NCBI GenBank assembly: GCA_030295235.1
Contig: AP026128.1
Coordinates: 186,001-250,000, forward strand
Direction of reading: 5' to 3'
DNA length: 64,000 nucleotides
From: Fistulifera solaris
Lineage: Eukaryota
This document shows, piece after piece, positions 1 through 64,000 of the stretch. The notes under the pieces are model-generated. The model ran no database searches and had not been told where the DNA came from. It was given only the letters and a program-made list of their open reading frames with translations. The translations under genes were made by a program, and so were the position numbers. Every line of letters starts with the position of its first letter. The first letter of the stretch is position 1.

Positions 1-2453
1 TCATCGTTGTCCAAATCTTCAGAAGTAATTCCTGCATCCATGTCAATGACGCATGTTGGGAAATGGTTGACCAGAATTGCGCCAGTTTCAAGTAATGCAG
101 GATCCATGTACCTTCGATCATCTTTGAGGTAGTCCAGACACTGTCGAATTGTGTGATTCGGTGATCTGCAGTGAAAGCAGTGCCGAGGTAAGGGCTTGCC
201 GTCTCTACGCTTAAGGCCCAAGAGTTGATTCTAGCTGTTGCATGTGTTCCGCCTTTGGTTTGGTCCCAAAATCAAACAGACCATCGGGCGGCAATCGCTT
301 CTGCTATTGCATCGTTATTTCGACTGAGCTTGTTCTTTGAACTTGGCTCATACTCCTTTGTCATTCGTGCTGATTCCAGCGCCGATTGCTTCTTTTTTCT
401 TTGACTTACGTGGTCCCGGTTCACCATTACTGATTATTCTGTTCCCGAGTTAAGCTTGTCAGTGTAAGTTGGTGATGGATAAATGTTTTCTGATTGATAA
501 GCAAGCTTGATATCCCCAAATCCCGGGACGTCAAGTCAGCGGATAGTTGTTAAGAAACTCTGTAAGGAAGCCGGCGATCACCACTTGTCGGAACTTTTCC
601 AAACTCTTCAGAGAATTCGCGAAAACACAGAGGGTGGGATTGAGGGCCAAGTTGAGGATCTTGTAATGCGAAACAAGGTTGATGTGGCCGCAGTAGATTT
701 CCCGCATCGCTGTTCTACTGCAGGAGCAGTACAGGGACGGAGTGCTCGTGGGTTCATAAGTAACATACTCCGTCTTCTTGTGCTTTTCAGCTGCATAATT
801 TGAATTTCAAACTGCCATCGGGCATCCTTCAGCATCCTCTATTACAAAATCTAGATCTTCATTGCCTGTATCTTGCAAGCTTCGAAAGTATATGGTGAGG
901 AACCTAGCAGATTTGGTTGTTATTTCATCTCGAAATTGTCGAAGAGATTCGGCAGCCGCCATCAAAAAGTTAGAAATGGCTAGTGGAGGGGTATTAGTCC
1001 TCACTTCATGATGTAGAAGCCACTGCTGGGCCGATTCGACATGATTTGTTGAACAGAAACCATATAAAGGGAACTTGTTTCCAACTGGCACGCGTGATCG
1101 TTGAGCAACCACCTCCATTCGCCGACGTCTCCACTTATCTCTGTGAAGCCATTCACTTCAGCTAGATAGGTAAAATATAGGGGCTCCCACATAGATTCAT
1201 GTTGACTCGGTGTATTTCCAAACACAGTCCAATGAGTAGGATGAATTGTCCCAAGAACATAGATAACAATTCGGCGCACCGGTACTAAGAGTTTCGTTTT
1301 CTTCAATTTGTGGAAGCGCTTTGACAAGCTTCTTCGCAGCATCCAAGAAGGCGTTAACATCTGGAGCGCTTTGCATCTCGCTGGCATAAACCAAGCGACC
1401 GCTCTGCCCTCTCAGCGATCGTTGATTGATATTGAATAGATGGTAAATGTTTGAAGAATATGAATCAAGCAATACTTCACGGAAACAACCAGTCCATAAT
1501 GTTCTGCCAACGCTCGGACAGCGGCGAGAATGTGTCCTCGGTCAGTGAATACTGGAAACTCTTCGAAATTGAACCCAGCTTGATACATCATGAGAAGGAT
1601 ATATATCATCCCTTGCTTGTTTTCCGAGGGAATCAACCCAAAACCAAGTGGAATGTTACTTCCATTTCCATCGACCCCTATGATCGGGACTCCAATTCCA
1701 TCGTGTTCGGGTATACGGATGTGTGTTCCGTCTAAAAGATTGCAGGAATGCAGGCATTTCTAAAGAAGTGCGCGGCATTCTCAATGAACACAGTTGACCG
1801 AAAAAAGCATGAGTTCTGGTCAGTTTCTAAATTGACGGAGGCATTTGGATTTAGCTCGACATATTTCCGAAGATACTGGGCCAACAGCTCATTGTACATC
1901 AACAAATCCTTTCGGTAGACCTCACGGAAGTGTTTCTTGAGATTTGAATGCATTGTCGGGCCAACTTCGATGTCGAAACCCTCTTTCCTGAGGACGGCGT
2001 TGAGATTCTTGCGAGTAGCATGACTGTTTGGTGCCTGGAAGCATGTTTTGAAGAAGTCTTGAACAGCAGGAATGTTCTGCACTATCATTGATTTTCTGCG
2101 GCAGTCCTTTGGGAGGTCGTTTGTTGGAGTGCAAAACAAACTGTGCCTGAAGTTAGTACTAGGATGGTCGTAGCAATCGAAGTTCGCCGTTTTCTTCCTT
2201 GAACTTAAGTGAGAACGTTTTGCAGCAAGTGCACACGTAGCAAGGGCTTTCTCCGTGCTTGCTGACATCTCGTAAGAGCTTTCGATCGTACACAAAAGCG
2301 ATGCTGCGGAGAAGCTCCTCGTGATCATCCTCAGGGATCGGTTTGTCATAGAGAAACTTTTCAAAATCATACGGACCGGTTGGAGGAAGTGCCCCATATT
2401 TTTGCATAATCGTGACGAATGATCGCCGCCTCCTTCGTTTCAATGATCGACAT
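1..2453 (-). CDS. MULE transposase with C-terminal CCHC zinc knuckle; multiple frameshifts, 3' partial
   Basis: Joined frames give N-terminal CxC...HxxxC (YVCTCC...RHSLFC), then NPNASVNLETD...FFR, (L)DGTH, GVDGNG, TDRG, CLIH (CxxH) and TNHVES. This is the DDE layout of MULE transposases. CFHCRSPNHTIRQC lies at about 140-181. Confidence 0.8.
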
Positions 2454-2753
2454 GTTAATGTTGTAAAAGAGCAACAGTAGGAACGGAAGGGCAACTATGA
2501 CAATAAGGAATGCAGCGTTCTGATCATCTTGTCGGCAGTCGGAACGGAACAAACGCACAACGCGAACGATTGTGCGGTTATTGTGCGTGACCTAAGTAGA
2601 ACTAATGATGGATGGAAGGCCTTTAAGTAATTAGTACCACATCCAATGGCGCGTACTCTACTGTAAAGTTGAATGTAGTCAGTTAACGTCTCTCCTAACG
2701 GGAGAGCTATCGGAAGAGGTTCACCCTGGTTGGAGACCTAACGGAAGTCTCCC
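1..2753 (-). mobile_element. Mutator-like (MULE/MuDR) DNA transposon, truncated by the left window edge
   Basis: Transposase fragments lie on the minus strand. A candidate terminus GGGAGACTTCCGTTAGG starts at 2753 (minus), with a repeated CCG(T/A)TAG subterminal motif at 2694-2745. The other end is outside the window, so TIR and TSD cannot be confirmed. Confidence 0.7.
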
Positions 2754-3256
2754 ATTTACGATGAACGATGACTCGATTTGCTTCACGAAAAAAAACATCA
2801 CCGAATCTTATTAATTTCGACATTAGTCTTATTTTTTCATCTTTGAACTAAATTTGTAGTATTATGATCATTTTTGGGTATTTAGTAGCTACTTATTTCC
2901 TATTTGCGTGTCGAAAGTACCTATTATTTGTGCTCTTGTTGTTTCGGCGGAGGTTGATGAGCCCCCTCGTACATTGTACATTGTCCGTAATAAGGGATGA
3001 CAACAGGCCCAACGAATATATACTTTATCAATCCTGTAACTGGTATGGTGCTGTCTCCTACTTATATTGTAAATGGTACTGCTGCCTTTAATAGACATTT
3101 TTGTCCCGTCCATCCATAATGTAGAAGGGCAAAGAGAAGCGGGTATGCTTCGTTCGTCATTCGCAATAATCCTCTTTCAATGTCATACAAAAGACAACGT
3201 AGGAATACCGTTAAAGATCCAGTCCTGGGCACTACCATACGCCCCATTCGCTTATT

Positions 3257-3821
3257 CTATAGTTCGACATAAACATGTTTATGAAAAATCGTATGCAGTT
3301 TATGCAAGTTTATACAAGTTTATGCAAGAATATGCAGTTTATCGTCTGTCCCTCGTCCCGCTCTCACCAGCAGAGGTTATCCCATCTTTCAATGATTGTA
3401 AACGTATCTAAGCATCTTAAATTGCTGCACATTTGCATGGTTAACAACTGTCTTGATGATGAGGTTTGAATCTCGGAGTAGTTTATGCGCCCTTCCAAGT
3501 TTTTATCAGCGTATCTATATTTAAAGAACTTTTAATTGATCTGAAACCCGGCTATCCATAGCATAACGAATGATTTTGAGAACATTCAAACTATTCATGT
3601 CACGGTTGTGTGGCCGGTTCATTGCTTAGGGCTTCGATAACCATGATTTGGTTGCTCTTTAATGACTCACGCACGCACACAATGCACGCACAAACCCGTA
3701 CCACGTACAGACGCTATAGACATAAACAGGTTTATGAAAAATCGTAAACGTATAAACACGTTTATAAACCGTTTATGCAGTTTATGTTTATTGACCAAAA
3801 TAAACATGTGTCGAACTATAG
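3257..3821. mobile_element. 565-bp non-autonomous element (MITE) with 13-bp TIR and 6-bp TSD
   Basis: TIR CTATAGTTCGACA at 3257 and its reverse complement ending at 3821. CTTATT is duplicated at 3251-3256 and 3822-3827. GTTTATG/ATAAAC subterminal repeats occur at both ends. Confidence 0.8.
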
Positions 3822-4314
3822 CTTATTCGCTCGCACGCCTCACCGCACGTGTCCGACGTCCGACCCCCACTTATTAGGATTAGGAGCAACAAAGAACAAA
3901 GAACAGAGGATAAACACCACTGTAAACTGTAACGCTTCGTGCGTCTCGTACTAAGTACTAATTACAGCCCAAAGTCTCGGCTTTTGTCCATATTTCGCCG
4001 ATAGCGCCCTTGTGACCTGTCAGAAATACCCCGACGCCGGATAATGATCAGAATTAGTACAAACAAGACCACTTATTAACTATATTTTCTATGCATGAAA
4101 GTGTAAGTTTGAAACCCGAACACTGGCTATACGCGCAACCTCAACCCAACACCAAAGGTCCTTCCCCAGTCAAAAGCGAAAATAGACCCCCTTTGGAATT
4201 TGAGGGGCCAATAATCATCTTCAGGCCTGGCGCACTTGTCCGAATTCCAAACCAATTGCAGTCATAATAATCGATCCTTTCCTTTAACAAGCAAATACCT
4301 CCACCGAATTTAAC

Positions 4315-5292
4315 ATGTCGGTCGATTCAGCAAAGGCATCCACATACCGAGATTTTCTCTTCGAAGATCTCGCCAAGATCAAGAAAGAGCTCAACATGAC
4401 CGATGGTAAGCGAAAGGGCCCACGAGGTGGTGTTACGGATCCCTTTCCTGCCAGGCTACACGAAATGCTTGAAGATACTCTGTTCGATGGGCAGGATCAT
4501 ATCATTTCGTGGCAAGTACATGGACGATGCTTCAAGATTCACGACTTCGACGTGTTTGCTCGAGAGCTTCTACCAAAATTCTTCCGCCAGACGAAGTTCA
4601 GTTCGTTCAAGAGACAGATGAACTTGTACGGCTTCCGAAAAGTATTATCAGGAACAGATTGTGGTGCCTACTACCACGAACTTTTCCTCCGCGGAAGACC
4701 CGACCTTGCCATGATCTTGCGTCGTGTTGGCGGAAAGAGCACTGACGGCACAGCGTGGCGTCCATTCCAGGGCGAAGAGGATCCCGATTTCTACACTCTT
4801 CCGTTCTGCCCGGAGCTCGCTCGCAGTGTAGCTGTCGTGTCAGACGGTTCCATTCAATCCTCGCCCAGTGAAGCGAGCCTCACGAAGCCTACAAATCAGC
4901 AGTCTTTCGAAAGAAGCAACGCAGAGGCACCACTTCTCTCGTTTCTACGGGGACACCACAAGATGACAGGGCAGCTGTCTGAGTTCCCACGAAACATTCC
5001 GAAAGATTTGTCCTATCCGACACCGTTCGAGTTTCAGACAAATTCATTCCGCATGCCATATGTAACAACACCGGTGGTCTCACAAGGGTATGGGCAAGGA
5101 CAACTGTACTATCCAGGGGAATATGGGCCAGTCTTCTCTTCAAGAGTTCCGATGACACAAGAGCGAGCTCCGGTTTCGTTTGAAGAAGTCTTCCATGAAC
5201 CCGTAGCAAACGATGCAGAGGAATTTGAGAATTCAGCTGTTGAACTTCTATGGGCATTTGATGAAAACAGATTCCCTCAAAATTGCAGTTAA
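4315..5292 (+). CDS. HSF-type DNA-binding domain transcription factor
   Basis: FPARLHEML...IISWQVHGRCFKIH...FFRQTKFSSFKRQMNLYGF...YYHELFLRGRPDL is a canonical HSF DNA-binding domain. The ORF is intact (325 aa). Confidence 0.93.
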   Translation: MSVDSAKASTYRDFLFEDLAKIKKELNMTDGKRKGPRGGVTDPFPARLHEMLEDTLFDGQDHIISWQVHGRCFKIHDFDVFARELLPKFFRQTKFSSFKRQMNLYGFRKVLSGTDCGAYYHELFLRGRPDLAMILRRVGGKSTDGTAWRPFQGEEDPDFYTLPFCPELARSVAVVSDGSIQSSPSEASLTKPTNQQSFERSNAEAPLLSFLRGHHKMTGQLSEFPRNIPKDLSYPTPFEFQTNSFRMPYVTTPVVSQGYGQGQLYYPGEYGPVFSSRVPMTQERAPVSFEEVFHEPVANDAEEFENSAVELLWAFDENRFPQNCS

Positions 5293-5674
5293 TAGTCACA
5301 ATCTCACCCAGTGTTTAATATCTTCCGGAACGAACGTATCATAAGCATTTCAGTTTCTTCGTTATTGCTCAGACTAAATAATGCAGTTCACAAAAATTTT
5401 ATCATGCATTCGCAGTTTCGTACTGTACTATTCAGTCCCGGGACGTGCACTCACTAGTTAGCGCTGACGATCGTCACTCAACGTCCGGTCCGCCGCGGTG
5501 TACAAAACTAAAGAGGACAAGCTGACAGACGACCTTTACCTCCACCTCTTTTATAACCTTATAAAAAAAATGAGAAACTCGGCGACCGCGCGAGTCGCAT
5601 TACTTCAAGGTCAACTTCGCTGAAGTGCTTCCGACACAAGACACGCCAATTAATAAAGACCCTTTCCACCCGCA

Positions 5675-6453
5675 ATGTCATCGTTTCGGTCATTGCTACT
5701 ATTTCTTCTGTCGCGGATGTCGCTGATCGGCAGAAGCTCCGCCTTTTCTGTTTTAGAAATGGCCAGCGCCCTCCCCGACACGACGTCTCATTTTTGCAGC
5801 ACACGGCCGCAACATACCAGGAGGCTTTACAGCAGCATCCCCTCGTCACAAAAATGATAACCGGAGGTACATTGGCCACTTGTGGTGATGCGATTGCGCA
5901 GTCGCAAAATGCCCTCGAACCATACGACAAACGCCGCGCTGTTTCCTTCATGCTATTTGACATGTGCTACCGTGCGTTGCAGCATACAGCCTTTCCTGTT
6001 TTGGCCGTTCACTGCCAAGGGCAATACTTGGGAGAATTACTGCAAGGCACACCACTGATAGTGAATGCGGAGTATCTCGCGGCAATGGAACGCACGTTAG
6101 CGAGTCAACTGGGCATCGTCCCCTTCATCTATTATCCTGTTTTTTACGCACTGACGGCGTTGGTGCAAGACCTTTCGCCACAGGCGGCTGTGGACCGAGC
6201 CCGTGAAACCTTCGTTCCGCTCATGAGCAAGAACTTGAAGTTCTGGATTCCGGTGCAGTTCATTCAATTTGGATTTATTGAAGAACATTGGCAAATACCT
6301 TTCTTATCGGCGGCTGGATTGTGTTGGACATTCCTGTTGTCGCTTGCTGCCGGCTCGACCAGAACATATCAAGAAAAAGATTCTGTGTCCTATCTCGCTG
6401 ATAGCAACAAAGCATTCCCTGGTTACACCGCTCGTGCCTCCGCTTCCTCTTAG
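5675..6453 (+). CDS. Mpv17/PMP22 family membrane protein, probably plastid-targeted; 1-nt frameshift near 5791-5795
   Basis: Family motifs HPLVTKMITGGTLATCGDAIAQ, YDKRR and NLKFWIPVQFIQF. The upstream frame from 5675 supplies a signal peptide ending in SSAF and is joined by adding one T to TTTTT. Confidence 0.85.
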
Positions 6454-7113
6454 AGCTTCGATCATTTTCTACGGTCTCGCTGTATACTACCTTGTAGATT
6501 CGCGACGCATTTAAGTCGCTAGTTTTTCTTGTCACTAAATATTTAAAATTTGGGAGACTAATTTAGGCACTACGCATTACTTTTAGACGTTCATTTTCTA
6601 GAGCTCTAGAGTAGCTAGAGCGACCTTGATTCTCACTATAGCTTAGATAGTACTTACACTTACGTGAATTGCCGATTTTCGAATCGAATTTGAATGTCAA
6701 GCAAGTCCCGGTCAAGGTACTCAAATAGTATAAGAGCAAAACCGCACGGTACAGCGCTTCATCAGCGATCCAAACTCAAAACTGCCCCGATCCGCTTCGC
6801 CGAAACGGACGCGATGGCTCCGTTTTCATCATGAATGAGATGGTTTTCACAAATAAACTGGTTCATATAAAGCGTTACTCTCCATGAAACTTCTTCACGA
6901 TTTAACGATTAATCACATTGTAACACAAATCTAAGTTTCGCTTTTGCACGAATACTTTTGTGAACGATGAAGCGCAAGCTGAATGCCTCCGATGAATGCT
7001 CCAAGGCAACCGCCACAACTGCCGGACTGACGTTCGCCAGTCATTCTCTGAGTTCGCCTCCCGCGGACGAATCGCGTTGCTAAGTTGCCTTTTGCGAGCA
7101 AACCGCTCGGGAA

Positions 7114-8102
7114 ATGACGGAGTTGGTAAACTATTGGCAAGCTGTCGAATCGGCACAAAGGAGCGTTCGCCCGTGCCCTCGGCTCCGGTGGGGAATTCCT
7201 TATTTGCGTGGAGCGACGACGAGGATGATTCCACCATCTCATTTGATAGCAACTTACAACGTAAGCTGTTTTCTGACGAAGAAGAAGACGAGGAATATCA
7301 AGAGCAGGTACCTGTAAAAGCTTCATTTGCTGAGATCATCGCTGAGCCATCCGATTCAATCGTCAGAGAAGATCAGGCATCAACAATGGCCGCAGAAATA
7401 TCATTGCAAACTCGCCATCTGAGCTCCGAGCTTAGTGATGAGTCACAGCCTTCCACTCCATCATCGCTAGACGAGACGTCATCGCTACCATCGGAAATAC
7501 ACGTATGCAGCGCCGAAACTTCGCCCGATTGGCTAGGCAGCAAAGAAGAAAAGAAAATTGTACAAAATATTCGCGCCGCATCACAACAGCAAACACAACA
7601 AGTCAATCAAGTTACTCAACGGACCGCTGAATTGGAACAACAAGTCCACACTACATTGATGAACTCTCCCTTGTTCCAAAGATACAATCGGCGTTCACCT
7701 TTTCAGAAACAACGACAAGATGTTTTACGGGCCATTGATGTGGCGCTCGATCAGCAAGCCAGCAGCCCCATAAGTTCGTCATTTCCCAGGTGCTGGCAAG
7801 ATCAGTGTGACTTGTGGCTACGGTATGGAGGGCATCGACTAGAGGACAAATTACATTTGGGTCTCTGGGAATGGGTGCCTCTGGAGTGGCTGACAATTTA
7901 CTACTATTTATGGGCAAAGCCTTCAGCGCAGACGCGATGGACGGTTTTGTTCGTCTTGGGATTCACCCTCATAATTTTATGGTGCAATCTCCCTAGATCA
8001 AAGGCTGCAACAAGTTCTCTCGTGCACTTCTCTAACAAAATCATATTTGCAACAAACTATCCAACGAAGGATGTTTATGTCTCAGAGGATTGGCTATTAT
8101 GA
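7114..8102 (+). CDS. Hypothetical protein with acidic/Ser-rich region, coiled coil and C-terminal transmembrane segment; start uncertain
   Basis: Long open frame 6996-8102. Probable ATG at 7114 in another frame. Hydrophobic stretch WTVLFVLGFTLIILWC. Confidence 0.55.
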
Positions 8103-9106
8103 CCGACCGAGTATTTGGCGGCATTGCGCAAAGATTTAGCAACATTCTCTGACGAAATGTGTTTTCAAAGGAAACCGTACGAATAATTATAAAAATATTT
8201 GAGGCTATTGCTATGTGTCTTTTTTTAAATTGCTGTAGATTTTTAACAAGTAAGATTTTAAATGCACACGTCTACAACAAGTCAAAAAACTAAGGTTAGG
8301 ATCGTCGCCCTAGTTAGCGGAAGTGTGGCGTGCGTCGTCAGATGTCAACGTCAGCCTGACGTACTCATTAGTGTGAAATGAGAACCGCTCTCGCGTTTCG
8401 CGCGCGAGGCGAAGGGCGAAGATCTTTCATCTTTGAGCACGCCAGCTCCGTCACCCTGAAAGCGGCTTCCAGTTTGCTAATCGCGAATAGTGTTCTACAA
8501 CATACGTTATAGTCATTTTGTTGAGAAGTCATTTTTTCCACTGAAATCTTGGAGTGATTTCCCGCCATCCGCTCCGCCTAAATACTCTTACGTTAGATAG
8601 AGCGCTGAATAATCGAAGTATCACATATTTTGTACAGATTCCGTCGGGTAAGCTCGATAATGATGTATATGTGAATACCGTTTTGCGAGCATAACCGCGT
8701 CTCAACGCTGAAGTCTTCTCCTAAGTATCTCACGTTGAAAGTCCTGTTTGTGTAGGATGAGTATTATTTCCAACTCCAGGGCGGCATGCCGCGAAGCGAG
8801 AAGTGCTGGCTTCCGCGTACGGTGGCCTTTGATAGATCCAAAAACTCCGCCCTCGGCGTTGACCGAGCTTACGGCTCGAAACAGGGAAAGTCAGTTCATC
8901 TTTTTCATCATATTGTTACCATTCTCGTCTCTTTGATCAACTCAACGAGACCACTGCCTTAGGAGGAGACGAAGAAGCAGCTTACCTCATTGTTCTTGGG
9001 GGCCTTTTGGGGTCTCGATTGCCGAGAGCGAGGCGACCGCAGCAAAGAATTACGCTGACAATAATAATACATAACAATATCGGACTTACAATCTGATCAG
9101 TCAATC

Positions 9107-10740
9107 ATGAGCTCTCCTAATAAAGATACCTCTCGAAAACGCTCACGAGATGATGAAGAGGACGATAGAAAGGAAGAAGGCGCGGAAGGTGAGGAAGAAA
9201 GGAACAAGGGCGAGCGTTCGGATCAATTAAAGGCAGCGGAAGCTAAGGAAACAGGAGAGGGATATTCAGAGGCTGCACCTCAAGGAACAACCCCTGCATC
9301 AACACCGGGGCCGGCAGTGTCAACGGCACACGGAGCACCACCACAGGCTTCTACGCCGGTACGAGGAGGCCCCCACCGCCGCAGCATCTTGGGCATCATC
9401 ATCCACCTTATCCTCCACCGTACTATCCGCATCCTTACCCGACGCCACCTCCACATGGGCATCACCCACAGGATCCGAATGCGTACCCACCGCCGCCCCC
9501 TCGCGGTTACGAGCACTATCCTCCTTATCCTGGATATTATATGCCGCCTCCGCACCATTATTACCCTCCTCCTTACCCATACGGACCTCCCCCGCCGCAT
9601 CATCACCATCACCCGCCGCCGTATTATCCTGATCCAAACGGACCCCCTCCGCCGAGATACGGTGGAGAAGAAGGCCCGATGTCACCGTATGCACCACGAA
9701 TTAAGGAGGAATCTAGTAGCCAACGGGCCCATGCACTGGAAGCTTCGCGCAATGATGAAGAGGACGATGATGATGATATCAACGAGGACGACGAGAATGA
9801 TGCAGTGACGGCTAGGCTAAAGACATACATCAAACCCCGCGTTCCTACTACTCAGGATGTTTTGGATCGGCGTCAAAGAAAGAATGCACAGTCAAGATCG
9901 CGGGCTGCTAAATTGCGTACTAGAATAATGGACATTGAAATGAAACCCGAGAGTGAAAGAACAGGCGAGGAGTTGCGAATTTGGCAGCAATATGAAGCGC
10001 GGCGACAGAGGAAAAATGATCGATCAAGAGAGCGTGCGCTCGAAAAGAAAGAAGAAATTGATCGCATCCTTGGGAAGCCCGAGAAGAAAAGGTCGAAGAT
10101 TGAGCGGCAGTTTCTTGAAACGGCGCTCTCGGCTAAGCAACGAAAGAACGAAGGTGACCGCCTGCGTCGCCAGCGCTTGAAAGACTTGGGAATTTCGTCG
10201 AAAGGTACCGGTGTAAAGCCAAATGTCAGTGCACGCGGACCACTGCCACCTCAGTACCAGCACGCCATGTCTCGTCAGCATCCTTACATGCATGTTATGC
10301 CTCCACCAGGCCACCACCATATGCAAGACATTCCCATGTCACCGCTGCCGACTATGCCGCATCACCACCATCATCATGGAATGGCATCGCCGGGCGGATT
10401 TGGTTCTCCCGGAATGATGCCTTACCCGAGCCCGCGCTCCCGGTCCCTGATGAACACTCCATCGCGTCCACCGGGACCCAATTCCATGCCGTATATGCCT
10501 CCTCCGCAACACTACGATCATCATTCGCCTGATAGAGGACAGCATGCGTCTCGGGTTGAACAGAGACGAAACCCCGATGGCTCGATGAGTATTTCTATCG
10601 GCGGTGGACGCCCGGGAGAGCGATCCTATGCCGGTGACACCCGTGGAGCCGAAGTGGGTGGTCTTTTGTTGGAAAGTGAAAATGGCTATAACGATGATTC
10701 TCAAGGCGACGGCGATAACCAGGAGGATAAATCGGAGTGA
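9107..10740 (+). CDS. Pro/His/Tyr-rich nuclear-type protein with three basic helical repeats; frameshift near 9370
   Basis: N-terminal RKRSR. One extra C in the C-run at about 9370 joins the 9107 ORF to the PPPHHYYPP frame. Repeats RRQRKNAQSRSR, RRQRKNDRSRER and AKQRKNEGDRLRR. Confidence 0.75.
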
Positions 10741-11016
10741 TTTGTTTATTTGCAGATTGATGTTTGTGGACGAGACAGAACTTTTAGGCGTTGTTGGACG
10801 AGCGTAAAAGAATAGGAAAATGTAATTTATGTTAGAAGTGTGATTTCTTTCTGTTGAAGCATCATCGGTGCCTCTTATTTAGCTAGTAGCATAGATACCA
10901 CGAGTCATTTATCTCGAGAGATTGTTGACTGGATTGTTTTGTTTCATTTTTCAATTTTGTATTCTCCCCTGGATCTAACGAAACGAATAAGTAGAGCATA
11001 GTCAAAGATAACTCTC

Positions 11017-11265
11017 TCAGTAGACGATGCGATGACACTTACCGATAAGACGTTCAAGCTCGTACGGAAGAAACTTCCTTCGTACCGTCAGTATGATTCC
11101 TTTGAACAGGAGGAACGATAAACCGAGAAACCAGAGCAAGCGAGATGCGACTAAGATCATCTGCGACGGTGTTTTGAGGTGCAATGAGGATGCTTCTTCT
11201 GTTTCGTTGTCTAGCGGCGGTAGGTTCATTATGAAACCTGTTATAGTCAGTGGAGCATATTTCAT
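11017..11265 (-). CDS. Possible small single-transmembrane protein (82 aa)
   Basis: ATG-started ORF MKYAPL... with hydrophobic LLWFLGLSFLLFKGIILTV. No family recognised. Confidence 0.3.
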   Translation of the reverse strand: MKYAPLTITGFIMNLPPLDNETEEASSLHLKTPSQMILVASRLLWFLGLSFLLFKGIILTVRRKFLPYELERLIGKCHRIVY

Positions 11266-11645
11266 GGTTATAATTTGTTTTGTTGGGTTTCTTATTTCTG
11301 TTTCTCGTCGTTGGGGTTGAATAAATGATCCTTGACGTCCCGGTTCGCAATGAGATAGTTCGGGTTTTTGAAAATAATGTGGTTGGGATTTTGGATCACA
11401 AAATTGTGTACCCTCAACGGAAAAGAACAAGAACGCTGATTAAGCATAATTTGTCGCATAAGTTTAGATATACTCTACGTGCTTGTGTAGTCTGTTTCGT
11501 CCGTGAAAAAACACTCGCAGCAACAATAAAACAAGCACGATGATGACGAGTAAACGATTACATCAATATTCACTGAAGTGGGCTAAATATGACTACATTT
11601 CTCTATCCTTTGGGCCCAGTATACCCTCTGCACACGCAATGAGGC

Positions 11646-12787
11646 TTACTTGTACATTTGATCATGCGCGTTGGCCACGCTTGTAGGAGGAACGGCGGCA
11701 ATTCCTTCGTCATCGACGACGACGGCACCTCTTCCGCTTTCCTCATTATCTTCTTCCGAGTAATCGATTTCTTGTTCGTTATGTTTGGCGTAATCATCTT
11801 CCGAATAATCGTGGCTGGGCTTAGCAGCACCGAACAAACGGTACACAGCCGACGCTACCAGTCTAGCCGCGAGAAAGAATGAGGCCCACGAGAAGAAGTA
11901 GAGGGTACTGAACGTAGGAGCCGGTGCATGATTTGAGAACGTAATGAAGGCGACACCGAAGCCCCAAGCTGTGAGGATGGCAATGGAAAGTACCGTTTCC
12001 ACGAGACCTAAACGTGTCGGCAAGCACAGATCCCACATCATCCACAAAAACGCCAAGAAGCCACCAATAGCGCCCAACCAAATGGCGTACTGGAGACGGG
12101 CACACATGGTCGTGTCTTCGTCATCACACAACATGTCTTCGAATTGATGAGAAGCGGACATCATGACAATCAGACTGGAAGCCACGAATGCACCCCAATG
12201 AACAAAGCTGCTGCTATTCTTGTCGTTGCGAGCCACGTCTCGATCGAAGAAAGTACGGAGGGATCCCACCAGAACAACCACGGCGGCAATCAATCCCAAC
12301 CAAGGGAACAGAAACAAATTAGCGTTCACGATTTGACCAAATTCACCCGCGGTGGCTACCGTGTTCTTCGGATTCACAATTGCGGGCATGACGGCCGCCC
12401 AGATTCCTACCGTCAGGAAAGCCTGGTCAAAAGCGAACGAAAATAAAATGAGTAAGCGTTACGTGTTCAAAGATGATGCAACAAGTCTCTGTAGGCGTCA
12501 TGAGAACTTACCAGCACGCATTCGAGCATGTTCCCAGTGAAGTGATGTCGCAGAAACAGAGCCGTCAGGAATCCAAAGAGTGACAAACCGAGGGCACAAA
12601 GAATGGCGGAACCAATCCATTTGATGTTCTTGGGCTGGTTTTTGATGTCCGACAACCCATCGAGGTGCACGGCTTTGGCCGCTGCCACTAAGGCAATTAG
12701 CGCAAAAGCGGTCGCCATGAACCAGCTCGTGTGCTGGCTATCGACCTCGCTGCTGAGCTCATTGCGTGTCGAATGATAGTAAACCAT
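11646..12787 (-). CDS. Multi-pass membrane protein (about 8 TM) with acidic tail, tandem paralog A; one intron at 12423-12511
   Basis: A GTAAG...CAG intron joins ORFs 12467-12787 and 11646-12389 in frame. Motifs NANLFLFPW and TLYFFSW suggest an internal two-fold 4-TM repeat. Confidence 0.85.
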
Positions 12788-13404
12788 ATTTGATTTTTCC
12801 GCTATAATTAGTTTTCGATTATTATCAGGAGGTGTTGTGATCTATGACGACAAACTATTCTTAGTTAAATTTATGCTTTGTATGAAAGTAATCAAGGCTA
12901 TTGGGGTTTCACATCACTGCAACTCTATGTTGAACTGACATTTAATGACACTTTTTTCTTTCAGAAATCGATCGGAGATCAGAAAACGGGCAACGCAGCT
13001 GCAAACTATTGAGACACACAGAAGCATTCCGTTTCGATTATTATTAACTTCAAGTGAAGATGTTCAAAGAAAATCTCTTTGCTTCACGGGTAAAAACTTG
13101 GTAGTTAAACTTGGAGCATCTTTAGTCTTAACAAAAATGTTAGATGATCCGAAATACTAAGAAATCAATGAGAAAAGAATGTATACTGAAGACCTAAAGT
13201 TATCTGGACTAGTTGCACTGACACTGGCCACTGGCCACCACTTCATCATTTTAGCGAAAGACCCGGCATCCGTACTAGCACCATTTATTGTAGATTCTCG
13301 AACAGAAACAAATCAAACTTGAAGTTTGAGCTATGAAAAGAAACATACATACAAATAGACTTTTACCAAGAGCCCGCAATCAACTCTTCGACTCGTGGTA
13401 GAGC

Positions 13405-14565
13405 TCACTTGTAAACTTGATCATGAGCTTTAGCCGCGGTCGTGGGAGGCACGGCGGCGATTCCTTCATCTTCCACGACGACAGCTCCTCTGCCTCGTTC
13501 TTCGTCGTCGTTGTCATCTTCATCAGAGTGCTCGACTTCTTTGGCTTGTACATGATCATCTTCCGAATAATCATCACCAGGCATGACAGCGCCAAACATT
13601 CGGTACACAGCCGACGCTACCAGACCGGCCGCAAGGGCAAATGAGCCCCATGAAAAGAAGTAGAGCGTACTGAACGTGGGAGCCGGGGCATTATCTGAAA
13701 ATGTAATGTAGGTGATACCGAAGCACCAAGCCGTCAGAACGAGAATGGAAAGTACCGTTTCCACCATACTGAAACGATTGGGCAAGCACAGATCCCACAT
13801 CATCCACAAAAACGCCAAGAAGCCACCAATTGCGCCCACCCAAGTGGCATACTGGAGACGATCGCACATGGTCGTGTCTTCGTCGTCGCACATCATGTCT
13901 TCGTATTGACGGGATGCAGCCATCATGACAATCAAACTAGTAGCCACGAAAGCACCCCAGGAAACAAAGGTGCTGCTACTCTTTTCGTCTTTGGCCACGT
14001 CCCTGTCGAAAAACAATCGCATGGATCCCCCCTAGAACAGCCACGGCGGAGATCAAACCCAACCAAGGGAAAACAAATAGGTTGGCGTTGATAATTTGAC
14101 CGAAATCGCCCGCGGTTGCAATGTTATGCTTTGGGTTCATGATAGTGGGTAAGACCGCAGCCCAGATTCCCACAGTAAGGAAAGCCTGGCAGTAAGATAG
14201 TGAAAAGAAGCAAAAAATACCATAAGCAATGCATTCAAATGATGAGAGCACGTCCCACCCCCCCCAAAAAAAACGAAACTTACCAACATGACCTCCAACA
14301 AGTTCCCCACGAAGCGATGACGCAGAAAGAGACCCATGAAAAGGCCGATACTTGCCAAACCAAGAGCACAGATGATAGCCGATCCCACCCATGTGATCTT
14401 TTGGCCCTGATCTTTGAAATCATCGCGGCCGTTAAAACGCTCTAGGTCTTGGAACAAGGACACCAAGGCAATCGTTGCAAAAGCTGCGGCAAGGAACCAG
14501 TTGGTATGCTGGCTGTTGTGCATCTTCCTCTCCTCATAGTGCGCGTTCGGTTGAAGAAACGTCAT
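13405..14565 (-). CDS. Multi-pass membrane protein, tandem paralog B; intron at 14186-14283, frameshift in the G-run near 14027-14032
   Basis: Highly similar to paralog A (e.g. CDDEDTTMC.RLQYA.W.GAIGGFLAFLWMMWDLCLP), with the same intron position. Confidence 0.85.
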
Positions 14566-15311
14566 GATAGTAAGCGTATAAACCTGGTGTTTTGCTGTTG
14601 TATTTTCAATTGATATGGTTTTGAAATAATCGAGTTGTCAATGAATGTCACGTATTCATTTTATGCAATCAATCACCCATCAAAGGATCCTGCGCGAAAA
14701 TCTTGCCAACAAACGAACTCAAATTCGCGAACTCTATTTTCCTAAAGAACGATGTCGATCGATGAGAACACACATAAATACGTTACATATTTCCCGACTG
14801 GTAGAACCATTCTTTCTCTGTACACCTTGCATTTCATTAGATGTTCGAAGAACGATCACCCGGCTTCGGTTGCCTTTCGCGATTCGTAATTGCTTCATTC
14901 CGGCTGTCGAAGGCTGTGGCACAGCCGGTAAGCGGTTCGTTTTCTCTTCCAAACGTATCTTTTTGGGATGGTTTTGCGAACTCTGGTTGTCAGCGAATGG
15001 TGCAATAATGTCAGCAACACGCGAATAACCGCCCGTTCGCAGAGAAAAAAATGAATTAGTACCTGTACGATAAAATGAGGATTATGAATTACTATCTTGT
15101 CCGTCTGTACTGGTACGTCGATTTTTATGTCTGTCGTAGGTTCGACAACAGGCCATCGACCAAGAAAAACAAAACGCAGAAATTTTTTATACGTCAAAAA
15201 ATCATCTTTTTCTTAATTTGAATTTCTACGTCTCTACCAATCTACCTCGAAACAAAGTGCGATAACACAGAAGGAAACGATCATAAGTGCACGTTTCCTA
15301 CCAACAGCACC

Positions 15312-17356
15312 ATGGGGAAGAACGCGAAACGCAAACATCGGCGGAAACAAGACAAGAAACCAGAAGACGAACGAGTCGTCCACGAAGGACCGTCGATTGT
15401 GGCGAAACTCCGACACAATGATGCCAAACTGCGTCATGCCGCTTTAGCGGCATTAGTTCATACATCCTCGACGATGCATCCGAGTATTTTACAGGCAGTA
15501 CGCGATCAGTTGATGGATCGTTCACATACCGAATGTGCCTCCATGGCGGCGGCGTGTTTGTCCAACTTTTTGGCGTTTTCGTTGGAGAAGGACGACGCCT
15601 ATCATGTTTTGACGGCGGGATGGGTCTTGTTGCTGGTGGAGCGGCTCCGTGATTGTTACCAACAAATAGAGTCTAGTAACAGTGGCACGACAGTACTGTC
15701 GTCGACACAACTCTATTTGCTTTGGGAATTGGCCGAACGGTGCTGGACGTGTCTGGTGCATCTGGTAGAGAACAATCCTTTGGCTATGGAACGGTTGCTG
15801 CGTTCCGCTTCCTTACAACAAGATGTGATGCAACTGTTAGTTTCGTCTCTGCATCTCAAGTGCAGTGCCGATCACCAAACCTTGGCCGACGCTCTGCACA
15901 TCACGGCGAGTCGATGCTTGCATTCCATGTGGGATGATAATGGGGAATTGATTGCAGCATGGGCTGTCACGCCCACTGTGCAACAATCACTGGAATTGCT
16001 GATTTCATTTCTTCGCGATACAGCTTCGACGACGGCTCGCCTACATGTCATTGGGGCCTGGTTTTCCTTTTGGAGTTGGACACAACTGCATCCGTACCAG
16101 TGGGGGACGATACAGCCGTCAACTGTGCTGCATGATTGTCTCACGATCTTGCGGCAAACATTGGTCTGGGATGCTCCGGCACGTGCTGTGCAAATCTCGC
16201 ATCTCTTGGCACTGTTCCAAACGTTCCAGAAGGAGGAAGCAGATGAAGTATTGGAAAAGCAAATTGTATCGGAGCAACAGAAAAGAAAGAACCGGCAAAG
16301 CTTATTGCCCGTCGCTTAAAAGAGAAACGAAAACAAGACGAAAGCCATCCCAAGGCTTCAACGACAGAAACCTCGATAGATTCAGTAATGCAAGAAGAAG
16401 CAAGCATGGATTGGGAATCGGCTTTGGACCATTGGTTGTCTTCAATACGACCGCTCCAACTGGCATTGGAGATTACCGCAAATCTTTCGGTGGGAGGATC
16501 TCCATTGAATGAAGTTGGGGATGATGATGACGATGAGCTCATGGTAGAGAGCCACCTGCATGGTAACGCACAACTACTTCAACTCTTACTCGATACAGGA
16601 GTTCCAGATTGCATTGTCGATTTAATGAGGCAATTGTACCAACCCATATGGGGTTTCGGGGGTCTGCTGGACGCCCCAGCTGCTATTCGAGGTGCCATTG
16701 GTGATTTGCAATCCAAGGTTGCCGTCTGTGTTGGGCATTGTGTCACGAGTCTTCAAGATAGTCATCGTTCCTGGAACGTGGACGCAGTAGCATTGTGGCA
16801 TCACTTGACACAGGTGTCACGGGCTGCCGCGGATGAAAATGCAACAGAATCACTATTTGCATCAATGGTCATGACCCTACAAAGTGCAAAAGGAAATGTT
16901 ATTCTTCAGTCGTTTGAATTGAAAGATGTGGAATTCTTACTGGATCAGCTTAAACAGACCAAGTCTACGGTCGCGGCACGAGACTTGATCTGTATGCTCG
17001 GTATCATTCTGTGTAGTAGCTTCGAACGCGATGGCTTTCGCTACCATACTTCTGAAGTAAATGAAACGGTCGCTAAAACTCTCGTTGACATGGGTGCAAA
17101 CGCAGCGGAGCGTCAATGTGCCATAATAATGTCAGAAACGTTCCGTGTTCTCATGGATGTATACGGCAACGATGATTGCTTCCCGCAAAATTTTGACTCG
17201 CTGAACGTTTTGGGCTACTTTCAAAAGTATGTTCCCGCATTCAAGCAATGCATTCACATGTCACGCGATGCGAGCCCCGACGACATCATGCAATGGAAAG
17301 AGACAGCTTCCAATGCCTCCCGATTTATCCAGTACAAAAAGGGATATGGTAACTAA
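15312..17356 (+). CDS. HEAT/armadillo repeat protein, HEATR3/Syo1-like; frameshifts near 16285 and 16370
   Basis: Basic N-terminus MGKNAKRKHRR and helical repeats. LQLALEITANL is followed by an acidic loop, and the C-terminus has LMDVYGNDD...NASRFIQYK, matching the Syo1/HEATR3 layout. Confidence 0.7.
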
Positions 17357-17436
17357 AGCAATGCCGAATTTAGTCCTAGTTTTTTTAATGAAGCATTTGT
17401 ACAGTAAAACAAGAAAGAGGTGCACAGCACATGAAA

Positions 17437-18078
17437 CTATGCCAGAACAGGCTCCCTGGCTTGTTCTGCTTGTGGTACTTCTTGGTTCTCCGGTACTTTG
17501 ATGTCGGGCAGTTTGTTGGAAGGTACATCCGGCAATTCGATCTTTTCTTCTGGCATTCCATTCACCTCCAAGTCCAATGCTAGAAGCTCGGCTTCTACCG
17601 CCTCTTCGTCTGCTGCAGATAGTGTCGGCACCGCAGAGAGAATTTCAGTGATTTCATTTTCTACTTCGATTTCTTCTTTGATTTCATCCATCAGATTCAG
17701 AACATCATCCACAGTTGTTTCCTCGTGCATCTTCTTCAAACTATCTTTGCCCGCAGCCAGTGCTAACAGCAATTTGCTCTCGTTTTGCTTCGAGTCGATC
17801 GTTTCGACCATTTTCAATACATTCAATAGTTGGTCTTCGCACGTGGCGGCCTGTGTTTGCTTGTATTTGCGCAGACGCAGTATTCCTAAGGCACGCTCCT
17901 TTTTACCTGCGTCGCGAGCAATGCGAGCTTGCTGCACCAGCCGCGCATCGTCATTTTCTAATTTGCTGCGATATTTTTGCAAACGGTCGCGAGCATTCTT
18001 CAAGTCGAGAATGGCGCGATCAATGTCAGTAATTTCGGGCTTTTTCGGGGCGCTTTTCTTACTCAAAGCTCCTCCCAT
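17437..18078 (-). CDS. VPS20: ESCRT-III subunit Vps20/CHMP6 (Snf7 family)
   Basis: MG myristoylation start, ITDIDRAILDLKNARDRLQKY, ALGILRLRKY and a C-terminal ELPDVPS MIM2-like motif. Confidence 0.92.
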   Translation of the reverse strand: MGGALSKKSAPKKPEITDIDRAILDLKNARDRLQKYRSKLENDDARLVQQARIARDAGKKERALGILRLRKYKQTQAATCEDQLLNVLKMVETIDSKQNESKLLLALAAGKDSLKKMHEETTVDDVLNLMDEIKEEIEVENEITEILSAVPTLSAADEEAVEAELLALDLEVNGMPEEKIELPDVPSNKLPDIKVPENQEVPQAEQAREPVLA

Positions 18079-18967
18079 TGTGAATTGTTGGTTGCTGGAC
18101 GATATTATATTTATCTAAAACAAACAATACGCTCGATTTGAACTTTCAACAAAGCTTACCTGGTATTACCGTCCTCGTCATTCGAAGCATTTCATTGTTC
18201 GTGCGGTTGAGAACATGCGGGGGAGGAATATATTCATGACTGCGCAGTAAAATAAATCACGACAGATGACTGTGTCTCACTGGTAATTTTCACGCCGACG
18301 TGGACGGAAGGACCGAAACGCAGGAACCAGGGCGACGGAAACGGAAACGGAGACCGGAAACGGAAAATCACAGATTTCCGAACTAGTGGCAAGGGAAGGA
18401 AACACCGAGTCAGCAAAGAATGCTGGCATATGACCGTGTCGATCACAAATATCACAGCTGACATAAGACAGAGTCACAAAACAACTGCAATAATAGGCCA
18501 TTCGGTTTGTCCGTTACGGAGAAGGGAGACGTACGGAGTAGTTGCGAAAAAGGATTAGCTCTAGGTGCTCTAGTTAATGAGAAAACACACGGCTCCAGCT
18601 CCAGCTAATGGTTTTATGCGGCTACGTTCATGTGAACAATCCCCAAACCAAGATTTGCGAGTTGCGAGATACTCCGCAGAAAAGAGTGAAGATGGTTGTC
18701 ACTTGTCACTTCTCAATGTATTGGAAAGTGAGAAACAGAAACCGGCTGTGGATTGAGGATAGCCAAGGAGGAGTGTTATGCCTTACGATATGGTTATTCG
18801 TAAGGCTTAGGTTTCTGTGTACGAGACAAAGTGCCTTTTTGATACAGCCGGTGTCCGACCGTCTCAAGTCTCAACACCAAGTAGCCCACGTAGAACATGT
18901 ACCAGAAAATTTCTGCCGTGTAAATTTACGTACAAATGCCCATTTTTCATACCCTTTTTCTATTTCA

Positions 18968-19200
18968 CCAGTAACTCGTATGAATGATATTTTTATACAG
19001 ATAAATTCACAATTTTACAAGGAACAACAAAGTAGGGGGATGTCCACGAGATTGGCATTACTTCCGGAGCTACAGAGGTTGAAATTCAGTTCCTGTCATT
19101 TCACAAGTAATGCCAATCTCGTGGACATCCCCCTATTTTGTTGTTCCTTGTAAAATTCTGAAAATATCTATATAAAAATATTATTCATACGAGTTACTGG
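18968..19200. mobile_element. Hairpin MITE (96-bp arms, 41-bp loop) nested in the left arm
   Basis: 18968-19063 and 19105-19200 are near-perfect reverse complements. The element is absent from the right arm, whose equivalent site reads CTATTTCACCAGGAAACGG. Confidence 0.85.
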
Positions 19201-19440
19201 AAACGGCGTTAAAAATCTGCCGCGGCACACATCTGTCTCAGAATCACTAAAATATACATTATCAGCTAGAGTAAAAACGTACTGACTGTTATGAAGTGCT
19301 TTTGTTCTGTATAGCTGATAGATAATCAAGTGCCCTTATGAGCACGTTTTGAACTTATTGATATGCCTCTAAATGCAAAACTCCGCACCTCGCAGATTAC
19401 GCCTTGGGCCTAGTGGACGCAGCAAATGCTGCGCAGCAAC

Positions 19441-19798
19441 TAGTGGTTGGTCTCGAGAGGGCAGTTCTCGAGAGTCTCGAGAATCGAATTTTGAATTTTC
19501 ACTCTCAACTCTCATGAATTTCGATAAAATTCATGAGATGAGAGTGTCTGGCCGTCGCCCGTATAAAATACAAGGGTTCTGGCCGTCGATCGACCATTTC
19601 TCACGTCTATTTCCTACGAAGAAGTCAGTCTCGCGATCCACAACTAACCGTGACTGGAACTTAGTACTAAATATCCGATAGTACTTCGTTTCCGACAAAA
19701 ATCTCCAATTCTCGAGATTCTCGAGAGTCTCATGAGTTGGAAAGTGCAATTCTCGACTCTCATCTCGGTCCTGGTTGAAAGCATGAGACCGAACACTA
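19441..19798. mobile_element. hAT-type MITE (358 bp) nested in the left arm
   Basis: Imperfect TIR TAGTGGTTGGTCTC / TAGTGTTCGGTCTC. 8-bp TSD GCAGCAAC at 19433-19440 and 19799-19806. Repeated TCTCGAGA/CTCATGA subterminal motifs. Absent from the right arm. Confidence 0.88.
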
Positions 19799-20168
19799 GC
19801 AGCAACAGCAAATGCTGCGTGGGCGCAGCAATTGCTGCGCAGCAACAGCAAATACTGTGTCGCAGCAGATTTTGCTGGCTCACGACAGAACGTCGTCTCG
19901 AGAACGTATGAGCTGCAAAGTACTAAATAATTTGGCTGCTATTCGAAACGCGACGTCTTTCGTTCAACACACTTTAAGCCGCATACCTGGAAATCAAATC
20001 TCTCGACGAGCAAAGTGGGTTTTTTGCGCCGAGACCGAAAAACGAAAAATGGCACGACTAAAACGAGTCCCGTACGTTAGGGAAGTGACTCGTCGTCGAC
20101 AGAAATGCTAACCAGGCATAATCACAACAGTAAAACTAACAAATCAAACCATCAATTATCACTAAAGA

Positions 20169-20625
20169 CTACTTCCTTTCTTTTTCTAATTTGTCGCGGC
20201 GAATTGCTTAGCGAACGCAGCCATGAAAAATTGTCTTCTCAAACTCCATGTACTCCTTGCGCGAGAGGCGGATTTGTTCGGGGCTTTTTGACTTACCAAG
20301 CCATTCTTGATGTCTTGCCGAAGCAGCTCTTGTGCGGTAGTCATGTCAAATACCTTTTCTCCTTTGCGGTTGAGTGGTGAACGTGGATAAAGCCGCCGAC
20401 TGTTGATAAATGCGTCTTCCAGTCAACTTGGCTTGCCTGTAATCTGTGGTCTGCTAGACGGGCTTTGAATTGGCTAAAAGGAACATGGGCGAATTCAACC
20501 ATTTTGCCATATTTCGCCCAAGCACTCCTTTTCGTCAAGAGACAACCTTTTAATTCAAGTTCCGTGATAATGATCACGCGAGCCTCACTGTTTCGCCAAT
20601 CAATCGGTTTTCTACGTTCCGCCAT
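20169..20625 (-). pseudogene. Decayed gene for an about 150-aa protein made of two helical repeats; not a DDE transposase
   Basis: MAERRKPIDWRNSEARVIIITEL...EFAHVPFSQFKARLADHR, then in shifted frames EDAFINSRRLYPRSPLNRKGEKVFDMTTAQELLRQDIKNG...PEQIRLSRKEYMEFEKTIFHGCVR*AIRRDK. There are two frameshifts plus an in-frame TAA. Confidence 0.7.
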
Positions 20626-20772
20626 GCTATTACGCTCAAAGTAACTTTGTGTTGATCAACTGACAATTCGCAATAGTGTGTTCGATCAATTTTCTTTGCA
20701 ACAAGCTTGCGCGTCGGGTGATGATGCGGCTTAAAAGTGCGTTGAACGAAAGACATCGCGTTTCGAATAGCA

Positions 20773-21242
20773 CATAGGAGTAAGTAGAAACCCTGGGATG
20801 AAGACATGTCTGTTTTCAACCGTTGATAGTTTCACCGCTTAAACCAACGTTTGTCCGTCGTCAGACCCTTATGCGCTGCTGCTCCGAAATTTTCACCGCG
20901 TAACAGCACGACAAAAGGCTGACCTTAGTGGGCCTACCTTAATACGAAAGTATGGTCCGACCCTTGGTCGTGATACTAAATTGTTTTGAAATATTAAGAA
21001 AGAAAGATTTGCAATGACGGCCAAAGGTCGGACCATACTTTGATTATGTTGTTGACATGCAAAGATCGATCATTTTGCCGTGATAATTACACGGTGCAGC
21101 ATTTTCAAAGATCGATATTCGACCCATTTTGACCGATGTCGCACTATGTACAGTGACAGATAAGCTCATAATACGGCGTATCGCGTAAAAAACGGTCGAG
21201 AACAGACATGTCTTCATCCCAGGGTTTCTACTTACTCCTATG
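20773..21242. mobile_element. 470-bp MITE with 52-bp TIR and 7-bp TSD (P-superfamily-like), nested in the right arm
   Basis: TIR CATAGGAGTAAGTAGAAACCCTGGGATGAAGACATGTCTGTT... (first 42 bp perfect, 2 mismatches in 52). TSD AATAGCA at 20766-20772 and 21243-21249. The empty site is seen in the left arm at 19929-19948. Confidence 0.9.
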
Positions 21243-22487
21243 AATAGCAGCCAAATTATTTAGTACTTTGCAGCTCATACGTTCTCGAGACGACGTTCTG
21301 TCATGAGCCAGCAAAATCTGCTGCGACACAGCATTTGCTGCGCGCACGCAGCATTTGCTGTTGCTGCGCAGCATTTGCTGCGTCCACGCAGCGTTTGCTG
21401 CGTCCACTAGGCCCAAGGCGTAATCTGCGAGGTGCGGAGTTTTGCATTTATAGGCATAGCAATAAGTTCAAAACGTGCTCATAAGTGCACTCGATTATCT
21501 ATGAGCTATACCGTACAAAAGCATTTCATAACAGTCAGTACGTTTTTACTCTAGCTGATAATGTATATTTTAGTGATTCTGAGACAGATGTGTGCCGCGG
21601 CAGATTTTTAACGCCGTTTCCTGGTGAAATAGAAAAAGGGTATGAAAAATGGGCATTTTGTACGTAAAATTACACGGGAGAAATTTTCTGGTCCATGTTC
21701 TACGAGGGCTACTTGGTGTTGAGACGGTCGGACACCAGCTGTACGGAATAGACTACGGAAAAATTAACCTATGTTTTTCCAAAATAACGTAAGCCGAGGA
21801 GGGAGTCCTGCTCACTGCTCACAGCTCATCTTTCATACTCTTGTCTCTTGCTTTCTTTATTTTTCATTTTATAGACAAGTTCTCTCCTTTCCGCTTTCTC
21901 CGACTCCAAAATCCGAAAGTCTTGCCGAAAGCCGAAAGGTTGATGGCCATGATCCATGATGTATAATTATGAGTCCCAAGTCCCAAGTAGCTGTTTCGTT
22001 GTTGTTTGTGGTTTCGCATGTTTTCTGATCTGTTTTGCTGTTTCGGAATCGCGGTGAAATTCCTCGGTACATTATAACGTACCAGTACGTACTGTGTACT
22101 ATATACTGTATTACCTGGTACATGATGTAGATGGTACAGTAGATGTAGTGTTGATGAGAAACTGCATCCATTTACCGTTTAGAGTTTAGATTCATGCTGC
22201 ATCAGCCAACCGACCTTCAAACTTCAAATTCCAAAGCGACTCACACACTAACACAACGAAAGGCGAAGGTAGAAGGACAGACGTACCTAGAAGCAACGAA
22301 GAAGCAACGGAAGCGGACAAACAGCGCAACAGAGCTTCTTCCCCTTCCGAAAAAACGTGAACGGAAATTTTTCGTCCCAGTAACGTGGTTTGAAACTCCG
22401 AAACGACGAATCCTGCATGAACAACATCACAGAATCACAAGCTCACAAAATCAATCTCTCATAAATTCCAATAGATAAGTTCATACA

Positions 22488-23252
22488 ATGTATCATCATC
22501 AACGCTTGATCCGCAACCGTGCATCTCTTGCTATGAATGAGCAAGGGTTGATGCTTCTTCGAAATCTCGACTATGAAGAGGCAATCACATATTTCCATGA
22601 CGGCCTCAAGACCTTACTGGAGGAGAACCAGCATTGCGCACTTTTGGATGCCAAGTTCTCTTCCGAATCAGTAAAACTACTGCGTGAGAAAAAAGTCGAC
22701 GATAAGGCGTCCTTTGGATTGGCGAATCGGACAAATCTCCTCATGTCAGCTTCATATAGCCTGGATCCGATCCAAGAAATCCACAACGAGATTCTTACGC
22801 TGTTCAACAAACCTCTTTCTGTACGCGTTGAGCTTCTCGAGGAATTCTGGGATGACGATGCTGTTCAAAATCTGTTGATTGGTGTTTACTTCTACAACGC
22901 TGGTTTGGCATTTCATCTTCAAGCCCTTGCTTCGAACAACAGCGAAAGCATGTCCAAGGCCGCTGAGCATTATGCTATCTCGTATGCACGCTTTCTTGAT
23001 TGTTCCTTATACAACGGAAAAGACGTCGACGCGACGCTTGGATTACTGGTGACATCAAATAATATCGCTCACATTCATGCTTTCTGTCGGAATATGGAAC
23101 AAGTGGAAATTTGCGTCGAAGAACTAGCCAGCAAGCTGTCCAGTTTTGTCACTCAATCTGGAGAAACCCATCACGCCAACGACTGCCGCATGTTTCTTCA
23201 GAACGTTTGCTACTTTCAAGAGTCGGTCTTTTCGTCGGCGCCGGCTGCTTGA
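22488..23252 (+). CDS. Helical TPR-like protein ending in APAA (orphan family of the type expanded in diatoms)
   Basis: MNEQGL...YEEAITYFHDGL, FYNAGLAFHL, SNNIAHIH and C-terminal SAPAA. The ORF is intact. Confidence 0.75.
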   Translation: MYHHQRLIRNRASLAMNEQGLMLLRNLDYEEAITYFHDGLKTLLEENQHCALLDAKFSSESVKLLREKKVDDKASFGLANRTNLLMSASYSLDPIQEIHNEILTLFNKPLSVRVELLEEFWDDDAVQNLLIGVYFYNAGLAFHLQALASNNSESMSKAAEHYAISYARFLDCSLYNGKDVDATLGLLVTSNNIAHIHAFCRNMEQVEICVEELASKLSSFVTQSGETHHANDCRMFLQNVCYFQESVFSSAPAA

Positions 23253-23455
23253 ACTTTAGATGTAATAAATCAGTCGACGTGTAAAGTTCATTGTTATTTA
23301 CTCTAAACAACGCATATCTAAGAATTATGTAGAACAAAAATTAAAGTGGCGGGTTGTGTCTTTGATGATTTCAACTTCGATGATAACCTGTTCGTGTGCC
23401 GCAAGGTATCGATGTCGTACGCCAAGCTGTGAGTAGTTAAGGCTTTTAATCATTG

Positions 23456-24245
23456 TCATGCTACAGGTGCCGAAAACATTTCCTTTTCGAACAAACAAAT
23501 GTTAAGGAAGCAGATCATATACTCTCCTTCTGAAAGGCAAGGTTCGGCATCGGGGGGCGTTGGTAGTGCCAGGGACATCATGCGGCGTGACATTTCTTGT
23601 TTGCACCTTGTGGCTTCGTCATAGTCTTGGAAGTAAGCATGGATATGACCCAGATTATTAATGATGCTCAAAAATGGAAGAAGGAAAATGCTAGTAGAGT
23701 CCCTCAAAGACAGAAATGTGTTGTACGCCATAAGGTACATTCCGTGTGCCTTCGCCACTTTCCCTCGAATGTCCTTGCATCAAACCTTCGATATTGTAGG
23801 CCAGTCCCAAGTTGTAAACGAGTATGCCGGTTATTAGGAGGTTCCTTTTGCGTTTTTCCAGCTGTGCATTCTCGTTCCAGTACAGAGCGCGATTAAACAG
23901 GCTGAAAACGCCATCCGGAGACGCCGCGCTTCTGTGTTCAGGCACCTCGATGCTTGCAACGAGCCTCCTCCCAGACAAAGACTGTTCGTATTCTTGAGTA
24001 ACCTCCATGACGTTTTCATCATTATCGAGATCAAGTCTCAAGACCTTGATAGCATGGTGGAAGAAATTAATCGCCTCTTGGGTGTCATTTTGCTGAAGAA
24101 ACCGGATGCCCTCGCAGTTGAAATACCACACGTTCTTCAAGCTTGCGTCGCTGTTCAGCCTCGCATCCGCCAGGGGATCCGCCATGCTGGTCGTCCCCGA
24201 CGCCATCTCGGGCAAACAAGCAATCTGATCTCTCACAGATTGCAT
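23456..24245 (-). CDS. TPR-like paralog of 22488-23252 in convergent orientation; frameshift near 23760
   Basis: FNCEGI...QEAINFFHHAI, FSLFNRAL, VYNLGLAYN, INNLGHIHAYF and C-terminal FSAPVA. Confidence 0.75.
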
Positions 24246-24974
24246 GGTTGCACACAAGTAGTTGTGATCCAAAGATTTGGAAGATCTTCTCGAAATCGAT
24301 CCTGTGTTCGTATTTTTGCGCTCCTCGTTCGTCGTGCCGGATGGTCGAAAAATCGAGACCAGCTGTTCGGAGATAAATACACTCTTGCAAAAAGTAGAAT
24401 CGATAACACGATTCTTACTTGTATCTTTTGGGGCTTCTGCTTGATTATTGACAACGAATACCGTATTGAACGTTGTACTGAATTTCACAAGGCCGGCTGA
24501 CTCTTTGTAATAAGTGAAAGATTGCAGTTGCATCCTACAAAAATGATGACCCGCTCCGTTTCGAAACAGTCAACCAATCACAGATGGCGGCCAGCTGGAC
24601 TGTTTTCAGGTCACGGATCCGAGATCACCTGAGTACATTCTATTGTATACTATCACCACGCAAGTCGATCATGGACTCGAATACGTCCGAAGATGAATTT
24701 GAACGTCATTACTCCGTTGTTCCTCCTTCAAGCTGTGTCAAGTATTTAGTACGCAATCTGTCCAGAAAGTGGACGTGATAAACATTACGGAGTAACAAAG
24801 TATCTCGGTGGGACATGACGTCATTTCGAACGAAAAAGGTCAACACGGTCTGTCCGGCTACGGTGGCGGAGTTTTTCTCACGCAGAAAACCATAAAAAAT
24901 TTTGTGCTGAACGCATCCTGTTATTATACCAAGCTCATTCAGCTATAATTTTCGTTTCACTTAACAGCATTCTA

Positions 24975-25847
24975 ATGACAGAGAGAAGAAAGAGAAAACG
25001 AAAGGAAGTCGATAGTACAGTCGATGATGAAGAGGATGCTGGGCTTCTCGCTGCTGCCGCAGCTTGGGCCGACCATGAGGACCCAACCACGCCGAATCGA
25101 TCTTCCACTCGACCCAAAAAATTAAGCCTGCACATTACTCAGATTCCCTATGAGTGCTCGGAATTAGATATACGCTCTCACTTCGCCGCAAAGGTTGTGC
25201 AGTTCGTTTCGTACGAATGGTATACGATGAAACAGGAGGAAAGGGCAAACAATTCCGCGGTGTGGCCTTTTGCGATGTCGCCGATGAGCAGTCGTACGAG
25301 CTGGCGCTAAAGGAAATACATCGCAGTCGACTTTTGGGAAGGAAAATCAATGTTCGCCCTACCAGAACACGCGAAGAACTATCTAATATTGTCGAGCGAA
25401 CCAAAGAGATTGTGACGGAGCGAAAAAGTTGGCTCTTGCCGCCATGAATTCCGGGGAGAAAATGCCCGAGGAGTTAACGGCGAGTTCCAGCAAGAAACGA
25501 AAGAAGAGCGACAAAAAGTCTACAAAAAGTGACGGCAAGAGTACCCCGTCCAAGAACGGTGGTGAAAAGAAAGCGCCCTTCACGAAACCTGATGACAACA
25601 AAGATGATGGAGAGGGAAATCCTTCAGGAAAAGGCGTCGAAAAGAATATTTTGAAGCTGAAGAGTGAGAAGACGATGTCCTTATCGAAAAGTGGAGGCAG
25701 TAAAGGGAAATCGAAACACAATGATACAGACAAGGCGTCACTGAAAAGAGGAGAGAAAGTAAAGAAGGAAAGGAGAAACCCAAGTTAACAAAACAGCAAA
25801 GGAATAGACGTGCTGCGATCCTTGCTCAACAAAGAAATAAAAAGTAA
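24975..25847 (+). CDS. Single-RRM, Lys-rich RNA-binding protein (nucleolar type); several frameshifts
   Basis: RNP2-like LHITQIPY and RNP1-like RGVAFCDV, then SRLLGRKINVR. The C-terminal frame KLTKQQRNRRAAILAQQRNKK* ends at 25847. Confidence 0.75.
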
Positions 25848-25915
25848 TTCATAGCGTCTACAAATGCAATGACAAATATACAGGTCTAGATCGTTATGCT
25901 TTGTTAAAAGGACGC

Positions 25916-26635
25916 TCATGCTGTCGAATCCAGTAGAGGTTGCGATAACGCGTCGCTTCGATTCATACGATCATCCGTTGGTGCCACTTCCCGACTCTCT
26001 TCCGACATGAATTCGCAGCATGGATTACTCGTCACATGCCGCGCTTCATCCGTGATGCTATCCACTTCATCGGAAGATGAATCCAAGCCCATACGTTGAA
26101 AAAATATCGCATAACCTACCGCGAGACCTACCACAACACACAGCAGTAACTCTATCGAAAACGTCATGGTCACCAACATGAGTGTATATCCCAACAACGC
26201 TTGTGTTCCGTGCAAGACCGTCACCGAGGAACGCAGCCACAACGCCTTGGCATCCTGACCCTGCAAAGCATGAAGACGGGCCGCCCGCACCACGCGGTGT
26301 CGGAGCTTGGAAAATCCTTCGACCGACACGGCCAGAAAGAAAACACCCATCATGGCAATGTAAAATTTGGTGGACGTGTCGAGCGTCCATTCGGGGAAAA
26401 GTAAATTGAGACAAGGCTGGCGGCCGCGGAGACTGAAGCGAAATCCTGTCCACAACCCGCAATGAGATAAGCACTAAGGGTTAGTTTCAAATATACTACA
26501 GCAATTTTAGGGCCATTGCTGTTTCTTACCATCCATATACATAATCATATTGCCCATGCTACTTTGACAGAATGGAACCGAAGTCGAATTCGAGCCCCCG
26601 GCTGTCAGCATTTCCCAGTCGTTTGCAACGTCCAT
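25916..26635 (-). CDS. Ctr family copper transporter; intron at 26446-26529
   Basis: Exon 1 has Met-rich SMGNMIMYMDG. Exon 2 has LLFPEW, GYTLMLVTMTF (MxxxM) and GLAVGYAIF (GxxxG). Confidence 0.9.
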
Positions 26636-27377
26636 GGCTACAAAGATAACGGTTTTCGAGCTTTAAAAGCGGAATATGTGATTAAGAAAAATAGAAGAGG
26701 TTGCATACGAACGCTTTGAATTTTATGAAGGAGTGGCACGATTCCAAGCAATCGATCCTTCCCTACGGAGATTTTGTACTACAGCCTACGTGTCGGCCCG
26801 AGCAGCAAAACTTTTTGCAGATGTTCGCAACCTGTGCAGTTTTTCGAGTCTTGACCGAATCAACCCCAGTCCCGGGTGGTGTCGGGACGGACGACCATAG
26901 CTATAAGAAAACATAATGTGGAAACCTATCTTTACCTTTGGTGATGAAAAGCACCACCAAAGTATTGGGTGGTCGGATCATTACTACAGGACGACGCTTT
27001 GGCATCGAGAAAGCCTTTGACACGGAAAGATGATTGCTATGTTCCTCTGATTCATCATCTTAGATCGGCACCACCAAGAAGCAATAGTTAGCGACGTGTT
27101 TGAGTCATACTAGCATCCTGAATTAGACGTGTTTTCCTACTGTTTCACCTTTCGCAACTTCCAACTGAGCCTAAGACTTTTCAACGCGTTTAACTCTGAT
27201 GTACCTACATGTTTTTCCTCCCCTAAAAGTAGAAGGAGGATCTACAGGAATAGTCTATTTCTGTCATTTAAAGAAATTGTGAATTAAATTAAATTATTCG
27301 TCTACATTGTGTTTTTGATATTCAAGTGAGAAATAAAATGAGATTGATCTAAGAAAAAAAGTTGTTTGTTTGAAATG

Positions 27378-27959
27378 CTACTTACCGTCATCTTCGTCGT
27401 CTTCGTCGTCATCTTCTCCAAATTTGAGAGACTTCACTGAGAACGTATCCCATCCGCCGCCCTGAGTACCCTTCGTAGGTTCAAACAAAGGTTTCAATTT
27501 GATTTCCTCTTCTTCCTCCTCGTCTTCCTCGGCGTCTCCGCTCTCTTCATCTCCACCACCTTCACTCGACTGCTCTTCTTCTCCCTCCTCTCCAGATTCT
27601 TCCTCTTCGTTGGCTTCCTCTTCCGCACTCTCCTCCTCTTCTTCTTCTTCTTCTTCATCGGCATCTTCCTCCTTCGCTGCCGATGAGCCACCGTGTTGCT
27701 TTTGGTAGGCCTCCAAACGCGCCATTCGTGCATTGTGAACCATCGTGAGATCCGCCTCGGGATCCGGACCCAATCCTTTCTCCAGTAGCCACTCGGGGTC
27801 CAATGCGGGCCAGATCACCCAGGTAAAGCCCACCAAGACGGGGAAGGCCCACGTGACCGCCGCACGTGCCCCGGCGCCCACTTTGGGGATCTGCGTCGAC
27901 ATGGATCGACTGGCGACGCGCGGAATTTGCGCCGTTACAGCTCGTCTCACTCCGAACAT
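27378..27959 (-). CDS. Probable mitochondrial single-TM protein with a very acidic C-terminal region; 3' end may continue after a GTAAG intron
   Basis: Arg-rich, acid-free presequence MFGVRRAVTAQIPRVASRSMS, TM segment AVTWAFPVLVGFTWVIWPAL and a poly-E/D tract. Confidence 0.7.
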   Translation of the reverse strand: MFGVRRAVTAQIPRVASRSMSTQIPKVGAGARAAVTWAFPVLVGFTWVIWPALDPEWLLEKGLGPDPEADLTMVHNARMARLEAYQKQHGGSSAAKEEDADEEEEEEEEESAEEEANEEEESGEEGEEEQSSEGGGDEESGDAEEDEEEEEEIKLKPLFEPTKGTQGGGWDTFSVKSLKFGEDDDEDDEDDGK

Positions 27960-29041
27960 TGTATAATTTGTTTTGACTGTATGGTTGTTCGGACAAAAAA
28001 CGTTCAATGATGCACTAATTGAGCGGTCTGTCGAAAGCGAATCATTGTCATCGTCTCGTCGTCGCGTCGCTCAACGACGCGCAAAACGTACAGCGGAACC
28101 GAGAAATGTTTAAGGTTCAGGATATGGGTTCAGATGACGTTCAAGATGACGTAAGCGTTTTTGAAGGACATCTCTTATCTTCCACGTGGAAGTATATTTG
28201 TTAGGAACAGAAAGACGCTGAAACCTGAACGCGATTCTTGACGATCTAACCAAAGCTAAAAACATCGAAATGGGATAATGACTAACTAAAAGGTCATGTT
28301 GTAAGCGACGGGATAGTAATCACTGGTTATAACTCAATCAGGTGTGTACGTATCATAGCCTAACTTTTACCTGGTACGCGGTTGGCTCGACTCCTCATCA
28401 TCCTCACCATATTTCGAAGTATTTAAATCGGTCCACTCGACAAGAATCCTCGCCTTTCGTAAATCCAAACATATTGTTCATTTCTTACGTGCACTCTGCG
28501 GCGCTTCACTCATAAAATATACCAGGTATTTTTCGGATCGGTATCCAAGGTAGCCAAAGCTGACTGAGTTGAGCTGACAGCGGACTGGTACGTTGTCTGC
28601 GGAAAGAAAGGAGCAAAAATGCATGGAGACTCATAAAAAATATTGCGTGTTGCTGCTATACTCCCTCTCTCTAGTCTAGCTTGGTATTTCCTTGTAGTTT
28701 AGCAGTTCGCATTTTCGCATTTGGTTGATAAATTTCGCATGACCTGTGACCTGTGACCTGCGACCCGGTTACCCAGCTACTTACAAAGTACCCCATACCA
28801 GGTAATGTAGTATGAAGTTACAGTTACAATGACTTAATGACTTTCATTTTTCTGCCAACATACAAAAGGCTAAAGTTGAATTTTAAAATTTAAACTGAAA
28901 CTAAGTACAAACTTTATCGATTACGATTGCAAGTACTTGTAGTGGGAGGGAACTTCAAAGCCAGAAAACCTTTATGTATTTCATTCGAGAGAGAACACAG
29001 AACACAGAACGGACGAATGACCGAAGACTACACGTATTGAT

Positions 29042-29355
29042 TAGACATGTGGCTTTTTCACTGTAACTTGCAACTTCACTTGAGCACCTGAAGTTTACTT
29101 TACTTTCACTTTACTTGAGACTTCGGTGAGTTCACTTGAAGTACCCAACCTACGTAAATGTACGTAGGACTGCGTAGATTAGGGATGAGAGGGAAAGGGC
29201 TAACTTTCATAAGCTCAGTGCGACACCGTTTCTTACACAAAACACCATAGTAATTCATTACCGCTTAGTTCACTGTTCACTGCAAACTTCACTTGAAGGC
29301 CACTGACTTTACTTTCACTTGACTTTCACGAAAATTTTGAAAAGTCACATGTCTA
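29042..29355. mobile_element. hAT-type MITE (314 bp)
   Basis: TIR TAGACATGTG(G/A)CTTTT. 8-bp TSD GTATTGAT at 29034-29041 and 29356-29363. Many TTCACT/TTTACT subterminal repeats. Confidence 0.88.
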
Positions 29356-29446
29356 GTATTGATCAATCGCCACACCGCCTCGCTTCGCAAACCTGTTGTT
29401 GTTCACAAAACACAAGAGAAAAAAATAGCGAAGGAAAAAGAGCACC

Positions 29447-30553
29447 ATGCTTGTTACTCGAGGAACACCGATCAATTCAGATAAACCAGCATCGTTGACG
29501 AAATCAAGCAATGAGTCCCTAAGATCACTTTTGAGCAAGACCTGGCAAGGCGTTTCGAAACGTGGCCAAGCCGCTCGAGATCAGGCGTCCACCACATCTA
29601 CGGTCCAAGAGAATGAGGGCAGCTTAGAAGGCAAGGAGGAACAGGAACAATCGCTATTGTTTGAACAGTTGCATCACTCGCTCAGTCGCGTTTCGTCTTC
29701 ACGAAGTTTTTCGGTTTATGATGAAAACAGTGACGATTTGCACGACGATCAAAAAGCGTGCGCTGGGGACGCACTTAGCAAGCGATGCAAAAAGAAGGAG
29801 GAAGACGCCAATGGAGAGGATAAGCTTCGAAGGCGCAGCACCATGAAAAGACAAGAAAGCCAGCGCGTCGTACGGCGAAGGAATTCAATTACTGTCATGT
29901 CCACAGAGACTTTCAAATATGAATCTGAAAAGGACGCTTTTCGTCACGATCTCGATGCAAGTTCACAACACAGCTTGACTAATGCGGCTCGGAGTGATCG
30001 ACGTCGAACAACAAGACCTCGTAGGCATTCATTGGGATACGGAACGCCTTCGCCACAGTTGTCAACTGAACCTTCCGAATTCAAGGATATGATGCAAAAA
30101 CGCTTGGACCGCATCGAACAACAAAAGAACAATTCGGATCTTTCCTTCAACTGCAGCCAACCCAATCTGTACGGGTATGAAGGCGAAGGATGGCACGATT
30201 CGAGCTCGAATTTGAACTTGGACTCGCACGGAAAGCGTCGATGCGGTCGTCGGGCCCGTCGGCATTCGATCGGGAGTGTTTCTACATATGAAGGGAGTGC
30301 GCTGCAGAGTAAAGGGACCACAAACGTCGATCCTGATTATGGCTATGAGGATCCGGATGCTTTGCCAGCAGACTATGACGATTTCGCACCAACGGGGCGC
30401 CAGGTGCGGCATGCGCCAAGACGAGTGAGACGATTGTCGATAGGGCACTCCGTCGAGAAGAATGTGGAAGACGACCAATTTTTGGACTCAGCTGTTGATC
30501 AACAGAGAGTAGCGGCGCCGAGAAGAGAAAGAAGACGTTCAATGCACTTTTAA
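29447..30553 (+). CDS. Intrinsically disordered Ser/Arg-rich protein with repeated RRxS motifs
   Basis: 368-aa ORF containing RRRST, RRRNSI, RRHSLG, RRHSIG, RRLSIG and RRRSM. Confidence 0.7.
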   Translation: MLVTRGTPINSDKPASLTKSSNESLRSLLSKTWQGVSKRGQAARDQASTTSTVQENEGSLEGKEEQEQSLLFEQLHHSLSRVSSSRSFSVYDENSDDLHDDQKACAGDALSKRCKKKEEDANGEDKLRRRSTMKRQESQRVVRRRNSITVMSTETFKYESEKDAFRHDLDASSQHSLTNAARSDRRRTTRPRRHSLGYGTPSPQLSTEPSEFKDMMQKRLDRIEQQKNNSDLSFNCSQPNLYGYEGEGWHDSSSNLNLDSHGKRRCGRRARRHSIGSVSTYEGSALQSKGTTNVDPDYGYEDPDALPADYDDFAPTGRQVRHAPRRVRRLSIGHSVEKNVEDDQFLDSAVDQQRVAAPRRERRRSMHF

Positions 30554-31106
30554 CTCTATAGTAGCCAACGTTATGATCGGATATTGGAACAAACTCAAAC
30601 TGTGACGGACTGTGAATCTTTGTGACGCCCTGACCTAAAATATATACACACCCACTCAAAGTCACTACTCGTAGTCTAGCTATTAACCATCACGCGATCA
30701 GAGTTGGTTGACAAGGTACTGTGTTAAAAAATACAGCAAATTTAGGTTATCGGTTCCCTTGGCTTCTTCGTAGATAATAGAGTCTTGGATCTATTCGTGA
30801 CAGGAATTCTTTCTGTCGTTCCGCCGCAAAATCACGATTTAGATAGTGGCCTTATCACTTTTCTGTGTACATGAAAAACTATAGTGCGTTTTTTGTGTAG
30901 CATACAGAGTAAGTCGATCTCGTCGTTCCTTCGGACGAGTTCGTGATGATGATGCCATTATTGCAGTGCAACCTATTGGGTTGACTATTCATTCGAATGA
31001 TTTGCACAGCAATCAATATAGTGCTAAAGTAATAAGCTAATCTCGCCAGCTCTTGCGACAGAATTTGCCATGGATCCGGAAGAAGTGAACGAAATCACAA
31101 ACTCGA

Positions 31107-32228
31107 ATGATGAATCTTCGGATCTACCGGCCAACATGTGTCAAAGATCGCATCATGGCTTTCGCCATCCCCGCCAATCCAATGAATCGACTTCGTGAGA
31201 AAGGAGAACTTCTCTCATGGAGTGCACACGCACGTGAAATCAACCTTCGTTCGATATTGGTTCGAACAGTTTCGTGGAGGCGATCGAAAAAGCCCGAAGA
31301 CGAAAGCGGCGATGCCCAAAGCGACGATGATTCTGTAGGAGCGAACGACAATGCAACGCAACAGGCTACAGTCGATCACACTCTATCCTTAGGTGAATTT
31401 TCACTTTTGAAAATGGCTAAGAATTCCTTTCATAACTCTTTGTCAGACGAGAGTTTTGAGGGTGAAGATAGTCTTACTTTCGGTTGGTCCTTTGACGACC
31501 TTTCGAACGAGGAAAGTGATCACAAACCGAAGCTCAAAAATGCCGGCTGCTCGAACGAGGATGATAGCGATGACGACAAAGATAATGTGATACATCAACC
31601 CCCTCTTCGAGCCACTCGACATCTCGAACGACAGACCAGCAGGAGACGAAGAAAACAAAGCAAAGGTCAGAACTACAGCTTGGCGTCGGCGCTGGATCTG
31701 TACGCATCTTTTGACAGCTTGGATTCGGCGTCCTCTCACGAAGAAATTTTGAATAATACGAGTGATTCACTGGAGCTGGGGTCGTCTCGTCATAGTGTTG
31801 GACGATGTGCACGACGCCGTAGCACGCACAATCGTCATCTACATCAATTGCCTCGACACAGGCAGCAATCCTTGTCGACGTCCTCCGATCCCTCGGCCGA
31901 CTACCCTCGTAAATCTGTGTTGCAGAAGCGAATCGACAACAATCTCAAAGCTCAGTCGCAGCATTCGGTGTCGACGACTCGCGTAAACCCAAGATATGTT
32001 GTGGTGACATCGGATTCATCCGGATCAGGTACACTTAAGTGCGAGTCCGGCTTATCGCGCGAAGCACGATCAAAGGAGCAGCTAATGGCAGCCAAGACAT
32101 CCAAGCACCCTCGTTTCATCGTCGTGGAATCGGGACCCAAGGATGAATTTGACAAGGGGGATAAGCAATACAGTCGGCGTGGCCGACGAAGAAGATCTCT
32201 CACTGGAGAGAAGTCTCATAGCGTTTAG
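31107..32228 (+). CDS. Disordered Ser/Arg/Asp-rich protein, paralog of 33039-34139
   Basis: 373-aa ORF sharing SWR..KKP, SSRHSVGR..RRR.THNRHLH, NPRY.VV, HPRFIV and SRRGRRRR with the neighbouring gene. Confidence 0.72.
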   Translation: MMNLRIYRPTCVKDRIMAFAIPANPMNRLREKGELLSWSAHAREINLRSILVRTVSWRRSKKPEDESGDAQSDDDSVGANDNATQQATVDHTLSLGEFSLLKMAKNSFHNSLSDESFEGEDSLTFGWSFDDLSNEESDHKPKLKNAGCSNEDDSDDDKDNVIHQPPLRATRHLERQTSRRRRKQSKGQNYSLASALDLYASFDSLDSASSHEEILNNTSDSLELGSSRHSVGRCARRRSTHNRHLHQLPRHRQQSLSTSSDPSADYPRKSVLQKRIDNNLKAQSQHSVSTTRVNPRYVVVTSDSSGSGTLKCESGLSREARSKEQLMAAKTSKHPRFIVVESGPKDEFDKGDKQYSRRGRRRRSLTGEKSHSV

Positions 32229-33038
32229 CTTATAGAAGGGCCGTTCATGATCTAGGATTTGTTGCTGTGAGGGAGGATTACAAGCCTGGGTGACCGCAGG
32301 TTCTACTCACCGTCGGTTCCGTCATTTCGGTCACAAAAGATGGTCTAGACAGAGGTAGAGATGACTCGTGTATTTCGTAGTAAGAAAAGACAAACTTTGA
32401 CACTTCTGTTTAGCGTCATACAAACACTTTTCGTTCGCGAAAGGAGTCGTGATTTCATAGAATAGTCTATCATTTTGGCTCGCAACTCGCAACTTTTCAC
32501 AACATGAACAGTCCACGGATATCGGCAGAAAGTGCCAAGATCTACGATAAATTATGACTGTTGATAGAATTTTCCAATAAAGTAAGGATTTGAGTTGTTG
32601 TTGCATAAGCAAAAAACCATCTACCGTAGCTCTAGGCTCTCTAGGCTCTAGGGTCTAGAGGGGGTCTATCTGGCTAAAATCACGATCAGGGATCCAATGC
32701 GTAACGTTAATCAATCTCGGAGTTATGCGGAAATACTGTGAGTATCACGGACCAATGAAACAAAGCAACTGGGAATTGATACGTTTTTAATATTGAAATA
32801 CGGACATTATCTTCTATGACCACGGGGTCATTTCGCGCAAAAAACTATTGCCCGTTACGTGGGAGAGAATGCGATCGGATCAGCGAATACAAAGAAGAAG
32901 AAGCGCCTACACGAATACGAAGCGTTCATACGACCTCGCGGAACAAAATTATTTGTCGAACTGAATTTTGTGATCATCTCAAACACAAAAAAAAAAAACG
33001 ACACAAGCTTTCTCTTGCAGATAAGTAAGTCATCAAAC

Positions 33039-34139
33039 ATGATGAAGAAAAGCCATACAACACTAGCTTTCGGTCTGACGGCGAAGCAAACTATTGACAA
33101 GGATGTGTGCCCTTCCAGCACCAGCGAGAAAAATCTTCGTGCCATGTTGATGAAGACAATGTCGTGGAGAGGATTCAAAAAGCCCGATCGTAGTTGCAGC
33201 TATACTACCAAAACGAGCGAGCATTCGGACGTTACGAGAAAAGACTTATCGATAACCGAAAGAGAGCTTTCAACGAGCAGTCAGCTAAGCATGCAACGAA
33301 ACGCCGTCTTCTCCATCAAGAAAAGCGATTCTTACCACAGTTTCCTATCGGAGGAGAGTTATGCCTTAGAAGATGAGAAGGGACTTGAATGGGGAGACGA
33401 AGATCCTTCAAGTGACGAAGATAACGATGACGACGATGACGATCATAGTATTACGTACCATTCCAAGCTAAACGACGATGGAGATGACAACGACGGTGTC
33501 ACCAATGATTCACTCAATCAATCTGGGAACTGCTCTCGCTCAAATCGGCATTTAGATCGATGTGAGGGTAGAAGGAGAAGAAGATTGAGCACAGGTCGGA
33601 GTCATGGCTCGAGTTCCGCTCTTTCTTTGGGTAGCTCTATTTGCACTTACGACGAGTCCCTCGACAACATCAGCGATTCCATTGAGATTGGATCATCGTC
33701 ACGCCACAGTGTTGGAAGAAGTGGTAGACGTCGTACTACACACAATCGCCATCTTCATCATCAAACTAAAAGACCAGTCAATGTCTCGACGGCATCCGAT
33801 CCCTTATCTCAGTATTCGTGCACTTCGGTCTTGCACAAACGTCTCGAAATCAATCTCAAGACACACTCCCATCATTCCGTATCGTCTGCCCGAGAGAACC
33901 CACGATACATTGTGGTGAAAGCCGATCCAGAAGATGGCGTCAATACGAACAATCAAGATCATGCTCTGTCGACACGAAAGAGTGACGTGCCAGCCACGCC
34001 CAACGTGGAACATCCCCGCTTTATCGTGATCCAATCGAAGGACAAAGACGAAGAAGATGACAAAGATGACAAGCACCACTCACGACGTGGTCGACGCCGA
34101 AGAGGACAAAGCGTCGAGAAAAGCACGCAAAGTGTCTAA
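33039..34139 (+). CDS. Disordered Ser/Arg/Asp-rich protein, paralog of 31107-32228
   Basis: Same motif series in the same order. Likely start is MMKKSH at 33039. Confidence 0.72.
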   Translation: MMKKSHTTLAFGLTAKQTIDKDVCPSSTSEKNLRAMLMKTMSWRGFKKPDRSCSYTTKTSEHSDVTRKDLSITERELSTSSQLSMQRNAVFSIKKSDSYHSFLSEESYALEDEKGLEWGDEDPSSDEDNDDDDDDHSITYHSKLNDDGDDNDGVTNDSLNQSGNCSRSNRHLDRCEGRRRRRLSTGRSHGSSSALSLGSSICTYDESLDNISDSIEIGSSSRHSVGRSGRRRTTHNRHLHHQTKRPVNVSTASDPLSQYSCTSVLHKRLEINLKTHSHHSVSSARENPRYIVVKADPEDGVNTNNQDHALSTRKSDVPATPNVEHPRFIVIQSKDKDEEDDKDDKHHSRRGRRRRGQSVEKSTQSV

Positions 34140-34203
34140 TCCAACGTTTCTTTCTTCTTTTGAAGGTCTAACTTCCTAGCATTATGTTTAAACGCACCAA
34201 GCT

Positions 34204-34944
34204 CTATTCTGTTTTCTTTCGTGATTCCAGCGCAGTGATCGTTTCCTTCCAAGCACGACGAATGCGCAACAAAGGCACGACGCGCCAGATCAAATTGCAA
34301 AACCAAAAGCCGAACCAGTAATACACCAGATGATCGAAATCCAGAAACTTGACATTGGCCCATGCATTCCCCGGAATACCGACCGGATCACGCGCGGGTA
34401 CGTTGACTTGTTCGTCCAAAATGACTTCCGTTAACACAAAGAGCACCATGCCCATGAAATGAAAGGAACTCGTAATGATTTCAAGCGGATAGCGTTGGGG
34501 ACGATTTTGTAAAATGGCATAACACGATGCCAAACTGAGTGGTGCCATCACGAAAAGTTCGTAGAAGCCCACCGCCCAGACAATGGGATGTCCTTGGGCG
34601 AATCGTCGATCCAAAATGTCGTACTGTTGCACGACCACAGGAATGAGTCGAAAGGTGCCCGACGCTCCGTCCATGGTGGCGTGATACAACCAGGCATTCC
34701 AGAAATACCATTCGGCGGCCCAACGATCGTGTGGGGCAAGTTTCTGTTTCGGATTATAGCCGAGATATACGGTCAAACAAGCCAAAGAGAAGAAACTGAC
34801 GACGTAGGGAGACGCAAAGAAACCCCAAAACAGTTGTGACGCGTCGCGGGTCGTGATGAAAAAGCGGAGCCACAAAATACCCAACACCATGGCCGAGAAT
34901 ATTCGTGTTGGGTCAGGAAGTGTCTCGTAGATTGATTTTGTCAT
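34204..34944 (-). CDS. EXPERA / emopamil-binding protein (EBP) family membrane protein
   Basis: WYFWNAWLYHATMDG, YDILDRRF, FYELFVMAPLS and YYWFGFWFCNLIW.VVP. Confidence 0.8.
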   Translation of the reverse strand: MTKSIYETLPDPTRIFSAMVLGILWLRFFITTRDASQLFWGFFASPYVVSFFSLACLTVYLGYNPKQKLAPHDRWAAEWYFWNAWLYHATMDGASGTFRLIPVVVQQYDILDRRFAQGHPIVWAVGFYELFVMAPLSLASCYAILQNRPQRYPLEIITSSFHFMGMVLFVLTEVILDEQVNVPARDPVGIPGNAWANVKFLDFDHLVYYWFGFWFCNLIWRVVPLLRIRRAWKETITALESRKKTE

Positions 34945-35327
34945 GCTAGAAATACTAAGGCGGGTTCAGAAGCTGTGAAATGTTAGAACGCCGTTCATAC
35001 GCAGTTCTCATTGCAAATGAATGAAGAGCAATGCGACTTATCGTCGCGATGAGCGGCGCCATAATAAGTGCGCGCGGTGAACTGTTCATAGCCTAGTACA
35101 ATCAGTACCTCATGCTTGTTTTCTACATAGTTTTCTAAGTACCGCGTGTGACAATGTCGCTGAGGTTGGTGATCTTGCTAGCATTAGTGGCAAGAAGGAC
35201 TTGATCCGAAGGCTAGACGCTAAGTAGCTTCGTCCTACTTCCTCCTCTACTTTTGAGGATAGCCGATCTTAAACTATGCAATTGTAGTTGAATAAACAAA
35301 ATCACTATCAAGAAACAAAATTGACTA

Positions 35328-37924
35328 TCACCTCGTCTCACAAAATACACCGCCCACTTGTATACAAATCGGTTCTTCATCGTGCTTGACATGTTCCACT
35401 TGTTGCAAAAAGACACCAAACGTTAAAGGACCGCGAAAACTCCGTTGATTCTGATGATACTCGGCCAAAGCACGTAGTGTACTACCACCTTTCGTGCCAC
35501 TCGTTGGTTCCAAATCCACCATATTGCATCGTGCACAGGGGCCGATGACTTGCCAGCAAATCATTTGATTGTACCATAAGCACTTACAATCGTCGCCATC
35601 GTCCTCTTCACCGCCTTGCACAACAAAATTGGGTCGAAAATGCTGGGATGTTACCTGAGACTTTCCTTGTTGCTGCAAGATACGATTGATTGCATCCACA
35701 GCGTTTTCACGAATCATTAAAATTGGCTGTTCGTTGGCGAAAGACGACACTTTCGCAGTGGTTATTGCCGAGTGACGTGCCAGCCAGCAAGGTACTCCCA
35801 GGTATGTGGAAAACCAGCGAGCAGCGATCGTGTCTCCCAGACGATACCCCGACATTCATGGCTCCCGCATACGCGAATCGCGTTATCCTGTCCCTGTTCA
35901 TCTTGTTGGGACAAAGAGAGTATCAAAGGATCCATACCCGGGGCTGTCACTATCATTTTATTTGTGTCGAACGAGAGATGGGGACGTATGCGCGCCATTT
36001 TAGAGTGCGTTGACAATCGCAAAGCTTGCCCTGATTCATTGACCAAACAAAAGCACGATCCATCCACAGTTGACCTTGCACTACCGGCCACCGTTCGACT
36101 CGTTGCGCAGCACAGCTTTTGATCGGAAAAACATACAATTCGGTCAGCACCAATTCACGTCTGTGTTTTTTTGTTACGGGTGCTGTGACAAATTTCGTGT
36201 TGTTGTTTATGTTGTACGTAAACGCGGTCCAAAAATCGAATCAAAACGTCAATATCCTCCCACACCGAGTCCTTTCCCAAACTGATCCTCACTGCACCAG
36301 TCGGTTTCCCATCTATCAAATCCACATCATCCCCACACACATGCCCCAGTTGCTCAAAATTGGATATAATATCCTCGTCACTCCACCCCAGTGCCTGTTG
36401 ACAGCCACCAGGATTGCAAAAACAACCCACACGGAATTGAATGGGTGGCGTATGGAGGGCTGCCAACTGGGCGATTTCGTGATACCCAACGTAAGTTATT
36501 CCATCCTCGCGTAATACATTGAAAGCAACCGTTGGGCCCGGACATTCGTCACGATCGAGCGTTTCTGGGTCGGCCCAGGCACCGTACAAAACAATAGCCG
36601 ATTGACCCGTCGAAGCATGTCTCAACGAACGCAGACGACGTACCAGTTCACGGGATAATACTCGAGTATGATTTCGTATAGCTGCCATACCTCCCAATTT
36701 CTGCAGCGTTTCCAACCCATACTCCAACTCGCAAATACCCCGAAAATGGCTCGTACCGCCGCGAAGATTGTATTCGGCCGTTTTGCGCACCACATAATCA
36801 CGCGATGGCGTCACGACTTGCACAGTGCCGCCACCAAAATACGTGTGCGGGGCTGGCGCAAGCAGCATGGCAGCCAACGCACTCTGCTTCTTGATCAACA
36901 AGGCGCCCAATCCGGTCGGTGCGCCAAATAGTTTGTAAAACGATACAACAGCAAATTCGGGATCCCACCGTTTCAACGAGATGGGTTCCGTACACGCGGC
37001 TTTGGCCATATCCAAACCCATACACCAACCCGGTTGTGTTCGAAAGGCTTCATAAATGTGCGAATTCAACCGATCACCCGAAAAATTGCATTCCAACGGC
37101 AACACCACCAAATGTGGTGTCACGTTCGATGCGGTCTGCAAGATATCATCCACATCGTCCGATCGCTGCCACACGCGAAAGGACGCTCCCGCGCGCAAGG
37201 CACATTCGCGCATCCCCAATACCGACGTATGCGAAGCCGAAGGACACGCAAAGAGCGATTGCTGCGGCTGAAAGGCAAAGTGTTCCGCCACTATTCGCAA
37301 TCCTTCTGTCGTTCCCGACGTGAAGAACAAATGATAGCCCGGATGCTCCGTAGATCCTGGAAATCCCGCCAACAGATCGGGTGTAGCATCCCACAGTTCC
37401 AGTAATTGTTGTTTCACACCTTCGATTTGTTGCAACGTGCGACTGGCGGTCGGTCCAATGTGCGAATGCGGGTTGCCGAATAGACGCAATGACTGTAGTT
37501 GCGATTGCCACGGCAAGGCACTGCCGGCGTAATCCAAATACACTTCCTTTTGCTCATTTTCCGAATGATACAAACCCGGCAATTCGCGAGGACGCCACGT
37601 ATCAATGTGACCCGTGGCTGAAGCAGCGTAGCCGTAGTTCGATCCAGCACGACGGAGAAAGGATTCCTTTTCGTGTTTCCTTTCATCATTCTGTGACGCT
37701 AACGAACCCTTTATTCGATCATTTTCTATCAAAATCTTTGCGTTCTTTGTGTTTTGGTGTTCCGCAGTGCAGGCAACAGCCTTGGGCTTCGCATTTCGAA
37801 GCAAATAAAAGAAATACCGACGAGGAAACCATTGCCATGTCGTCCAAATGGTGATCATCAGGGGGATCACATAGCACCACGCATTTCCTGCTAAAAGCAC
37901 GTAATTGATCGTCCATTCCGTCAT
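35328..37924 (-). CDS. MOCOS: Molybdenum cofactor sulfurase (NifS-like PLP domain plus MOSC-N and MOSC); frameshifts near 36160, 36090 and 35850
   Basis: VYLDYAGS, GNPHS, PLECNFSG, SFYKLFGAPTGLGAL, RVGCFCNPG, GAVRISLG, LYVFPIKSC, SFANEQPIL, FRPNFVV and CARCNMV. Confidence 0.92.
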
Positions 37925-38635
37925 TGAAGAACTGGCTTTGTGATTGCAAAAGATTTATACAAGTGCAATAATAAAAGATGTTCTCGTGTAGGTCTATTCT
38001 AGAGTGGAAGAAAAAAATCTTCGTTTTGCGGATTTATTCATTCAAAAGTCTTTCTCCAACAGCGTTAAGGCTCATCAGGAAAGGCCCGCGTCTCGTAAAT
38101 GGATATGGCGTGACCGTGACTGACTCTCGGAGGTGTAGGGACGTAGGGACAAACATAATGACTAATGACCTTAGTCGGACGAGCGAATGACACTGTAGAA
38201 AAAGAAGTGGAACACCAACGAAGAAACAAGACAAAGAATGACTGTGTCGGGTTAGGGCTTAGCTTTTGCTTACAGTCGGATGAATACTAAATATAAGCTT
38301 CTTACCCAGTCAAATGTCGAGTGTGCAGTAATGTACAGTCATGAGGTCATTGATGAACAAAGACGAAGACCAAAAACTGTTTTCACCAATAAAGAAGAAA
38401 GGACCAAGCAGAAATCATTCATATTGTGCACGTTTTACATTTATACCGCATGTACCGGTTGATAACCTCAAAGTACAGGGGCAATCCGCCTTTCACGGAG
38501 TAATTTTTTCGTTGCATCATCGTCAATCGTCACAATATTTTCATCTTGCATCGCATTCATACTTTCATCATCGTTGCTAATTACTGTACGATTCAAACAC
38601 CAAAGGAGTTTCATAAATCAGTCCCTGTATACGCC

Positions 38636-39941
38636 ATGACAAATACATCAAAAAGTTTCGCTGTGATCGCCTCGCTTCTCCTGGTATCGCCTTATGTAGA
38701 CGCCGGGAAAGTCATTCGAGGACGCTTCTTCGATCGCAACAAGAAAGACACCACCACGAAGCCCGTTCAAAACAACACCACGACTATCGAAGTCCCCACC
38801 GCTGTCCGAGCCCCCGTGCCATCCCCAACTTTGCTATGGCGGAGATGACGCCGGAGGAAATTGCCGAGGGCATTGCGTCTCGTACGTGGGCCGCCCAGTG
38901 CATCAACAGGTAAGTCTCGTCGTTCCGTTACCACTTCATTCCACAACTTATTTCCAACTCACTTACCTGGTGTTCACTCTAAACTTAACCCTCAGTGGCG
39001 ACTACGGCAAGGCTGATGTTGGCTGCGACGCGGGGTCCAAGATTTGTGGCTTGAACAATCAATTCATTCCCATGGACGGCGTGGGAAACTCGTGCGCCCG
39101 CTGCATCAACTCGTTCGAGACGATCGAACAGATTGACTACGGCTGTGATGCCATCTATCGCCGTTGCTTGAATGGTGAAAACCTAGATCCGGCCATCTGG
39201 GCCGGCGGCACCAAGTGCGGTCTCCCTTGCACTTTCTACTCTACCATTGAAGGAGAAGTGGAAGACAAAATCAAGTGGTTCAACGGCGGTAACCCTCTTC
39301 CGGCCGGTATGTACGAGATCAAATACGTTGGAGGATGCCACAAAGTCACGTATGATCCAGGATTCTCTTGGTGCGTGCACTCGAACTTCGAAAGTTACCG
39401 CAACTGGTACATTGTCGACGAGACCTATGACAGGGCTTTTCCGGGTAACGTGCTCGCACCGGGTGTCGTTGGGCATGAATGGGGCAAGGGAGAGGATTCG
39501 GACTACCAAGCCTGCGTGGACCGAAACCTGGCCGAAGCCAAGCCACTTTTGTACCAGCACAAGGGCGGCAAATTGGGTGTCTACAATTTTGACAAGGATC
39601 CATACTCGCAACCCACCATCATGTTGTATTACGACAATGTTGCCGGACTTATTCAGAATCCCACATGGAGTTTGAAGGTCGTTCAGTGCCCTGACGCTTC
39701 GGACACGCCAGTAGACGTGCCCACCACTCCGGAACCTGAAGACTCGGAAAGCAAGGCTCCATGCTGCGCCAGTGGTGAAACCGGCTGGCGCCCTTACAAA
39801 GGCTGCAAAGAGTATTACTACTGCATGAATGGAAGAGCTTTGGCCACTCAGAAATGCGGAGCTGGTACGCTCTTTAACGGAACCGTTTGCGACTGGGCTA
39901 ACAAGGTTCAATGTGGCAAGATCCAAACAAGAACCTGTTAG
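38636..39941 (+). CDS. Secreted Cys-rich protein with C-terminal chitin-binding type 2 (CBM14/peritrophin-A-like) domain; intron at 38910-38995, frameshift near 38830
   Basis: Signal peptide (FAVIASLLLVSPYVDA-G), two DxGCDA repeats, a Pro/Thr linker and CKEYYYCMNG...KCGAGTLFNGTVCDWANKVQC. Confidence 0.8.
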
Positions 39942-40164
39942 GCTAGATAATCAGCCATTATGTAAGAAATAGAGTTTACGGTTATACGTTCATCTGATAG
40001 GTCTCGCATCTTTCGTCGCCGTCGGCTTGGCCGATCCATCCAATGAACCACATATCATCAATATCAGGGTGTTACCGGATGATTATCAAGCCACATCCGA
40101 GGAGAAAGCTCATCCTGCTTACAAAGAGATGCAGCGTTCGCAGTCGCTTTCCATGTCAGCACAG

Positions 40165-41637
40165 CTAAATCATTTCGTTGTCATCAACGTCACGCTCCCC
40201 CACCGACCGCTGTCGCAAGGTAAGATCCTGCGGAATCGATGATAAAGTAGTACTATCACCGGTACCATCTTTTTCTGTTTCATAGTCATCATATTCGCCA
40301 CTTTCTTCTTCTTGAGAGGTCAATCGCCGTGCCTTGCGGCGTCGGCGCGTTTGTTCCACAATGTCACTCATATCGGATACAAAATCACGAATCCCAAATC
40401 CCGGCGTGGCCATGGCTTCCCGTTGCGTATCCCGATAATTCGGTTGCCATTCTTCCCACGGAAAGACACACCAGTGGGCAATCGAAAAGAATAACATTTC
40501 CAGACAAATCAATACATTCTGAATTTGTGTCGCGTGTTCTTGAGGCGTCATTATGTCGCTGTCGTCGACCGGCACTATGTTCGTGGTGTTGCCATTTTGT
40601 ATAATGGCCGACGTATTGTCATCATCGCCGGACTTTTGCATTTGCACGAGAATACTAATGAGCAAACCTTGCCAAAAGGTCAAAAAGACGACACCTTTGA
40701 TACTCATAAATTTGGCAAACGGCTGTAGCCATTGCAAATCATGTTCGCAGGCGTGATAAAACTTGAGCAGGCCCCGGAAAGCAAAAAACACGGACACATT
40801 CATCATCATGCTCACGAGGAAGGACGGACTGATCAAATACTGCCACCACGTCATTTCCACTTCTTCGTCTTGTACAAGAGACAACACCAAATGAATCAAT
40901 GCGGTCAAGGGACGAATGAGCACGAATTGCAAACACAATATTTGACATTCCGTCAATACGGCATTCGCTTTCGCGGTATCACTGACTTCGGGTGGCGGAT
41001 CGTAATAACTGCGCAACCACCGCGTCGGCGCGGGCAATTTCGAGGCGTGTTGCGCCAACACTTGGACGGCGGCGGCCCGATCGCCTTTGCCCAAGACCAA
41101 AATCAAAAAGGCCAAGAAATTGTAAATGACGTACGCCTCATAAAAGTCTTTGATGACCATCAAATAGCCATCGACGGCTGGCACCAACAGACTGACACAC
41201 GACGTGACACTGTAAATCGGTGTCATCCACAAAATTACCAACACTTTGCGTTGAATGATGGGTTGTGCGTAGTTCCGTAAATGTGTCGTCATATGAAACA
41301 TGGTAATCAGACCCGTCAGTAGTGTTAACGTAATGCCCATTTGGAAAATCGTGTAAGACTGATTCTTTTGCACTTGTTGTGTCAATTGTTGAATTTGATC
41401 TTGTTGTTTCGTTTGCACTTGAATTTGTAGTTTTTCGATGGTATCATTCTGTTGTTGCAATTCGACATTGAGCCATTGCACTTGTAACAACAAAAAGACC
41501 AACGCGGCCGTCACAAAACACAACCACCAAAAGGTGAACCGCAACCACCAAGGACGACGGCTTTCACTACTCCGAAACAGACCGCCAGGAGCCGTCGAAT
41601 CGTAATGCGGGGGTGTCTCATTCGAAGATAATAGCAT
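40165..41637 (-). CDS. OST-alpha/TMEM184 family transporter with N-terminal TM plus Gln-rich coiled coil
   Basis: HLRNYAQP..QRK...ILWMTPIYS, KDFYEAYVIYNF, KFMSIKGVVFLTFWQG and IQNVLICLEML. Confidence 0.92.
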   Translation of the reverse strand: MLLSSNETPPHYDSTAPGGLFRSSESRRPWWLRFTFWWLCFVTAALVFLLLQVQWLNVELQQQNDTIEKLQIQVQTKQQDQIQQLTQQVQKNQSYTIFQMGITLTLLTGLITMFHMTTHLRNYAQPIIQRKVLVILWMTPIYSVTSCVSLLVPAVDGYLMVIKDFYEAYVIYNFLAFLILVLGKGDRAAAVQVLAQHASKLPAPTRWLRSYYDPPPEVSDTAKANAVLTECQILCLQFVLIRPLTALIHLVLSLVQDEEVEMTWWQYLISPSFLVSMMMNVSVFFAFRGLLKFYHACEHDLQWLQPFAKFMSIKGVVFLTFWQGLLISILVQMQKSGDDDNTSAIIQNGNTTNIVPVDDSDIMTPQEHATQIQNVLICLEMLFFSIAHWCVFPWEEWQPNYRDTQREAMATPGFGIRDFVSDMSDIVEQTRRRRKARRLTSQEEESGEYDDYETEKDGTGDSTTLSSIPQDLTLRQRSVGERDVDDNEMI

Positions 41638-41959
41638 ATTTTTGACTCTAAATGAATGAATTGTTAAATACTGTTGTTTGCGATCGCTCATAAAAACAAA
41701 ATAGTAGAAAGTTGACTTCAGCAGCAATGCATTTTCTAAAAATTAACGCGGCACGACTGCAATGTAACATGTAAACCGCTCATCTTAAGTCGTGAATCGC
41801 GTGCGTCGTACGGACGTTTCGTGGATCTATTTCGTCTTTCTACAGCAACCATAGTCAACACATGAAGATAGATAAAACTGACAAGGGGGTCAGATGAGCG
41901 TGCTCATATTATGATGGTGATTATTGCGTAAGTAGCGGAAAACACTGCCAGGACCGACT

Positions 41960-44884
41960 TTAAATTAGTATGGAAAACTTGGCAGATCGAGACGGCGGGC
42001 GGCAGGATAATGAAGATGCGTGTTGGATGCCTCCCCAGCCCGAGGCTTGCCACTGGTTTCTTTGGCTGTTACAACGACTCATGGACAAAGAACTTCCTGA
42101 CGGTTGTTTATCAGAGTTTCTTCTCGGCCCGTCTGGTACAGCCACAGTCGCATCATCGATTTGGTTTGCCCGGTTGATGCGTGGAAGGTTGCGACTCAAC
42201 GCCCAACGGACCCTTTGAGTGGCAGTTCTGCTTTTCTCTCCTCCCTCAATCTCTCCCATAAATGTGGGTAGAACATCCACTATACCCCCGTTCAGAAGAT
42301 TCTTACGACTCTTTTTGGCAGCTTGTCGTTTCATATATAGATTTTGTAAGGCAACCGGTCCTCCACCACCGATCACACGAAGAACATCACCACTGGAACT
42401 TTGACTGATTTTGTCATACAGCTCCAACAATGACTTGTCCAGTTCCGCTGGGGATAACTTTACCTTTAATTTTGGAGAATCGAACATTTCGTCAATGTCG
42501 ATATCTAAACGTTTATTCAGTTCAACCAGAAGCCTTTCGCGAACGGGTCTTGGTAGCACTACACACTGTTTGTCAGAACCTTCATTCGTTGACGACGGGT
42601 AAAGAGGGAATAAACTGTTTACGCACCTCTACTTTGCTCTATTTCGTTTGATAACTTTGTTCGGAAAAGACGAAAGCGGCGTCGTGTATTTGCAAATGTG
42701 GTTGCAAGTACCTTTCGAGTTTTCTCGTCCTCCACCAAAGGAGGTAGCGAGATCTAAACATAATTGTGAGTGTCCTTGTCGGCTGAGCTAAACAATTCAT
42801 CGCAGTAACTTACCTCGATTTCAGCTTCTTCCGCTATGATTGCTTGAGAAAGCTTCTGTGCTTCCTCCTCCGGTATACAAGCGGCGGCCTTCAAACGATC
42901 TGTGGCAGCTTCCCATGACAAGGCATACGAATACTCCTCGGTGAGCGGTTCAGGTGCATGCGTCAGCGCATAGTAAAGATTTCCAACAAATTCTTCTTTG
43001 GTCGTATATGTTAGGCAGTTGGGAAATTGAGCAAAGAAATCGTTCGACGGATGAGAAGGTAGTATCACAAATTTCCCCATCGCAAGTGCTTCGGCTGAGG
43101 TGGTACAAAGAACCTCCGATGTGGATGGATTGACAAAGATCTGGTTCCAGGAATCAATGACGGAGTATGAGCTCATGGCGCGGTGGTAGCTCACAGTAAA
43201 GTGAAAAGCGTAGAACTTACCTTGTGAGTATATGCCAGTTCCGCGTGGTCGACCGGTCCGTGGAAAGGCATGTCCAAATCCAGCTTTTTCGCCTTTGCAC
43301 TAGCCGCTTCTTGGTCAGGTCCACCACCATACATGTCAACCGACACCCGAAGGTCTGCGGACTCTTCTGCATATCTCAACAGCTCCATGAGTGAGCCTAA
43401 ACCCTTCGACCAGAGCATTTTCCCAATAAAGTAAATAGAATTCTCGGCCGTTGCACCAAATACAGGGTCGTTTTGTTTTCCGTCATCCGTTTCTAGTCGT
43501 CGACTGACTTCGGCACCGGCATCTAAAAAGGTGGCTCTCACACCGTGTACATTTTCGACCAGTTCCTTTTCGGGTGCTACTTTATCCAACGTCCCGGAAA
43601 GCTTGATGACACGATGGCAGTGTGCGCGGCACATCCACGAACACAGCAAACGCATCGCCGGGGCCTGTCAAAAATATTAGCCGATTGTAATACGCAACCA
43701 GTCAGAAGTTTCGCTAGCGCAACTTACCCTAATCAACGCTGCCGGCTGATCCATTGCATACTGGAAGTAATTGGTATGAAGAATACCCACCACATGCTTA
43801 AACTTTTTCGTCCAACTTTCGCCGGGAGCCCGGTACCTATTCAAAGCAAGCAATGTCAGATTTATCGTACACATGCCCAATGAGCCCGCGCATGCGATAC
43901 GTACCAGTTGAGATGTTCGGGCTCTTCCAAGATGCAAATATCAATGGAATCCCCGGGTATCAGAGACGTGATATCCCCCATACTGTATACGGAATTTTCC
44001 ACCGGGTTTTGCCACGCCGTATACCACGCAATGATCAATTCTTCACTCTCTTGTGGCATATTCGCCGACTCGCGCAACCAGGTCCGTATATTGGCTTCCT
44101 GATCCCCCGGTGTTGCAAAAGCGTTGGTTTCACCATACACACGCTTTTGGTCCTCGGGTCGTTCCAACCACGGCAGCATGAGTGTAACACTGCCTCCGGC
44201 CTCCGGACGTCCGCGGGTCAAATACGCGGCCCGCAACAACGGATTGACCGCCGTACCCGTCTTCCACGGCAACGATGCGGTCGTGACAATGAGAATGCGT
44301 TTGGATGGATCGGCCAAATCGGTTTCTGGCAAAACCGCTTCTCCGGGCTTGGCCGGTTGTGGGATGGGCATGGATGTTGTCCGTGGTTTCTTGGTAGCGG
44401 CAATCGTAGTAGCGCTGGAATCGATTATTCGTTCTTCGGTGGTCTTTGTTTTTGCAGTAACGTTCGTTTCACTGGACGAGAAATTCATAGGTCGACCGTA
44501 ATTCCCAAACGAATATCCATCGGCCGATTCCGCTTGCGCTTGATCCAAATATTCCTGCACATCATCGGCCCAATCTTGCAACAAACGATCCCACGAAGGA
44601 AATCCTTCAAACCGTCGTTTGCGCGTAGAAGTCTTGGTGCGATTACTATCGTCGTCTTCCAACAAGAGTTTCCATTGACTCGGAAAGAAGCGCGATTCGC
44701 TCGTCATTGCCCCGAGATTTCGAATTTCGCGAAAGGTATCTTCCCAATACTGTTTCCGTAAGGCTTGAAATTTCGGATCTCCAAATTGCTCTTTGGCTGC
44801 TTTCTGGACGTCCTCTTCGTCTGTACATTGCGTCACACGAACATAGATAATACTGAAAAGAACAAAGGACGGATGTATCCGCAT
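41960..44884 (-). CDS. DGD: Digalactosyldiacylglycerol synthase (GT4), multi-exon, with N-terminal signal peptide
   Basis: IVTTASLPWKTGTAVNPLLRAAYL, ILEEPEHLNW, HVVGILHTNY, CHRVIKLS, YFIGKMLWSKG and FVNPSTSEVLCTTSAEALAMGK. Exact intron borders are not all resolved. Confidence 0.93.
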
Positions 44885-45505
44885 GTTGTCGCGTCGTATT
44901 ATTGAAAAATAAGGAAATGAATAATTGCTGTGTGCGTCAATCACTCAATTGCAAAGTGAATAAGTTTCTTCCTTTTCTCCCTGACGAGAGATCCCTGTCG
45001 GTCCTGTCAAATCGAAAATGGGTCTATTTTGGTTACCGCGTCCAGTATTGTTGCTTCTATTTGCACATAGCAACACAATCCACAACAAAATAAACGCAAA
45101 ATCGAAAGGTGGTGATGCCATCACAAATTCACGTCTGCGAAAAAGGTAACCCGTGTCGAACGTCATTGCTGTCCGCCTAATTCAAGATACTAAAAACAAA
45201 TCGTTGCGGTATTGGACCTGTATACAAGATTTACAACCTATATATAAAACATGATCATTGCTGTTACGACAAGTAACTGATATCTACTTAGTACGAGCGC
45301 GAGGTGCGCACTCCGAGCTGTTTCAACGAGCGAAAAACACCGCACGAAAGTCATCGCACACGACAATAATAACGATACATGGACATTTTCCCCAAAAGTG
45401 GCGATGCACTTGATAATAAGTCACTTCGCCCGAAGAAGTTATTATCTACTGTTGCTTATCTCATTCGTTATTGCTTCAGATCATCGTTATTGGGATCACG
45501 AAACC

Positions 45506-46172
45506 ATGTCTTGCTACAAACCGGTCGTCTTTTGTGGCCCTTCCGGAGTCGGCAAAGGCACGCTCATTGCCAAACTGATGCAACACTTTGCGAATGAACC
45601 GTTTGGGTTTTCTGTATCGCATACCACACGACAACCGCGGGAGGGTGAAATCGATGGTGTTCATTACAATTTTACGACGGTCGAACAAATGAAACAAGAA
45701 ATTGCGGAAGGAAAGTTTATTGAATATGCCGAAGTGCACGGTCGTTATTATGGTACTAGGTACGTCTTGTGGCGATGGACTGTGTGAGTCTATTCGTTCC
45801 ATGATTCTCTCTCTCACACACTCTCTCGCAGCATCGCCGCCGTCGATGCCGTCCAGAAAAAGTGGAAAAATTTGTGTCTTGGACATTGATGTGCAAGGGG
45901 TCCAGTCGGTCAAACAGAGCAGTCTGGAACCACTCTATTTGTTCATTGCCCCACCTTCGATGGCCGCCCTCGAAGAGCGGTTGCGAGGACGGGGAACCGA
46001 AACGGAAGAACAGATGCAAATTCGATTGGGGAATGCGGCGCAAGAATTGGCGTACGGACAGGAAGCCGGGAATTTTGACAAGATTTTTGTCAACAACGAC
46101 TTGGAAACCTGTTTTGCCGAAATGGTGCAAGCCTTCCAAGAATGGTATCCCCATTTGAAGCCGATTGTATAG
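45506..46172 (+). CDS. GUK1: Guanylate kinase; intron at about 45760-45830
   Basis: [10 protein letters not shown]-loop, [32 protein letters not shown] and RLRGRGTE. Confidence 0.95.
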
Positions 46173-46265
46173 AAACTTATACAAATAGCAAGAAATCGTA
46201 GAACGCTAGATGATACCTGCGTTTTTCTTCCTTTCGGTTCAATTCCAAAATTAAAGCAAATCAAT

Positions 46266-46952
46266 TCATCCCAATGGATCTGGGGCTTTCAATTCGTTTG
46301 CTCTAGGGCATTGGAAGGATTGTAATTTATCATAGGGTAGTAATTGCCGCAATTGTTCGATCAAAGCTTCCGGTGACTCGGCTGGGAGTTCCAGTTCGAC
46401 TTGTCGAAAACACTCGGCATAGTCGCATTGCCGAAACCCCAATTTCGTTTGAAATAAGGCCAAGGAGAAAGTATTGTCTTGATTGATTTTACAAAAGAAA
46501 CGACAAAGGTTGGGGATGTGTGTCGCCGCATACAGCATCATAAGACAGCAGGCTTCTCGACCGATTCCCTTGCGGCGTGCGGCGGGTTCCGCTATCATGA
46601 TATCAATTTCGGCTTGTCGTGTAGGACTCGTAGGGCTGTTGTCGTCGTCGACATCAGAAAAGAACAAATTGACATCCCCCACCATGGCCGGTACATTTCG
46701 TTTCACAAAATCGATATCGTGGTCACCTTTAATGTGAAAAGCATCGAGCACAATAAACGTACATTTCGTTTCATCGACGAGCCACGTTTGTTGCATCTCG
46801 TATTCTTCTTTTAGAGATAGTGGTTCCGATCCAGTGGCTTCCAACAAGGCCGGATCTTGCATCCAGGCGTGATACTTTAAGACGTGCTCGTGGCGAAACG
46901 GAACCAAACAACAGCGTTTGCCGAGTAAAACAGTTTCGGCGTTCAATAGCAT
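46266..46952 (-). CDS. NAT9: GNAT acetyltransferase, NAT9-like
   Basis: HVLKYHAWMQDP...TGSEPLSL.EEYEMQ..W..DE.KCTFIV, MVGDVNLF and AEIDIMIAE...RRKGIG. Confidence 0.9.
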   Translation of the reverse strand: MLLNAETVLLGKRCCLVPFRHEHVLKYHAWMQDPALLEATGSEPLSLKEEYEMQQTWLVDETKCTFIVLDAFHIKGDHDIDFVKRNVPAMVGDVNLFFSDVDDDNSPTSPTRQAEIDIMIAEPAARRKGIGREACCLMMLYAATHIPNLCRFFCKINQDNTFSLALFQTKLGFRQCDYAECFRQVELELPAESPEALIEQLRQLLPYDKLQSFQCPRANELKAPDPLG

Positions 46953-47261
46953 GGTCTGATAGTAATAATTGGGAGATGGTTTTAATGTTGGATTGTTGAG
47001 AAGAATCTTCAGCCGCTTTTCTCGTCGGCATCACGTAAGATTTAGCATCGCATCACCGTCGTCGTCGATAAGATAGGTTTTCCGCGAAAGTCTGTCATCG
47101 CCCGTCCACATTTTGCTTCCATTTTTCTCGTTGTCATTTTCCTTATTTCATTTCTTCCCCTTGCTCCCCTGTTCCAGGAAAATTTTAATTCATTCTTTTT
47201 CTTGCAAGTTTTCGATCCTATTTGATCCATATTACTGAGTTCATTTGCTAAGTGACGTGCA

Positions 47262-47530
47262 ATGACCGGCAACAAACCCACCAATGTCGTATTTTCTGCT
47301 GGGTTGGGTCCCCGAGGACGAGCGGGTGCTTGGGCGGCGGCTCTCATCGTGGCGGTACGTTCTTGCAACAAGATGATTTGAATCATAATTTGACTCACAC
47401 TGTTTAGGCCGGATGGATGTATGTTGAGAATTCAAAGAAAGCCAAGGAACTGTCCATCAACGATGTCAATGCATGGAATGAAAAGAGGAAAAAGGAAATG
47501 GACGCCAAGGCGAAATCAGAGCAGGAATGA
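47262..47530 (+). CDS. Spliced single-TM microprotein (about 71 aa), not in the ORF track; intron at 47355-47407, one base missing near 47310
   Basis: Reconstructed as MTGNKPTNVVFSAGLGPRGRAGAWAAALIVA|AGWMYVENSKKAKELSINDVNAWNEKRKKEMDAKAKSEQE*. GTACGT donor and TTTAG acceptor. Confidence 0.6.
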
Positions 47531-47638
47531 TAATTGATTTCTAATGCATAATGTTTACACATGAAAGATACGGGAATTTCTTTCACGATGACCCAAATAT
47601 TTTACAAAAATGCGTGGATCGAGAGTTTTCAACTAATG

Positions 47639-48457
47639 TTACAATTTCTTTTTGTAGGCTTTTGCGAAACCTTTTATGACACCTCGGACAATCAGCACTC
47701 CCCAATAAATTTGCAATACGAGTAGAAAAAAGGAACTGGCTCCACAGGTGGCCATGAACATTCGGTAATATAGATTCGGATGTTGCGAATACAGGAGATA
47801 ATGATCGCGGAGATACATAAACAGGCGCGGTACGAACAGAATGACTCGTACCAACAGAAAGGCCCCCGCAAAGACTAAACGGATGGTATCGTACCAGCCC
47901 GGATATTTCGCAATCAGTGACGGATTCTCCTTGAAGTAATTCATGATGGACAACGGTAGACTGCTCAATTCAATCACGCCGTAAAAGAACGCGGTCCAAT
48001 ACCGAAAGCCATTGCGGAGAAAGCCGGACATGATCGCCACCGCAATGACGGTAAAGTGATGCGCCAGCATGGCGGGACTTTCGTTGACATACAAGAAACC
48101 CACGGGGATGGCCCAAAATTGAAACCCCAACTGGAAGCAACTCAAAAAGACCAATGGTTCGTATCCTTGCGTCTTTTCTTCTTCCGTCGCTGCTTTCCCC
48201 AAGATGTATCGGAATTCATAATAAAAGCCGGCACAGGTCAAAATCAAATTGGCGACGAAATTGGTGGCCGTGTAACAATTTTTCCGCGTGACTTTCAGAG
48301 ATGTTCCTCGATGACAGTAGAGCGCACCGATGTAGAGTGTCGATAACAGCAAATACGATAGAACAATTTGCGGAAACACCACCGTTTGCAGAAATTCGGT
48401 CGGAAGAAAAATGGGACCCTCATTGAGGGCTCCCAATCGTTCGGCCAGAGTGCTCAT
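47639..48457 (-). CDS. TLC (TRAM/LAG1/CLN8) domain membrane protein
   Basis: MLAHH, FFYGVIELSSLPL, FAGAFLLVRV and LQIYWG. Confidence 0.88.
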   Translation of the reverse strand: MSTLAERLGALNEGPIFLPTEFLQTVVFPQIVLSYLLLSTLYIGALYCHRGTSLKVTRKNCYTATNFVANLILTCAGFYYEFRYILGKAATEEEKTQGYEPLVFLSCFQLGFQFWAIPVGFLYVNESPAMLAHHFTVIAVAIMSGFLRNGFRYWTAFFYGVIELSSLPLSIMNYFKENPSLIAKYPGWYDTIRLVFAGAFLLVRVILFVPRLFMYLRDHYLLYSQHPNLYYRMFMATCGASSFFLLVLQIYWGVLIVRGVIKGFAKAYKKKL

Positions 48458-48962
48458 TTTTCTCTCTCTCAAATGGCGCTAAATGATGCAGTGACGACTC
48501 GCGGAGAGGCAGTGGATTGCTCGGTTGGTTCTATGAAAGAGAAATGATTGTCTGTTGCAGTCCTGTGTATTCTGTATCGAAATGTGGATTGTAATATCGT
48601 TTGCAGGATGGCAAAATAATGGTGGACGGACTGCTATTTTTCTGTTTGTTTCGTGTTTATCGTTGCGTTTCTTCTTCGTCTTGCGTGATCGAAAAAATCG
48701 CACTCTTGGGGAAATAGTAAACGGAAACGGGGCAACAATGACGCACTTTTTGCGGGATATAAAACCTAGTCCAGTCATGAGCGTATGTACGTCGGTCGCC
48801 AAGAAAAATGACAGACTTTCGCATTTTTTATTGTGCTGACCGTCATTTTTATTGCGATCTTTGCATTTTACTCCGTATTCTCGGCAATATTATCACGAGT
48901 GGCTGACTGCTTTCGAGACTCTTGTGAGAGCCCCGTTTTTTTCGCTAACGCAATTTCGCAAA

Positions 48963-49589
48963 ATGCCGACACAACTCGAAATCATTCACGCCTGGGACGA
49001 AATGGCGGACGATTGGGATGACATGGCCGCGGGGAGTGCCCAAGGATTTTACCGTCTGTTGCAGAAGCATATTTCTCTGCAATCAGACATGACAGTCTTG
49101 GATTTTGGATGTGGCACCGGTCTCGTCGCCGATTTACTGCGGCATCGTGTCACCAAAGTCGTGGCCGTCGATGTGTCTCCCGTCATGGTGGAAATTTTCG
49201 AGGAAAAAATGCAAGCACAAGAATGGGAAAATGTTCAAGTATTTCATGCGTTATTGGGAGATCATGACGATGAGGAGACTCAACAGATATTGAACGAGTA
49301 CGAAGGCCAGATCGATCTCATTATTGCCCATTCCGTGCTGGGGTTTGTGACTCCGGAGACTGTAGGGACGACTATGGAGGTTCTGGGTCGTCTATTGAAA
49401 CCCGGCGGCTCGTTTTGTCATACCGACTCTTCACAAGAGGAACAGCGGAATCATTTTACAAGACAAAAGGCTGAAATCTACTACAAAGAGGGCGGTCTCG
49501 AAACCGTTTCGACGAGTGTTGAGAGACTTGATCTAGGACAGGGTCAGTCCTGTGATGTCTTTTTCGGTATTGCTCGAAAGCCCTTATAA
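48963..49589 (+). CDS. Class I SAM-dependent methyltransferase
   Basis: WDEMADDWD, VLDFGCGTG, VVAVDVS and LLKPGG. Confidence 0.9.
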   Translation: MPTQLEIIHAWDEMADDWDDMAAGSAQGFYRLLQKHISLQSDMTVLDFGCGTGLVADLLRHRVTKVVAVDVSPVMVEIFEEKMQAQEWENVQVFHALLGDHDDEETQQILNEYEGQIDLIIAHSVLGFVTPETVGTTMEVLGRLLKPGGSFCHTDSSQEEQRNHFTRQKAEIYYKEGGLETVSTSVERLDLGQGQSCDVFFGIARKPL

Positions 49590-50201
49590 CCAAATATGAT
49601 ATCAGGCAAACATTGATGATAGAATCGGATGGCAGAACGAGTGCTTATTGGAAAGGTTAATTCCAAATCCGTCGCAGCGACACTGCTGTCGCCGCCACTT
49701 GCAAATTATGAAAGCCGGTCAATAGTAAGCTATAGACGATGTTATGGACATGCTGTGATAGGCTAGCTAGGCGAGCACTATTTGATTGCTACCATGGCTG
49801 GAACGATCCATTTCGATAAGTCGTGAACAGAGCGGCTCGTGACTGAGGGTCTTTTTCGGACGAATTATTTGGGTTCTGTACCGGTACTCACATTTAAAAT
49901 TCCCACCCTCTAAGTATCTTTGCTTTGTAGAGGAAAAGAGTACTGTGTTGCAGCACGGTCGGCGCGCGCCTCTGGAAGGAAATTCCCACCATCGCTCGTA
50001 GAGACTGGTACGTAGAGTTACGTGGGAGTGAGACAAAATAAAAAAAAAGTTATGTTTCGAGAACACCCTCTATTTCCCGCCATCGAAAACACACACCCTC
50101 ACTCATCTCGTTGCGCGGGTGTCAACAAAGAAGTCACTTTGCCAACAAGAATCATCTTCTTCCTTTTTCTTTTTGCCTCTAATAGTCACTGTCATTCAAA
50201 T

Positions 50202-52332
50202 ATGTCGACGAGCAAATCAGCGAAACGACAAAGTCCTCGATCGGACAAAGAACTTCTTCTCGAAACGATGATCGAGGCGGCCGACGATGCGCTCTTTCTC
50301 CAACGAGGTGCGGCGGATGAGGACGAAACGACCATCGAGTTCGGGCACAATGACTATGATGAAGACCTGCTATCTTTCGATCATCCCATGCTGGATTTGA
50401 AACGAAATTTAGATCAAGATTTTTGTGATTCTTCGACCGATTCGTATTGGGAAGACGAAAAAAAGTCGTCTGCGGGCCCCAAATGGGATGTTACGCTCGC
50501 CAACAGTGTCGAAGTGTTGAAAAGCCATTTGAGGGAATCGTCCGAGTCGTCGCGATGGACCGGTAAAACCGTACCCGAGTCTCCGAAATTTCACGAAATC
50601 AAACCACGACCGTTACCCAAGAGTACGCAAGAACAGGAAGAAGAAGAAATGCAACAAATTCAGCCGTTTCAAGCAAGAAAGCCTCCCCCTTTTACAAAAC
50701 CCAACCTGGAAACCAAACCGGCACCTGTCACGACCCCTCAACCCTTTCATTTTCAATCAACGACACGCAAACGATCCGTTCCGCCATCGAAAGAACAAGT
50801 CGATTTGCAGGAATGTCAGCAGTTTCGATTCAAAGCTCGTCCGATCCCAAAATCAGTGCAATCCACGAAATCACCGGAAGTATCCCGTATTCCTCGATTA
50901 TCACTGCCATCGGCTCCACAGAAATCCGCAGCGCGCTTTCCTCGATCATTGCAGCCAGTGGCTCCCAAGATGGCGACAAAACCATCACGCATCCCTGGAT
51001 CAACGTCAAAAGTAGAAAAGATATGTGTTGAAATGGAGATCAAGACGATGCGTGTGGAGTTTCATATGACGAGTGACGCGGGGAACGAATCAAGTGACAC
51101 AAGGAAGGAAGCACGCCAGCCAACGCTGAGAAAAGTCGTGCCGCCAAAATTGAATTGCCTGGAACGCCATGAAGCATTCAAGCAGAAGCAAGCCGAGAAG
51201 TTACGCGAAGAAGAGAAGAAAAAATCGTCAAAAGGCGTGTTTCAAGGCACGTCCACTTCCGGCGTCCCTACAGAAGCGACGGGTGGTTCCTCAATGTCCC
51301 GACGGACCGGAAGTCATTGCACGCATTCCAAAGTCTCCGCCGCGGTTACCCATCACAAGTTCCTCCAAGCTAGTCGAAGAAACAAAAGCTGCCGCGGAAG
51401 ACGATTTGTTTTTTGACGCGGAACAGTTTGTGCCGAAAGCGTCTGGCGGAGTGGTTCGACTCATTCAAATCACGTCCACCGTAGTGATTCTTAGTTTCAT
51501 TGTCTGGTACGGAACGTCTCCCAATTATTTTTGGCATTCTCATCGACAATTCCGCGACAAAACCGATAGTAGTGCAACGTTCAATGGAAAGCCGCAAGTG
51601 ACTTACGAGAGTGAAAATGTGTCCCTCGCAAAGGCAACCGAAAATGTGCAACCGTTCGCCGCGCCAATCAACGAAGAAGCACCACGAGCAGAGGATGTTT
51701 CTTTGATTTTACAGAGTGACGCCTCATCGAAGTACGTTCTGAATGTTGCTGAAAACGATGTTGCGTTCCATCGGTCTTTTGACACTGCTGAAAACACAGG
51801 GCTTGAGGCTCAACGGGGAATTCAAGCACAAGATTCTGTCGAGCGGCGCAGGTTTTCCGACGAGGATAACGACGTGTCAGCCAAGATATCCAAAGCAGAG
51901 GCCGCTAGGGCAAAAGCTGAGCACTATTTCGAAGGCCTTATCCCGGAAGATCCCGAATCGATCCAAAGAGCCTCCCTAAAACGAACGACGTCCAAGAACA
52001 CGACGGCACACGTCGGGGGTCCAAAGAAACCTTTTGAAGACGAAGATCATGCTCATGATAGAACGATGAATCATCCCGAAGGTAGTGAAAAGATACAAGT
52101 TGAAGTTGAGCCAGTCCGTCGGAAAGTATATTTTGACTTTTTGCAGGGCTTTGTCACTCCCGACGTTTCACGATCAAACGAACGTAAGATTCGTCCCAAG
52201 AGATCCGCGGGTTCCGACTATCATGTGCAACGATGGCTCGATTTGAGTATCGATGAGATGGTGGTCTTGAACGGGGTGTTTGGAGTCCGTTTCGATAGTT
52301 CTTTCCAGAGAGATGTATACCGCTTGGAATAA
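50202..52332 (+). CDS. Protein with TPX2-like F(K/Q)ARPxP repeats followed by a TM helix; frameshift near 51230
   Basis: IKPRPLP, FQARKPP, TTPQPFHFQS, FKARPIP and FKARPLP. TM segment LIQITSTVVILSFIVWYG. Confidence 0.6.
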
Positions 52333-52745
52333 ATAATATTCATGGATTTCTTTCTGCTTCAAATGGTCTCCTATCGTTGCCTTTTATATTTCACTCGTCG
52401 ATGTAGTTAACGTTATACTGATAAAAAAGTTGTACAGTACCGTCCCATTCCCATAGACGAGCAACACGGATCCAGGCACTTTTCATGACTGGATTTCAAT
52501 CATGAGAAGGATGACGTCAGTACCGTTTCTGATGTATCAATTTACATGTAAAACGTCGATTTGTCACACAGGTACGAACGGATTGTGATGATGATTGTGA
52601 GAAATATACCGATCGTTTGAAAAACGCAGCAACATGATGTCGACAAAACAACAATGCGAAGCGCATTGAAAGTGATTGATTCGCACGAAAGAAAAAGCAC
52701 GACATCTTACCGAGTGGTCTTGTTGAGCAGATAGACCCAAGAAAT

Positions 52746-54633
52746 ATGAGACTGCCCGGCTGGCCCCTGTTTTTGTTCTTGTGCGTGTTTCGCATCCTCA
52801 ATGTGTCGCTAGTGCAAAGTTATTTCGATCCGGATGAATTCTGGCAGACCCTGGAACCAGCCTATTGTACCGTCTTTCAATCTCCGTGCGCTTGGACGTG
52901 GGAATGGACGCGTCGTCCGGCGAGCGGAATCAATTTATTAGAAAGTAGTCTGTGGGGTCCGGCGCGGAGTTTCGTGTCTGTCGTTCCGACCATTGTCTTT
53001 TATCGCATCCTGCAAGTTTTGGGCCTGCACGAAAGTCATTACTGGATTTCTCGTGGGCCCATGATTTGGAATGCTCTGCTGGTAGCGGCGCCGACGGATT
53101 GGGCGATTGCCTATTCGGGGGTCTGGTTGTGGGGCAATTATTGGGCCTTGTTGGCGAGTTTGATTTCATGGTTTCAAGCATATTCATTGATACGGACCTT
53201 TGCAAACAGTCAAGAAACCATGCTACTCAGTGTAGCCGTGGCGTTGGTGTGTCCGGAATTGTTTGGGAAAACTGTCGAGGGATTTCAAAGGCGATCTTCG
53301 TTGGCGTTTCTGCTGGGAGGTCTTTCGGTCGCCATTCGATTTACCTCGTTGGCAGCCTTTGTTCCGCTCGGTGTCCTTTTGGCACTGCAACAAAACACTT
53401 TCCAGTCGAAAATCACCTATCTGATCATGCCCTGTGCTCTTTGGGGACTCCTGGGTCTGCTGGTGGGCTTGGTGATTGATCGTTGGTTTTACGGTTTCTG
53501 GACCATTCCATTCTTGGGTAATTTTCATTTCAATGTCATTTTGGATCATGCTAGCTTGTATGGATCACATCCATGGCATTGGTATTTCACGGTGGGTTTG
53601 CCGGTCGTTGCGGGACTTTTGTTGCCCATGATACTTTTTTATGAAGACGGGTGTACCTTCTATTCGCCCCAGTGCGCCATCTCCACGCAACACGACGAAT
53701 ACTGCTGAACCGGTGAACACGGAAGGATACCCGGTAGATACTTTGAAAGAACTAGAAAAACTACATGAACAATTGGAGCGTGAAAAGCAGGAAGTAGAAG
53801 AGCGTCTCCGTTCTCTGGAAGCGCATCGCATCATGGTACAGAATGCTGACTCGAGACAACGGATGGCGGTCCGAAGTTTGTGGATCATTATGCTGTCCTA
53901 CCTGGCTATTATGTCTTTGAATGATCACAAAGAATTTCGTTACATACACCCGGTCTTGCCTCTGGTGTGTTTGTTGTCCGCGCCGTACATTCAGCAACTG
54001 GTGGTCGATTTTGGGTCCCGTTCGATTCGTCAGTGGGCTATTCTTCTTTTGGTAATTCCCAATTTACTCGCCGTCCTTTATTTAGGCCGCTTTCACCAAT
54101 CGGGTCCAATTCACGTCAACAAGGCTATCCTTGAGGCTGCATTGAAAGTTCCTAGCCAAACGCTTTTTTCGATTCATTATTTGACGGGAGCCTGTCACTC
54201 GACGCCACTCTATAGTTATCTGCACTCGCCGCACGTGCAATTCGATACCTGGACGTTGGACTGTTCACCTTCGTGCCGTGCCGACCCCTCTCAGATTTGT
54301 GAGTATGAGCGATTCGATCGCGATCCCGAAGCGTTTGTCGACGAAGCCTACCAATTAACGGCTTGTCAAATGCGAGAAGATGAAACGTGCGAGAAAGTGG
54401 ACAAGATTCCCGACTTTATCGTTACATTTACACGGTATGCCGAAGATTTGCACTTGTCATCATTAGGACTTCATGCCATGGCACAATTCCCCCATCATCT
54501 GAAAGGTGTGGAATTGGCTGGTTGGACGTTCGGGGATACGGAACCTAAATGGGCCCGGTATTCGCTCACGAGTTGGTTGCAACTGTCGGTCGAAGAGATG
54601 GTAGTTTACGCTGGAGGAAAGTTTGCATCCTAG
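52746..54633 (+). CDS. PIGB: GPI mannosyltransferase III (PIG-B/Gpi10, GT22); frameshift in the T-run at 53634-53640
   Basis: SYFDPDEFWQTLEPAY, TWEW, RTFANSQET, YGSHPWHWYF, HKEFRYIHP, HQSG and CHSTPLYSYLH. Confidence 0.9.
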
Positions 54634-54835
54634 TTTTGCGCTGACGGTGGCGTCATACATACTACACGAATAGATAGCTACATATAGATAGGTTTGTCAA
54701 TACAAATATTGGTTTGCTGGTCCTTTCCATCATGATTAGCAAACAGACAGAACAAACTGTCTCTTGACAACACACATCGCGCTTGTCCGATAACTTTAGG
54801 ACATACTACCGTTTTATAATAATAATCGAAAAAGT

Positions 54836-55428
54836 TTATTCGCGACTCGATTGGTTCACCGCAACTCCATTCAAACTTCCAAAGCCCAGACTTTCCAACA
54901 TATCCCGGGTATCCGGATCAATCTGGATGGTCTCCGCCTCCAAGGCTGACACTTCGGGCACGAAATCCAATCGTCGCTCCCGCTCTTCTTCTTGCAATTT
55001 GAGAGAAATACCACGAACCGGTCCCTTGGCAATACGGCGCATTAGATGCGTCGTGTAACCGGTAATCTTGTTGCGCATGCGCTTGGAAGGCAAGATGGCG
55101 ACATCATCGACAATGCGCTTGTTGGAGTGAAAGTCGAGCGTCAAACGCGTGTAGTACTTTTCGACAATCGTACGAGCCGATCGCTTGACAGTTTTAGTAC
55201 GAACACCCTGTGTTAAGAAGAGAATGAATGATTAGAATAAATTGAGTTGACAATGAATCATTGATTTTTCTTGTGTGAAATTAAATTGCCGCCAGTGCAA
55301 CTGCAAGAACAGCATCCAATCGACGCAACGAGTGTCCTTCCTTTCTATTCTAAGCGCTCCCTCAACGCATTGTGCTGCTACGACATATTCCTCCCTGATT
55401 TCCATTAATTCCGCATCTTACATACCAT
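54836..55428 (-). CDS. RPS17: 40S ribosomal protein S17 (eS17); intron at 55208-55425 directly after the ATG
   Basis: [30 protein letters not shown]...[36 protein letters not shown]. Confidence 0.97.
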
Positions 55429-55885
55429 GGTTGTTGATTATTTATATTCCACTACAAAACGAATTACTCGTATACTTTCAGCGTTGCAACAGCCGCTTCG
55501 AAGTGCGAGCGCTGGGGCGTTTTTAGTAAATCGGTAAACTTCATACACGAGGAGGAGTCACGACTGAGAAGAACGGACAGACGAGTGTTGTCTACTATGA
55601 AAGCATGTGTAGCTTACTATTTACTGGAAATACATTCTTTACGATAGAGCATGTTTCTACGGTACTGATCCATAACCTGAACTCTTTATTCGAAATTCGA
55701 ACATCATCCTCGTTGTTCCTCTCTCTCTTCGTCTTTTGTTGCATGGAAACGCGCGCAACAAAAAAAACACATCATCGCTTTCATTTGACAACCTTTCACG
55801 TCTGAACAACGATTAATTGCTTTATAGCATGAAACCCACAAAACGCATAAATTTCTTATTTCTAGAAAAGAAACCGCACGAATCA

Positions 55886-57559
55886 ATGACGCTGGCGCTG
55901 CATACCGAGGAATGTCAACGGCTGTTGCAGCAAGCATTGGAGGTTGCCGCATTGCAGGATTCGACCGCCCCCAAACATCCGAAAAGTCGTTATGCCGATT
56001 CCTCTTCCGACGACGAAGATAAAGAAGATGATTCTTCTTCTACCTCGTCCGAGGAGGCAAAGGATGATACGAAACAAGCTGACACACAAGACACGCCTCC
56101 TCTCGTTGATGAACAGGTTCCGCAACAAAGGCAAGAAAAGAAGAAGAAGAAACACACCAAAGTCGAAATGAGTCAACGACAGCGCGAACAGGCCGTTCAA
56201 AAACAGTTTGAGTCGCTTACTTGTGAATATTTCCCACTCCGCAACAACAAAAGACTGAAAATTCCTGCCGTCGTATTTCCCAAAGACGACGAACCTACCG
56301 TGTCCTGGATGCACCACTTATCTCTTCAATTGCAACAACAACCGGTCGTCGTTCTCGCGTTGCGTTCGGGACGTTTTGCCGGTGCGGTCCTTATGCAAAA
56401 TGAATGTGTCGTGCATACCACCTTTCAACGATACACGGTTCGCAAGGGACAGGGCAAGGCTCAGTCCTCACAAGACAATGCGGGCGCGGCTCCGAAATCC
56501 ATGGGGGCCCAGTTGCGCCGGCAGGGCGAAATGCAATTGCAAGAGGATATTGTACAAACTTTGAAACGTTGGAAACCGTACCTTGACGCGGCGGCTTTGA
56601 TTTGGATTGCGGCTCCCAAAACCATGAAGCGACAACTGTTTGTGGAATCGCTCAAAGCGGACGATCGTCGGATCCGTAGAGTGCCATTGGATATGGGGCG
56701 TCCCAGTTTTGAAGCCGTGTCGTTGATCCACGCGATTTTGACACGAATTCAAGTAGAAGATGCTCCCTTGAGTGACCCTATTTCCGAGGAACCACCGGTG
56801 GATCATTCTGAGGAGTGCGCGCCTGAAAACATTGATGAAACAATAAGTATTTCACCGCAAGCGGAAATAATCAAGTTGACTTCCTTGCACGAAGCGGCTC
56901 GGGATGGCAATGTCGAAATGTTGGAAGAGCTGTTGGAGTCGGAGTCCAGTGACGTGAATTGTCAGGCGGGGGAAGATCTCATGACTCCACTGCATTTTGC
57001 GGCTCAGTCGGACGCCCTAACGGCGTCCGCTTGTGTCACGCTATTACTGGAAAAAGGCCGCGCGAATCCCTGCCGGTTGGATCGACGAAATCGAGTGCCC
57101 TATTATTTGGCTTCGCACGATAAGGTACGAGATGCCTTTCGCATGTGCCGCGCAGCGCTGGGCGAAGAGTATTGTTCGTGGGATGCGGGGGCCAAAGTCG
57201 GCCCACCCTTGACGGAAGACGACCTCCGCACCCGGAAAGAAAAGGAAGCCGAGAAGCGAAGGCGGAAAAAATCGAGGCAAAAAGAAAAACAGGCGAAAGA
57301 AAAGGCCCAAGCGGCACAAGCGGAACAAGCTCGGCAGGAGGAGGAAGCACGTCAAAAAGAAGAGGAAGAAGCGAAACGCGTACGGGATGGGTTGGCTCCG
57401 AAGAAAGGAGGTGGCAACGTATGTGATTTTTGTCAAGCCGTATGCCGAAAGAAAAGTCAAATGTTTCAGCGCCTCACTTACTCATACTGTAGTACGGATT
57501 GTGTGAACAAGCACAAGCGTGAGCTTATGGCATCCGCTGCACTAGCGCGTTTCGGTTAA
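55886..57559 (+). CDS. VMS1: Vms1/ANKZF1 (VLRF1 domain, ankyrin repeats, coiled coil, treble-clef zinc finger)
   Basis: SGRFAGAV, HTTFQRYTVRKGQGKAQSSQD, SMGAQLRR, TPLHFAA, WDAGAKVGPPLT and CDFC...YSYCSTDC. Confidence 0.9.
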   Translation: MTLALHTEECQRLLQQALEVAALQDSTAPKHPKSRYADSSSDDEDKEDDSSSTSSEEAKDDTKQADTQDTPPLVDEQVPQQRQEKKKKKHTKVEMSQRQREQAVQKQFESLTCEYFPLRNNKRLKIPAVVFPKDDEPTVSWMHHLSLQLQQQPVVVLALRSGRFAGAVLMQNECVVHTTFQRYTVRKGQGKAQSSQDNAGAAPKSMGAQLRRQGEMQLQEDIVQTLKRWKPYLDAAALIWIAAPKTMKRQLFVESLKADDRRIRRVPLDMGRPSFEAVSLIHAILTRIQVEDAPLSDPISEEPPVDHSEECAPENIDETISISPQAEIIKLTSLHEAARDGNVEMLEELLESESSDVNCQAGEDLMTPLHFAAQSDALTASACVTLLLEKGRANPCRLDRRNRVPYYLASHDKVRDAFRMCRAALGEEYCSWDAGAKVGPPLTEDDLRTRKEKEAEKRRRKKSRQKEKQAKEKAQAAQAEQARQEEEARQKEEEEAKRVRDGLAPKKGGGNVCDFCQAVCRKKSQMFQRLTYSYCSTDCVNKHKRELMASAALARFG

Positions 57560-57679
57560 TTCAATTATTACGAAAGTTGTGCTTTCAGCAAAATGGACCA
57601 ATTTGATTACAAGAAAAATGCTTTTATGATTTATTTTGATTGAAAATGATATGCCGTCCCTCTATGTACAACTGCAACA

Positions 57680-58864
57680 TCATCCTATTATTTCGAAACT
57701 TCCATGATGCGATGAACGTGGCCGGTCGATGTAATTGGATGGAATACCAACTAGTTCGCATGATATATTCCAAAGTTGAGTCCTCTGTTCTGGCTCGGCG
57801 ACATCGTCGCTAATCGGTACGGGGCAAAACTCATTGCCGTACACGGCGTTGGATGCAGCGAATGACTCGGCGTCTCTCCAGTACATGCCACCATGACGAC
57901 CAGCTTCGTCGGAAATTGCCATAAAAACTAATGCTCCAGCACCCCAAAAGACCGTCTTTTGTCTTCGAAGAGCATCCGCGTTGTGCACAGCTATTAATTC
58001 TTCAACGCCGTCAGGTTGGTGCCGGAATAAGCCAGACATGAGCATCAAACCGGGTGAGAAGCAAGTCGCGATGACTCCCGATCTTTTTACTTTTTCATTC
58101 AGCTCGCGGCAGATAGCAACATTACACAATTTTGACAGTGAATATCCCTTTTTGTAATGAAACTCTGATCCATCAATCATATCGAAACGTTTATTGATTG
58201 CTCCAGTCGATGGATCCACCATGCCTCTCATATCCAGCTTGCAGCTCGTATGCAGACCACTCGTCGAAAAGATTATGCGACCACCAGGATTCATCAAATC
58301 ATGTGTCAAATTCGTTATCAGAAATGGCGCAAGGTGGTTCGTTTGAAATGTCACTTCCAAACCATCTTTCGTGAATTGAGGCTGTGATTCGGGAGCCTGC
58401 AGAACGGCCGCGTTCAAGCAGAGAACATCGATCCCATTGAATGCCCATTTACTTGGGTGATATGTTTCGTCCAGTTGCCGTCTTAGTTCGTCATTGAATT
58501 GTCGAATACTTTCAAAGGAACAGTGGTCGCAGGCAAGAGGTATCCAGTTGCAACGATATTGACTCGCATCTGTGAAAACGGAAGCCACGGATTCTTTGGC
58601 GGCCTTGGCCTTTTCGAGCGTCCGACAAACCAGCACAATTCGATGAATTGGCTTGATAATAGCAAGAAGCTTCGCCGCTTCCAATCCGATTCCACTGCAG
58701 AGGCCGCAAAGTATTAGATTCCGAAGAAAAGGGTTCTGATATTCTCGCAAGGAAGAACACACGTACCTACTGGCTCCTGTGATGACTATGGTCAGGCCGG
58801 GATTGGTGGACCGCCTCTCTCGTAATCTGCTGGCTAGCGCATGTAATTCTTGCATGGTTGCCAT
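57680..58864 (-). CDS. Short-chain dehydrogenase/reductase (POR/retinol dehydrogenase-like clade); intron at 58695-58766
   Basis: Spliced TGASSGIG, LNAAV, DGLEVTFQTNHLAPFL and YSLSK (YxxxK). Confidence 0.88.
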   Translation of the reverse strand: MATMQELHALASRLRERRSTNPGLTIVITGASRYVCSSLREYQNPFLRNLILCGLCSGIGLEAAKLLAIIKPIHRIVLVCRTLEKAKAAKESVASVFTDASQYRCNWIPLACDHCSFESIRQFNDELRRQLDETYHPSKWAFNGIDVLCLNAAVLQAPESQPQFTKDGLEVTFQTNHLAPFLITNLTHDLMNPGGRIIFSTSGLHTSCKLDMRGMVDPSTGAINKRFDMIDGSEFHYKKGYSLSKLCNVAICRELNEKVKRSGVIATCFSPGLMLMSGLFRHQPDGVEELIAVHNADALRRQKTVFWGAGALVFMAISDEAGRHGGMYWRDAESFAASNAVYGNEFCPVPISDDVAEPEQRTQLWNISCELVGIPSNYIDRPRSSHHGSFEIIG

Positions 58865-59556
58865 GAAATTGTGGTTCGAAAATGCCGATGATGTACCATG
58901 GTAACTTCCCTCGACGAAGTGCTGACTCTGTCGGCATTTTCGTGGCTGACTCCATGCAAGAGAAAAAAACGGCTGGTGTTTTGCCTGCGTCACATTTTGG
59001 TCCGCTCTGCAAGCTGTTTTGCAGCAAAATGTTGCCCACATCACTCAACTGCTTACGACTACTGTAAGTCGTTCAGTACAAACCGCAATACCACGTCCGG
59101 TTTTCTTGCTACCTGGTATGACTGTGTTGTTTGTTGTGTCGTTGTTCGGGTTGCCTGACTCAGGTACCGGATACAAATTTCTGCAAAGGACAGTACTCTC
59201 TTTGAGTACACAATTCCTTGGTTGTGTGCTACTCCGACATAATATTTCTCGGTCTTCTCACCTGACACCGTACAGACCCGTCTGACCGAGCACCTCGCTG
59301 ACGATCTAGGTCATGGTGAGTCACGATTGAGATAATGATTCAGCCAACGGGACAACGCGAGATTATGATGATGATTCATTCAGTTGCGGCCATGATCTTC
59401 TGACGCAATCACAATTGAGAATGGATGAATGGATTAGAACGGACTCAGCCATGCCTCGGATTCTAAGACAGTAGCGCAGTTCTTTTGGATTCGAAAGAGT
59501 GTGGTCGTGACAACGTCACTTGAAAGCAGTGGAATCCTAGCGATTCGAAACTGAGT

Positions 59557-60584
59557 TTAACCTTTGCCTATTTTCAATACGTAAATATTCACATCTTTTC
59601 GGGGTTGCACAAAATTCATCGGAAACACAAGCGGCAATTCAGCATAGTAATCCCCATCCGCAACTACGTTGCAGTCTATCCCTTGGCTTTCAATTCGTCT
59701 TGTAGTACAGCGAATGTCTCCCGTCTCCTCATTGTTGATGCCAAGAGAATTGTTTTCGAATCATCATCTTTGTCGCTATCCGAAAAGAATCGTTGGAATG
59801 TTTTTACGAGAGAAGGAATGGCACATACATCGTAGACGACATCGGCCGCTATCAACAAATTCGCTTGTGCTATTTTTTCGCAGCTTTCTTGCAACCGCGG
59901 GTCGGACGCTTCTTGATAATTACCAAAGGCTTCCCATTCTAAATAGCCACACGAGATAGTACAGTCGAGCTGGTTCCGTTCGATATTGTGCTGCAGATTC
60001 TGCAAACAAACTTCGGTAAAATCGGTACAGTAGACGTGTGACGCGGAACAGGCCGCCGCCACCAGACTGGTCAAACCGACCCCGGCGCCCAATTCCACGA
60101 CCGTTTGATGGGCCACCCATTCGGGATGTTGGAGCAAAAATTCGGCGAGCACCGCACCCGCTTCCCAAATCCGCAGTGCGACATCATTGTGGTACGGATA
60201 GATCCGGACCGTGAGTTGTTTTTGTTGTTGAGTAGGCATGGAGAATGTCACATAACAAGACTGGTGTGGATCGGGTATTTCCGAATGGCGTTGTTGGAGA
60301 GCTAATAACAGTAAATTCCAGAGTGCTTCGGATTGCACATTGTGTTCACCCAGTTGACGGATATAGTTCCGTACGAGCGAACACAAAAAACGCTTCGATG
60401 GACCGGCTTCCCAATACTGCTGTATGGTATCGGCGAAGGATGTTTGTTCCTCTTCCGATGCACCTGTCGTTCGATCCAGAATGTCGTTCTCCGAAGCCAT
60501 GGCGGCGACTAACTGAGAAACGGTGAATGGGCATTCGTGTTGCGAGCAATCCGTCGTGTCTGGATTCGTGTTTTGGGGAGCCAT
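59557..60584 (-). CDS. Seven-beta-strand lysine methyltransferase (Methyltransf_16), EEF2KMT/FAM86-like; frameshift near 59680
   Basis: ALRIWEAG, VVELGAGVGLT, NLQHNI and LIAADVVYD. A shifted frame continues DCNVVADG...LKIGKG*. Confidence 0.82.
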
Positions 60585-61032
60585 GGTGAATAGTAAAAGG
60601 AAAGGAAGGGAAGGCTTGCGGAATGGAGTGTTTCTTCGTATCTTTGTATTTTGCATTTTTTGTGATTTTCATTTTCGACGTTTCCTTTGGTTTTGAGCGC
60701 ACTTAGCGGCGGCGGACAGGCGTTCACTATAGACTCATATAGAAAGCTGTTTCACGAATAATTTGCAGTCTTGTCTCTGTCTGTCGTCTGTCTTTGCACC
60801 TTCACCGCAAATTCCGTGCGTCTCGCGACGAAGATGCGTCAGTGATGTTGGTTGATTTTTTCTATTGATACTGAAGTAGATCTGTCTATCGAGAACTACC
60901 AGCCTCAACACCCAGCTGTTGTATTTATCTCCCTGTTGTTCCAAGGGGAGTCGGTATAGATAGCGCGAAGAACTTATTTTGCATCAGCGCGCCTAAAATA
61001 CGTCGTGTCTCTCTTTTGTCGAACGTTTCGCA

Positions 61033-62829
61033 ATGTATCTCTACTACCAAAGGAGTGCCGTCATGCTCCTCTATTTCTTCACGCGACCTTCTTTCGGATT
61101 TGTCGCTCGTTCTGGAACGAAAGGATGGCGTTCTTTGGCTTCCACGACGGCGGAGACAGCACCCACCGTCAAAGAGTTGCCCGTCAATTACAGTATGGAA
61201 GAAATTGTATCACTCTGCAAGCGCCGCGGTATCATCTTTCCTTCTTCGGAAATCTACAATGGTTATGCCGGATTTTATGACTATGGTCCGTTGGGATGTG
61301 AACTCAAAAGAATGTCAAAGATGCTTGGTGGAGATTCTTTGTGACCAGTCGGGAAGATGTCGTGGGGTTAGATAGCAGTATCATTCATAATCCGGCCACT
61401 TGGAAGTCCAGCGGTAAGTTCTGTGTCGTTGTTCGTCTAAAAATCGGATTGGCGCTAATGTTTTACCGCTCAGGTCATGTGGATGGCTTTTCGGATCCCA
61501 TGGTCGATTGCAAAGAAACGAAATTACGATTCCGCGCCGACCAACTGTTCTTTTCGCCCGTCATCAATGAACAAAATGAGATTTTAGGCTATGTTTGTGT
61601 TCAAGAGAATACTGACGAACAAATGGTCAAAGATGCTAAAAAGCAAGTCAAAGACTTGCTAAAAACATTGGATAAGGCTGGTGAAACCATTCAGGCATTT
61701 TCGTTCAAAGAAGTCAACGAAGCGACCGAAGAGGAAATGAAGCAAATTCCTTCCCCGGCTTCGGGAAAGCCTACACTTACTATGCCACGTGCGTTCAATT
61801 TAATGTTCCAAACGCAAGTGGGAGCCTTGTCGGATGAGTCGTCTACGGCGTATTTGCGCCCGGAAACGGCGCAGGGCATCTTTCTTAATTTCAAAAATGT
61901 ACTCACCACCAGCCGACAAAAGATACCCTTTGGTATTGCGCAAATTGGAAAAGCTTTTCGAAATGAAATCACTCCGCGGAACTTTATCTTCCGAAGCCGT
62001 GAATTCGAACAGATGGAAGTTGAATACTTTATTCCGCCGGGCGATGATGTGTGGCCGGAGTTTCATCAAAAGTGGATGGACGATTCGCGGGACTTCTTAC
62101 TGTCGATTGGTTTACGGGAAGATTTGATGGGGTGGGATGTTCATAAAGGCGACAAGCTAGCTCATTATGCTCAGGCTTGTACAGATATTACATTCAAATT
62201 TCCGTTCGGTGAGCAGGAACTCATGGGCATTGCAGCGCGTGGCAACTACGATTTGACCCAGCATACCGAAGGCTCTGGGAAAAGTAAGTTATTGTTTGAG
62301 TCGAGTTTCGCTTTGGGAATTTTCGAGGATACGCTAATTCATTTCTGCTCGTTCCAAAGGTCTTGACTACTTCGACGAACTGACTAAGGAAAAATACATT
62401 CCGTATTGTATTGAACCGTCTCTGGGTGTGGATCGTTTGATGCTTGCCTTGATTTGCTCAGCATACGCAGAAGACGAAGTTGGTGGTGAGAAACGCAGTT
62501 TACTGAAATTCGATCCCAAGGTGGCGCCCATCAAAGTTGCCGTTCTGCCGCTAGTAAAGAACAAAGAAGCTTTAGTTACGGTGGCCCGCGAACTTTTTGA
62601 TAAACTTCGTGTTCGATGGAACTGTCAGTGGGATGCCAGTGGTGCTATTGGACGAAGATACCGTCGTGCGGACGAAGTAGGCACTCCTTTCTGTATTACA
62701 GTTGACTTTGATACAATCGAGAAAGATAACGCTGTCACGATCCGCGACCGTGACACAACGGAGCAGGTTCGAATTCCAACGGACGAGGTGGTATCGTATC
62801 TTAGTAAGCAAATCGATGGCTACGCGTAA
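61033..62829 (+). CDS. Glycyl-tRNA synthetase, class IIa homodimeric type, likely organellar; two introns, frameshift near 61308
   Basis: [68 protein letters not shown] and anticodon domain [16 protein letters not shown]. Confidence 0.95.
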
Positions 62830-63003
62830 GAATTATGTTAAACAATGCAGTTTTAAATAGGCTCTGTCGTATTACTAAAATGGAACACGGTGTTATATAA
62901 GTTATATAATCACGAAATACTATTGAACATGGATTATTGTGTAACTAGTTTGTGGAACGCTCAATCATTTCCATATCAAATGCAGTCTTTGCTAGGCCAT
63001 CGA

Positions 63004-64000
63004 TCAGCTCACGCAAGTCAGTGTCGATGGGGCCATTTCCCTTTGCAATTTGTTCTTTGTATCTTCAATGCGGCCCATCAAAGCATCTAAAGCTTCAGAC
63101 TCTAGCGACACCACGCCACTACTAGATCCTTGAAGTTCTTCAAACGAAAGCTCGTGAAGAGCAATGGCATCTTCACAAGTACCAGACCCCACTGATCTAG
63201 TTGAACGGGGGGCCAAAACCGCTTTGCACTAGTATTCGTATGGCTTTTGCTGGATGGAAGACGTGTGTTGTGATGCGTGTTGGCCGATTTTTTAATATCG
63301 TCCCCTGCACCAAATCTGTCTGCTCCGCTGAATGGATTGTCATTGAACGTGGATACCGATATATTATCTTTCGAAGCGCAATACATGAGCCCGCTTCCTT
63401 TCGGGCGTGGTGCAGTTTCGGGAGTGATCGGTGGTCGGGAACCGCATTGGCGAAAGCTCTGTGGTGAATGAATACCGGGTACTTTTGCATGTTCCATACC
63501 AGGCGAAGGCTGAGGCCTTCTCACACCAAGTAACGAACACTCCTCGAAATCCGGGGCTGTTTTGGCTGCCTCAATAAGGTCCCGAAGGCTTTCTTCGTCC
63601 CCTAAGTCGAAAGTATTTGGTATCTCGAGAGTCAAAATACCTGTGTGTTTCGGTGATAGTGGCAATGGTGTAACCAGATTATCTTCGTCATCGTTTTCTA
63701 ACTGCGCTTCCTCTTGCTTTAAATAATAAGGTATTTGTTCTTCTGGCTCGCGTCTGTCCTTTCTGGTGTAACAAGCGCCAACCGATGCCTGAGGGTCTCG
63801 ACTTTTCGCACTTGATTCTTTTTGGTAGTCAGGAATCTCGATGGATCTCCGAGTTGAGGACTGAAGAGGGAAATAGAAAGAACCTTCGTGTGCTTCCGGG
63901 GGGTCACTTCGAGGAGGATTGTGGGATGAAGCACATGGCTTTATTTCACTTTCTATTTCAGCGCCAACTAGCTGGGCTGCATCAGCATAGCCAGTTTTTG
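63004..64000 (-). CDS. Hypothetical protein; frameshifted, 5' end uncertain or outside the window
   Basis: Consecutive minus-strand ORFs 63719-63934, 63102-63665 and 63004-63216 appear to be one gene. No family recognised. Confidence 0.5.

Follow-up and report, generated by a model that had tools for sequence, protein, structure and literature searches.

A long-armed, TA-flanked inverted-repeat element carrying a decayed gene in a raphid pennate diatom, probably a non-autonomous Tc1/mariner-like transposon

The window, which is the whole 64-kb stretch of raphid pennate diatom DNA that was analysed, contains an intergenic inverted-repeat element whose neighbours are a CHMP6/Snf7 gene on one side and the gene that follows it on the other. 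Two long arms surround a unique core, three smaller elements are nested in the arms, and the sole coding remnant in the core is a pseudogene of what is here termed the 'W-module' family. The features are as follows:

18843..18844, no strand: left TA, a putative target-site duplication, read from the letters and equal to the TA at 21742-21743
18845..21741: whole element, 2,897 bp, with TA outside both CAG...CTG ends
18845..19984, plus strand: left arm, 546 nt without inserts A and B, starting CAGCCGGTGTCCGACCGTCTCAA
18971..19198, no strand: nested insert A, a 228-bp near-perfect hairpin with 96-nt arms that are 94% complementary
19413..19877, no strand: left-arm array of 20-bp repeats, each with the 14-bp palindrome GCAGCAWWTGCTGC, the array being interrupted by insert B
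19441..19798, no strand: nested insert B, 358 bp, non-autonomous, hAT-like in structure, ends TAGTG...CACTA
19985..20723, no strand: unique core, 739 bp, arm homology ending at 19984 and 20724
20187..20625, minus strand: W-module family pseudogene, starting with an ATG at 20625 and ending near 20187
20724..21741, minus strand: right arm, 541 nt without insert C, ending ...TTGAGACGGTCGGACACCAGCTG
20773..21242, no strand: nested insert C, 470 bp, non-autonomous, with 52-nt TIRs (CATAGGAG...)
21302..21407, no strand: right-arm array of 20-bp repeats with the 14-bp palindrome, from repeat searches
21742..21743, no strand: right TA flank, read from the letters; contig matches run through 21743 and then diverge

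An earlier note, made from the letters of the window, had described this anatomy (18845..21741, CAG...CTG ends flanked by TA, two arms and a 739-bp core), and blastn, a repeat search and a direct reading of the letters all returned the same coordinates. The left end reads TA/CAGCCGGTGTCCGACC... and the right end reads ...GGTCGGACACCAGCTG/TA, and the wider flanks are GA-TA/CAG... on the left and ...CTG/TA-CG on the right. The outermost 25 nt of the two ends are 96% complementary in an inverted-repeat search. The terminal 18-mer common to both ends, with up to 3 mismatches allowed, matches twice in the 64 kb (0.01 expected), only at the element ends, and no inner copy was found in the arms at the same tolerance. 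Its matches in metagenome contigs, at 12 loci, were rejected as chance matches, since 0/12 are related beyond the 18-mer. Other duplication lengths were also rejected. Reading the duplication as TAC (3 bp) would make the two ends asymmetric, and position 21744 varies among the flanks of other contigs; beyond the TA, the left and right flanks do not match as duplications of 3, 4, 8 or 9 bp would require.

A blastn comparison of the element with the 64-kb window, together with the repeat search, resolved the arms into four colinear reverse-complement blocks:

18844-18974 with 21742-21618, reverse complement: arm block 1, 89%
19199-19433 with 21621-21387, reverse complement: arm block 2, 96%, E 6e-108
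19806-19944 with 21380-21242, reverse complement: arm block 3, 90%
19937-19984 with 20772-20724, reverse complement: arm block 4, 94%

With all three inserts excised and every duplication reduced to a single copy, the arms of 546 and 541 nt are identical in 507/537 aligned columns (94.4%), with 13 gap letters, in keeping with the earlier proposal of inverted arms of about 0.54 kb. The alignment score of 887 was reached by 0/200 shuffles (mean -200, maximum -156). The 20-bp arrays, as delimited by TRF, occupy 79-90 nt per arm, and all matches to 14-bp palindromes at 20-bp spacing in the 64 kb searched lie within the arms (7/7, 0.61 expected).

The age of the nested inserts relative to the arms was obtained by taking the opposite arm as the empty site. 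Insert A has no clean duplication and is flanked by CAG and CTG, its empty site is visible in the right arm, and an Rfam scan of 18000-22600 gave only miRNA-hairpin matches below threshold, three of them on insert A. Insert B lies between copies of an 8-bp duplication, GCAGCAAC, at 19433-19440 and 19799-19806, and the uninterrupted right arm has the single copy that represents the empty site. Insert C has a 7- or 8-bp duplication, (G)AATAGCA, for which the left arm is the empty site. Public sequencing runs or studies, X1 to X4, were used as assembled contigs, in which depth is not a copy-number measure. By contig depth in X1, insert B is multi-copy (66 vs ~18 for its flanks), and the depth for insert C is 100-148. 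hAT elements have an 8-bp target duplication and short TIRs beginning YARNG. With its 8-bp duplication and short TIRs insert B appears hAT-like, a membership assigned by structure alone in an insert that has no transposase.

Contigs from X1 span 17995-18928, 19866-20262 and 21714-22577, and so cross the left outer, left arm/core and right outer junctions, respectively; X1 may be the window's own assembly data and is therefore not independent for junctions. A wetland-metagenome contig (X2) of a related diatom passes from 18768 to 21804, and the 3,035 letters skipped are replaced by 109 unaligned ones. This relative has no element at the site; its empty site is too diverged to be read base by base, and the TA could belong to the element's own end and not be duplicated target. 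Contigs that match through 21743 and then diverge number four in X1 and five in X2, with a flank agreement of just 0.53. Because contigs of two studies stop exactly at ...CTG-TA and then run into unlike flanks, the ends are multi-copy, and the TA-flanked CAG/CTG ends of the earlier note are borne out both in the letters and in these contigs. A further contig form (X1 and X2) has only 21698-21743 in common with the element. In another, which lacks insert C, arm position 19985 continues into 20677 of the opposite strand, at contig depths of 17.6 (X1) and 21.2 (X2), and X3 has a similar form joining the arm to the region upstream of the ORF; this arm-plus-ORF contig may be another version of the same locus rather than a second copy. 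Contigs from X4 cover only 20415-20581 and part of the CHMP6 gene.

The reading frame in the core has lost 1 nt at 20547 and about 14 nt some 30 nt further on, its second module is deleted at 20415-20419, a frameshift lies near 20285-20290, and an in-frame stop is present at 20208-20210. Other contigs possess both the additional T at 20547 and the module absent from the pseudogene. When 11 W-module family members were compared with the window by tblastn, matches fell at 20187-20634 only, and Pfam gave no match for the three ORF frames. The core remnant thus shows no transposase similarity, as the earlier note had held; its 'cargo gene' is a heavily broken pseudogene with multiple frameshifts, deletions and a stop, and no longer works. 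A scan of 83 of the 93 window ORFs of at least 130 aa likewise found no transposase family. The element encodes no transposase, and mobilisation in trans, which had been suggested before, is therefore the natural reading.

Judged by sequence similarity, the core ORF is the pseudogene form of a diatom protein family that lacks annotation and whose members are 170-300 aa long. A phmmer search retrieved 72 proteins at E<=1e-3, 9 of them reaching E<=1e-10; a low-complexity repeat protein (P0034) and a CCCH zinc-finger protein (P0065) were dropped from this list as spurious. In the protein collection the relatives are low-copy (10 matches, with 1-3 member sequences each, on 1-2 contigs). Family members are all-helical, each ~65-aa module being predicted as helix, helix, short helix and helix, and the predicted structure of a family protein has a pLDDT of 93. 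Superposition on the FF domain 2kiq gave an rmsd of 2.1 over 55/57 residues at Z 6.4, under the method's meaningful level, and on tandem FF4-6 (4fqg) Z 5.7 with 113 residues aligned. Among the matches listed, FF domains are the commonest named match (9/50), at Z 4.7-6.4, the range of common helical arrangements. The C-terminal part has weak three-helix fold matches at Z ~5, below the meaningful level, to a homeodomain, a Myb-like domain and the DNA-binding part of P-element transposase. FF domains fold as alpha1-alpha2-3(10)-alpha3, and the predicted helix order of the modules fits this. The modules may be described as FF-like in predicted fold, with the sequence profile silent: the Pfam FF domain, PF01846, has no match in 27 family members even at E<=10. 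Retrotran_gag_2, touched by 7/27 members at Pfam E<=10 (best E 0.014, far below the cut-off), was set aside as a shared helical motif.

Other searches with the family returned little. Myb/SANT has no Pfam match in the ORF frames or the family members, Foldseek against PDB and BFVD gave 0 matches at E<=0.001, the best hit of a sequence-profile search of PDB had an E of only 0.52, and the ESM Atlas yielded no usable match. No catalytic domain was seen in the family, no member was found to be fused to, or named as, a transposase, and viral contigs searched with family member P0002 contained no relative. Longer fused forms of 654-2000 aa were not found either, which is weak evidence by the method's own rating. 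Searches of the literature found no description of the element or of the W-module family.

Taken together, the locus is likely to hold a cut-and-paste DNA transposon that is non-autonomous and long dead, was mobilised in trans and carried a W-module gene, now decayed. The element would have inserted at TA, duplicating it, through a TA-targeting DDE/D transposase of the Tc1/mariner-pogo kind supplied in trans and recognising the outer 25-45 nt. The long arms may have arisen, as a fold-back deletion derivative, from an ancestor in which one side was lost and replaced by an inverted copy of the opposite end, and the five 14-bp palindromes per arm, 20 bp apart, are candidate accessory protein-binding sites. 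The W-module gene would have travelled with the element lineage and later decayed, with three other small transposons entering the arms in the meantime. The element is probably a TA-targeting, Tc1/mariner-like member of the non-autonomous cut-and-paste class; its superfamily is unproven because the transposase partner was not found, and the assignment draws on the 2-bp flank plus the last three bases of the ends.

A possible but unlikely alternative is that a gene of a host family was picked up once between transposon ends, by Pack-type transduplication, and is uninformative about the element family. The family does look like a host multigene family, its 72 clusters having no mobile-element domains, and 20415-20581 is found in several paralogous contigs whose flanks differ on each side. 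Against this, the arm-to-ORF junction without insert C recurs in contigs of three studies, and an entire gene plus its upstream region would need to have been captured. Pack-type elements hold captured fragments of host genes that differ from copy to copy; here the gene is whole in outline and, in a comparison of contigs, is joined to the arm again in others.

The same recurring junction, in X1, X2 and X3, favours a gene that belongs to the element lineage, and it is conceivable, if improbable, that the W-module protein was the accessory gene of a two-gene family, a kind of family already suggested in the earlier note, non-catalytic and binding the arm palindromes, with the transposase gene lost in this copy. 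The analogue would be the Myb-like ORF of PIF/Harbinger, which binds the element ends. The ORF runs from an ATG to the stop region, complete rather than a fragment, the 20-bp-spaced palindromes are confined to the arms, and the weak C-terminal matches at Z ~5 are to DNA-binding-like folds. The fold matches are nevertheless under the method's meaningful level, and the modules more closely resemble FF domains. FF domains bind peptides rather than DNA. The low copy number of the relatives, and the lack of any member fused to or named as a transposase, also count against an accessory gene. It is more doubtful that the protein is a conserved, non-catalytic gene of diatom-specific, TA-inserting, long-armed transposons, binding the palindromes and recruiting a transposase encoded elsewhere, from which the diatom family has descended wholly or partly.

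Two separate 0.54-kb insertions in opposite orientation around the pseudogene, by chance or as a composite, are very unlikely: composite-like eukaryotic transposons do exist (KolobokP, PMC9587614), but the inner arm ends at 19984 and 20724 lack the terminal motif and a TA/CAG boundary, and the inner boundary at 19985 is found again in another contig form. Assemblies are known to contain erroneous inverted duplications, and the window may have been assembled from X1 itself, but a fold-back artefact is scarcely credible because the arms differ by 5-6% (30/537 columns, plus 13 gap letters), bear three different nested inserts, are crossed by contigs at both outer junctions and are present in part, both of them, in a wetland metagenome of another study, all of which upholds a genuine mobile-element copy.

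The decayed, trans-mobilised transposon that we favour is, as it stands, a single dead copy; the kind of element is ordinary, and its one passenger is mildly unusual. Diatom DNA transposons are poorly catalogued, and the element supplies exact ends, a target and nested-insertion dating; the nested inserts add three small element families, and all of this could be a starting point for proper annotation. Through its passenger the element draws attention to a diatom protein family that lacks annotation, folds with confidence and may have a connection to mobile DNA. Should the gene prove to belong to the element itself, cut-and-paste families with a separate, non-catalytic partner gene would have a second example besides PIF/Harbinger.

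In its helix order and superposition, the W-module protein is like the FF domains of TCERG1/CA150, Prp40 and p190 RhoGAP, but it has a conserved C-terminal part without counterpart in FF proteins. The element is comparable to Drosophila Foldback (FB) elements in its long inverted arms, short middle and tandem repeats within the arms. FB arms are largely tandem repeats and their duplication is 9 bp, whereas here only about 100 of 540 nt per arm are tandem repeats, the flank is 2 bp, and the 9 bases outside each end mismatch.

A passage of PMC4482050 gives the duplications of PHIS (PIF/Harbinger-ISL2EU-Spy) elements as TWA, AT (target A/AT/T), CWG, ANT, TNA, or none within AAATTT, whereas the element is flanked by TA, with GA and CG beyond it. 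The combination of a small non-catalytic helical protein with repeated subterminal motifs would parallel the Myb/SANT ORF of PIF/Harbinger described there, but the W-module protein has no Myb/SANT match in Pfam.

Autonomous members of the IS630-Tc1-mariner superfamily encode a DD(E/D) transposase with paired HTH domains. The element differs from Tc1/mariner-pogo elements in that no related transposase is known for it and a non-transposase gene lies inside. Long-TIR Tc1 elements of the IR/DR kind are expected to have an inner repeat of the terminal motif. The arms lack such a repeat, given that no inner terminal 18-mer occurs within 3 mismatches, and have arrays of 14-bp palindromes instead. 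For Tc1/mariner a passage of PMC2874221 gives TIRs of 17 to 1100 bp and a TA target; arms of 0.54 kb fall inside this range and, contrary to the earlier suggestion, are not atypical. The likeness to IS630-Tc1-mariner elements lies in this TIR length, in the CAG...CTG termini, in the TA on both sides, which may instead belong to the terminus, and in terminal inverted repeats (25 nt at 96%, arms at 94%) that a transposase may recognise. The element also resembles non-autonomous Tc1/mariner-pogo elements in having no transposase and depending on supply in trans.

The element at 18845-21741 is a real diatom transposon, flanked by TA and bounded by long TIRs; it is dead and non-autonomous, and its cargo is what remains of a gene belonging to an unannotated family of FF-like proteins. 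A repeat search and blastn of the element against the window resolve its arms into four colinear reverse-complement blocks, which are interrupted by three nested insertions for which the opposite arm supplies the empty site.

Features of the element and its left flank (arm blocks by repeat search and blastn)
17437-18114, minus strand: Snf7/CHMP6 gene (Pfam)
18844-18974 with 21742-21618, reverse complement: arm block 1
19199-19433 with 21621-21387, reverse complement: arm block 2
19806-19944 with 21380-21242, reverse complement: arm block 3
19937-19984 with 20772-20724, reverse complement: arm block 4
18971-19198 (228 bp), left arm: insert A, a near-perfect hairpin with no clean duplication
19441-19798 (358 bp), left arm: insert B, TAGTG...CACTA ends, exact 8-bp duplication GCAGCAAC
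20773-21242 (470 bp), right arm: insert C, 52-nt TIRs, 7- or 8-bp duplication (G)AATAGCA
20625 (ATG) onward, minus strand: coding remnant (phmmer, tblastn)

With the interruptions removed, the left and right arms measure 546 and 541 nt; they are identical at 507 of 537 alignment columns, with 13 gap letters, and the alignment scores 887 against -200 for 200 shuffles (shuffle maximum -156). The element starts with CAGCCGGTGTCCGACC and ends with GGTCGGACACCAGCTG, with TA just outside each, and its core spans 739 bp. The coordinates, inverted arms and core described in the earlier note are correct as written. Each arm carries a 20-bp repeat array centred on the palindrome GCAGCAWWTGCTGC, and all seven matches to this palindrome in the 64 kb, at up to two mismatches, lie inside the arms (expected 0.61; none of 100 shuffles reaches seven). 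At E<=1e-3, blastn finds no match to any part of the element elsewhere in the 64 kb. The window is eukaryotic and gene-dense, with further housekeeping genes identified by Pfam (SYO1, Vms1, OST-alpha, ribosomal S17e, Alg9 and others), and the top named relatives of the CHMP6 protein are from raphid pennate diatoms (Amphora coffeiformis 67%, Epithemia clementina 64%, Seminavis robusta 53%), with unnamed matches up to 90-92%. A guanylate kinase (45281-46169) and an Alg9-like mannosyltransferase (52680-54630) each extend across two overlapping frames, presumably explained by short introns.

Neither the element nor any of the 83 ORFs scanned, out of 93 in the window with 130 aa or more, encodes a transposase; the other 10 overlap longer ORFs of known domain content, either inside them or in antisense. 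Membership of Tc1/mariner-pogo is therefore only probable. The element may instead belong to a family other than Tc1/mariner that duplicates 2 bp, since PMC4482050 cites duplications of 2-4 bp in the CMC superfamily. The PHIS groups were rejected, since the TA flank does not fit the duplications that the same paper gives for them (TWA, AT, CWG, ANT or TNA). Searches of the literature, as distinct from Repbase and Dfam, found no description of the element or of its cargo family.

The first 94 residues of the remnant were used as a phmmer query against 1.84 billion representatives, yielding 72 proteins at E<=1e-3, nine at E<=1e-10 and one at E<=1e-30; two listed proteins, P0034 and P0065, were set aside as spurious. 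The family proteins are 170-300 aa long and contain one to four modules of ~65 aa, here named W modules (IDWxxSxARxILxxDLxxGxL...AWxxY...PEFxxVxFxQFKxRLxxHRxQ), followed by a conserved C-terminal part (DRxLYPR...GExVFDxSPAKxLLRxDV...RPEYxxF...RIYQExRRxKF). Pfam holds no family for them, the PDB gives no sequence match, and of 10 family hits three are named 'hypothetical protein' and seven are nameless. An AlphaFold2 model from a 27-sequence alignment is all helical (pLDDT 93.2, pTM 0.71) and has no Foldseek match in the PDB or BFVD at E<=0.001, and a wide VIA-align search returned no Z of 8 or more. Among the VIA-align matches listed, the FF domain is the commonest named match for W modules (9 of 50; best 2kiq, Z 6.4, rmsd 2.1, 55 of 57 residues), and the C-terminal part matches three-helix folds of the homeodomain or Myb-like kind with Z near 5; by the tool's own note, such values may mirror only a common helical arrangement. 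No catalytic fold or motif was seen in the family, and the earlier statement that the core remnant lacks a DDE motif stands. Outside the window, P0002, P0012 and their relatives form an unannotated diatom family whose members combine one to four FF-like modules with a helical tail that is conserved.

A run search found five public sequencing runs, of which four were compared with 17400-23300 at 85% likeness; all consist of contigs, whose depth is not copy number. The run from organism A (X1) is possibly the assembly's own data, and X2 is a wetland metagenome from a separate study. With 11 family members as tblastn queries, the only window match is 20187-20634, in three frames. Read against the family proteins P0001 and P0002, the window copy lacks one base at 20547, ~14 nt some 30 nt beyond it and the entire second module at 20415-20419, and has a frameshift near 20285-20290 and an in-frame stop at 20208-20210; the remnant is therefore a pseudogene. 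The extra T at 20547 is present in three contigs of X1, three of X2 and one of X4, and loose contig ends at 20415-20419 read NSKARTILIE and KKEYLASIRD by hand translation, matching P0001 and P0002. Close relatives in intact form are present in the same organism.

In one contig (depth 17.6 in X1, 21.2 in X2), arm position 19985 is followed by opposite-strand position 20677, so that the arm runs directly into the region upstream of the ORF. Insert C is missing from this contig, as are 20678-20723 (46 nt) and a further 10 nt at 20635, and its arm contains small insertions. Its depth equals that of the single-copy flanks, as would be expected of a second copy more than of an allele, although depth in contigs is no proof. 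A similar form occurs in X3, with the joint at 20701/21262. Given these arm-to-ORF contigs, we hold that there is more than one version in which gene and arms moved together. Such joint movement could follow a one-time capture of the gene and its subsequent spread, which is rather unlikely; that the gene is the element family's own, making this the two-gene family proposed in the earlier note, is a minority possibility and slightly less likely.

Assembly fold-back, which the earlier note had considered as a way in which its reading might fail, is argued against by X1 contigs crossing the left junction (17995-18928), the left arm-to-core junction (19866-20262) and the right junction (21714-22577), by an X2 relative without the element, by multi-copy ends and by unequal arms. 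A 1,605-nt X2 contig aligns to 18616-18768 and then to 21804-21932 and 22351-22973, with 109 unaligned letters in place of the element and ~138 nt of flank, indicating a relative in which these flanks are joined and the 2.9-kb element is absent. In a more distant wetland-metagenome relative, ~87% identical in the next gene, 18395 is joined to 22392 and the whole intergenic region, element included, is absent. Four X1 and five X2 contigs match through the TA up to 21743; beyond it they run on (median 255 letters) into sequence that resembles neither the window nor one another (agreement 0.53). One of these contigs may be the element's own left junction in reverse. The element is repeated, and its ends stop at one base, followed by TA. 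A further type of contig, whose consensus agrees between X1 and X2, has only 21698-21743 in common, the outer 44 nt plus TA, and a different interior; it is a second subfamily with the same ends and a place to seek the autonomous element.

The three later insertions and arm divergence of ~5-6% indicate that the element is old. Insert B has the pattern of a hAT-like non-autonomous element, a class assigned here from its ends and duplication. Contig depths of 66 to 148 in X1 for inserts B and C, against ~18 for the flanks, suggest that both are multi-copy. Depth points to a multi-copy family for insert B in organism A and the wetland metagenome alike, and nothing else in the region is as deep as insert C (100-148 in X1, 79-93 in X2). 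Insert A is bordered by CAG and CTG, with CAG at the empty site, reminiscent of the NuwaI CWG duplication with a differing middle base; its Rfam matches to miRNA precursors are all sub-threshold.

Arms of the IR/DR type contain an inner repeat of the terminal motif, whereas no inner copy of the terminal 18-mer was found in these arms, which are therefore not of that kind. Of the earlier interpretation, a genuine TA-flanked mobile element without a transposase is retained and an exceptional arm length is not, 0.54 kb falling within the 17 to 1100 bp given for TIRs of Tc1/mariner-pogo elements, which target any TA, in PMC2874221. It is these elements that the transposon resembles in its TA flanks and CAG ends.
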